Below the pieces are notes generated by a model. That model had not been told where the DNA came from, searched no databases, and worked only from the letters and a program-made list of their open reading frames with translations. Shown piece after piece: positions 1-50,397 of a stretch of DNA of 50,397 nucleotides (position 1 is the first letter of the stretch; every line of letters starts with the position of its first letter). Position numbers and translations under genes: made by a program. Source of the stretch: Girardia tigrina. Taxonomy: Eukaryota. The DNA is taken from contig MQRK01196336.1 in the NCBI GenBank assembly GCA_001938485.1, forward strand, positions 41,575-91,971. Reading direction: 5' to 3'.

Positions 1-87
1 TGTTAAAAAAACTATTTATATTAAATATAATGAAAGTTAAACATAAATAAAATTCAATAAAATTCAATAAAATTAAATTTTTAATGT

Positions 88-114
88 GTATACATATTTT
101 TGGGACACCCTGTA
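88..114. mobile_element. Terminal inverted repeat of a Tc1/mariner-superfamily element interrupting the polB remnant
   Basis: Reverse complement reads TA-CAGGGTGTCCCAAAAATATG, a typical Tc1/mariner (maT/rosa-like) terminus with flanking TA at 113-114; the rest of the element presumably lies upstream or outside the window. Confidence 0.6.
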
Positions 115-2253
115 TTTATATTGGAACATGAAAAATTTTATCCTATACTTGTATGTAAAAACGAATCGGAAGATCATAGGGATTTGCTCCTGCTAGATAA
201 TGGAGAAAAGAGGGACTTCATCTGGATCAAGAACGTTGAGCGCCTTAACCGATCCCAAATATCAAAACATACAGAAAGGATCGAGATTTGTAAAACATGT
301 TTTACACATTTTAATGGTGCTGAAGCTATAATCAAGTTGAAGGAGCAGAAGGCCTATTGCAATAACAATCATTGCATCAGAGCGGAATTTTCAATGGAAG
401 ATTATATCGAATTCAAAGAATATGAAAAGATGCAGAAAGTACCCATTATCATATATTGTGACTTTGAAGTCATTCTAAGCCCAATCCAAGCATGCAATCC
501 CAATCCGCAACGTAGCAGTATGACAACATACCAGTATCATGAGCTATCCTCATACTATTATCGTACAAGGAGCCATTCCTATACAGAGGGCCAGATGCAT
601 CACAACATTTTATGAAACGTATGGAGAGTTATGCTCACAGAATTGAAGACATGTTGCAGCAACACAAATTAAATATGAAGACGACACGGCAAGAAAAGTG
701 TGGATGGAGAAAGACAACACAATGCTTTTTGTGTGAAAAACCATTCACAGAAGACAATTACAAAGTCAAAGACCATTGTCATTTCACTGGAAAATATCGA
801 GGAGCAGCATGCAATAACTGCAATTTGCGATGTAAAACATGTACAAATGTTCCAGATGTATTCCACAATCTTAGTGGATATGACTCCCATTTCATAGTAA
901 GAGAACTGGGGAAAATCAAAGGGAATATAGTTATTATTCCAAACAGCGAGGAGAAATACATCACATTTACCAAGCATGTTGGAAGAATTAAACTCCGATT
1001 CATCGATAGTTTCAAGTTCATGTCATCATCACTGGACAGCCTTGTCAGGAACTTTCCAGCAGATGAACTGAAGGAAACTAAAAAGTTCTTCCAAAATACA
1101 CTTTACTTGGTCAAAAGAAAAGGAGTATTCCCAAATGACTACATAACATCATGGAGATCACTGGATAAAACAACATTGCCAGCAAAAGAGGCATTTTACA
1201 ACAAGCTGAACGACACCGACATTAGTGATGCTGATTATCAACATGCACAAAATGTCTAGCAAGCTTTCAAATGCCAAACACTTGGGGAATATAGTGATGT
1301 ATACCCCCAAACAGATGTGCTGTTTCTTACGGATGTCTTTGAGAGTTTTCGGGATGTGACACTTAAGAGCCACAAGTTGGATCCAGCTCATTTCTTTACA
1401 TCACCATGTATGAGTTGGGCAGCAATCCTGAAATATACATGTATAAGGCTCGAAATCCTGAAAGATTATGACATGATCTTCATGCTTGAAAAAGGAATCC
1501 GAGGTGGAATCTGTCAGTTTAGTCATCGGTACGGCGAGGCAAACAACAAGTTTATAGAAAATTATGATCCATCCAAGGTGTTATCATATATAACATGCTT
1601 GGATGCCAACAATTTATATGGTTGGGCAATGAGTGCTCCATTGCCTTTTGACAATTTCAAATGGGTGGATCAACCAAAAGACATCACAATAGAAAAACTA
1701 GACCCTAATGGAGATTTGGGCTACATATTGGAAATCGATATTGAATATCCCAAATCCATCCATACAAGAGATGAGCAGCTGCCTTTTCTGCCTGAGAGCA
1801 AATGTCCTCCTAATGGAATACATAATAAGCTGATTTGTCACTTGGAAAATCGACAGAGATATGTGGTCCACTACATCAATCTCCAACAAGCTCGTAGTCA
1901 GAAAGATACATCGGGCTCTTCAGTTTAGTCAGTCAAAATGGCTTAAGCCATATATTGACTTTAACACAAATCTGAGGACAAATGCCAATAACGACTTTGA
2001 GAAAGATCAGTTCAAACTGTACAATAACAGCGTTTTTAGTAAAACGATGGAGAATATCCGCAACAGAATCAGCATCGAACTGGTATGTGATTGGAAGCGG
2101 GCAAAGAAGCTCATTGCCAAATCAAACTACCATAATAGTATTAAATACACTGAAAACCTTGTGAGCACAAAAAGTATGCTCATGACATCCATGGAGTTTA
2201 ATAAGCCGATATATGTTGGATGTGAATCCTGGATTTATCCAAGACTTTGATGT
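115..2253 (+). pseudogene. Degraded Polinton/Maverick-like protein-primed family B DNA polymerase with an endonuclease VII-like insert
   Basis: Four consecutive ORF pieces (100-615, 612-1259, 1317-1928, 1861-2250) carry ExoI YCDFE, CxxC..DHCHFTGKYRGAACNNCNL (Endo VII-like), ExoII FHNLSGYDSHFI, PolI DANNLYGWAM and PolII KLYNNSVFSK. Frameshifts and stops are present, and the sequence is truncated before the YxDTDS motif. Confidence 0.9.
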
Positions 2254-2792
2254 CTTTTCCTCGATAGAGGAAAAACATTCGAATCAGCACTTTTTAAAGA
2301 CACAATGAATAAAATTAAAGCTGAAATAATATATTCCCGTCCCTACCACCACAATGCCAACGGGATAGTGGAGCGGCAATTCATAACAATTAGAGATGCC
2401 ATAAATATACGAATGAAGGATGAAACTCACAAAGACTGAACGGAAATTTTGCCAGAGGTAGAATTTATGTTAAATAGCACAATTCAAGCTACGATTGACC
2501 TCTCACCAGCGGAAATAATATTTGGCAGGAATTTAAAACATTGGTGGAAAAATACCAAGGAAGAAAAGGTTATGAAAGAAAAGAGCAAAAATGTAGTAGA
2601 GACAAATCGGAACTTTTCAAGTTGGTGATAAAGTGTTGATAAAGAGAGAAAACATAACAAAAGAAGAAGATCGATACATGGGTCCAGCAACAATAAAGAA
2701 CCGTAGACATGAAAGAAGTAATGAACTGGAGTTAGATGGTTGAACTTTGATAAGAAATGTAGTATGACTAAAGTCATTTAAATCGAGGGGGA
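2254..2792 (+). mobile_element. Ty3/Gypsy-like integrase C-terminal fragment plus polypurine tract
   Basis: Manual translation from 2263 gives DRGKTFES...SRPYHHNANGIVERQF (D-35-E spacing)...LPEVEFMLNSTIQATIDLSPAEIIFG with an in-frame stop. GAGGGGGA at 2785-2792 directly precedes the LTR. Confidence 0.85.
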
Positions 2793-3220
2793 CGTGAGGA
2801 ATATTTTTGAATGGTGTTTATTGTGTGTTGTTTGGTATGTTGTTTTAGGATTGTGTTTCTCCCACCCAGATGGAAGATTGATATTTTAAATATATTTTAA
2901 AATATCGGATTATTTAATCAATTATGAAAATTTAAACAACCAATTTTTTAAAATTAAATTAATATTTTATAACTTATATTTTAATAATAATTTTCTTAAA
3001 ATAAATAAAATTTATTTTAATTTAACGTATAAATTATTTTTGAAGTAATTAAATTGTAATTTAAATTTGTTTGAATAATAAGACGTTAAAGCATATTATT
3101 AATAAAATTATCAATCAAGAACGATGACGAGCTATGCAAGTTTTACGGAGAATTGTTCTAGTGGCAATTCAAATTGTGATTCAAATAAATGTACTAAAAA
3201 TTCAATTAATGTTCTTAATA
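2793..3220 (+). mobile_element. 3' LTR of the Gypsy-like element (LTR family A)
   Basis: Follows the PPT; starts (c)GTGAGGAATATTT, contains GTGTTTCTCCCACCCAGATG and ends AATGTTCTTAATA; homologous to 7010-7428, 26878-27402 and 38419-39366. Confidence 0.75.
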
Positions 3221-3944
3221 TTTTATTGATGTGTTTAATAATCAATATATGTAGCAATCAAACAAAAAACTGTTCAACAAAATGTTAAGTCAGTGTCAAA
3301 TTATAACTATTTGAATTTATTGTAATCATGCTTACAACCTAATATAATAAATGATATCAAAAACGACATTACTAGATCATAATTAAAGACTCTTAAACGA
3401 TTATTCGTGTAACATACAATAATCCTTTGACATAATTTCAAACTTTCATGTTCAAACTACATAAAACTTTGTGAGAATATCCTCTTTGTATTGCAGATGT
3501 ACTAAGTTAACATTAGGTTCCATTAATTTTCCTTCAAAATTTACAATCCAGACTTTTTTCTTTTTTTAGTGCAATTACCTTGAGAGTTTCATCCAGACAA
3601 ATTTAAGCATTTTGCAAAAAAACACAATTTTTTTTACATTCATTAAAATGAGTTAAATTTTTGTTAAATTGAACGGGATTTACAGAAAAACAGTAATAAT
3701 ATTTTTACGATTTTTCCCATTTAATTTTTTTATTAAGAAAGTATCATATGGTTCTCAAGGACACTTGATATTTACAATCAAGCAAATGTTTATTAATAAA
3801 ACTTAGTATTAATCGATTGAAAAAAAATGTAATTGCTTTTCCCATGCTTTATATTAGCTTGCTTTCTATGTGTTTAATTACTTATGTATATTATTATATA
3901 TATTATACTTTTAAATTAATTCCAATGGCAATCGGGTTAATAAA

Positions 3945-4770
3945 ACAAAAAATAGCCATTTTTCCAAACATTTATTTTTATTTTGTAATACTAGTTTCGC
4001 CATATTGGCATCTTCAGTTGACTAATTGAAATTTCAGATTTAAGTCCCTTTTATATAGCGGTAGACTGTTACGCAATACTACTCAATTTAAGGCTTTTTT
4101 TATTATTATTTACTTTAATTTAAAAAAAAATTAACAAGAAAAAACGCCTAAAAATCAATATTCAAAATTTTAATTATTTATTCAAAAAGAAAAAGAAAGA
4201 GACAAAAAGAAGAAAACTTAAAAAAAACAGAAGACACAAAAAAAACTAAGAATTAAAATATTTTAATATAATTTGAGGAGTCACTTTCAACATTTAAGCA
4301 TGGTTCAAAGTGATTCCTCAAATTATATTAAAATATTTTAATTCTTAGTTTTTTTTATGTCTTCTGTTTCTTTTAAGTTTTCTTCTTTTTGTCTCTTTTT
4401 CTTTTTTTCTTTTTGAATAAATAATTAAAATTTTGAATATTGATTTTTAGGCGTTTTTTCTTGTTAATTTTTTTTTAAATTAAAGTAAATAATAATAAAA
4501 AAAGCCTTAAATTGAGTAGTATNNNNNNNNNNNNNNNNNNNNNNNNNNNNNNNNNNNNNNNNNNNNNNNNNNAAGAAAGAGACAAAAAGAAGAAAACTTA
4601 AAAAAAACAGAAGACACAAAAAAAACTAAGAATTAAAATATTTTAATATAATTTGAGGAGTCACTTTCAACATTTAAGCATGGTTCAAAGTTGAAAAAAA
4701 AAAAAGCAAAAAAACTAGTATTACAAAATAAAAATAAATGTTTGGAAAAATGGCTATTTTTTGTTTTCTT
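3945..4770. mobile_element. Penelope-like pseudo-LTR remnant in fold-back (inverted) arrangement, partly unresolved by the assembly gap
   Basis: 3945-4310 is the reverse complement of the 3' end of the PLE at ~15910-16277 (EPCLNVESDSSNYIKIF*). 4311-4522 is an inverted copy of ~4078-4281, and 4573-4690 repeats ~4193-4310. Confidence 0.85.
3985..4021 (-). ncRNA. Minimal type-I hammerhead ribozyme (PLE-associated), weakened stem I
   Basis: Minus strand UCAA-CUGAAGA-U-GCCA-AUA-UGGC-GAAA-CUAG-UA-UUAC: core and stems II/III intact, stem I only 2 bp. Confidence 0.7.
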
Positions 4771-4845
4771 ATACATATATATATATATATATATATCATT
4801 TTTAACGAGCAATGTAAAAAAACAACCCTGTGTAATACATTCATT

Positions 4846-6069
4846 CATAATCACCATTCTTCTTTATAACATTAGATGCATTGTATCAGTTTTCCCATCT
4901 CAGATGACCATCGATCAGCATAAATGTTTTTCAGTTCTGATGTAATGAATTGATATAACTCATTTGCAGATTGAAAATTGGTTTTGTGTCGCTGATCATC
5001 CAAGTAAAAGTGAATAAAGCGATCCAAGATGTTATAATCAGGGGAATATGGTGATTGACGGAGCAAGGTAGCATTCTTGTTTGCGAGAAACATGGACGTC
5101 ACTTTGGAAACATGAGGCCTCGCGTTGTCTTGCACGAAAATCAGGTTTCTCCAGTTGAGTGGAAACACATGTCGACTAAACTTCTTCTCCATATTAACAA
5201 GAAAAGTGACAAAACGCTCGCTTTTCATGCTTTCTCTCTCCTGCAGCAGTTCGCAATGATATTTTCCAGTTAAGGATACTTCGATGACAGACATAATTTT
5301 TCTGTCAAACTGGCTACGTTTCACGACATGAATGGGTTCACTGTGATCACCATCAGGAGAGACCCAGCAACGGTTGCTTCTTTTCTTGCCAACAGTTCTC
5401 ATGTAAAGCCACTTCTCATCCACCATCACAATGTGTTTATGTTGGTGTTTGATTTTCAAAATTTTCAACCATTCCTTTGCAGCAGTGACACGATTAACCT
5501 TTTGATCATTTGACAATGCATGATGAACCAACTTACAGGCAACAGGCCGAAAGCCCAAATAGTCACTCACAATACGCTGAATGGTTCTATGACTGAGGGA
5601 TGTCTCATCTTCAATTTCCTCAATAGTCATTGCACCATTGGCGTTAATAATTCCAGAGACCAACAGAATGTTTTCAAGGGTTGTTTTTGTTGATTTTCTC
5701 CCGCAGTTTTCCCAAGCAAAAAAAGTCTTGCCATTGTCAAATTCAGTTATCCACCGATACACTGTAGATTCTCCAACACTGTCAGTACCATGAACAGAGA
5801 TAATTTCCTGATAAATTTTACTTCCCGTTATGCCAAGTGAATAACGGGAAAAGGTATAGAAACGAAGATTTTTTCGATTTTCCGCCATCATACAGACAAA
5901 TAAATCAACCAATATTCAAACAAGTATTCAATAAATATTTTCTGTCAATATTTTTTTAACTATTACATATTTTTACTCTTTATATGTTACTATATACTGC
6001 GCAAGTAATTTCCGCCTTTACAGATCACAAACAGAAATATAACATCATTCTCACTCTTTCTGGTACGAA

Positions 6070-6075
<6 letters not shown>
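4846..6075 (-). mobile_element. mariner (DD34D) transposon
   Basis: Contains the transposase ORF; mariner-like terminus TATTGGTTCGTACCAGAAAG at ~6075 (minus) abuts (TA)n; no matching second TIR was found. Confidence 0.85.
4872..5891 (-). CDS. mariner transposase, near-intact (C-terminal frameshift)
   Basis: HTH region (VYRWITEF), VDEKWLY, QDNARPH and SPYSPDYNILD, with exactly 34 residues between the 2nd and 3rd Asp. The natural C-terminus (NVIKKNGDYE*) continues in another frame. Start taken at the first ATG (MMAEN). Confidence 0.85.
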   Translation of the reverse strand: MMAENRKNLRFYTFSRYSLGITGSKIYQEIISVHGTDSVGESTVYRWITEFDNGKTFFAWENCGRKSTKTTLENILLVSGIINANGAMTIEEIEDETSLSHRTIQRIVSDYLGFRPVACKLVHHALSNDQKVNRVTAAKEWLKILKIKHQHKHIVMVDEKWLYMRTVGKKRSNRCWVSPDGDHSEPIHVVKRSQFDRKIMSVIEVSLTGKYHCELLQERESMKSERFVTFLVNMEKKFSRHVFPLNWRNLIFVQDNARPHVSKVTSMFLANKNATLLRQSPYSPDYNILDRFIHFYLDDQRHKTNFQSANELYQFITSELKNIYADRWSSEMGKLIQCI

Positions 6076-6151
<76 letters not shown>

Positions 6152-6201
6152 NNNNNNNNNNNNNNNNNNNNNNNNNNNNNNNNNNNNNNNNNNNNNNNNN
6201 N

Positions 6202-6275
<74 letters not shown>
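6073..6275. repeat. (TA)n microsatellite spanning an assembly gap
   Basis: Direct reading of the sequence. Confidence 0.98.
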
Positions 6276-6349
6276 TTAATTTCTTTAAATCAAATGGCAA
6301 TTTAGTCATTAAACAAAAATAAAACCATTTTAATTTTAAATTTTTATTG

Positions 6350-6387
6350 GAAAACATGTTTCACCACTTTTGTGGCATCTTCAGTTC
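6350..6387 (-). ncRNA. Minimal type-I hammerhead ribozyme (PLE-associated)
   Basis: Minus strand GAA-CUGAAGA-U-GCCAC-AAAA-GUGGU-GAAA-CAUG-UU-UUC: stem I GAA/UUC, stem II GCCAC/GUGGU, palindromic stem III ACAUGU, GUU cleavage triplet. Confidence 0.78.
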
Positions 6388-7009
6388 TGTATTTAATTAG
6401 AAAGTTATTGTTAATATAGAAAGATGACCATTACGTCACAGTGTGTTACGTCAAAATACTCTAATATGATTGGACGAATCACTTTGCACATTTAGACTAG
6501 GTTTACAAAACTTTATCAAGAGTGCTTCAGTAATTGTCTTTTCATAATTGTGATCAAAGTTATTAATCAAAACCCGAAAATCATTATCAAATACCCTCCT
6601 ATGAGTTCCATGACATTTGACTATGTGGTCCAAAATTGAGCTTTTTCTACTTGATTGGGTATGTTCTGCAATTCTAGTACGGACGTGACGATTTGTCTCT
6701 CCAATGTACAATGATTCACACTTGTGACATATATATTGGTAAACTAAATTTGCTTTCATACCCAATTGTGTTTTAGATTTATTTGAGAAGTAATTAGAAA
6801 TTTTATTAGTTAGAAACAATACTTTAATCGTAACACCTACTGGGGCCTGTTTTTCTAAAATTCGTTTAAAATCCCTAGCACCTTCATAATATGGAATTTT
6901 TAAATAAAATTTTTTTTGAATTAATCACTTCCTCAGTTGCATTCAAAGTTTTATTAATTTTGTCTTTTGATTTTAAATAAATTGACTCCACAGTATTTTT
7001 AATGATGTT

Positions 7010-7428
7010 TATTATCAACATCAATATGAAGTTTACAACATTTATTAATATTACAAATGCATTCACTATTTGACATCTCTCTTGATCAATATTTTTTTTC
7101 TGCCTTCAAACTAATTAAATTCAATAAATAAAAATCTGTTAATATCAATTATTAATTATAAAGAATCTAATTGGCTAAAATTAAATGTAAACATTTTTTA
7201 AAAAATAGAACATATTAAATTAATATATTAAAATTTTTAATTACATTAAAAATAAATAATACATGCAATAATTTTTTAAAAATCTTTTTACTTTAAAATT
7301 AAATTAAATTATGTTTAATTAGTAGGAATCAAAGAAAATAGCAATCATCCATCTGTGTAGGAGAGGCACAATCCGAATCAGCATTCTACATGCACAATAT
7401 CAACACATAATTCAAAACATTCCTCACA
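7010..7428 (-). mobile_element. Solo LTR (family A, diverged) inserted into the Penelope ORF
   Basis: Perfect 5-bp TSD ATGTT (7005-7009, 7429-7433); removal restores NGYNKKYLNNIIKNTVESIY. The minus strand starts TGTGAGGAATG, has CTCCTACACAGATGG and ends GTTGATAATA. Confidence 0.85.
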
Positions 7429-8555
7429 ATGTTATTTAAATATTTCTTATTATAACCATTAATACTAAGTCTATTATGAAGAGTATCAATTTCTTTATCA
7501 AAAATTTCAAAAGAAGAAGTTTAACTCCAAACTCTATGCACTAGACCCTTAATCATATTTCTATTATATTTTGGGTCACAGAAACTACTCGGAGTACTGT
7601 AAAGACAAGTGTCCGTTGGTTTTCTGTAGACCTCTGTCATGAATCTATTCTGCTTCTTTTCAATCAAGACATCCAAAAACGATATTTTATTATTACTTTC
7701 ACTTTCACAAGTAAAATTAATGTTTGGATGTAAATTGTTTATAAAGTTTAAAAAAAACTATTCATATCTTCCTTCTTTTTAAATATTAGAAAAGTATCAT
7801 CTACATACCTGGTATAGAAGATTGGTAATTCACCTGTAAAATTTTTAAATTTTTGCTTCAAATTTTGTAAGAAAATTGAAGCCATTAACGGAGCCAATGG
7901 AGAACCCATTGCAACTCCATCAATTTGCATATACCAATTATCATTAAACAAGAAGGGAACATTCTTAGTGCTGAATTCAAGCAACGCTTTCAGGGCTTTA
8001 GTACTCATTGATTTTAATTTATCTTCAACCAATTCATCCCAAAGATCAACACATAACTGAATCGTCTCCTCTAATGGGATATTAGTGAAAAGATTTACCA
8101 CATCAAATGAGACCATAGTTTCACTTTCCGAATTAACTTCTAAATTTATAATCTTTTCTACGAATTCAAAACTATCCTTATATTCTAAAGGATTATTTAT
8201 TAATGGTTTTAATAATTTAACATTAGCAACATTATATTGTGCACTTCCAATCATTGACAACACAGGCCTCATCGGGATGTCTGTTTTGTGTACTTTTGGA
8301 AGACCGTATAACTTAGAAGGTTGTGACCCTTGAGCTAGTAAACTGTTTTTAAGAGTAGAATTTAAATCATAAGTTTTTATAAAATGTGGAGTCAATTTAT
8401 TTAAAATCAAAAGACAAAATTAATAAAACTTTGAATGCAACTGAGGAAGTGATTAATTCAAAAAAAATTTATTTAAAAATTTCATATTCCGAAGGTGCTA
8501 GGGATTTTAAACGAATTTTAGAAAAACAGCCCCAGTAGGTGTTACAATTAAAGTA

Positions 8556-8924
8556 TTGTTTCTAACTAATAAAATTTCTAATTACTTCTCAAATAAATCT
8601 AAAACACAATTGGGTATGAAAGCAAATTTAGTTTACCAATATAAATGTCACAAGTGTGAATCCTTGTACATTGGAGAGACAAATCATCACCTCCGTACTA
8701 GAATTGCAGAACATACCCAATCAAGTAGAAAAAGCTCAATTTTGGACCACATAGTCAAATGTCATGGAACTCATAGGAGGGTATTTGATAATGATTTTCG
8801 GGTTTTGATTAATAACTTTGATCACAATTATGAAAGGACAATTACTGAAGCACTCGTGATAAAGTTTTGTAAACCTAGTCTAAATGTGCAAAGTGATTCG
8901 TCCAATCATATTAGAGTATTTTGA
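8556..8924 (+). pseudogene. GIY-YIG endonuclease-coding segment in the inverted pseudo-LTR
   Basis: 122-aa ORF nearly identical to 6451-6819 on the opposite strand. Confidence 0.85.
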
Positions 8925-9149
8925 CGTAACACACTGTGACGTAATGGTCATCTTTATATATAAACAATAACTTTCTAATTAAATACAGNNNNNNNNNNNN
9001 NNNNNNNNNNNNNNNNNNNNNNNNNNNNNNNNNNNNNNNNNNNNNNNNNNNNNNNNNNNNNNNNNNNNNNNNNNNNNNNNNNNNNNNNNNNNNNNNNNNN
9101 NNNNNNNNNNNNNNNNNNNNNNNNATATATATATAAACCTATTTTTGAA

Positions 9150-9571
9150 GGAATTTTCTCAATCAACTTTCTTCAAACTTTGCACACTTACTCATTTTCA
9201 ATGACAATAAATGATTATGTGAAAATTTGATCAAACTAGTAAATAAATTTTTTTTACAAAATACGTTTAACGATAATTCACAAATGTTTAAACTGTATTA
9301 AATAGAAATGTTTTGGTTTTTTTCCTTTCATGCTTTATAATAAATTTATATGTTATTAGTAACTATTTAACACTAGATTTACGATGGTTGATTATATACT
9401 TATTTTTACTGAAAAGAGCCAATTTGACTTATACAACAAGCGATCTCATAACCGTAGAAATATGTGAACCACATTGAAATATGCGAAAAGCGGGAATTTG
9501 AAGAGTGGAGTAACCTATATTTCATTACGTAACTAAAAACAATTATATGTATTTAAAAAAATAATAATTCA

Positions 9572-9614
<43 letters not shown>

Positions 9615-9865
9615 CAATATAATTTTAAATGAGTCAAATTTGTTCAGTCCGTAAATCTAGTGTTAATTGCAAAATGGAGTTGTAAATTTTTTTTTATGAA
9701 ATTTTCTTTTCTACAAAAGATTAAAATAGTTACGAATAACATAACAAAAATATTTAAAAAATTTAATCAATTTTCACTTCTACGGAAAATAAAAAAAATT
9801 CTCTTGACCAATCAGAGTTCTGTCCGCATAAAGCATGAATATAATTTTTTTTGATTTACTAGTTT
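9150..9865. repeat. Interspersed repeat, possibly a Helitron/Helentron-derived non-autonomous element
   Basis: Blocks CTTTGCACACTTACTCATT..ATGACAATAAATGA..GTGAAAATTTGATC and AGAGTTCTGTC.GCATAAAG..GATTTACTAGTTT recur in the same order at 23140-23436; ends in CTAGT. Confidence 0.5.
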
Positions 9866-10899
9866 ACGACCAATTCGGTTCCATTGAGATAAATAAAGAA
9901 AAAAGATGAAATTTAAAGATTGAAAACAAAAAAGATTTAAACTTGCTCAGAAAGATTCATTCAAATTATAAATAAAGTTTTAGAAGTATTTTTTCGTAAA
10001 AAAATTAAATGAAATACATTAATACTAGGGTGTCTCTTATTAAATGTCCATTTTAATGCACGAGGGGATAAAAACAATAGATCACGATGGATTATGCTTT
10101 GTCAAATAAATAAATTTGGGAGTTCAGAGCTTAAAAACATTTAGATGCTCTTAAATATTTTAACTGATTATTAAATAAATTGATTTTCGATTCATTAGTT
10201 CAATTAAAAAATATTAAAATGAATTAACTCTTATTTGTCATTTCCACTAATTCTCCCAAACATCAAAAATATTAAAATACAATAAATTTTCAACAATATC
10301 TAATTTTTCTTCATTTATAAAGGCCCATTGAGGATCTCCGGCTCAGGGCTGTGCCCCTATTATTCAATATGTAGATCCGCCACAGATTTGATATTTTAAA
10401 ATAATAAATAAAAAAGTTTTAACAACCACGTTTTCATATGGACTAAAAAGAGGAAAATAATTTTTTTCTAGACATGTGAGAAATTTTATACCTAACCAAA
10501 AACGTGGGGCGGATTTCTGAATTACTGCTATTAGTAACTGCTNNNNNNNNNNNNNNNNNNNNNNNNNNNNNNNNNNNNNNNNNNNNNNNNNNNNNNNNNN
10601 NNNNNNNNNNNNNNNNNNNNNNNNNNNNNNNNNNNNNNNNNNNNNNNNNNNNNNNNNNNNNNNNNNNNNNNNNNNNNNNNNNNNNNNNNNNNNNNNNNNN
10701 NNNNNNNNNNNNNNNNNNNNNNNNNNNNNNNNNNNNNNNNNNNNNNNNNNNNNNNNNNNNNNNTATAAGTAGTATACCAAGATTTAATTTTATAATTTAT
10801 AAATTTTATATTTTAATTTAGTCCATATAAAATTAAAATTAATTAATTTGAATTTATTAGAGCATTTTTGAGATGCAGAGATTCTAAAATCTCAAAATG

Positions 10900-11045
10900 T
10901 CAGGCAGAAGAAGCCTACGTAAAAAATTTCAGAACGATCGGATGAGTGTAAGTGGTATAAAAAAGCGTGTGAAAAGTGAAACATCACAAACAAACAGAAA
11001 GACAGACAGGACCCAAAGCAAGTTAAGTAAAACGTGGTAAAAAAA
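10900..11045 (+). mobile_element. DINE-1/Helentron-like non-autonomous element end
   Basis: AAATTTCAG..CGATCGG motif, AAAC/GACA microsatellite and terminal GCAAGTTAAGTAAAACGTGGTAAAA; a related inverted copy lies at ~46270-46390. Confidence 0.45.
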
Positions 11046-11339
11046 TTAATTTAGTTCAAGATTGTTTTATAAAATGATCATTGAATATGTTTCAGTGTTT
11101 TATACATCATCATCAGCAATTATAATTTGTTACACATGATATGTTTTATAGTAAATAAAATTTATAATTTGGAAAAAATGGTAAAATTATTAAATTAAGA
11201 AAATTTTTTTAATATTTTTGGATATTAATGACGCATTTTTTTATTTAATTAAAGATTTTAAAAATTGAGATGACCTTACTTTGTCATTTTGACAGTCAAT
11301 TAATGTGATATAGTGTCATATCAACAATGATTCAACGTA

Positions 11340-12478
11340 CTGCTTATCGTAATGTTAATCAAAATATTTCTGTAGAACAGAAAACTCATTCTTAAAAACT
11401 GATATTAACAACTGTTAGTTTTTTGATACGTGCACTTGTCAAAGAAGCAATTCCCAACAACTTTCTTTTATGAGTTCAAGCTACGGAGGTGGCTCAAAAG
11501 TTAACGATATTTTTGGCACCAATAGTGTCGAAAAAAAACTGTGCAACATTAGTTCAAGAAATTTCGTTCCGGAGATTTCGGCCTTGAAAATGCTTCACGA
11601 GGCGGTTGACTTAACAAAACGAGAGTCTGGTCGAGGCAAACTCGTCATAGACAGTTTGAGGTATTGCGAAAAAAACTTAATGTTAGTAACCATGCAGTTG
11701 AAGATGCTTTGAATCGAATGGGGTAGTTGAAAAGCTTGACAAATGGGTCCATCACGATTTGAAAAAACGCCAAAACGTTTCACTTTAGAATTTCTTCTTC
11801 TCTAATTTTGCGAAACAAGAAAACCCGTTTTTGTATCATATTTATACGTTAAATGAAAAGTAGATAGTATACATCAACAGAAAGTGTTCTGGCCACTGGC
11901 TGGACAAAGATGAACCCACAAAACACTTTCCAAAGTCCAAAATCCACCAAAAAGGTTATGATTACAGTTTAATGGTCGGTGAAAAGTGTCATTGATTACA
12001 ATTTCTTGGAAACGGGTCAGAATATTACAGCAGAGTTTTACTGTCTAGATATTGATGAAAATTGAAAAATTACGTCAATATCAGTTGCTATTGGTCGATA
12101 GGAGGGACAAAATTCTATTACCTGACAAAGCCCGACTACCCGTTCCACGGATCACTATAGAAAAATTGAACGCATCAGAGATCGAAGTTCATCCACCATA
12201 CTCGCCAAACCTTTCGCAAATGGATTACTACTTTTTCCAGTATCTTGATAACTTTAGGATCTTTGCTAATCAGGAACAAGCAAAAGGAGTCTTCGCCGAC
12301 TTCATCGAATTTAGAGCATTAAATTCTTTTGCTGATGGAATCAATCATATTGTGAATTGGAAAAAATGTGCTGATTTTAATGGGGTCTATTTGGATTACA
12401 TTGAATAAATATTATAAAAGTTAGGATGTTTTGAAATTAACAACCGAAAATAATCGAAACATTTGTGTCAACAAAATA
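11340..12478 (+). mobile_element. Degraded mariner transposon
   Basis: Broken transposase with FYEFKL, KWVHHDL, PKSKIHQK, LPDKARLP, HPPYSPNLSQMDYYFF and WKKCADFNGVY; TIR-like end CGAAACATTTGTGTCAACAAAATA. Confidence 0.88.
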
Positions 12479-12764
12479 GTAAAATTTCGTTATTATACAA
12501 GGGAAACGGTAGCATACTTCAGTACTTTTTCTATTTACTATATTTTCAATGAAAAAACGTAAATTACTACATTATTAAAAACGTTGCAGTTCACTAAACA
12601 AAAAATATAATTAAAAATAATTAATTAACATTTTTCAATTATTTGTTGAAAGATTTTAGGTTTCTATTTTAAAAAATGAATCCTTTTAAATATTAATATC
12701 GAAAACATACTAATTTTCTGTTTCGTGAAATAATAATATTAATTATAATATTAAAAATAAAAAT

Positions 12765-12834
12765 AATAGTAATAATAAAAACAATAATAATAATAATTAT
12801 CATGATATAAATTAATAAATAAATAAATAAATAA

Positions 12835-12876
<42 letters not shown>

Positions 12877-12962
12877 TAGATCAACAATTAACACGGAAGA
12901 GCTGTTTTTTGTATTAAATGATAATGACTTGACTTGTTTCTTTCATATTTATATTTATACTG

Positions 12963-13010
<48 letters not shown>
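12765..13010. repeat. (AAT)n, (AAAT)n and (TA)n microsatellite cluster
   Basis: Direct reading of the sequence. Confidence 0.9.
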
Positions 13011-13016
<6 letters not shown>

Positions 13017-15660
13017 TTCACTTACTTATATATATTCTTGTCCTTAACCAATGTTGGTCAGTTTAGACTTGGAGGACCACACTTTGGCTATTACTTCCTG
13101 TCGTGTAACCGTAAAAAATCAAGAGATAATAAATATAAATAAATTATTTAAATTAAATGTAACAGGGTTTCCCACTTAAGAATACACATAAAAAAGATAA
13201 AAATTTAAGATAATTGTAAATTAAACATACATAAAAGACAATTATTTTTATAATTTTAAACCTTTTTAAATCCATTACTGCGAAATATAGTAAATATTAA
13301 ATGCAAGGTTTCGGGGGACTGACGGCATCTAATAATGAAAATGGAAAAATTCCGGCACTTATTTGTGCTGAAATGGACATTAATAGAACAACGGTTGCCT
13401 CAATTATAACTTTATATAAGTATACTGGACAAATTAGAACGCCGAAAGAAAACAATTCAACATGAGCAATTAATCAGGCAAGAAATCGATAATTATGTAT
13501 CAATTACATGACAAAAAATTGTAACAAAAGTTATCTGATATCAGTGTCAATGTATAGATGTCATCGATTGACCGATGTTTACAAAATTTAAGTTACACAT
13601 TAAATTCTTCGCAATAATGAGAACAATATTGAAAATAGATTCAAATATTGCACCAAAATTTTGACATTGGATGATGAAAAAATTATTGTTTTTGGATGAG
13701 TTTGGTGTTAGTTAAGCCACACGAAAAAAATGTGATTTTTGGAGCAAATGTTTTTAATTTAAAGAATACTACAATTAATCACTCAAATTACAGCTTAACT
13801 CCCTCAGAAATTGATATTTTGAAATTTGGTTCAGACAATGAAATTAAATCAAAATTAGATCAATGGAAAATGAAATCAAAAATGGAGAGTTTTTATAACC
13901 AAATTAATATTAGTCAGGACGAAAAAATAACGACTAAGTTAAAAAATGATCTACATAGAATTAAGGAAAATTATTTACTTAAAAATAAAAAAATGACATT
14001 TAGTGATGAAAAGGTCTTAAAAAATTTAATTAAGAAAAGAGACGATATTTGTATCTCAAAGTTTGATAAAGGCAAAGGGGTATATATTCAAAATAAATCT
14101 GAATATATAGACAAAATGATGCAAATAATTACACCTGATAAATTTTCTGAGATTAAATTGAGACAAAATAATAGATGAACAAAGACTGAATAAATTGATC
14201 AATCAATTAGTAAAAAGTTAAGAATTAAATGAATCCCTTCGTAACGGTTTAATAAGTCAGGGTGCTCAACTGGCTAAATTATACGGATTACCCAAAATTC
14301 ATAAAGATGGTATTCCTATGCGCCCGGTCCTCTCGATGATTAACACAGCGCAATATAAGGTTGCTAAAGTTCTGGAAAGATTATTGAGGCCATTAATTAT
14401 AAACCCGTTGGAATGTAAAAACAGTTTTGATTTTGTTAATCAGATCTTGAATTACAAAGCTAGTTCCAATGAGGAAGTAATGGTGTCTTTTGATGTAGTC
14501 AGTTTATTTACTAATGTTCCTTTAGTTGAAACAATAGACTTGTGTGTCCAATTATGTGAGCAAGTAACTGATAAAACAGTGTCTTCTATGAGTGGTAAAG
14601 CACTGAAGTCACTCTTAGAATTCAGTACAAAGGATGTACCATTTATTTTCAATAATCAATGGTACATGCAAACTGATGGAGTAGCAATGGGGTCTCTCCT
14701 AGCACCATTAATGGCGTCAATTTTCTTACAGAGCTTAGAGAAAAAAATCACAAACTTTACTGGTAGATTTCCCTTACTCTACACGAGATATGTAGACAAT
14801 ATATTTCTCATTTTCCAAAATAAGGGTGATATTGAGGAGTTTTTAAAATTTATGAATTGGTTACATCCAAACATGAAATACACTTGTGAAATTGAAAAAT
14901 CTAACAGTATTTCATTTCTGGACGTCCTCATAAAAAGAATATCGATAAACTACAGTACACAGGTGTTTTGAAAATCAACTGATACTGGATTATACAGTGG
15001 TACCAAAAACTTTTGTGACCCTAAGTATAACAGAATTATGGTAAATGGACTAGTGCATAGAGTATGGAATTTATCTTCCTCATATGGGAATGTTGACGAT
15101 GGTTTAAACGACCTTCAAAATAGATTAGAAAAGAATGGCTACAATAAAAATTTTGTAAATAAGCTAATTAAAGATACCATTGACTCCATATTTAGGAAAT
15201 CAAATAATAAAAGTCATAACATAATCGAAGTTCCAAATAACACTGAGAATTTGTTAAATATCATCTTAAAGATACCATTTTCTGAGGGAGCAAAAGATTT
15301 AAAAAATTCATTAATGAAAAGAACTCCTTCAATTTTTAAATTGAGGGTAATTTTTACCACAAATAAAGTTTCTGGTTTCTTTTCTAATAAATCAAAAACT
15401 CCATTGAGGGTGTAGGCAAATATAGTATATCAGTTTAAATGTCACAAGTGCGAAGCCTTGTACATTGGAGAGTCAAACCGTCATCTTCGAACTAGAATTG
15501 CTGAACATACTCAATCGAGTCGAAACAGTTTCATTCTTAATCATATATTGACTTGAAGGGATCGAGAAAATATAGGGAGTGATAAGGAATTTAGTGTTTT
15601 TTTATGTAAAAATTTTGACAATTATAAGGAGAGGATAATCACTGAAGCATTGTTAATTAA

Positions 15661-15898
15661 CACATTGTGATCGGGCAGTTTTCGGCCGCGTACTAGTGCT
15701 GGTAACGGGTGAAAGGTTTTTACCTGCATGGCTACAACTTTACTGACGCTATATAGCGAAAACTCAAGTATATTGGAACCCGTATTTTAACGTAACCCGC
15801 GCTCCACTAACAATCTATCAAAAACGTATAAATACGTGATCCGCTCTCTAGCATTAATTTGCTAAAAACGTATTAATACGTGATCCGATTACAATGTG
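15661..15898. mobile_element. 238-bp MITE with CACATTG termini and TTAA TSD (piggyBac-like; Chapaev-like alternative)
   Basis: TIR CACATTGTGATCGG / CCGATTACAATGTG (13 of 14 match) with TTAA at 15657-60 and 15899-902; two subterminal copies of AAAAACGTATWAATACGTGATCCG; removal restores the PLE reading frame. Confidence 0.9.
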
Positions 15899-16203
15899 TT
15901 AAGCATTAAAAACCATGCTTAAATGTTCAAAATGATTCTTCAAATTATATTAAAATATTTTAATTCTTAGTTTTCTTTGTCTTCTGTTTCTTCTAATTTG
16001 AAAATAGAAAAAAAAGGATTTAGTTTTCTTCGTTTTGTCTCTTTTTTTGAATAAAAAATTAAAATTTTGAATATTGATTTTTAAGAAGTTTTTTCTTGTT
16101 AATTTTTTTTAAATTAAAGTCAATAAAAAAAGCTTTAAATTGAGTAATATTGCGTAACAGTCTACCGCTATAAAAAGGGACTTAAATCTGAAATTTCAAT
16201 TAG

Positions 16204-16240
16204 TCAACTGAAGATGCCAATATGGCGAAACTAGTATTGA
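16204..16240 (+). ncRNA. Minimal type-I hammerhead ribozyme (PLE-associated)
   Basis: UCAA-CUGAAGA-U-GCCA-AUA-UGGC-GAAA-CUAG-UA-UUGA: stem I UCAA/UUGA, stem II GCCA/UGGC, palindromic stem III ACUAGU, GUA cleavage triplet. Confidence 0.88.
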
Positions 16241-17234
16241 AAAATAAAATTTTTGGAAAAATGGCTATTTTTTGTTTTATATATATATATATATATATAG
16301 TAGTGATTGGGTCACTACATATCTATTAAGGTTCAGGGCCAGGAGAGTCCCCATTAATGTACTATATACAAGAGAGATCATATAAAACAACATTCTGAAA
16401 TGTTCCTCCCCGATCCATTTTTTGACATTCTAAAGCGAAGATAGAACCACATTATTCTTCGTTCCAAAAAGTTGAAAGCTTTCACTAGCAGAATTTAATT
16501 AAGCAAATTGAACTCAGCATCGGTTTGATCTGATTTCTCTCACAATAGCAAAATGAAATCGTTAATTAAATGCGGCAAAAGATAAAAGAATTACATTAAA
16601 ACATTGTTCTGAAAAGACTCGAAAACGTCTCGCAAAATCGATGTACCTAGAAATATGTAATTAATTTGTTTTAATTAGCGCTAAATGTACAGTAAATTTG
16701 GATCTTAAAGCAAAGGTGGAGTGTCATTGACTGTCATTCCGCGTAATCATTTCCTTTTTGTAAAATGATACGATTCCCTTCATATATTTCAATTAGATTT
16801 CGAATTGTAAATATAATTATAATAGAAATTATATTTTATGTTAAAATATTTATATAAATAATTATAAATAAAATGTATTATATATTGAAAATAACATCAT
16901 AATTCCATAACGTGTGATTTATTTATTATTTTAGAAAATTAATTAATTTAGCAAACCTTAATATAATTTTACTTAAAAAAATAATTATTATTAAAAAATA
17001 TTTTATTCTTTAAATTTTATTGTTTAACATTTTAGACATAACATTTAATTTTGTAAAAAGACTTTGGGTGTATGAAGGTTTAAATAATAACTTTGACATT
17101 CAGATTTAACGAAATATTACATAATTTATATGATATAAGAATAGGTAAAATAAGGATAAAAAATAATGATAAAAAATAAGGATAATAGATTCGAAAAAAG
17201 AATACTAAAGTTAAGAAAAAATATTTTAAAAGAA

Positions 17235-17560
17235 ATATTATCAGCTTCTATACACTGTCGAATCCGACTGCAGGCAGTAATGAGATGGTTCTTTGGAATG
17301 TTTACCATTTTATCCACTATAGCAGAGAGCTAAATTTGAGTTAGTGTTGTGGGGATGACTATTGAAGTCCCTCTAAATTACGCCCCATACATAAAAATCC
17401 AGTGGATAGACATCTGGTGAGTTGGGAGACCAAACGTTAGATGTGACATGGTCGTGAAAATTCTCAGGCATTCATTCTTTGGTTGTTCTGACTGTATGAG
17501 ATAGAGTTGAGCCTTATTGAAAAACATACAGCCTCCCATGTATAGCTGTCGCACACGTTG
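17235..17560 (-). mobile_element. Tc1/mariner (maT/DD37D-like) transposase C-terminal fragment
   Basis: Manual minus-strand translation FQ*GSTLSHTVRTTKE*...NVWSPNSPDVYPLDFYVWGVI...TACSRIRQCIEA. Confidence 0.75.
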
Positions 17561-18548
17561 CTGTCTTATTTATAACTTAGTTAGTTCTTTATCGATATGT
17601 TATTGGAATTTTAATTTAATAACCTTTTTGATAATATTAATATAATTGTACGTATTTTCTGTCCATATTATCCGCAAATAATGCTTTAGAATAGATTAAA
17701 TCCTAATATTACTTTATCTTTAAACTTATTTATTATATATTGAAATGTCAAACTGACGGGAAATTGGCAGTATTACTCTTTATAGACCCCATACTTCCCT
17801 ACTCATTATATTACTGCTCCTTCCACATTCTGATGAAATTTACTATTTATGAGGAGATAATTAATTTTTGGTTCGCTGATCAAAATTTAAATAGTTTTAA
17901 AAAAGATTATTTTAAATTAAAATCAAATTGAAAATTTTAAAAATTAATTAAATTTAAAAAAAAACATTCTTAATTAAAAAACATTCATTAAAAAACATTA
18001 ATTAAAACACATTCTTCATTAAAAAATTTTATTAATATTTGTAAAAATATATTTTCTAATTTTGAATTAATTTAATATTATTATTAAAAGATTAAATATT
18101 TAAAAAATAAAAGGTTTACTATTAAATATAACGTATTTTCAAAATTTCTAAAATAATAAAATATTAAAAATGGTTTTTTAAAAAGTCAACACTAAATTAA
18201 AAAAAAACAGCATATAAGATTTCAGTTGAAATGCAAAATTTTAAAAACAGGATAAAAAGATTAAAATAAAAAAAACATATTTAAACATTAAATATTCTTT
18301 TAAAAAAATTTAATATATGTAAAATCATTTTGATAAATATTTTTGTTTAAAAATTTTAAAAAAAGTTAAATGTGGTTTTGACATAAATAAAAATATAAAT
18401 ATATGAAAAATTATTTGAAAATAGAGATCAGCGGATTAATTACTAATTAGAAAAATAGTTGGAAAATTTGTTTGAAAGTTGTTTTATAATAAAGATATAA
18501 TTTGAGTTAAAAATGAATTCTGATATTGACGTCACATATACTTCTCAG

Positions 18549-19640
18549 ATGGCGACTAACGATGCAATGGATATCTTCACGGGTCAACTGTTACCTGAAA
18601 AGTACAGAAAAGACGATAATGTGGAGAGATTTATTGAAGAATGTGAAACATTCTTTAATTTTGCAGGAATAGCGAAGACCAAACAAGAGACAATAGTCAT
18701 TTGTTTGTTAGAGAGAGAACTGAAAGATCGATACAAAGCGGTAGATAAGATAATTGTAAGTTATAAAGACCGATTGAGAAAAGCATTCTCTCGAACTTTC
18801 TCACTATTTGAAGATCTGACTGAGGTATGCCAGTACAGGATGAAGGAAGATATACCGGAAGTATTTTTGAGAAAGTAGAAAAGCTCGCGGCCAAGATCTT
18901 GAAACATGACTTGTCAAAAGAGGCCCCTCGGAAGCATTATTGTTACATTTTTATGACGATGTGAACATAAAAAAGGAAGTGAGACTTAACAAAATGAAAT
19001 GAATTGATGAGATAAAAGAAAAAGGCAGTACATGACGTGAAAAGTGTGACAGAGGACGTGAATGTTGTAAGAGACCAGGGGATGCTAAACAGATCCCTGA
19101 GTTACAGAGAAGCAGTAACAGGGGATGGTAGAAATATTACAGAATACGCTCAAGGTATGAAAGCGGTCAAATGTAGAAATTGTGAAAAAGTAGGTCACAT
19201 AAGTGAAACATGTAGACAAAGAAAACCAAACAAGTGTTTCGGATGTGGAAAAGAAGGACACATGATAAGAAATTGTTCGGAAAGGAGACCAATAAAATGT
19301 CATGGTTGTGGACAACAGGGACACGTAAGAAGAAACTGTCTAAACATCGAATGCAAAAGATGTCAAGATAAAGGTCACAGTGAAAGTGAATGTTATACAA
19401 ACCTAAATTGCAGAAGAAGATAGCAAAATAAAGGTGACAATAACATCAAGGAACGGGATACAATCAACAAAGATATAGAGATAGAGAAGACAGAAGACTA
19501 GGAGATAATCGGAGATTCGTGAATAACATTCAAGAAAAATATGAAGAATCGGTGACAGGAAGTGAAAACCCAAAAGGCAACACCTCGAAAGCAGTGGAGC
19601 CAGTCGGGGCAATAAATTAAAAGATACCAGTGAATCCCAA
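18549..19640 (+). mobile_element. Degraded Ty3/Gypsy-like gag with four CCHC zinc knuckles
   Basis: ORFs 18513-18878 (..PEKYRKDDNVERFIEECETFF..) and 19037-19423 with four CX2CX4HX4C motifs; frameshifts and stops lie between them. Confidence 0.82.
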
Positions 19641-19994
19641 AGTATTGGTATTTATAGTAGAAGTATATATCAAATATATCAAATATTATAGACGTAGTGA
19701 TAGACGATGAAAGGAATGTTGAGATAAGCGAAGCAAAAGTAAATGATAAAGTACGGAAATTTATAAAGTAAGAAACTTATAAAATTATAGAGCTTATGAA
19801 CTTTCGAGATGGTATTTAAAAAATATTAAAATTTGTAAATAGACAAAACTTATTTCATTTTTACTTTTATTTTAATATTATATTTATTTATTCGTCATTT
19901 TAAACATTATTAATTGCTAATTTGACTGCTTCATTTTATTATGAATAGCTTATCTTAAAACAATAAATATTATTGTCAATAGTTGTACGTAATT

Positions 19995-20223
19995 ACAATA
20001 ATTGTAATAATTAATTGAAAGAAAAGACGTAAACAATATGATAACATGATGACAATAATTGATAATAATAAAAAGACATAAATAGTTAACAGATTAATAG
20101 AGAAAGAATTTTTTCTGCCTCCTTCAACAAGAGTCAGATAACCTTTTCTTCTGGACTCATTCGGGGTTGATGAGAAGCTCGTAAAATTTTACTATTATCC
20201 CCAACGTTTAATGAATTTTTATT
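19995..20223. repeat. Unclassified interspersed repeat, copy 1
   Basis: 20081-20223 matches 36260-36402 with one mismatch; the upstream AT-rich part is more diverged. Confidence 0.9.
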
Positions 20224-21599
20224 ACTAATTAAATTTATTATTAATAAGAAATATAAACATTTTATTGTCAAAGAAACGAAAATGATATAAATGAACTAGA
20301 GAATTTAAAATATATTAATTATTATTAATTTATAAAATACCGAAGTTACAAATTATCTTTATCTTTTAATTTTTTTATTATATTATTTTATTTGTTTTAA
20401 AATGTAATTAAGTTCTGATCTTACACCTTCGAATTTTCTTTGATGGATTTAATCTGAAATGTGTGATATCGAAAACACGTATCTAAAAATAAGGACAGGA
20501 GGCGAGAACTGTGGTTGGAAATATGACTTTTAGCGGTGGCACGCCACTGTTATCTCGGTCTTTATAGAGGTGACTACTACATTTGTCGATTCTGGTTGAT
20601 GGCGCTCAACAAGCCGCTGATACGACCGAAACGACGATTGATTTATCAGATAGAGTTTGAAATGGATAATTTGGGTGAGCAATATCCGACATTTATTGAA
20701 TTTCTACATTTTTATTTAAATTCAAATTATACATCAAACCAAATTGTAATTATCAAACTAAATATTTTTTTTCAGTGGAATGTTGGAAACTGTTTATTAT
20801 AAATAAATAATATGGGATATTTATATATAAATATATTTATAAATACTGATATAATATTTGGTCAAAACAATGATCATTATATTATTATAACCAAAAATCA
20901 TGATAAACTTATATTTATGTTACTTTATTCCTTGCAAATTTTTAGTTTTCATAAAAATGGAAAATTTACAAATCCTGGATGACAATGAAATGTTTAAAAA
21001 GGTTAATCAAATACGCGGAGAAACAAAACATTAGACTATTTTTTGTCCGTAAAAGTACTATTATTAAATATATTATATGTAAACATAATCTACCAGAATA
21101 AACAACCGTAAAACCAAATGAATAAAAATGCAAGAATACAGAAAATGAATATCAATTAAACTGATTACTTATTATTTATATATTTAAACTTAATAATAAA
21201 TGAAAATTAATTTTAAAAATAAAAATCGATAAAATAGTGGGATAATAATCGAAATCTCCAGACAATAAAGAGTACAAGAAAATCCAAAATTGAATTCGAT
21301 TAATTCATAATTAACGCCCCAAATAATTCGAATTAGAAGTTCTTGACCAAGGTACATTGTGTTACAAAATTAAAGGAGGCAGTTAATCAAAAAGAGGCCG
21401 TACAAGACAGATTTTGCATCGGAAAATTTAAAAATTCTTCGATTCATTTTGAAAAATTAGAGAGATACACCCCTTTTCATTTTAATAGGGCATTTTGTCC
21501 ATTGTAGAGGGCCTATATATATATATTATAATATATATTAATGTATATTTAAATTCTAATTGACCATCACAAAGAAATTCTCAACAATTATTTCATTAT

Positions 21600-21790
21600 T
21601 AATTATTGATTTCTTGTATCCTCCCCGCTTTCCGGTTGAAATCATCCCATATTTGCGGTACTTGTAAATTATTGTTTTCGCTGTACCATCTGAAATATCT
21701 AGTTGTCTGGCTAAAGTCAGATAATCCTCTGACTTATTGAAAGCTCTAATAAGCCTTTGCTTGTCAATTTCTGCAATTATGTAAGGAATA
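21600..21790 (-). mobile_element. Transposase N-terminal HTH remnant (IS630/Tc1-like)
   Basis: Minus translation DKQRLIRAFNKSEDYLTLARQLDISDGTAKTIIYKYRKYGMISTGKRGGYKKSII: HTH followed by an RGG linker. Confidence 0.55.
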
Positions 21791-23139
21791 AATAAATGAT
21801 GATGTAAATTTAATAAAATTTACGATTTTCGAGTTTTCTTCTCTTGACATGCCTCTGTTCTTTCACTATCTTCGGATAAACTGATAAAAAAATTATTATT
21901 AATTATTAACCTCATTTCAGTGTCTTCAGCACTGCTGATTTGGGAATAATGAAAATTATCCATTTTTTATTGAAAAAATATTTTTTTTATTAAATGATGG
22001 ATTTCTTATTAAATGCATGAAAATATAGTGTGTAAAAGGTGTGTATTGACTTATGTATACGTGTTTTGTATGTGTGTTGTGTGTGTGTTTAGGGTGAGAC
22101 GTTATTTTATATATTTAACATTCTTATAGTATGCATACAGTTTTTATTTAAGTATGGTTTTAGCTTTTTTATCATTTTAATTGTATATTTATTTTTAGAT
22201 CTAAATTTTTACAATGAAATTTTTTATCAAATGCCAATGACTGTATTTTTTTTTGCATTTTCATATGGCCCATTTCGTTTTAATAGGGCAATTTAAAATT
22301 ACAATTAACAAAAAATTTTCATTTTTTAAGAAATAATTTCCAAATTAAAATAAAAAATGGAAATTTATTAATCGTAAATCATCAGGTCCTCTAAGGAAAA
22401 CTAAAATAAAAATGAAATACAAGAAAAAAGCAAATTTGGTGTCCTTTCCAAATTCTAAAAATGACAAGAATTGAATAATTGAATGTGAAGACGGTTAATA
22501 AATCTTCATACAATATTCATCACACGATCGTCATTTATCATTTATATGCAGAATAAATAAAATTAGACAATTAAAGGAAAATATTCATTAAATCTTTATT
22601 TAATAATAACAAAGATATGTTTCTCTGAACAAAACATCAAATCGTATTATTTTAAAATACTTATTATTATGCACAGAATATACAAATAATTAAATCAAGA
22701 TTTAAAAATATTTAAAAGGGGACTTAACTTATTTATGAATTTGGATATTGGGTAAGAGAGGAAGCAATATTTCGCTTACCTCAGATTGATTTTAAAATGT
22801 ATATAAAGATATATTAGACAAATATATAATTATATAGGGACTTTAGTCCGTATCTTTAATGAGCGTTGATTTATTTCACTTTAATTTGACAATTAAATTT
22901 TCTGATGACCCGTAAACTTTATCTATTTTTAATCCGTTCACTGTCCATCGCTTCTATTATATTGATAAACTTCGTGTAGGTAATAATAGTAGGTAATAAT
23001 AATAATCGTAATAATCGCAGTTAATGCAATCGTAGACATAATGCAATCGCAGAAATCGTCAAAGATGCTCTACACATCAACCATAGCTTTCAGCATTCAA
23101 TGTATAGGATATCTTTACGTATTTCAACTTGAAATTTTG

Positions 23140-23436
23140 TCACAATTTTCTCCAATCTTTGCACACTTACTCATTCTCGATGACAATAAATGATAATGTG
23201 AAAATTTGATCGAAAAAACCTTTATAAGATCCCAAAGTTGGAAAAAAAACGGAAAATTCGAAGTTCCGAATAATATTAATTACAAGATATCTACTTATAA
23301 ATTATAAATAGTTTATATTAATTTTTAATGTGTTTTTTAATTAAAATTTTTTAAATTTAAAAACTTTGTTGGCAAAGTAGAGTTCTGTCTGCATAAAGAA
23401 TGGATAAAAATTTAATTTTTTGATTTACTAGTTTGC
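23140..23436. repeat. Second copy of the repeat at 9150-9865
   Basis: Shared blocks in the same order. Confidence 0.55.
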
Positions 23437-24701
23437 TTTTAGTTTAACAATGTTAACGAAAGATTTGTAATGTTACATTAAACTTTGGTACAAAATATAA
23501 CAAATTTTAATTAGTTGAATTATTTTAATAAATAAATGCCTAAATGAATGAATTAAAAAAGTATACGAATACATTTTATCTCGAAACGCGTCGTCTTATT
23601 TTTATCCCGTGTATATAGATTTTACTTTCCTGTTTTTATTCCGACGATAAAATAATTTTTTGAACGATTTTGAAAGAGCGAAGAAATTCAAACAAAATTT
23701 ATTTTCTCAATGTGTGATTATCTTTCAATGACCGAATAAAATATTATTATAAGAGTCAACAAATAAAAGAACGCCCAATTAATAATTTTTTTTTATTTTT
23801 CTTGTTCTCCCGACATTACATCAATTTAAATATTTTCAATTTCACCATTTTTTATTTATTACAGCTAAACAAAAGTTTTCTTTTATTAGTTTTTTTCTTT
23901 ATTTTTGATTGATTTTTCTCAGTTAGATTTTTGATGTTCTTTCGAGTACCACAACGTGTTTTGTTTTTAAAAATAAAATACGACTTTTCAAAAATTTTTT
24001 TATCAGAATATTCTTTATTTATATTAATACAAAATTTTATGATATTTTTTATGGAAAAGTTTATTTGAACTCAGCCAAAGCTATTATTACTTTTATTATT
24101 ATTAAGTAAATGAAGAAAGAGAGAAAATTGACAAAGTTTCCTTTTCCAAATGAATAACAAATATATAATTTCTAAATGTTGAATCTCGAATAATTCTGTA
24201 CAATTTTAAATTATTTTTTAATTCAACCAGTGATAAAATGGAGATACTTTTACAGTAATTATATTTTGTTTTATTGGAGCTATTTAGACATAATAATTGT
24301 ATTTTTTGGCATTTTTTATCATTTTATTCGGTGAATGTGTTATAACGAATTGTCTCATAAATATTCACTCATATCGCTTCATAATTAATAAATTATGTTT
24401 TACTTATTTTAGAGCTTTTATTCTAAAATTATCCTGTATTATTTTTATAAAAAGCAAATAAAAACATTTTATTCATAAAATAATATTTTATATGTGATAT
24501 GACGCTATTTTATTGTAAGTAAAACGAACTTTTTATATTATTTATTATTATGAATACAAGTATTATTTAATGTAACCAATCTCAATTAATACACATTAAG
24601 ATGTAATATTGATTGAGTTATATTAACAAATGATACAAAGGAAAATAGTTTTATGAATCAAGTGATAAAGTGATAGAGTTAATAGAGGACTTAAAGAACT
24701 A

Positions 24702-25713
24702 TCAGATTGTTGCAAAAGGAATGCAGGTGTTTGATTTTTTTTGTATTTACCCAATTTTATACGACTAAATCATGTATGAAATTGGGTATTTTATACATTC
24801 CAAAGCCTAATTTATACTCTTTCAGATATATTTGTCTAAAACTTATTATCATGTTTCTTTTGCAAATAATTTTGATTTTAATTGCAGATGTCAAAACTTG
24901 ATTTTCGCAACATTTACTTCTACGAGTTCAAGCTAGGGCATAATGCAGCTCAAACCGCTCGAAAATTCAACCAAGTTTGGGGCAATGGAAGTGTCAACGA
25001 ATGCACAGTGTAGCAGCGCTGTTATCAAATGTTTAGCTTTGGCAATCTAGAAGATGAGCCTCAAGACAACGTCGAATTGAAGGAACTGGTGGAAGCCAAT
25101 CCACGCACAACTGTTCAAGAACTTTCAGAAGAACTTAACGTTGATTCCTCAACCGTCGCTCGGAACTTGAAGCAAATTGCAAAGTCAAAAAAGCTCAATA
25201 AATGGGTGCCTCACGAATTTAACGAAAGTCTAAATATCGTCATTTTGAGGTGTCATCCGCACTTCTTCTGCGCAACAAGAACGACACATTTCTCGATCGG
25301 ATTGTGATCTGTGATGAGAAGTGAATTCTCTACGACAATCGGCAACGTTCAACACTATGGTTGGACCGCAATGAGGCTCCTCACCACTTTCTTAAACCGA
25401 AATTCCACCAAAAGAAGGTTATGGTGACTGTTTGGTGATCTGCAGCCGATCTCATCCATCACAGTTTTCTGGATACGGGTGAAACAAAAAACTGCCTCCA
25501 GGAAAAATGTTTCAAAAACCAAGATGACGTCAAAGACGCCTTTAACGCCTTCGTCGCATCCAGAACTAGGGTCATCAATAAACTTGTTTCTCGTTGGCAA
25601 AAATGTATCGATTCTGAAGGCTTTTATTTCGATTAATAAAGTTTATTCTGTGTTAGGTTACATTTGTTAAATGTTTAGGTTCAAAAACCTGCATTGTCTT
25701 TGCAAAAACCTAA
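24702..25713 (+). mobile_element. Internally deleted mariner with both TIRs
   Basis: Imperfect TIRs TCAGATTGTTGCAAAAGGAATGCAGG / CCTGCATTGTCTTTGCAAAAACCTAA flanked by TA; LYEFKLGHNAA, KWVPHEF, ICDEK*ILYDN, HQKKVMVTVW and RWQKCIDSEGFYFD; the catalytic middle is deleted near 25495. Confidence 0.93.
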
Positions 25714-26264
25714 TAATAATAACAGAGGAAAAAGCTTAACATTACTTCCTATGTACGTCAAAACGCAAGTTTTTGGGGTTTGAAACAAGTGAATAAGCAA
25801 TGGAACTTAAAAAAATGAAACGTAAAACTTGAATCTTTGAAAAATAGGATTGATTGAGGAGTGAATCAAATAGTTTCAATTGACAAAATTCTAAAGAATA
25901 CGGAATGCTTAAAACGTATTTTCAAATTAGTGGATCTTAAATATCATTTTTCATCGGTTTATTAATTAATTTATCAATTGTTTCTTTGGTCAGTTATTTC
26001 AATTGTGATCAATTGTTTCTTTGGTATCCTATTACGTTATATGTCAATAATGTTAAAGTAATGTTCACAAGACTCAATAAAATAAACATGAATATGATTA
26101 AGTTACAATAGTACACTAAATATTTCAAATGCTAGAAAAAGACCTGTCATATATGACGAGTGAGTTGAATTTTCGTCTTTGAAAATTCCTGTTTTAATTT
26201 TTAAATCGTAATTATTATAATTTATAATTTCAAATTCTGAGTTCATATAACAGTCGGTCAATTA

Positions 26265-26805
26265 ATTCGGCTTCCGGCGTCTTTTGGCGACGGCGCTGCA
26301 CAGACAGAACCATCGTAATGCGGGTTATCCAGATTGACCACGTTTTTACTTGGATTCGCTGGGATTCCACCGCAATTTCACATTTTAATCATAGCATGAT
26401 CAACAAACAAACAAACACATATATTAGATATAACGAAATTTCGCAAATTTATACTAAATTAAGTTTTAACAAAATAACTAGGAAATAAGTTATAGAAATC
26501 GTCATTTATCAATTGAAGTAATATGTTATTAGTATTGTCATAAAAATGCTCACGAAATTACTTGTAGGAATCATCCAAATCGGTATTATTCGAAATCTGA
26601 ATTGAGTTAACAATTTAACGATCTGTACAAAATTCGTTCGATTTCTTCGGCATCCCTGTATCTTTTGGCAAAGGCGCTGTACTGAAAAAACCGTTTCGAT
26701 GCGGGCTCTCCAGCTTGACCACGTCCTTACGTGGAATCACTATAAATTCCCAGAGACTTCACATTTTGATCATAGCGTGACCGACAAACAAACAAACACA
26801 CTTTT
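26265..26805 (+). repeat. Two diverged tandem ~155-bp units ending in (AAAC)n, Helitron-like
   Basis: 26266-26418 and 26646-26800 share GGCGCTG, ATGCGGG..TCCAG.TTGACCACGT, TTCACATTTT.ATCATAGC and ACAAACAAACAAACAC. Confidence 0.7.
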
Positions 26806-26877
26806 TAGACGAATATTATTATTTACATATATTAATATTATTATTATTTACATATATTAATAATATTATTATAGGAC

Positions 26878-27402
26878 CATTAACAACTCTAACATAGGTT
26901 TTCGAACTTTTTTTCAATACAATTTAAATTGTCTTTTGGACAATTCTCAGCCAAGCTTTCGTAATTCGACATCGTTTTAAATTGATAAATTTTAGTAAAT
27001 GTTTTTTAATAAACAATTATTCGAACAAATTTTTCATTATTTTATTTTTAAAATTCTAATTTTTTAATTTTAGTAATATTTTTATCTACATATTAATTTT
27101 ATTTTAAAAATAATTTTATTTAAAGAAAGAATATTTATTTAACTTAAAACTTAGTTAAAAGTTATTTACTTTATTTACATTTTTAATATTAAAATTTGAA
27201 ACGATTTTATATTTTTAAATTTTTTTTAAATATCTTATGCTGTACTTTAAAATGCAAATTATGCTCGAATAACTATTCATCGTGAACATCCAAAATACCA
27301 ATTGTTCATCTGGGTGGGAGAAACACATTTCCAAATACTAAACTCAACATACAAAAATCAACATACCAATTTCAACATACCAAATTTAAAATATTCATCA
27401 CA
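26878..27402 (-). mobile_element. Solo LTR (family A)
   Basis: TSD AGGAC at 26873-77 and 27403-07; the minus strand starts TGTGATGAATATTT, contains GTGTTTCTCCCACCCAGATG and ends GTTGTTAATG. Confidence 0.85.
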
Positions 27403-27740
27403 AGGACCTTATCAAAATATTTCCGAAATATTAATTATATATATATATATATAATAAATATATTATATATAAGTATATTATTATTATATAATTATTATAT
27501 ATAATATATATTAGATATTATAATCAAATTTCAGTTATTAGTGATTTTTGAGTTAGTTATTTGAGTTATTAGTTATTAGTAATAACTCAAATTTGATTCT
27601 TAATTTTTTTCTTGTAATTTCTTCAAATTGTGATTTATTTTGTTTTATTAATACTTTTCCATTTGTATTTATAAAGTTAATTTTTTATTAATGATAATTT
27701 AATTAACGACTTATATTTTTAAACTGATGAATATCTTTAA

Positions 27741-27968
27741 CCCTCAATCCATGATGTATTGTTTTGAATTATGAAAATAAACTGAATTATATTTCTTACC
27801 ACAATAAAAAAACGAAGTAAACGCCAAAATAATGCCGAATGTTTTCATTCGTAGATGATCTACATCCTATGGTCATAAACGTGTATTCAGTAACGTACAC
27901 ATGCAGATTTTTCTATAAAATTAAGTGAAAGAGGAGTGTAGACAATTGGCAGCAGTAGCACTTAAGAG
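27741..27968. mobile_element. Possible old piggyBac-type MITE
   Basis: TTAA|CCCTCAA ... TTAAGAG|TTAA; the TIRs are short and degenerate. Confidence 0.35.
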
Positions 27969-29663
27969 TTAAACATAACGCAGATATCTGTTGAAAAAAG
28001 GTTACGTCAATATTCATTGAAATATTAATTATAAGACAAGTGAATTCTTTAGCAATATAACAATGTTTTCTATTTCAAAACTATAAGACAAATAAATAAA
28101 ACTACATTTTTAATATTCCATTGAATAAATAAATTAATTTTAAGATTCCTACAAGGAATTAAGAAAAATTAACACCTTCCAATATCTAAAAATAAATATG
28201 AAGGCAGAAATGAAAAGATTGTACTTGTAGGAACAACTGCTTTTATTAGCTTCTCTTCAATCGGGTCATAGTTTCGTTCAATGTAGTGTCCCAACAGGGA
28301 CAAATAAATCATGTATGAATTTCATTTTATGACTTACAACAACATTTTATATACGTGTGATCTGATCACTTGTACTGTATAACTCATATTAACAATCAAA
28401 AACAAAAAATCAAAAAAATCAATTAAAATAATAAAAAAACAAATGAAAACAATTAATCGAGTTTAAAAATTATTTAACCTTTTGTTTGAGAGTGAAATGC
28501 ACTTACCAGTGACCATTATTCCTACGGAGGTAAGTGGCGGAGTCTCGCTTTTGTTTCGCATCTATTACGACGTTGATGATGGACAATCGTCCATAAATAA
28601 TAGTAGTAAATTTAGTGTTAATAAAGGGAAAAATAACTTTATCTATGTAACTAAATTTTTATATTAATTGTCAAAGACACCTGACAAAATAGTGAAGAAG
28701 TCTTGACTAATTCAAAAAGTTCAATGTACTTTGAGTTTGATCTCTTGTTATCTCGACCAATATGATGGAACACTTAAGACTCACTCTTAGTAATTTAAGG
28801 TTCCAGACTTAAACTCATTGTAAAAGTTTAAGGCAAAGGAGGACATGCATAAACTTCATAAAGAACTTCAAATAGTTCAAACTTTATTAGTTACGCCAAT
28901 ATTCTTATTCATAAAAATAATGTAGAAACTAACTTTGTCAAAAATTCTTTTTCCGACTTTTGTCTCGAAAATAATGGCTATTAAACCAGAATTCAAGAAG
29001 ATAAACTTTAGAGTCAAAATTAAATTTATCAATTTTTTTGATTAAACACGTGTTTGAAAAATTTAAATTTTAAATTAACCATTTAATGTTTTAGTCCTAA
29101 AATCAAATGATTAATAGAGATTATAAAATTTATTGGTGAAAGAATGGCGAGAAAAGCAGTTTATTAAGGTAACGTTTTTGGGAAAGACAAATAGTTTACA
29201 GATAATAAATTTTAGAATGTAAGATTTGTCATTGAAATTTCGGTCTCCATTTAATAGGAAACATAGTTAAAATGCCATCTGAGTTAAAATGCCATACATG
29301 GTCCAAATGAAGTAGATGTAAATGAAAGCCAGTTAAAAATCAAGAAGGCCCAATCTTCCAATGATTCACCAAGATTAATTATTCCAGAAACAATGATAAA
29401 TTTATCCCTGTAACAAACGATTTTTTTATTCCTTCCCTTCAGTCCAGGCCATCCTATACTCAGACTATTTGTCGCTAACAAATAAAGTAAATGAAAATAA
29501 AGTTGATTGGCCTCAAAACACAGCGCTTGTTCCTAACCGTTACCGAAAACAGTTTCATGGGCTACGATTTTTTTATTAAAAATGAAAAATTCTTTTTCAA
29601 GTGATAAAGCTCTTTTCATTCATACAACCTCTTCTCATGTGTTCGATGATAATAGCTTCAATT

Positions 29664-30757
29664 TATAGCTATTAGAATTGGTGATAATAGAAAATAAATT
29701 CCGAAACATGTTCATTAATCAATTTTCCTAAATAAACTTTAAAAAAATTATTTTTCAATATATATATTCAGTATCTTTCGGATATAATAAAAAATCGGAA
29801 AAAGTAAAATTATTTCGTGGCAGCAGCATCTGAGTGCAGAAAGGTTTGAACTTTAAGTCAGTTAATAAGAATTTGTTGTAATAAAAAATCCGTTATTATA
29901 AAATATCTTTCGGTCCTCTGAAGCAAAAATAAACATATTGAAATTGGCTATAATAATTTTGCTGTGTGTATGTCGTTAGTTGCTAGTCATTCAGTTATAC
30001 TTTCAATTATGTTAAAACTTTTAAAACAATCCAAGTAAGCTCTAAATAAGAAACTTATGTGTTTAATTCAAAAACCCATTATCTATTGCCATCAAAAGGT
30101 GAGCCCATGAATAATGCTAATGAACAAATCCAATCAAACGCTCAAACTCTTCAAATGCTACATAAAGTCCGCCTTTATCTATTAGAGCATTTTTCCTATG
30201 CAGAAGATTTCAGAAATTTAGACAATTCACAATTTTCTGTCACCATCACTGCATTCAACAGTAAAACGCAAACTACACTCCATTGTTTTGCAACTCACCA
30301 CTGATTTACACCTTTCTTTACTCAATTTTGAGTCATATCTAAGTGTTGTCCTCGAAATTTTACAAATAAAATGTACGGTATGTCACTTAGTGTTTTGGTT
30401 TGACTGAGTGAGGCGATTATTGTAATATGGACAGCTATGCAATATATTTGCGTGTTTAAATGTTATTTTAGAGAGTTGCATTTAACTAAGTACTGTATTG
30501 TACGTTCCATTTTCAGAAATCAGCTATTATAAAATTCGGTTATAATAATTTTTTCTGGCAAAATGAGCTTTATTATATCCGAAAGTTATTGCATATACAT
30601 ATGAAGTGGGATAATAAAAGTAAGGTAAAAGGAACATGAAACAATTTTGAAAAGGAAAACGAAGAACAAAAGTAATTTTTGCATAAATTCAACGAAATTT
30701 TCTTTTTCAAACTTTGCGATTTAATAATATTTCTATAAACTAACAATTCTAGCTATA
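29664..30757. mobile_element. ~1.1-kb non-autonomous DNA transposon with long imperfect inverted ends
   Basis: TATAGCT..AGAATTG..ATAGAAA mirrored at 30730-30757; CTTTCGGATATAATAAA (~29775) mirrored by TTTATTATATCCGAAAG (~30569). Confidence 0.55.
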
Positions 30758-32997
30758 ACGGAGTATGTTTGTACGAACCTGTCACTACAACAAATACTTT
30801 TTTAAAATGTTTTAAAAATAATAATTCATTCTCAAGTTTAGAGGTTTACAATCTAAAGTCCACAAGTATGCACATGTTGCAATATAATATCAATATAATT
30901 TTTGTTCGTGTAGTGCCCTACTGATTCTTTATTTTTTGTTGTTTTTTTTTCGGTTATGTGCGTATGTGATTATTTATGTATGTGACTTAAATAATGTTAT
31001 CAATGACATTTTTACGGTGGGAGTTTGATCGAAATTGTCAATCTTTCTGTGTGAACGCGACTGGGAATTTTATACAGAAATGTAAAAGAAAATTGTTGAC
31101 GGATAATTTGCAAAACAAACCGGCTGATAAATAGTCATATAATTGCTCACAAATCAAAAAAAAATAAAAGATGAATAAAATATTGCCTATGGCAATATTA
31201 AAGTTCAAATTAAAATAAAACGATCAATAAATAAATTGATCGATTTGGAAAACAAATAACAAAATAGATTCCAAAATTAAAAATAACTAATTACCATGAA
31301 TTCAGAAGACGGATCTCTCGTTGGGAAAATTATCGTTTTCTAATTAAACCTGCTTCGTTTGTTATAAAAACAACAAAAGACAATTCCAAATCAACTAAAA
31401 AAACTTGTATATTCCGNNNNNNNNNNNNNNNNNNNNNNNNNNNNNNNNNNNNNNNNNNNNNNNNNNNNNNNNNNNNNNNNNNNNNNNNNNNNNNNNNNNN
31501 NNNNNNNNNNNNNNNNNNNNNNNNNNNNNNNNNNNNNNNNNNNNNNNNNNNNNNNNNNNNNNNNNNNNNNNNNNNNNNNNNNNNNNNNNNNNNNNNNNNN
31601 NNNNNNNNNNNNNNNNNNNNNNNNNNNNNNNNNNNNNNNNNNNNNNNNNNNNNNNNNNNNNNNNNNNNNNNNNNNNNNNNNNNNNNNNNNNNNNNNNNNN
31701 NNNNNNNNNNNNNTATACACACATCAGCCAAACACAGCTTGTAAACAATCCGTAATTATACCAGTAATATCTTCTTTGAACAGTGATAAAAACCGTGCTT
31801 TAGCACCTCAGTTGAAACACGGTTTTTACAGTTCGATTATTATGTATTTCGGAAATTTTATTTAGTTTTTGATTGGAAACTAAGGCTGACACAGGTTATT
31901 GTCTCATTGTTTTGGAATTTCGCAATTTTATGATGTAGAATTTGTGATGGACAAAAACGAGTCGTTGCGTTACTTTTTGGTCGACGAACACTTTCTTTCT
32001 AATGGAAAACAAATTTGATTTACTAAATCACTTTAATCATTTTTTCTTATGTAATTTAATTATGACAAATAAATTTTGATTTTACTTTGTTCGATGAGTT
32101 TTAATTTTCTACCTCAAAACGGTCAACGAAATTTTCATGTCAACAGCACAATATAATCACAATTATACCGGTGGTATGTTCAGTGCAATGTTCAGCTGTA
32201 GAGTGAAAGTTAACACCTATTCGAGTTGCGGATCAAATGGCTTTCGGGTGGTCCATCAGCCCCATGAACACAAGCGTCCACATATATACGCCCATACGGC
32301 CAGGACTAAACAGATTAATTTTAGTGTCGTCTCAGTGGTCCGCAATTTCTTTCAGGGATTCACACAAATTGTAGAGAGGGCAACCAAAAACCTTTCCATA
32401 ATAAGATGTTTATGGAGATTATTAATTTTTACTACTAAAACCACACTTTCACACACAAAAAACTTTTAATGAAACAATTTAATAACTTCAAAAAAGTAAA
32501 TTGATCGTTAGGATATTTTGTTCTCGGTATTTATTTTAATATTTTATTAATATTTTAGAAGAGTCATAATATCAATTGTACTCCATTTTGCTATTTTACA
32601 GTTACTTCCATTATTATTTGAAAGATTATTAATGTATGATGTTCAGATCTTAGAGTAGATACTATTTCAAAAAGGGCTTTAATCAAATCTAAAGACTGTT
32701 GGTTAAGTTATAAACAATGAAAACTCACTTCATCATGGGATACAATTCAACTAAATTTAGGATAGAAGGACCCGATGTCCAATAAATACCGATTAATTTT
32801 ATTGAATAGGAGGAATACCATAAATGTCACCAAGTAGACAATGTTAGGGTATTTTTATGCGAGAGTGTAAAGAGAGGACAAAGATTGTACATAATCAAAT
32901 ATTATTTTTTTAATTTACCTTATAACATTATATCTTATAATTTAAGAAAATTGTATAAAATCAAGACAACTAAGATTACATTAATAAAACTACAAAA

Positions 32998-34494
32998 TTA
33001 ATCTTTACAAAATACTAAAGTATGACCTAAAGGGGAATGTACGACTCCTCCACTTGTTCCAGAGACAATTCTCTCAAAGTTCTCTAAAGTTTCGTTAGAT
33101 AACCGTATTGTAAACTTACCAAGAATCGTGGTTATAACATTAAAAATTTGGATTTTACCAACACCTTCTCCAAGACAACTTCTTTTTCCTATTCCAAAGG
33201 AAATTAATTTATTATTCGGTTGAAATTTTCCACTTTCTTTATCCAAAAATCTATAGGGATTAAATTTATTTGGATTTTCCCATATTGCTTCATTAAAATT
33301 GAGAGAATATTGTTCTCCAATTATTGTATCAGAAGGTTTTAATAAGAATCCCCGAAAACTTACTTCTTTTTGTAACCTGTGTTGGAAGGTCGGTATCACA
33401 ATAAAGTAGCGGTGACATTCTTCAAGGAAAGCCTGTGTAAAAGGAAAATACCGTTTCTGTTCGAAGGTAACCTTCCCAAATTGTTTTTTGATTTCCTTTA
33501 TTTCCGTCTTCATAACGTTTTGATAATCTTCATGTCTCGCAATAAGAAGTAAACACGCGGAAACGAAGCTTGTAAGGGTATCAGTACCAGCTAAAAACAA
33601 ATCGAAACAACTTTGTAAGATTTCGTCTACGGGTACTTCTTCTTTAATGTAAAAATCTAAAATACATTGAGGTTCATTTTCAGATTGATATTTTTCCAAT
33701 TTCGATTTATATTTTTCTTCTGTCATTTTTCTGAGGAATAAAATTGCGTCCTCAAATTTTATTGAGATGGGAAACAAATATTTAACTAATGAAAACGAGC
33801 GATACTTCCATAGCAATGTCAGCGTTGAAAAATCCGTTTGGGTTAAAAATTGAATTTGATGAAATATCTTCTTCAACTCAATACACGACGTTGCCGTATC
33901 TTCGTCCTGTCCATAAATTAACATATTAATAATATTAAAGAACATTTTGAAAACATTTGGTTCAATGCATATCTCTTGGCCACAGTTGGCGACGATATCT
34001 TCGGAAAGTCTTTCGAGTTCACTTATGGAAAGATCATTAAATTCTTTCTTTCCGATTCCCAAAGCATGGAAAGCTTTCAATGTCAAGGTTCTATTTTTTT
34101 TCCACGGTTCATTTTCATTAACCAATATACCTTTAAAGTTGTTGGATAAAATATCCATTCCAAAATATTTGGGACGTCCACTGAATAATACTTTATTATT
34201 AATATAAGCATCATAAATAACTTCATATGATGACAATAATATAAATCTAAAGTTTCCCAATGTGAATTTAGAAATGTCCCCATAATCTTCCTTAAGTTGT
34301 TGGTAGAAACGTTTTTGATTAAAATTTTTACCTTTTAAAAATGATTTATAAACTAGATACGGAAGAACTCCTAATATTGGAAGACTGACCGGTCCAGGAG
34401 GAGACTTGGATCTTGTATTTATGAGCAACCAGCAAATACACAGGAAGAAGAATGTACAGAATATTGAAACCAAGTTGATGAGAAGAGCGATCAT
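32998..34494 (-). CDS. Microsomal cytochrome P450, clan 2-like, 498 aa, single ORF
   Basis: N-terminal TM anchor, PPGP hinge, WKKNR C-helix, AGTDT I-helix, ECHR (ExxR), FNPYRF and heme motif FGIGKRSCLG. Confidence 0.96.
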   Translation of the reverse strand: MIALLINLVSIFCTFFFLCICWLLINTRSKSPPGPVSLPILGVLPYLVYKSFLKGKNFNQKRFYQQLKEDYGDISKFTLGNFRFILLSSYEVIYDAYINNKVLFSGRPKYFGMDILSNNFKGILVNENEPWKKNRTLTLKAFHALGIGKKEFNDLSISELERLSEDIVANCGQEICIEPNVFKMFFNIINMLIYGQDEDTATSCIELKKIFHQIQFLTQTDFSTLTLLWKYRSFSLVKYLFPISIKFEDAILFLRKMTEEKYKSKLEKYQSENEPQCILDFYIKEEVPVDEILQSCFDLFLAGTDTLTSFVSACLLLIARHEDYQNVMKTEIKEIKKQFGKVTFEQKRYFPFTQAFLEECHRYFIVIPTFQHRLQKEVSFRGFLLKPSDTIIGEQYSLNFNEAIWENPNKFNPYRFLDKESGKFQPNNKLISFGIGKRSCLGEGVGKIQIFNVITTILGKFTIRLSNETLENFERIVSGTSGGVVHSPLGHTLVFCKD

Positions 34495-35483
34495 TTGCGA
34501 ATTTTATGTCTAAACTTACAATAAAAGATTCCATTAGATAAACATCGTAAAATGTTTTGTTTGTCTACATTATTCATGATTGTTTAAATTAATGACTAAT
34601 TTAATAAATAAATTTTCTTTGAGTAAAAAAAATATATTTTCAATAAATGAACTAAATACACAAAAGAAGTAATACATGTAACCCTCGATTTACGTCGCAG
34701 TTACGTTACTACGAAAACCATTCAATCGAAACGATGTAAGATGAACCATGATATAGTTTGAGGTATTGGATTAGGTTCTAAGTTATTCAATAATTCATAT
34801 CCAATATTTGACCGTTTTAAAGGTAATTTGGGGTCGTAAAATTCAAAAATTAGTTTTTCTCTACATAATATTAAACTATAAATATATGATGCATCTTACT
34901 TTATACCATGCGCATGTTCTATATAAATCTCATATTAATATACCTTTTGATCATAATTATATTAACATGTCCACTAATTATACAAAATACATTGACTTCA
35001 ACCAGGGTCGTACACAGAAAAATATTTCGGGGGATGCAATATTACGTAATCAATATGTGGTTTCGATTTTCAAATTTAGAAAAATAAAAATTATTTATTA
35101 TTGAAATGTTGAAATTTATAATACCAACGAATTACCACATAAAAAAATTTTATTAGTAATAAAATTACGTAAATTTATAGAATAATTATGGAAGCATTAG
35201 TCTTATGAAGTTCTTCGACATAGTGTCTAAAATATTCAGTTAAAAAGACATTAATGTAATTAAGATCAAAATTCAATTTTTTCGGGGGGGATTTTTTAAT
35301 TTTCAAATTATTAAATATTTTGGATCGTTCACCTTCAAAATACAAGGATTTTAACTTATTGTTATTGATATTCAGTTAAAGAAACTGTAATGTAATTAAG
35401 ATCAAAATTCAATTTTTTCGGGAGGATTTCTTTTAATTTGCAAAACATTAATTATTTTTGATAGTTCACATTTAAAACTATTG

Positions 35484-37340
35484 CAGTATTTATCGGACTA
35501 TAAACCGCGGTATGAAAATTAAAAAAAAATTGGTTAGACATATACGCGTGTGCGACTTATGTAAAAATAAAAACATCAATATATAAAAACAAAACCAATA
35601 ATTTTATTTTAAGATTATTCGATTTCCTCGAATCCATCAAAATCTTCATCATCTATTATTTCAAATGTTTCGAAAATGTGCAAAAATTCCGTTTGGATTT
35701 CTTGTAAATCTTTATCCTCACTTCCAGTTTCAATTTCTGAATCATCATCACTTTCGATATTTTCATCATAATTTTGAATCTCTGCTTCCTTAAATCCATT
35801 TTTAATACACTGTGGTGTAACATCTTCCCAGCATTTAACAATCCAATGGCATATTTCTGAATGTGTCACTCTTTTGATTTTCTCCGTTTTGTTGTAAATG
35901 TGACAACCATTGATAATCCAATTTTCCCAATGTATCTTTAGCTTAGATTTGAACGAGTTTTTAACTGATAGATCAAGTGGTTGAAGGCTTTTAGTGAGGC
36001 CACCAGGGATCACTGCAAGTTCAGAATATTTTGACTTCATTTTTAACTTCCTTATTAAGATGACATCTAGCAGAATCGTATATGAAAAGAGATTTTGGCT
36101 TAAAAAAGGAATCGTTTCTTTTTATACAAATTTTTTGTATCCATTTTTTTTATTATTTCACTATATTATTTCAACAATAATTGTAATAATTAAATTGAAA
36201 AAAAGACGTAAACAATAAGATAAAATGATGAAAATAATTGTATAAAAATAAAAAGACAAAATAGTTAACAGATTAATAGAGAAAGAATTTTTTCTGCCTC
36301 CTTCAACAAGAGTCAGATAACCTTTTCTTCTGGACTCATTCGGGGTTGATGAGAAGCTCGTAAAATTTTACTATTAACCCCAACGTTTAATGAATTTTTA
36401 TTGACTTCAACAATAATTCCTTTTGGAAAATTTCCTTTGGGCATTGTTAGTCTTTTAAATATCACCATTGGTTTACATTTTTTTCAGCGGCAGTTACAGT
36501 TAATATAACTAAAGTTATATTTTTCATTTCCGGTTGTTTTGATCAGGATATCTTTTTTCCATTTTCATCAACTGTCCTTGTATCCGGAATATCGAAACTA
36601 ACAGAAACTTCATCCATATTCCCAAGATGCTTCAAATCGATATCTCTCTTTTTATCTTTAATAAAAAGTAAAAATGATTCTTTTTTTCTTCCCAATTAGC
36701 TGGCAACGATGGTCTGACTGAATTTACTGCTCTCATGCTTAAATTATTTATTTTCATAAATATTGTGCACAAACCATTCGTTCCTTTAAAATTTTCTATT
36801 TTAAAATCATCTTTTGCCATTTTTTTCGCTGTTAATCTAATTTCAATTGTAGAAACTTAAAACCATTTCTCCCTTTTCTCAATTACATACTTTTTAATGG
36901 CCTTTTCTAAATCCGGCCAATGTGCAAATCCCCTCTTTTTGCTTTCTTTTTTTCCGGCATTACGTTTAAAAGATTTTTCGATTTTCTCCAATCCCGAATG
37001 TTTTTTTCATTTATATTGAATTCTCTTTCGGCTTTTCTGTTATCATGTTTTTCAGCATAAGCAATAATTTCCAATTTTCTTTCGACCGTAAACGATCTTC
37101 TTGTTTTCTTCATTTTTAACGTGGATTTTAAATTCAAATTATTTTAATAAAACAAAAATAATTAAAGTCAAAATTAAAATAATATTAATTTCTTCATTTG
37201 CATAATTTAAAATAAGTTTTTGATTCAAGTTTTATTGTCACAAAAATATGCGACTTATACGCTGTTGAATTTAATTTTCAAATTTAAAAAACTGGGATGC
37301 GACTTATATGCGAGTGCGACTTATAGTTCGATAAATACGG
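35484..37340 (-). mobile_element. Degraded pogo-family (POGK/Tc2-like) transposon
   Basis: TIRs CAGTATTTATCGGACTATAA / TTATAGTTCGATAAATACGG-TA; subterminal TGCGACTTAT repeats; Brinker-like DBD (RRSFTVERKLEIIAYAE..NIRDWRK), GNMDEVSVSFD, YDSARCH, VIPGGLTKSLQPLDLSV and an acidic tail. Confidence 0.93.
36170..36402. repeat. Unclassified interspersed repeat, copy 2, interrupting the pogo transposase
   Basis: Sits between pogo residues GIIVEVN and SEIIKKWIQK; matches 19995-20223. Confidence 0.9.
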
Positions 37341-38418
37341 TAAACATTTTAACTTATTCTTACATCATTAAGATTATAATTCTAACTTTTCGATGGGGGG
37401 CAATTATCCCCCTAATCCTTCCCATGTATACGCACCTGACTCTAACCTCGATTTGGAATAATTTGAAAGTTATTACATAAATTTAATTATAACTGTTGTT
37501 GAAGCTACGTTTTTGAAATCGCCTGTGATATAAAGTTACCGGACATCCTCATTCATTTTGTACAGCAATCCACAGACATTGTTAAATAACATGAATTAAT
37601 GCCCTTCATTGAAATATAAGATAAAGATTTCTCTCAGCTGCAAAACACGATTATTTTTACGAATGAAAACTTTGTAAATATCTCCAGATAGTCAAACAAG
37701 TCAAAATCAATGTTAGATATCTCATAACGAATGAGTGAAAAGTCTTAATCGAAAGTTTCGACTCGAAAATAATTATAAATCGGAGTTTTGATCTTCATCA
37801 TGTATAATTGTGTCATATAAATAAAAATTGCTAAATAACATGGCGGAGTGCACCGTGATGTTTGTGAGAATTGGTGTAAATTGAACCTATGGTCGCAGAG
37901 GGCCACCTTTACTTAACATGAGCTCTTTTCTTAGAATTTTAATTTAAAATTATTTACTAAGTTTATTCATTTAATTAACCATTATATTTGTAAAAAAGCT
38001 ATTAAAAATCTGATAAAAAGGAGATCATTTGGCATATTTTTGTTACCTTTTTCGAATTTCGTTTTTGAAACAAATACATCGTCAAATATATTTATATAAA
38101 TCAAAAAAACTGCTTTCATTTGCCTCTCATTATTCAAGCAATATTATAAAGCAAATATTTTGAGTTTAAAGTTTTATAAATTTGATGTCGATTTTATGAA
38201 TACCGTAGAACAGTAATTTTGTACATTTTGAAGTACTTTTCGTTACATATGAATAGACAACAGTCGTATATCAACTTTTGGTGATCTTTACAATTTATGG
38301 TACACCTTTCAAAAAAAACTTTTGAATATTTTCTTCTTTTTTTCACACTTTCTGTACTGACCTGCTTGTTTGGATACATACATAAACTTTTTATGTCTCA
38401 TAAGAAGGATTTTTATAT

Positions 38419-39366
38419 TAGGAGGAATATTTTAAATTGTGTTTATTGTATGTTGTTTGGTCTGTTGTTTTAGGATTGTGTTTCTCCCACCCAGATGGAA
38501 GATTGATATTTTAAATATTTTGAAACTGAATTATTTATTCAATTTTATAATTTAAATAAACATCTTTAAAATTAAATTAATATATCATAAATAGAATATC
38601 TAAAATATTTTTTAAAATAATTAAAATTATTTTTGTAATTTATATTATAAATTATTTGGAGATCGAATTGTAAATAAATTGCAATGTAAATTTATTTAAA
38701 TTATTAGACGTTTAGAAATATAATTGTGAGAAGTGGTTGCAACATCAATATCTGAATTCATTTTTCAACACTAAAATTTATTAATATAACAACAATTCAC
38801 ATATTTAAACAAATTTTTCTGTTAATTTAATTATCTCGTCACAAATTAATCTATTAAATTCTTTTCGATTCAATTTTTAAAATCTTGCAAATTTATTAAA
38901 TACATTTAACATTAAAACTAAAAATTTATTTAAAATTGTTTCATAACTTATATTAAAATATATAATTTGTTATGACTGTAAAAATATTTTTATTTATAAA
39001 TGAATATTTAATATTTAATGGTTTTATTATCATTATTATCAATTTTAAGATATTTAATAGATATATTAAAAATATATTTTTTATTTTTAAATAGATATTT
39101 AATTTTTTATGATTTTCTTTTATTATATCATTTTTAATTTTAAAATATTTAATAAGCATAATAGCATTAAAATATTTTACCTTTTAAATTAAAAAAATAA
39201 TAAATTATTCTGGCGAGATGAAAATTTAAATTAACCCCTCATAATAATTAAATTTATCAATCAAGAAGGATGACTAGTTACAAGAGTTTCGTGGAGAATT
39301 GTCCTAGTGGCGATTCAAGTTGTGATGTAAATAAATGTAGTGAAAAGTCAATTAATGTTCTTAATA
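38419..39366 (+). mobile_element. LTR family A, expanded copy
   Basis: Both ends align with 2793-3220 (GAGGAATATTT..CTCCCACCCAGATGGAAGATTG; GGAGAATTGT.CTAGTGGC..AATGTTCTTAATA), with a longer AT-rich middle; no TSD seen. Confidence 0.78.
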
Positions 39367-39817
39367 AATGTAGATAATAATAATAACAAACCTCAAAATT
39401 AGTTTAATCGACTAGAAAAATAATCAGCTTAATAAATAATTTATAATATAAAATGAGTTATGGAATTATATGAATGTAGACGTATTCGTTTTGCACAACT
39501 TTTTATTTATTACTTTAAAATCTGAAAATTTAATAAGAATTTAGATTTCAATAAAACTATTACACAAGTTTTTTGTTCGGAATTCCGCTTCTTAAAAAGT
39601 CACAAATGTCCAAATGTCATTAAGTTTCTTTACTTTGTTGAATAAGTCAAGTCAAAACATGTTCATTTATTTTGTCCAGTTGAGGCTCGAAAACGTCTCA
39701 AATAACGTAAGCGTACGCAAAAGTAAATACCAAACTAAACTTGTTTGCTTTCGCTTTTTACAGTTAACTTGAATAGAAAATGTCATAATAGTCTCTTAAA
39801 AATAAAAATACTGAAAA

Positions 39818-41335
39818 ATGATTTTTATAACTCTTTTAGTAATTAGTTTTATTTGTTTGTTGATTTATAATTTGAAACGTGTTCAAAACGATCCTCCAGG
39901 CCCAAGAGGACTTCCTTTAACCGGAATATTTCCGTTTGTGATGCTTAAAGTCATTTTTAACCCATTACAAAATGAGAATCACTTTTTTAAAAGGATGAAA
40001 CAAAAATATGGCAATATTTGGTCATTTCGACTTAATAATCAACGATATATTGTTCTTGCTTCCCTGGATTTACAAACTGAAGCTTTCAAGAGTCAGGGTA
40101 TGATGTTTTCTGGTCGACCTAAAAGTTCTATGCATGATTATTTTACTCATCGAAGAGGAATTCTTTCTTCTGATGGAGAGGTTTGGCAGTTTTATCGAAA
40201 ATTAACCACTAAAGGTTTACATCAAATTGCTTGTCAGACCAAAGGGTTTGAAGATATAATCCATGAAAACATGACAAAAATGACGCACTACATCGATAAA
40301 AATCAAACTGCATTAGGAACGACATTGCTTTTTCATTCATTGTCTTTAGCCGTTATATTCAAAATAGTGTTTGATAAAGATTTGGATATTTCAGATCCCA
40401 AAATATTATCTTTTGCAGAAAACGTTCAAAAGATAATAAAGCCAAACATTCCTCTATGTAATTCAGTATTCTTTCTTACTGATATTCCTTTAATAAAATA
40501 TTTGTTTTCTGACGCTTTAAACTTGCGTAAAGCGGTTGATAGAAATAAAGAAATTTTAATAGAAATGTGGAAAGAATTAAAGGAAAAATATTTGAAAAAT
40601 GAATTGAAAAACGAATGTATTGGGAGATATTTTATTGATCAATTAGGTCTTAAAGAAAAATCCAAAGATGAAGAGAACTATTTAAATGAATTTAATTTTG
40701 TTCAGAACTTTGTGGATATTGTAAGCGCCGGAAGTGAGACGGTAGCTTCAACCCTTGCGTGGGGTTGCCTGTTGCTGGCCTGCCGAACGGACGTTCAACA
40801 CGTTTTACGAAAAGAACTGAAGGAGTCCTTGAAATGTGAGATCATTCAAAACATTCACTATTCTGAAAGAAACAATCTTCCCAATCTCTGTTCATTTATA
40901 GAAGAACTTTACCGATTTATAACAATAGTTCCACGAACTTTGCATCGACCACTTGAAGACACATCTTTTCATGGATATAAATTGACTCGGGAAGACATAA
41001 TTATTGGCGACACATACACAATTAATCACGACCAAGATTTCTTTTCGAATCCAGATACTTTTCAATATGACCGATTTCTGAACAAATACAAAACAAAATG
41101 CGAAAATAAATTCAATCAACATTTTACTTTTGGTATTGGCAAACGTAATTGCATTGGGGAAAATCTTGGACGGGTAGAAGTTTTCAATATCATAGCTATA
41201 CTTCTATGTTACTACGAAATTCAGTTACCGAAGGATTCAAGATTGAAACTCAAAGAAATCGTAAACGGTGGAAATGGACTCATCTATGCACCTAACCCGC
41301 ATAAGCTAATCTTCCTTCCTATTACTTCTAAGTAA
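39818..41335 (+). CDS. Microsomal cytochrome P450, clan 2-like, 505 aa, single ORF
   Basis: TM anchor, PPGP, WQFYR, AGSET, ELYR (ExxR), FQYDRF and FGIGKRNCIG; AATAAA ~70 bp downstream. Confidence 0.96.
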   Translation: MIFITLLVISFICLLIYNLKRVQNDPPGPRGLPLTGIFPFVMLKVIFNPLQNENHFFKRMKQKYGNIWSFRLNNQRYIVLASLDLQTEAFKSQGMMFSGRPKSSMHDYFTHRRGILSSDGEVWQFYRKLTTKGLHQIACQTKGFEDIIHENMTKMTHYIDKNQTALGTTLLFHSLSLAVIFKIVFDKDLDISDPKILSFAENVQKIIKPNIPLCNSVFFLTDIPLIKYLFSDALNLRKAVDRNKEILIEMWKELKEKYLKNELKNECIGRYFIDQLGLKEKSKDEENYLNEFNFVQNFVDIVSAGSETVASTLAWGCLLLACRTDVQHVLRKELKESLKCEIIQNIHYSERNNLPNLCSFIEELYRFITIVPRTLHRPLEDTSFHGYKLTREDIIIGDTYTINHDQDFFSNPDTFQYDRFLNKYKTKCENKFNQHFTFGIGKRNCIGENLGRVEVFNIIAILLCYYEIQLPKDSRLKLKEIVNGGNGLIYAPNPHKLIFLPITSK

Positions 41336-41787
41336 GTAACACAATGTTTTTGGAACAATGTACTCTTCATTTAGTGTTTTTAAATTTATGTATTATTGTT
41401 TATTTAATAAAAGTTCAAATTTGACTTTGAGTTTAATAGGAAATCCTGATTTCGAAAAGTAAAAATGTTTGTGACAATAATCGTAAAAATCAAAATGTGA
41501 TAATATTACACTTGTTTCTAATTTTTATAGAACATTTATAACTACAGTCAAATTAAATTTCATCAATAAAGTAACTTAAAAAGTATTTTTATTCAAGTGA
41601 AGCTTTCTGATCTTAGCAGGGGTCCCAATAATTTAGATTATGTGTCTTCCTTTCTGCATGTTTTATTACAAATATTAAAGAGATTTCATATTTATAATTT
41701 CTATCAATGTAAAGAATGTTTTCTGTAAATGTTAATTAAAGACAATTGGCATCTGTAATTTAATAAATAAAAATATTTCCTAGAGTA

Positions 41788-42360
41788 TTTTAATATATAT
41801 ATAGCTCAAGTGAATTATTTAATCCTCATTTAAGTATATATAAATAGGGTACGTATTATTTCTCCTCCGACGTTTCCACATCCGGTAGTTTAAATTTTTA
41901 AAATTAAGAATTATCAATTTTTAATTATCGAAATAATTTCTTTTGAAGCTCTTCCTCCTTTTCAAGAAATACATTTATCAAAATAAAATTAATAATTATT
42001 TTTTAAAACTTAATTTAAAGAATAATAATATAATAAAATTTATTCCATAACAAAATTGTGATCCAATCCATATAAATATTCCTTCATTTCTCGTCTTTCA
42101 AAACAATTGACACTGATCAAAATGCGTTCATCAGCATGGTGATACTTGTTTCGCTTTTTTTCTACACAGCTGCCCGCTAATGAATTCTTCATATGATTTT
42201 TCAGTGTATTTTTGTATCCTTTTCAAACCATCAATAAATTTCCATAATATTCGCTAATTCATTCTAAATTTTGTTTAATATATATAGCTCAAGCAAATTA
42301 TTTAATCCTCATTTAAGTATATAAAAATATGGTACGTATTATTTCTCCTGCGACGTTTCC
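41788..42360. repeat. Direct repeat pair (~88 bp)
   Basis: TTTAATATATATAGCTCAAG..GGTACGTATTATTTCTCCT.CGACGTTTCC at ~41788-41877 and ~42274-42360. Confidence 0.85.
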
Positions 42361-42703
42361 CCTTTTGAAAACGATTCCCCATAGAAAAAACGATAAGCAA
42401 ATTCCACATAATTGTTTGTGCGAGCTTGATCATTAAGTACTCTTTCATAACATGACAATATTTATGGAGGAAATTGTAGTTTTTTGACGATTATCATCTC
42501 ACAAAAGACGATTAACGTAATTATCCTCGAAAGAATAAATTGTTAACATTAATTAATCTGACAATTCATTTACTAATGCTTTTAATTCATTATTAATTTC
42601 AGTCAATGGAACGAAAGCTAAAGCTAATAATAATATAATAAATACGTATATTTTTATAAATATAAAATTTTTTTACTAATAAGATAATTAAAAATATTTA
42701 TTG

Positions 42704-42742
<39 letters not shown>

Positions 42743-43080
42743 AAAGGAGAAAGGGCTCTCCTTAATCTAATAAGAATAAACAAACAAACGTTTAATGAAT
42801 AAATGTACACTATACGAGTAGATTCGTCATGCAATACCATAATAAACAATATAAAAATCAATAGTCCAAAAATAGAATATTTATCTAAAATATCTGTCAC
42901 AATGTAAGGCATAGAAAAACGAAAAAAAACTTTTGAATCATCCTTGTAAGTATCGAATTTTCAAAGAGGAAAACAATCTTATAAAAAGTTAACGATTCTA
43001 GTATGTTGTAACTTTGATGGGAGTGAAAATTAAAACATTTAGTTCTTGATTAATTGATATTTACAAAATATAAAGAAACT

Positions 43081-43461
43081 GGATACAGAAATTTCGACAC
43101 CAGAAATGTATTTTTAATAAACTTTTAATTTTTTTTATAATTTAGTATTAGTAGACTTAAAATGAAACATTTTCTTCTAAATTAGGAATTTTTGGGAATA
43201 AAATGAAATATTTTTTTTCATTTTCTTCCCAAAAATCTTATTTTCTAACAATTTATTTCATTTAATTCCTAATAATCCTAATTTACAAGAAATTATTTCA
43301 TTCTATTCCTAAACATTCTAATTCATATCAAATCATTTCATTTTATTTCCAAAAATTCTAATTCACAGAAAATATTTCGTTCTAAATATTTACTTCTGGC
43401 TCCGAAATCTCCCAGAGTCAAAATGAACGGCGTCAAAGTATCCCGGCGTCGAATCCTACAG
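43081..43461. mobile_element. Possible Mutator-like non-autonomous element with internal tandem/inverted units
   Basis: TTCGACACC near the left end versus repeated GGCGTC(G/A)AA at the right end; ~35-bp internal units (TTCCTAA..ATTCTAATT) and an inverted copy. Confidence 0.35.
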
Positions 43462-45103
43462 AATATATAAACTATAGAAAAGCTTGGACAACCACTAGCT
43501 TTAGTATGTTTATGAAAAACTTTTCAAGGAAGAAAGAAATTAACAATTGTTTGCTAAAAACTGCTTCTTCTGTCCTTTATTCTCATTATCAAATATAAAG
43601 GTTGTATTTCTATCAATAAATATGACAAGTGTTTTAAAACCCTGTGATCAAAAAATTATTTAATATACCACAGAGAATGATCAATTTTCCTAAATGCAAA
43701 ATCTCCTTCCGATAATTATATTATATGAAAACCAAAATTCCAGTGATAGAATTACTCTGTTAGATCCTCTTATTACTCTTTAGTCCTCTTAAAAATTGTA
43801 AGAAACAAATATTAAAGAACAAGATAAAATTACTGTAGAAAGGGTGGTTTTATTTTCATAAAATTTGGATGAGAATAATGAAAATAAGAAAGATAATTGA
43901 ACAATAATTGAATATGGTTATTTGATGATGATTTAGTTACAAAAATATAGAGAATCAAAGATAGAATCAGTCATCCTGCCGCAATCATTTGCGAACGAGA
44001 AACGGTCCTCGTTAGGGCCTTAAAACTTAGTTGCAAAATCAGACATCCGATTAAACATTTTTTCAGCCCCCTATCCAAAGCGGCCGGATTACCAACAATA
44101 TTTATATTTATTGTAAATCTTTGTGTTTAACATTTATGTTTTGAATGAGGAGATAGTTTAAATTTGCACTTCGCCAAAATAATTTGTTATTTTTTTTTAA
44201 TTTGAAAGTTTTAAAAAATTAAATATATACAAAAACTTGTAACATTAAAAATGATCTTAAAAATAATAATTTTAAAATAAATAAACAGATTAAAATTTAT
44301 TATATTTTAAGCAATATATTTTTAAATAAGATGCCTATACTAAATTTAAATTTAATAGTTTTATGATAAAATTTTATAAAAAATTTTTAGTTATAATTTA
44401 TAAAATTAATTTTATAATTATAAGTTTAATTTTACAAATTAAATTTGACTAAAAATTTTAAAGATTTATTTTGACGAAATAATTGAATTAATAAGAAAGT
44501 TGTTTATATGTGTATTATTGTAATTAATATATTTTTGCGATAAATCATCAAGAAAAATAATAAGTAGAAAAGATTGTACCTACATTTATAAAGTTGCTAA
44601 TAATCTGGACATTACACTCTCCTCTATTCAATCAAATGTAAAAATGAATTAAAACTTCAGACCTATCACCTACTCAAAAAACAACAGTTAACAGATGTGA
44701 TCAAAAAAAATCGAAAAATTCACATAACGTGAATCGATTTGGTTTGATTTCAGATCAGAAATATCCTCCGTGTATTGAGATCACTGAAAATGTAGCAAAA
44801 ATAACAAAAATCATAAGATTAATTAGTTGAAAATGTCATTTATTTTAATGCTATAATATAACTACAGCAGAAAAATAAGCATTAATTTACCGAACATGAA
44901 TGTAAACTTACAAAAACAAGTTAACCTAGTAATTTCGGAAGAAAAATACAATACAAACAAAAGTATTCACGTATTTCAAAAATCATAAAATTAAAAATAT
45001 TCTTAATAGATTAACAGAATAATAATTGGTGGAACATCGATTTGTTTAAATATCCATCATATCAACATAAATGAATTCCTATTATTCATTTGAAGTCAAT
45101 TAA

Positions 45104-45331
45104 CCCTTTCACGCTCAAGGGAAATATTTTTCCCTTCTACAAAAATCGTTATCGATTGTTCAATTATTATTGAATCGATACTTGTTTTACTGAATGTCAA
45201 AATAAAACATATGTACAAGGCGGAAAATGTGTTTCTGAACGAATAAAATTAAGAACTGTCAAACTTTATTGCGCCAAAACAGAAACATTCGCGGGCTGAA
45301 CTAATAATAGCATCATATGGTCCTGAAAGAG
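45104..45331. mobile_element. piggyBac-type MITE
   Basis: TTAA|CCCTTTCA ... TGAAAGAG|TTAA. Confidence 0.55.
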
Positions 45332-47834
45332 TTAAAAAACCTGTTTACACTTTATTTTTTCAGATGAAAAATACTAAATTTCAATAAATTACTTTTTAAG
45401 CACCACATCAAGCAGTTTATTAAATCATGTAACTGTAATAATATAAATAAGTAGCAAGAGCAGCCACGATTCATCAATTCAAATGCTCAATTTTGTTCCA
45501 TGACAATGCGCTTGAAGAATATTGCTAAATGAAGTCGTCTGCACGTCCACAAAAATTGTTCAGGTAAAACTGATTCATTTGATTAATCAATAAAATAAAA
45601 AAAATCTATTTTCTCCTTTTCTCTACATCTAAAGAGAAAGAAAATAATAATAATTTTTTCAATATACTCAGTGTATTTTTATGGCAATTACAAAATATCA
45701 AAGAATCATCAGCGTTTGTCTGTTCTTGGCCAGTGCGATTGTAAGCTCTAGTCCTATTTATCTTTTTATTGCTATATTTGTAATATTTGGAAAAGAAATT
45801 TTATAAAAAACTTATGAGTGAATTATCCCAAAAGCATTCTTGCATGAGATTGTGATGGAAATGCCAAAAGCAATGATGTTATCCACAATTAAAATTTAGC
45901 TATCAAAATCCGTTTTAAAATTTTTAACATCAAATAATTTGAAGGTTTTCGTTAATTGAGTTGTTTTTCTCACTGAATTTTAGCAATGAAGATATACTAT
46001 GATAGAAAGAGAACAATCTATTTGACCTGAGGAGGGTGATTTAGTTTCATTTATATATTTTTGTGAGTTTGGAAAATTGTGGAGTTAGTTCTAAAGAATT
46101 TTTTAAGCTGATTTACCGATACGACCGGGGGGGGAGATAGATTAATTTGACTGTTGAAGACTAGAATAAATAAAAGCTTTACATTTAAATTTATATATAT
46201 ATATATAATTATTTTCAATTTTTCTAAAATCGTTTGATATTTATAAAACGAATATTAAAAAATATAATCTTTCTACCACACTTATATTAACTCACTTTTT
46301 CTGTTTGTTAGTTTGGTACACATCTTGCAAACAATCTTTCGTTAACTTCCTCTGGTTTGATTGAGCTGAAATTTTGCATAAATGCGTAATCTCAATGACA
46401 ACAGATGAATCAATTTTACAATTACTCTACAAATGATTAATTAGTTATTTTTTTGCCAAAAAAACTAATTTTTGATTTCGTCCTAATTATCCTCTATTTA
46501 TAAATTACATGAAAAATGTTTTTTTGTTTTTCTATTTGTAATAAGTTTATTTATTTTTGATAGTTTTTTGAAATAATATTTTTTTGATTCCTTATTATAG
46601 TTTCTATCTTAGTCATGAGAAATCTTCAAAACAAAATCTTTGATTTTCTGAACCCGGAGTAACATACAGGATCTCACAATTGGCCCGTGGGAAGATACAA
46701 CTTATTGGTAATTTCTCTGCAGAAACGATGCACTAAAGACTGGGCTAATCGAATCGAGAATCACTAAAACATATTTGAGTCGACCCTAATAGTTTGAGAT
46801 TACACAGTGACGAACATACCAAATCTTTCTTTAATCAAACAATCAGTCATTTGCGGAAATTATTTTTTAATTCTAAGTCCAGAATTATTGAGTTAGGTCA
46901 ATTTGAAATTTTCTCCTCAAACCTAAGTATTATGACGGGGTCGTCTTCGTTCCGACTCGGAGGGAAACTCTATCGGTGGATGACTCCGTTTGTTTCTTAG
47001 CTCCCGAAGACCTCAACCATCTCAATCAGTGAGATGATTATACCGACGGGCAGGTGCCGATCTGTATTTAGCGGCTTTTGGTGCCATCCTGTAATAATTT
47101 GGTGAAAAGTAAACTTTTACATGTCTTTCCCCCTCCTTAAATCCGATCGGTAAATGTGCTTTAGGTAAACACAAATTTTCCGATCCAGGGGTACAACCGA
47201 GCTCTATTGGTTCAAGGGAATTGTGAACACAAACAATAAGCGTAAAGAATTTATTTATATGAAACTTCAGGAGCACCCAGGAGGATTCAACATTTTGTTA
47301 TTTACAAATAACAATTCCAAAACCATTAGAATTTTTTCAATATTAAACCAAATAAAAACAAAACTATTAAAACTCAAAAAAATACAAATTTGTTTAAAAA
47401 ACTAAAAACTTTAAAAATGAAGTCACCTCTTTGAAGCACAAATGTATATGCAGCAATAGTAAGAAACAATAAAACCAATGTAGTTTGATCGAACTGTGAT
47501 ATGTCATGTAATAAAAATTAAGTGTTCTATTTTGCTTTTCATTTGATAACCAGTAAGTAATATAGATGTCTCGAAACTTAGATTAGTATACGGACATGTG
47601 TAAGTGACGTGCTATACCTTGAATTCTGTTCTTCGCAATTATTTAGGGAACTGTCGTTCAATTTCTGGCACGTTAGTCCAAGTTTACCCAATCCAAGATT
47701 TAGGATCAACTCTCTCATCATCAATTCTATTGTCAGTTGCAATGTCCGATCTCATCATGACAGACAAAGTCAGTGATAGCAGCTAGTCGTCTGTTCCATC
47801 GGGTCGGATCTGTGATCGGGTCATAAAATTCATA

Positions 47835-47966
47835 ACTACCGATTCATTGGTTTAGTGAGATTGTTGGATTCTAGTCTAAAAATGGCAACATTTCTATGAC
47901 CGGGAAAAGACACTCAAACTTGATCATTTAGAGGAAGTAAAAGATGAACCTGCGGAAGGATCATTA
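47835..47966 (+). pseudogene. 18S rRNA 3'-end fragment (helix 44/45 region) with internal deletion
   Basis: ACTACCGATT..TGGTTTAGTGAG...AAACTTGATCATTTAGAGGAAGTAAAAG / TGAACCTGCGGAAGGATCATTA match the conserved eukaryotic SSU 3' end; the TCGTAACAAGGTTTCCGTAGG segment is missing. Confidence 0.92.
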
Positions 47967-49886
47967 TTATTCTGATCACAAAAATCGATTTTTTTCGACT
48001 AAAAATGCAATGATTTATTGGAGGCTCGTACGATCTGGAAAATTCAATATTAGAAAATTGTAGGTCACAATACTAACCCGCATAACCCATTGGGCCAAAA
48101 TTAGGAGCCACTACATTAGATCAAGGGTCTAAATTTATTTTTGAACCAAAGTATCTCAAAACGATTTCTGTCCAAATTTATAAATCTAATTGCGTTGAAT
48201 AAAAATATCAATATATATAGAAGATTAGGTCGAAATGTTAAACAAATGCTTAAAAAAAGTTAAGTAGTTTTAAGAATACTAAATTTACAGGGAAAAATAC
48301 ATCAGGAAAATATAGTATCACATTGTTATTACTCCCCGAAATCCTTTTCATCAGAAGACTCTCATGAATTTTGAACAGAATAATTCCAAGTCCTTCTCAC
48401 GAACTATTCTGCATCTAATTTTTGATGCTTAAATTCACATAATTTCGAAATTACAGAGACTGGAATAATTTGCTAACACTCTAAAACTACAATTGTACTT
48501 GGAAATCTCAACATCGTTTTATTAGTTCTGTGAAGCAAAAGCTTTATGCAATAATTTCAATAACATTTTAACGAATTTTGTGTAAAAAAGGAAGTCATCA
48601 TTTAGCTACCTAATATTAAGGACGATATTTTTGATTTTGTTACAAAATCTTTATGGAAAGAGTTTAAATTATGGTCAAATAAAGATCATTATATAATATA
48701 GAAAAGAGTTTAAATAAAGTACAATATAATTAAAATTTTAAGCTTTGTACCAGTTTATTTTTAGTCAAAAATCTAAGTGACATCCTAAAAAAGAATTTAT
48801 TAAAAAATGAAGAGCTACGACTTAGTGGCCTATATAAATAAATCACAAATCACCTACCCTTAAATCCTCTCAATGTGCATTGTCATAAGTTATTTATCTT
48901 CAATCAAGCTTAATGTAAATGTACATTTTTGTTTTCTTTTCTGTTTAAATAAATTTGGATTGAACTATTAATAATAATATAAAAAATCAATAAAAATATT
49001 GATCGACAAATTTGAATTTTAAATTAAAAGAATAAGAAGTTTCATCACTTCACCATTTCCTTAGCCAATTCTTTCAATTTCCAATCAGTAAAAGAAAGTT
49101 CCGAAGAACAACAAGGAGATCCGAAGGAGATAATAATTAAACAATTCCGTTTTTCCAACAAAAACGAAAATTAAATAATAATTGTAAACTATAACTATTC
49201 CATCTTTCCTCAACCAATCCCTTCAATTTACAACCAGTCAATAATAAAAAATCAAATATCTAATTGGAGACGTTAATAATCAAGACGATCTGAGAAAGGC
49301 AATATCCTAACAATTCAGTTCTAACGAAAAATAAAGCAAGTAACGTGCATTTCTTTAAAAAAACCAATCGATCTGTTTCTGATTGTTGTGATCGAAAAAT
49401 TTATTTTCTTCTTGGATATCTTTCCGTTATAGTTATGAATTATCAATATATTTGTTAAAGAAAGAACTTTCAATTATTATGAATTTTTGAGATTGTTTCC
49501 TTTTTCACTTAACTTCATAGGACCTCCCGCAGCGTCCGCCATATAATTAGAGACATTTATACAATCCAATAGTTCAGGTCTCTAGCGATCTTGCACGAAC
49601 AAACAGCTAAATTCTGTATTTCACGATTTATTGAGAATGTTAGATCCACACGGGAGGGATAGAACGGTTGAATCAGGCAATTTCGATTGTAGATTTACTG
49701 ATCACTCTACCGCCGATCAGTTCGAAAATTAATAAAAAAGTCGAAGAGCATAAAAAATTTAAATGTGTTTGTTTAAACTTTCTCTTTTAATCAGAGTTGT
49801 AAAATTGTAAATTGGCGATTTTTTGAAGAAGTTGGTCTATGTACGTGACTGTCTTGAAATGCAGTATTCGTGAATGAATCCTTTTA

Positions 49887-50397
49887 TTAGGTGTACAAGT
49901 ATGAAATGCGGATTTCAGAAAACGGATTGTGCACAATGCAAAAAGTAGGTCAATGGTTAGGCAATGATGTCATAATATTGAGTAATTATGTAGTGTCTCA
50001 TACGTAACTCATAAATTGATAAAGCGTTTTAATAATTGTTGTATTTCTGTGTTTTAGATGTCCAAATATTATGCCAAGCAGTTAGCATTCGCATACGGTA
50101 CTAATTTTTTGTTACCATCTAAAGAAAACTGCTGCTGAATCATACCGATTACTCCAAGAAGCTTATGGTGAATATGCCCCATCGCAAGATACATGTGAAC
50201 GATGGTTTCGGCGCTTCCATGGTGGTGACTTTGATGTTGCAGATAAGGACCATGGGAAACCATGAAAAGGTTTCGAAAATGTGGAATTGCAAGCTTTGTT
50301 GGACGAAGATGATTCGCAAACACAAAACCAACTGGCAGAGCAATTAAGTGTTACTCAACAAGCTATTAGCAATCGCCTCAGGCAGATGGGAAAGATT
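49887..50397 (+). mobile_element. Mos1-like (mauritiana subfamily) mariner, 5' part, runs off the window
   Basis: TA|TTAGGTGTACAAGTATGAAATG TIR; ATG at 50058; HLKKTAAESYRLLQEAYGE..CERWFRRF..GDFDV.DKDHGKP*..ELQALLDEDDSQTQNQLAEQL..SNRLRQMGKI, with frameshift and stop. Confidence 0.93.

Follow-up and report, generated by a model that had tools for sequence, protein, structure and literature searches.

Does the hammerhead motif at positions 16204–16240 of this 50,397-nt stretch of Girardia tigrina DNA (called the window here) represent a genuine ribozyme, to which element does it belong, and would this copy still cleave? We put a probability of roughly 0.85 on its being a standard minimal hammerhead of a Penelope/Poseidon-type retrotransposon, located in the 3′ pseudo-LTR (pLTR) of a dead copy and likely without cleavage in situ. 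The motif reads UCAA CUGAAGA U GCCA AUA UGGC GAAA CUAG UA UUGA and is made of the following parts.

16204..16240 (+): minimal type I hammerhead ribozyme, family A (sequence, covariation, exact core copies)
16204-07/16237-40: stem I
16208-14: core CUGAAGA
16215: extra U, unpaired between 9 and 10.1
16216-19/16223-26: stem II
16227-30: GAAA
16230..16235 (+): palindrome ACUAGU, stem III (sequence, strict descriptor, genome matches)
16236: H17 (A), with the predicted cut between 16236 and 16237

The preliminary description of this DNA had named the core, the extra U, stem II, the GUA triplet and the palindrome, and all of these are present letter for letter. Its four-pair stem I (UCAA/UUGA) is also present in this copy, but the fourth pair (U-A) is confined to one subfamily (16240 is A in 41 and C in 123 of 179 copies), and the stem I of the family therefore has 3 bp. 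The CUGANGA box and the GAAA-UH core that characterize the minimal type I hammerhead (min-HHR) of Penelope-like elements (PLEs) are both found. For stem III to form, two molecules or two copies would have to pair.

An exact search of the 1.43-Gb genome gave 433 occurrences of the 29-nt core and none of its reversed control. Two non-overlapping looser patterns gave 3,944 (control 0) and 11,477 (control 4) matches genome-wide, and related matches total more than 15,000. Hand counts among the matches listed showed the free bases of stem III to be palindromic in 95/100 and 98/100; the family palindromes besides ACUAGU are ACAUGU, ACGCGU and AUAUAU. The conservation of core and stems among other genomic copies, on which the preliminary description had staked its proposal, is thus borne out by the exact cores and by strong covariation over six families. 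With 11 sequences from these families and a structure that we specified, 91.9% of cells were paired, compared with 33–39% in slid controls, and two-sided changes were seen in 7 of the 9 pairs. Stems I and II and the G10.1-C11.1 pair are supported by this covariation, and the extra base U16215 is invariant (11/11). A strict descriptor (core, stem II of at least 4 bp, 6-nt palindrome, H17 and stem I of at least 3 bp) matched twice in the window versus never in 200 locally Markov-shuffled windows. A loose pattern that imposed no pairing gave 14 overlapping matches at 5 sites in the window, against 7.1 expected, which is not significant, and the folding z-score of the motif is −1.7. A covariance-model search with Rfam returned no hammerhead match up to E 5, a miss that we attribute by inference to the absent stem III. 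A chance match in AT-rich DNA, for which the silence of Rfam, the insignificant loose pattern and the modest folding score might be invoked, is refuted by copy number and covariation, with the strict descriptor also against it, and its probability is negligible.

Hammerheads with a short stem III, from the 2017 work of Lunse, Weinberg and Breaker cited in the review PMC6765202, reportedly cleave as dimers and share with the present motif the palindromic short stem III and the PLE association. All the features of the motif, the extra base included, are already described by Cervera and De la Pena in 2014 (PMC4209133). As here, the metazoan PLE pLTR motifs of that report combine a type I core with an unpaired base between positions 9 and 10.1, the G10.1-C11.1 pair, a short stem I and a palindromic stem III; they likewise run to thousands of copies, mostly single, in several families, and include dual motifs on opposite strands. 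In its 2-nt palindromic insert the present motif resembles the variant described there from Drosophila, rotifers, shrimp and mosquito, whereas stem II, with 4 bp, differs from the 7–8 bp of the Schistosoma families (PMC4209133).

The element carrying the motif comprises three parts.

13735..15963 (+): broken, 5′-truncated PLE ORF, reverse transcriptase (RT) followed by a C-terminal GIY-YIG endonuclease (EN) with CCHH residues
15661..15898 (no strand assigned): non-autonomous DNA transposon of 238 bp inside the endonuclease (TTAA duplicated, 14-bp terminal inverted repeats)
15964..16221 (+): 3′ UTR/pLTR, common to dozens of genomic copies

The whole copy spans 13735–16280. It starts some 420 nt into the family ORF, is without a 5′ pLTR and has its 3′ end in (TA)n. 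Profile searches identified the RT domain (PF00078, E 7.8e-13) and the endonuclease domain (PF01541, GIY-YIG, E 2e-05). The ORF is damaged by a frameshift near 14176–14222 and by stops at 14969, 15413, 15554 and 15907; its natural stop is at 15961. The hammerhead lies in the pLTR 243 nt past the natural stop and is linked to the ORF in other copies; relatives of the element are 94–97% identical. Thus a minimal type I hammerhead with a palindromic stem III, in the pLTR of a PLE with a dead ORF, is what the profile matches and covariation also indicate. The frameshift and stops confirm the death of the ORF, but the earlier account missed that the ribozyme overlaps a start codon. The translated RT-EN linker contains no Cys and hence has no CX2-5CxxC motif, the absence of which is the criterion for Penelope/Poseidon given in PMC8557442. 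Two further Penelope/Poseidon traits were found, namely a pLTR with an optional 30–40 nt tail (two tail lengths) and inverted 5′-truncated arms (17 pairs). Placed by its domain features, the element fits the EN+ Penelope/Poseidon PLEs. A PDB search for reference PLE proteins returned none. As for the 238-bp transposon, all 40 scored genome candidates (710 in a first look) match it at 92–100%.

Three other hammerheads were identified in the window.

3985..4021 (−): second family-A hammerhead of the other subfamily, stem I damaged, a separate insertion
6349..6388 (−): family-B hammerhead with palindrome ACAUGU, of another PLE at about 6300–8990
11080..11120 (−): family-D hammerhead, decayed

The region 3940–4790 holds family-A pLTR fragments that are inverted and rearranged and span an assembly gap; homology of one arm starts near the palindrome (16228 equivalent). 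The second PLE family (B) at 6300–8990 has inverted arms with RT and GIY-YIG remnants, and the core AUG of its ACAUGU hammerhead is in frame with its ORF. No tandem array was found at the hammerhead site. Non-LTR retrozymes also carry type I hammerheads related to those of PLE pLTRs (PMC7229834; bioRxiv 10.64898/2026.07.22.740005). They are non-coding tandem repeats, unlike the single motif on an RT-EN remnant seen here, and a retrozyme identity was set aside on these grounds.

Elsewhere, the window contains fragments at 85–2250 matching DNA polymerase B (PF03175) and endonuclease VII (PF02945), which may be a Polinton/Maverick-like remnant, and a Tc1/mariner-type transposase open frame of 347 aa at 4872–5915 (−; DDE_3, Mos1-type HTH). 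There are also a zinc-knuckle (zf-CCHC) fragment at 19016–19423 (+), a DDE_1 transposase fragment at 35615–36121 (−), and two divergent, uninterrupted cytochrome P450 frames of about 500 aa at 32998–34503 (−) and 39815–41335 (+). In the copy L093, elsewhere in the genome, the sequence adjoining the PLE fragment upstream resembles what we take to be small-subunit rRNA.

The ribozyme and the beginning of the family ORF share the following features.

16169..16176 (+): TATA box of the pLTR, 39 nt before C3 (sequence; same spacing in families A, B and C)
16214..16234 (+): AUG formed by A9, the extra U and G10.1, opening a 6-codon upstream ORF (uORF) in family A
16222..16280 (+): duplicated ORF start (the tail), ending in (TA)n, with a private extra A near 16246

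The 3′ strand of stem II contains an ATG (16222) that opens the frame M-A-K-L-V|L..., with an in-frame stop upstream at 16201, and the predicted cut falls after codon 5. From this AUG the copy L137 reads into IEKYNIEVIKKTF, and L087 and L100 extend that sequence into the ORF; the same frame passes through KWLFFVLLTRLPLELIEKYNIEVIKKTF in L137 and L025 toward the ORF N-terminus of L087 and L100. An in-frame 6-nt indel in this region separates two subfamilies. The family ORF likely begins at the AUG in stem II, that is, within the ribozyme, and cleavage would then sever the cap and the AUG from it. As an ORF start we rejected the tail AUG at 16261 (MAIFCF frame), whose frame stops after 15 codons in intact tails. 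In family C the arrangement is the same as in family A, with the core AUG opening a 4-codon uORF, and in family B the ORF is in frame from the core AUG itself, 26 nt before the cut. The TATA box lies 34–39 nt before C3 across families A, B and C. Applying the usual spacing between a TATA box and the start site, transcription would begin near 16198–16202, and the ribozyme would be nearly the whole 5′ leader.

A comparable overlap is seen in PAc, the Poseidon element of Anolis carolinensis (Frangieh et al. 2024, PMC11167929), whose ribozyme cleaved only with the PLE protein. There too, the ribozyme overlaps the ORF start and the cut site is inside the coding sequence. PAc also shares an uncut RNA template, AT-rich targets and two end points downstream, in PAc two RT starts (PMC11167929). 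The distance from core AUG to cut in family B, 26 nt, is that of PAc. Family A differs from PAc in that the core AUG opens the 6-codon uORF and the start of the ORF is another AUG, 15 nt before the cut. Measured into the ORF, the tail ends are at about 59 and 90–100 nt here versus 111–118 in PAc (PMC11167929) and, unlike PAc, the copy at 13735–16280 is dead. In families A, B and C a possible hairpin, AAUGGC...GCCAUU, surrounds the position where short tails end (16258–16280 in the window; longer tails, for example, in L037, L042 and L043). One tail end would be in the loop of this hairpin and the other immediately 3′ of it, an arrangement like that of the RT-initiation stem-loop in PAc. The results and discussion of PMC4209133 make no mention of a start-codon overlap, and the hammerheads described in PMC13725137 have the opposite geometry, cutting before a start codon and promoting translation.

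Insertion junctions were read from the first 100 of 615 tail-pattern matches, with two near-duplicate contigs left out, which recovered 94 distinct copies. In 92 of the 93 informative copies the sequence extends 4 nt or more to the 5′ side of the cut site, so the RNA template of almost every insertion ran uninterrupted through that site. The tail ends were short in 44, long in 43 and other or cut in 9 (n=96), both main positions being downstream of the cut; most of the 17 inverted pairs combine one short and one long tail. Insertion 5′ ends at the cut site were considered as a footprint of cleavage, an idea abandoned with only L175 of the 93 informative copies compatible. The 5′ junctions of L106, L147, L175 and L198 fall at 16232–16235 (equivalent), just before the cut, in a post hoc cluster on which we do not rely, and L189, listed with the junctions near the palindrome, has a 7-nt deletion beginning at the cut site. 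No insertion 3′ end was found at the cut site in 133 distinct cores, some of which had been selected with downstream bases required. Two RNA templates for the inverted arms are unproven: two subfamily markers were discordant in 0/14 and 0/15 pairs, with about 0.43 expected if random. Two of the 17 pairs differ at several markers, and target duplications are unreadable in (TA)n. In L013 (G000:C47514) and L017 (G000:C220518) two or three of the shared polymorphic sites disagree between the arms, a hint of two templates.

The base 5′ of the predicted cut varies. In family A it is A in 53, C in 24, U in 5 and G in none of 82 tail-sampled copies; the first 100 of 643 matches gave A58, C35, U7 and G0 by hand count. 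For family C, the first 100 of 1,149 matches gave about A38, C12, U50 and G0, also by hand count. The cut base is the third position of a Val codon in both families, where GUG would be synonymous. In families B and D it is a second codon position and is nearly monomorphic among the matches listed, being U in all of those of family B. Genome-wide, G occupies the cut base in 16/3,960 and 100/11,577 matches, a frequency at or below that expected from decay of inserted copies. The NUH rule disfavours G at the cut base of a hammerhead, and the A/C/U-not-G pattern is consistent with this rule and with selection for cleavage in active lineages, although it is not proof. The base present largely follows the subfamily (26 of 29 C copies belong to one subfamily and 11 of 12 U copies fall outside it), so only few independent changes are involved. 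About four are implied, too few for the absence of G alone to be significant, and AT bias likewise disfavours G.

The same variation could be read as RT errors made across a cleaved and re-ligated junction. The contrast between A53/C24/U5 of 82 at the cut base and about 1.5% change elsewhere agrees with this, as does the cut base differing in 3/17 inverted arm pairs when two subfamily markers differ in 0/14 and 0/15 (P=0.013 versus a 3% background, post hoc). Against it, the cut base is linked to neighbouring subfamily markers, families B and D are nearly monomorphic among the matches listed, and one of the three discordant pairs differs at further markers. We consider this origin very unlikely; hypermutation of the cut base copy by copy is mostly explained by the subfamily linkage and is retained at low odds.

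Nothing marks the copy at 16204–16240 as preserved. An intact ribozyme is the default, being present in 58 of the 82 tail-sampled copies that cover it (the ribozyme was not a selection criterion), and the core decays like the flank, with 13/902 substitutions versus 34/1900 in the upstream flank (P=0.64). An apparent higher conservation of the ribozyme was discarded, since it came from copies selected by the ribozyme, and the tail-selected sample was used instead. The motif equals the commonest version in the family, and the copy may owe its intactness only to its youth, the family copies being 94–97% alike. No + strand family-A partner was found in the window or 40 kb upstream, and the contig does not continue past the window. 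By nearest-neighbour energies, an inactive fold in which the core CUG pairs with the palindrome is favoured by 3–4 kcal/mol (inactive versus active: monomer −6.9 versus −3.6, dimer −18.1 versus −14.0 kcal/mol; tertiary contacts ignored). Runs labelled as RNA, the label being the tool's guess, contain family sequence over the ribozyme at no more than 0.09 of words, in contigs only. The unique flank 16299–16400 is covered by no RNA-labelled contig, which neither shows nor excludes transcription of the copy. Cervera and De la Pena saw no cleavage of min-HHR monomers and weak cleavage of dimers (PMC4209133), and weak cleavage is probably also what RNA of this copy would show in vitro if engineered as a dimer. 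The proposal that this copy is still cleavage-competent therefore stands only at the level of sequence, but the copy is likely silent in situ, with no + strand partner and the inactive fold favoured.

The copy could still be transcribed from its retained TATA box into the flank and cleave in vivo as a trans dimer with family transcripts. Its core, stems, palindrome and TATAAAAA box are intact, the 433 identical cores offer possible partners, trans dimers are possible in principle, and the RNA-labelled contigs contain family sequence. We regard such activity as quite unlikely given that the unique flank is in no contig, a cis partner is absent, and the inactive fold is favoured by 3–4 kcal/mol. 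The published low in vitro activity and protein dependence (PMC4209133, PMC11167929) and the lack of read ends at the cut site of PAc (PMC11167929) also speak against it. Lacking both a partner and its own protein, this copy appears to be a passive relic.

What the ribozyme would do in an active tandem element can be outlined from the family data. The TATA box of the pLTR would start the RNA a few nucleotides before the ribozyme, which would then make up nearly the entire 5′ leader. Two RNAs would pair via ACUAGU and be cut after codon 5, likely aided by the element's protein as in PAc of the anole. The cut would strip cap and AUG from the ORF and trim read-through tandem transcripts, and uncut RNA would serve as the RT template. 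A tentative reading, possible but by no means favoured, is that the leader acts as an off-switch, in which protein-assisted dimer cleavage removes the cap and AUG of RT-EN as negative feedback, and that the genome records selection for this. The extra U would supply the AUG that is the ORF start in family B, and apparently in PAc, and the uORF start in A and C. The cut base, where it is a synonymous wobble position, would drift among A, C and U, with G not amplified despite insertion from uncut RNA. Our literature searches found, in the texts they returned, no paper on a role in translation feedback or on cut-base wobble.

Alternatively, the main reason for keeping the motif may be its coding sequence together with a structure that pairs RNAs or binds protein, cleavage being incidental. 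The template is uncut RNA, and the catalytic mutants of PAc inserted normally (PMC11167929); codons 1–5 form part of the motif; and Naiad PLEs spread without canonical hammerheads (PMC8557442). Two observations weigh on the other side. The non-coding CUGANGA box is invariant in 11/11 sequences, although these were found through that box, and G at the cut base is limited to 16/3,960 and 100/11,577 despite the synonymous GUG in families A and C. We consider this explanation unlikely.

The single motif at 16204–16240 matters little, as it is one of thousands and of a kind already published. The family data bear on the role of PLE hammerheads, cleavage being dispensable for insertion in vitro. The start-codon overlap in several families, the AUG supplied by the extra U and the A/C/U-not-G wobble of the cut base together offer a natural mutant series for a role in translation control, such as the off-switch tentatively proposed here.
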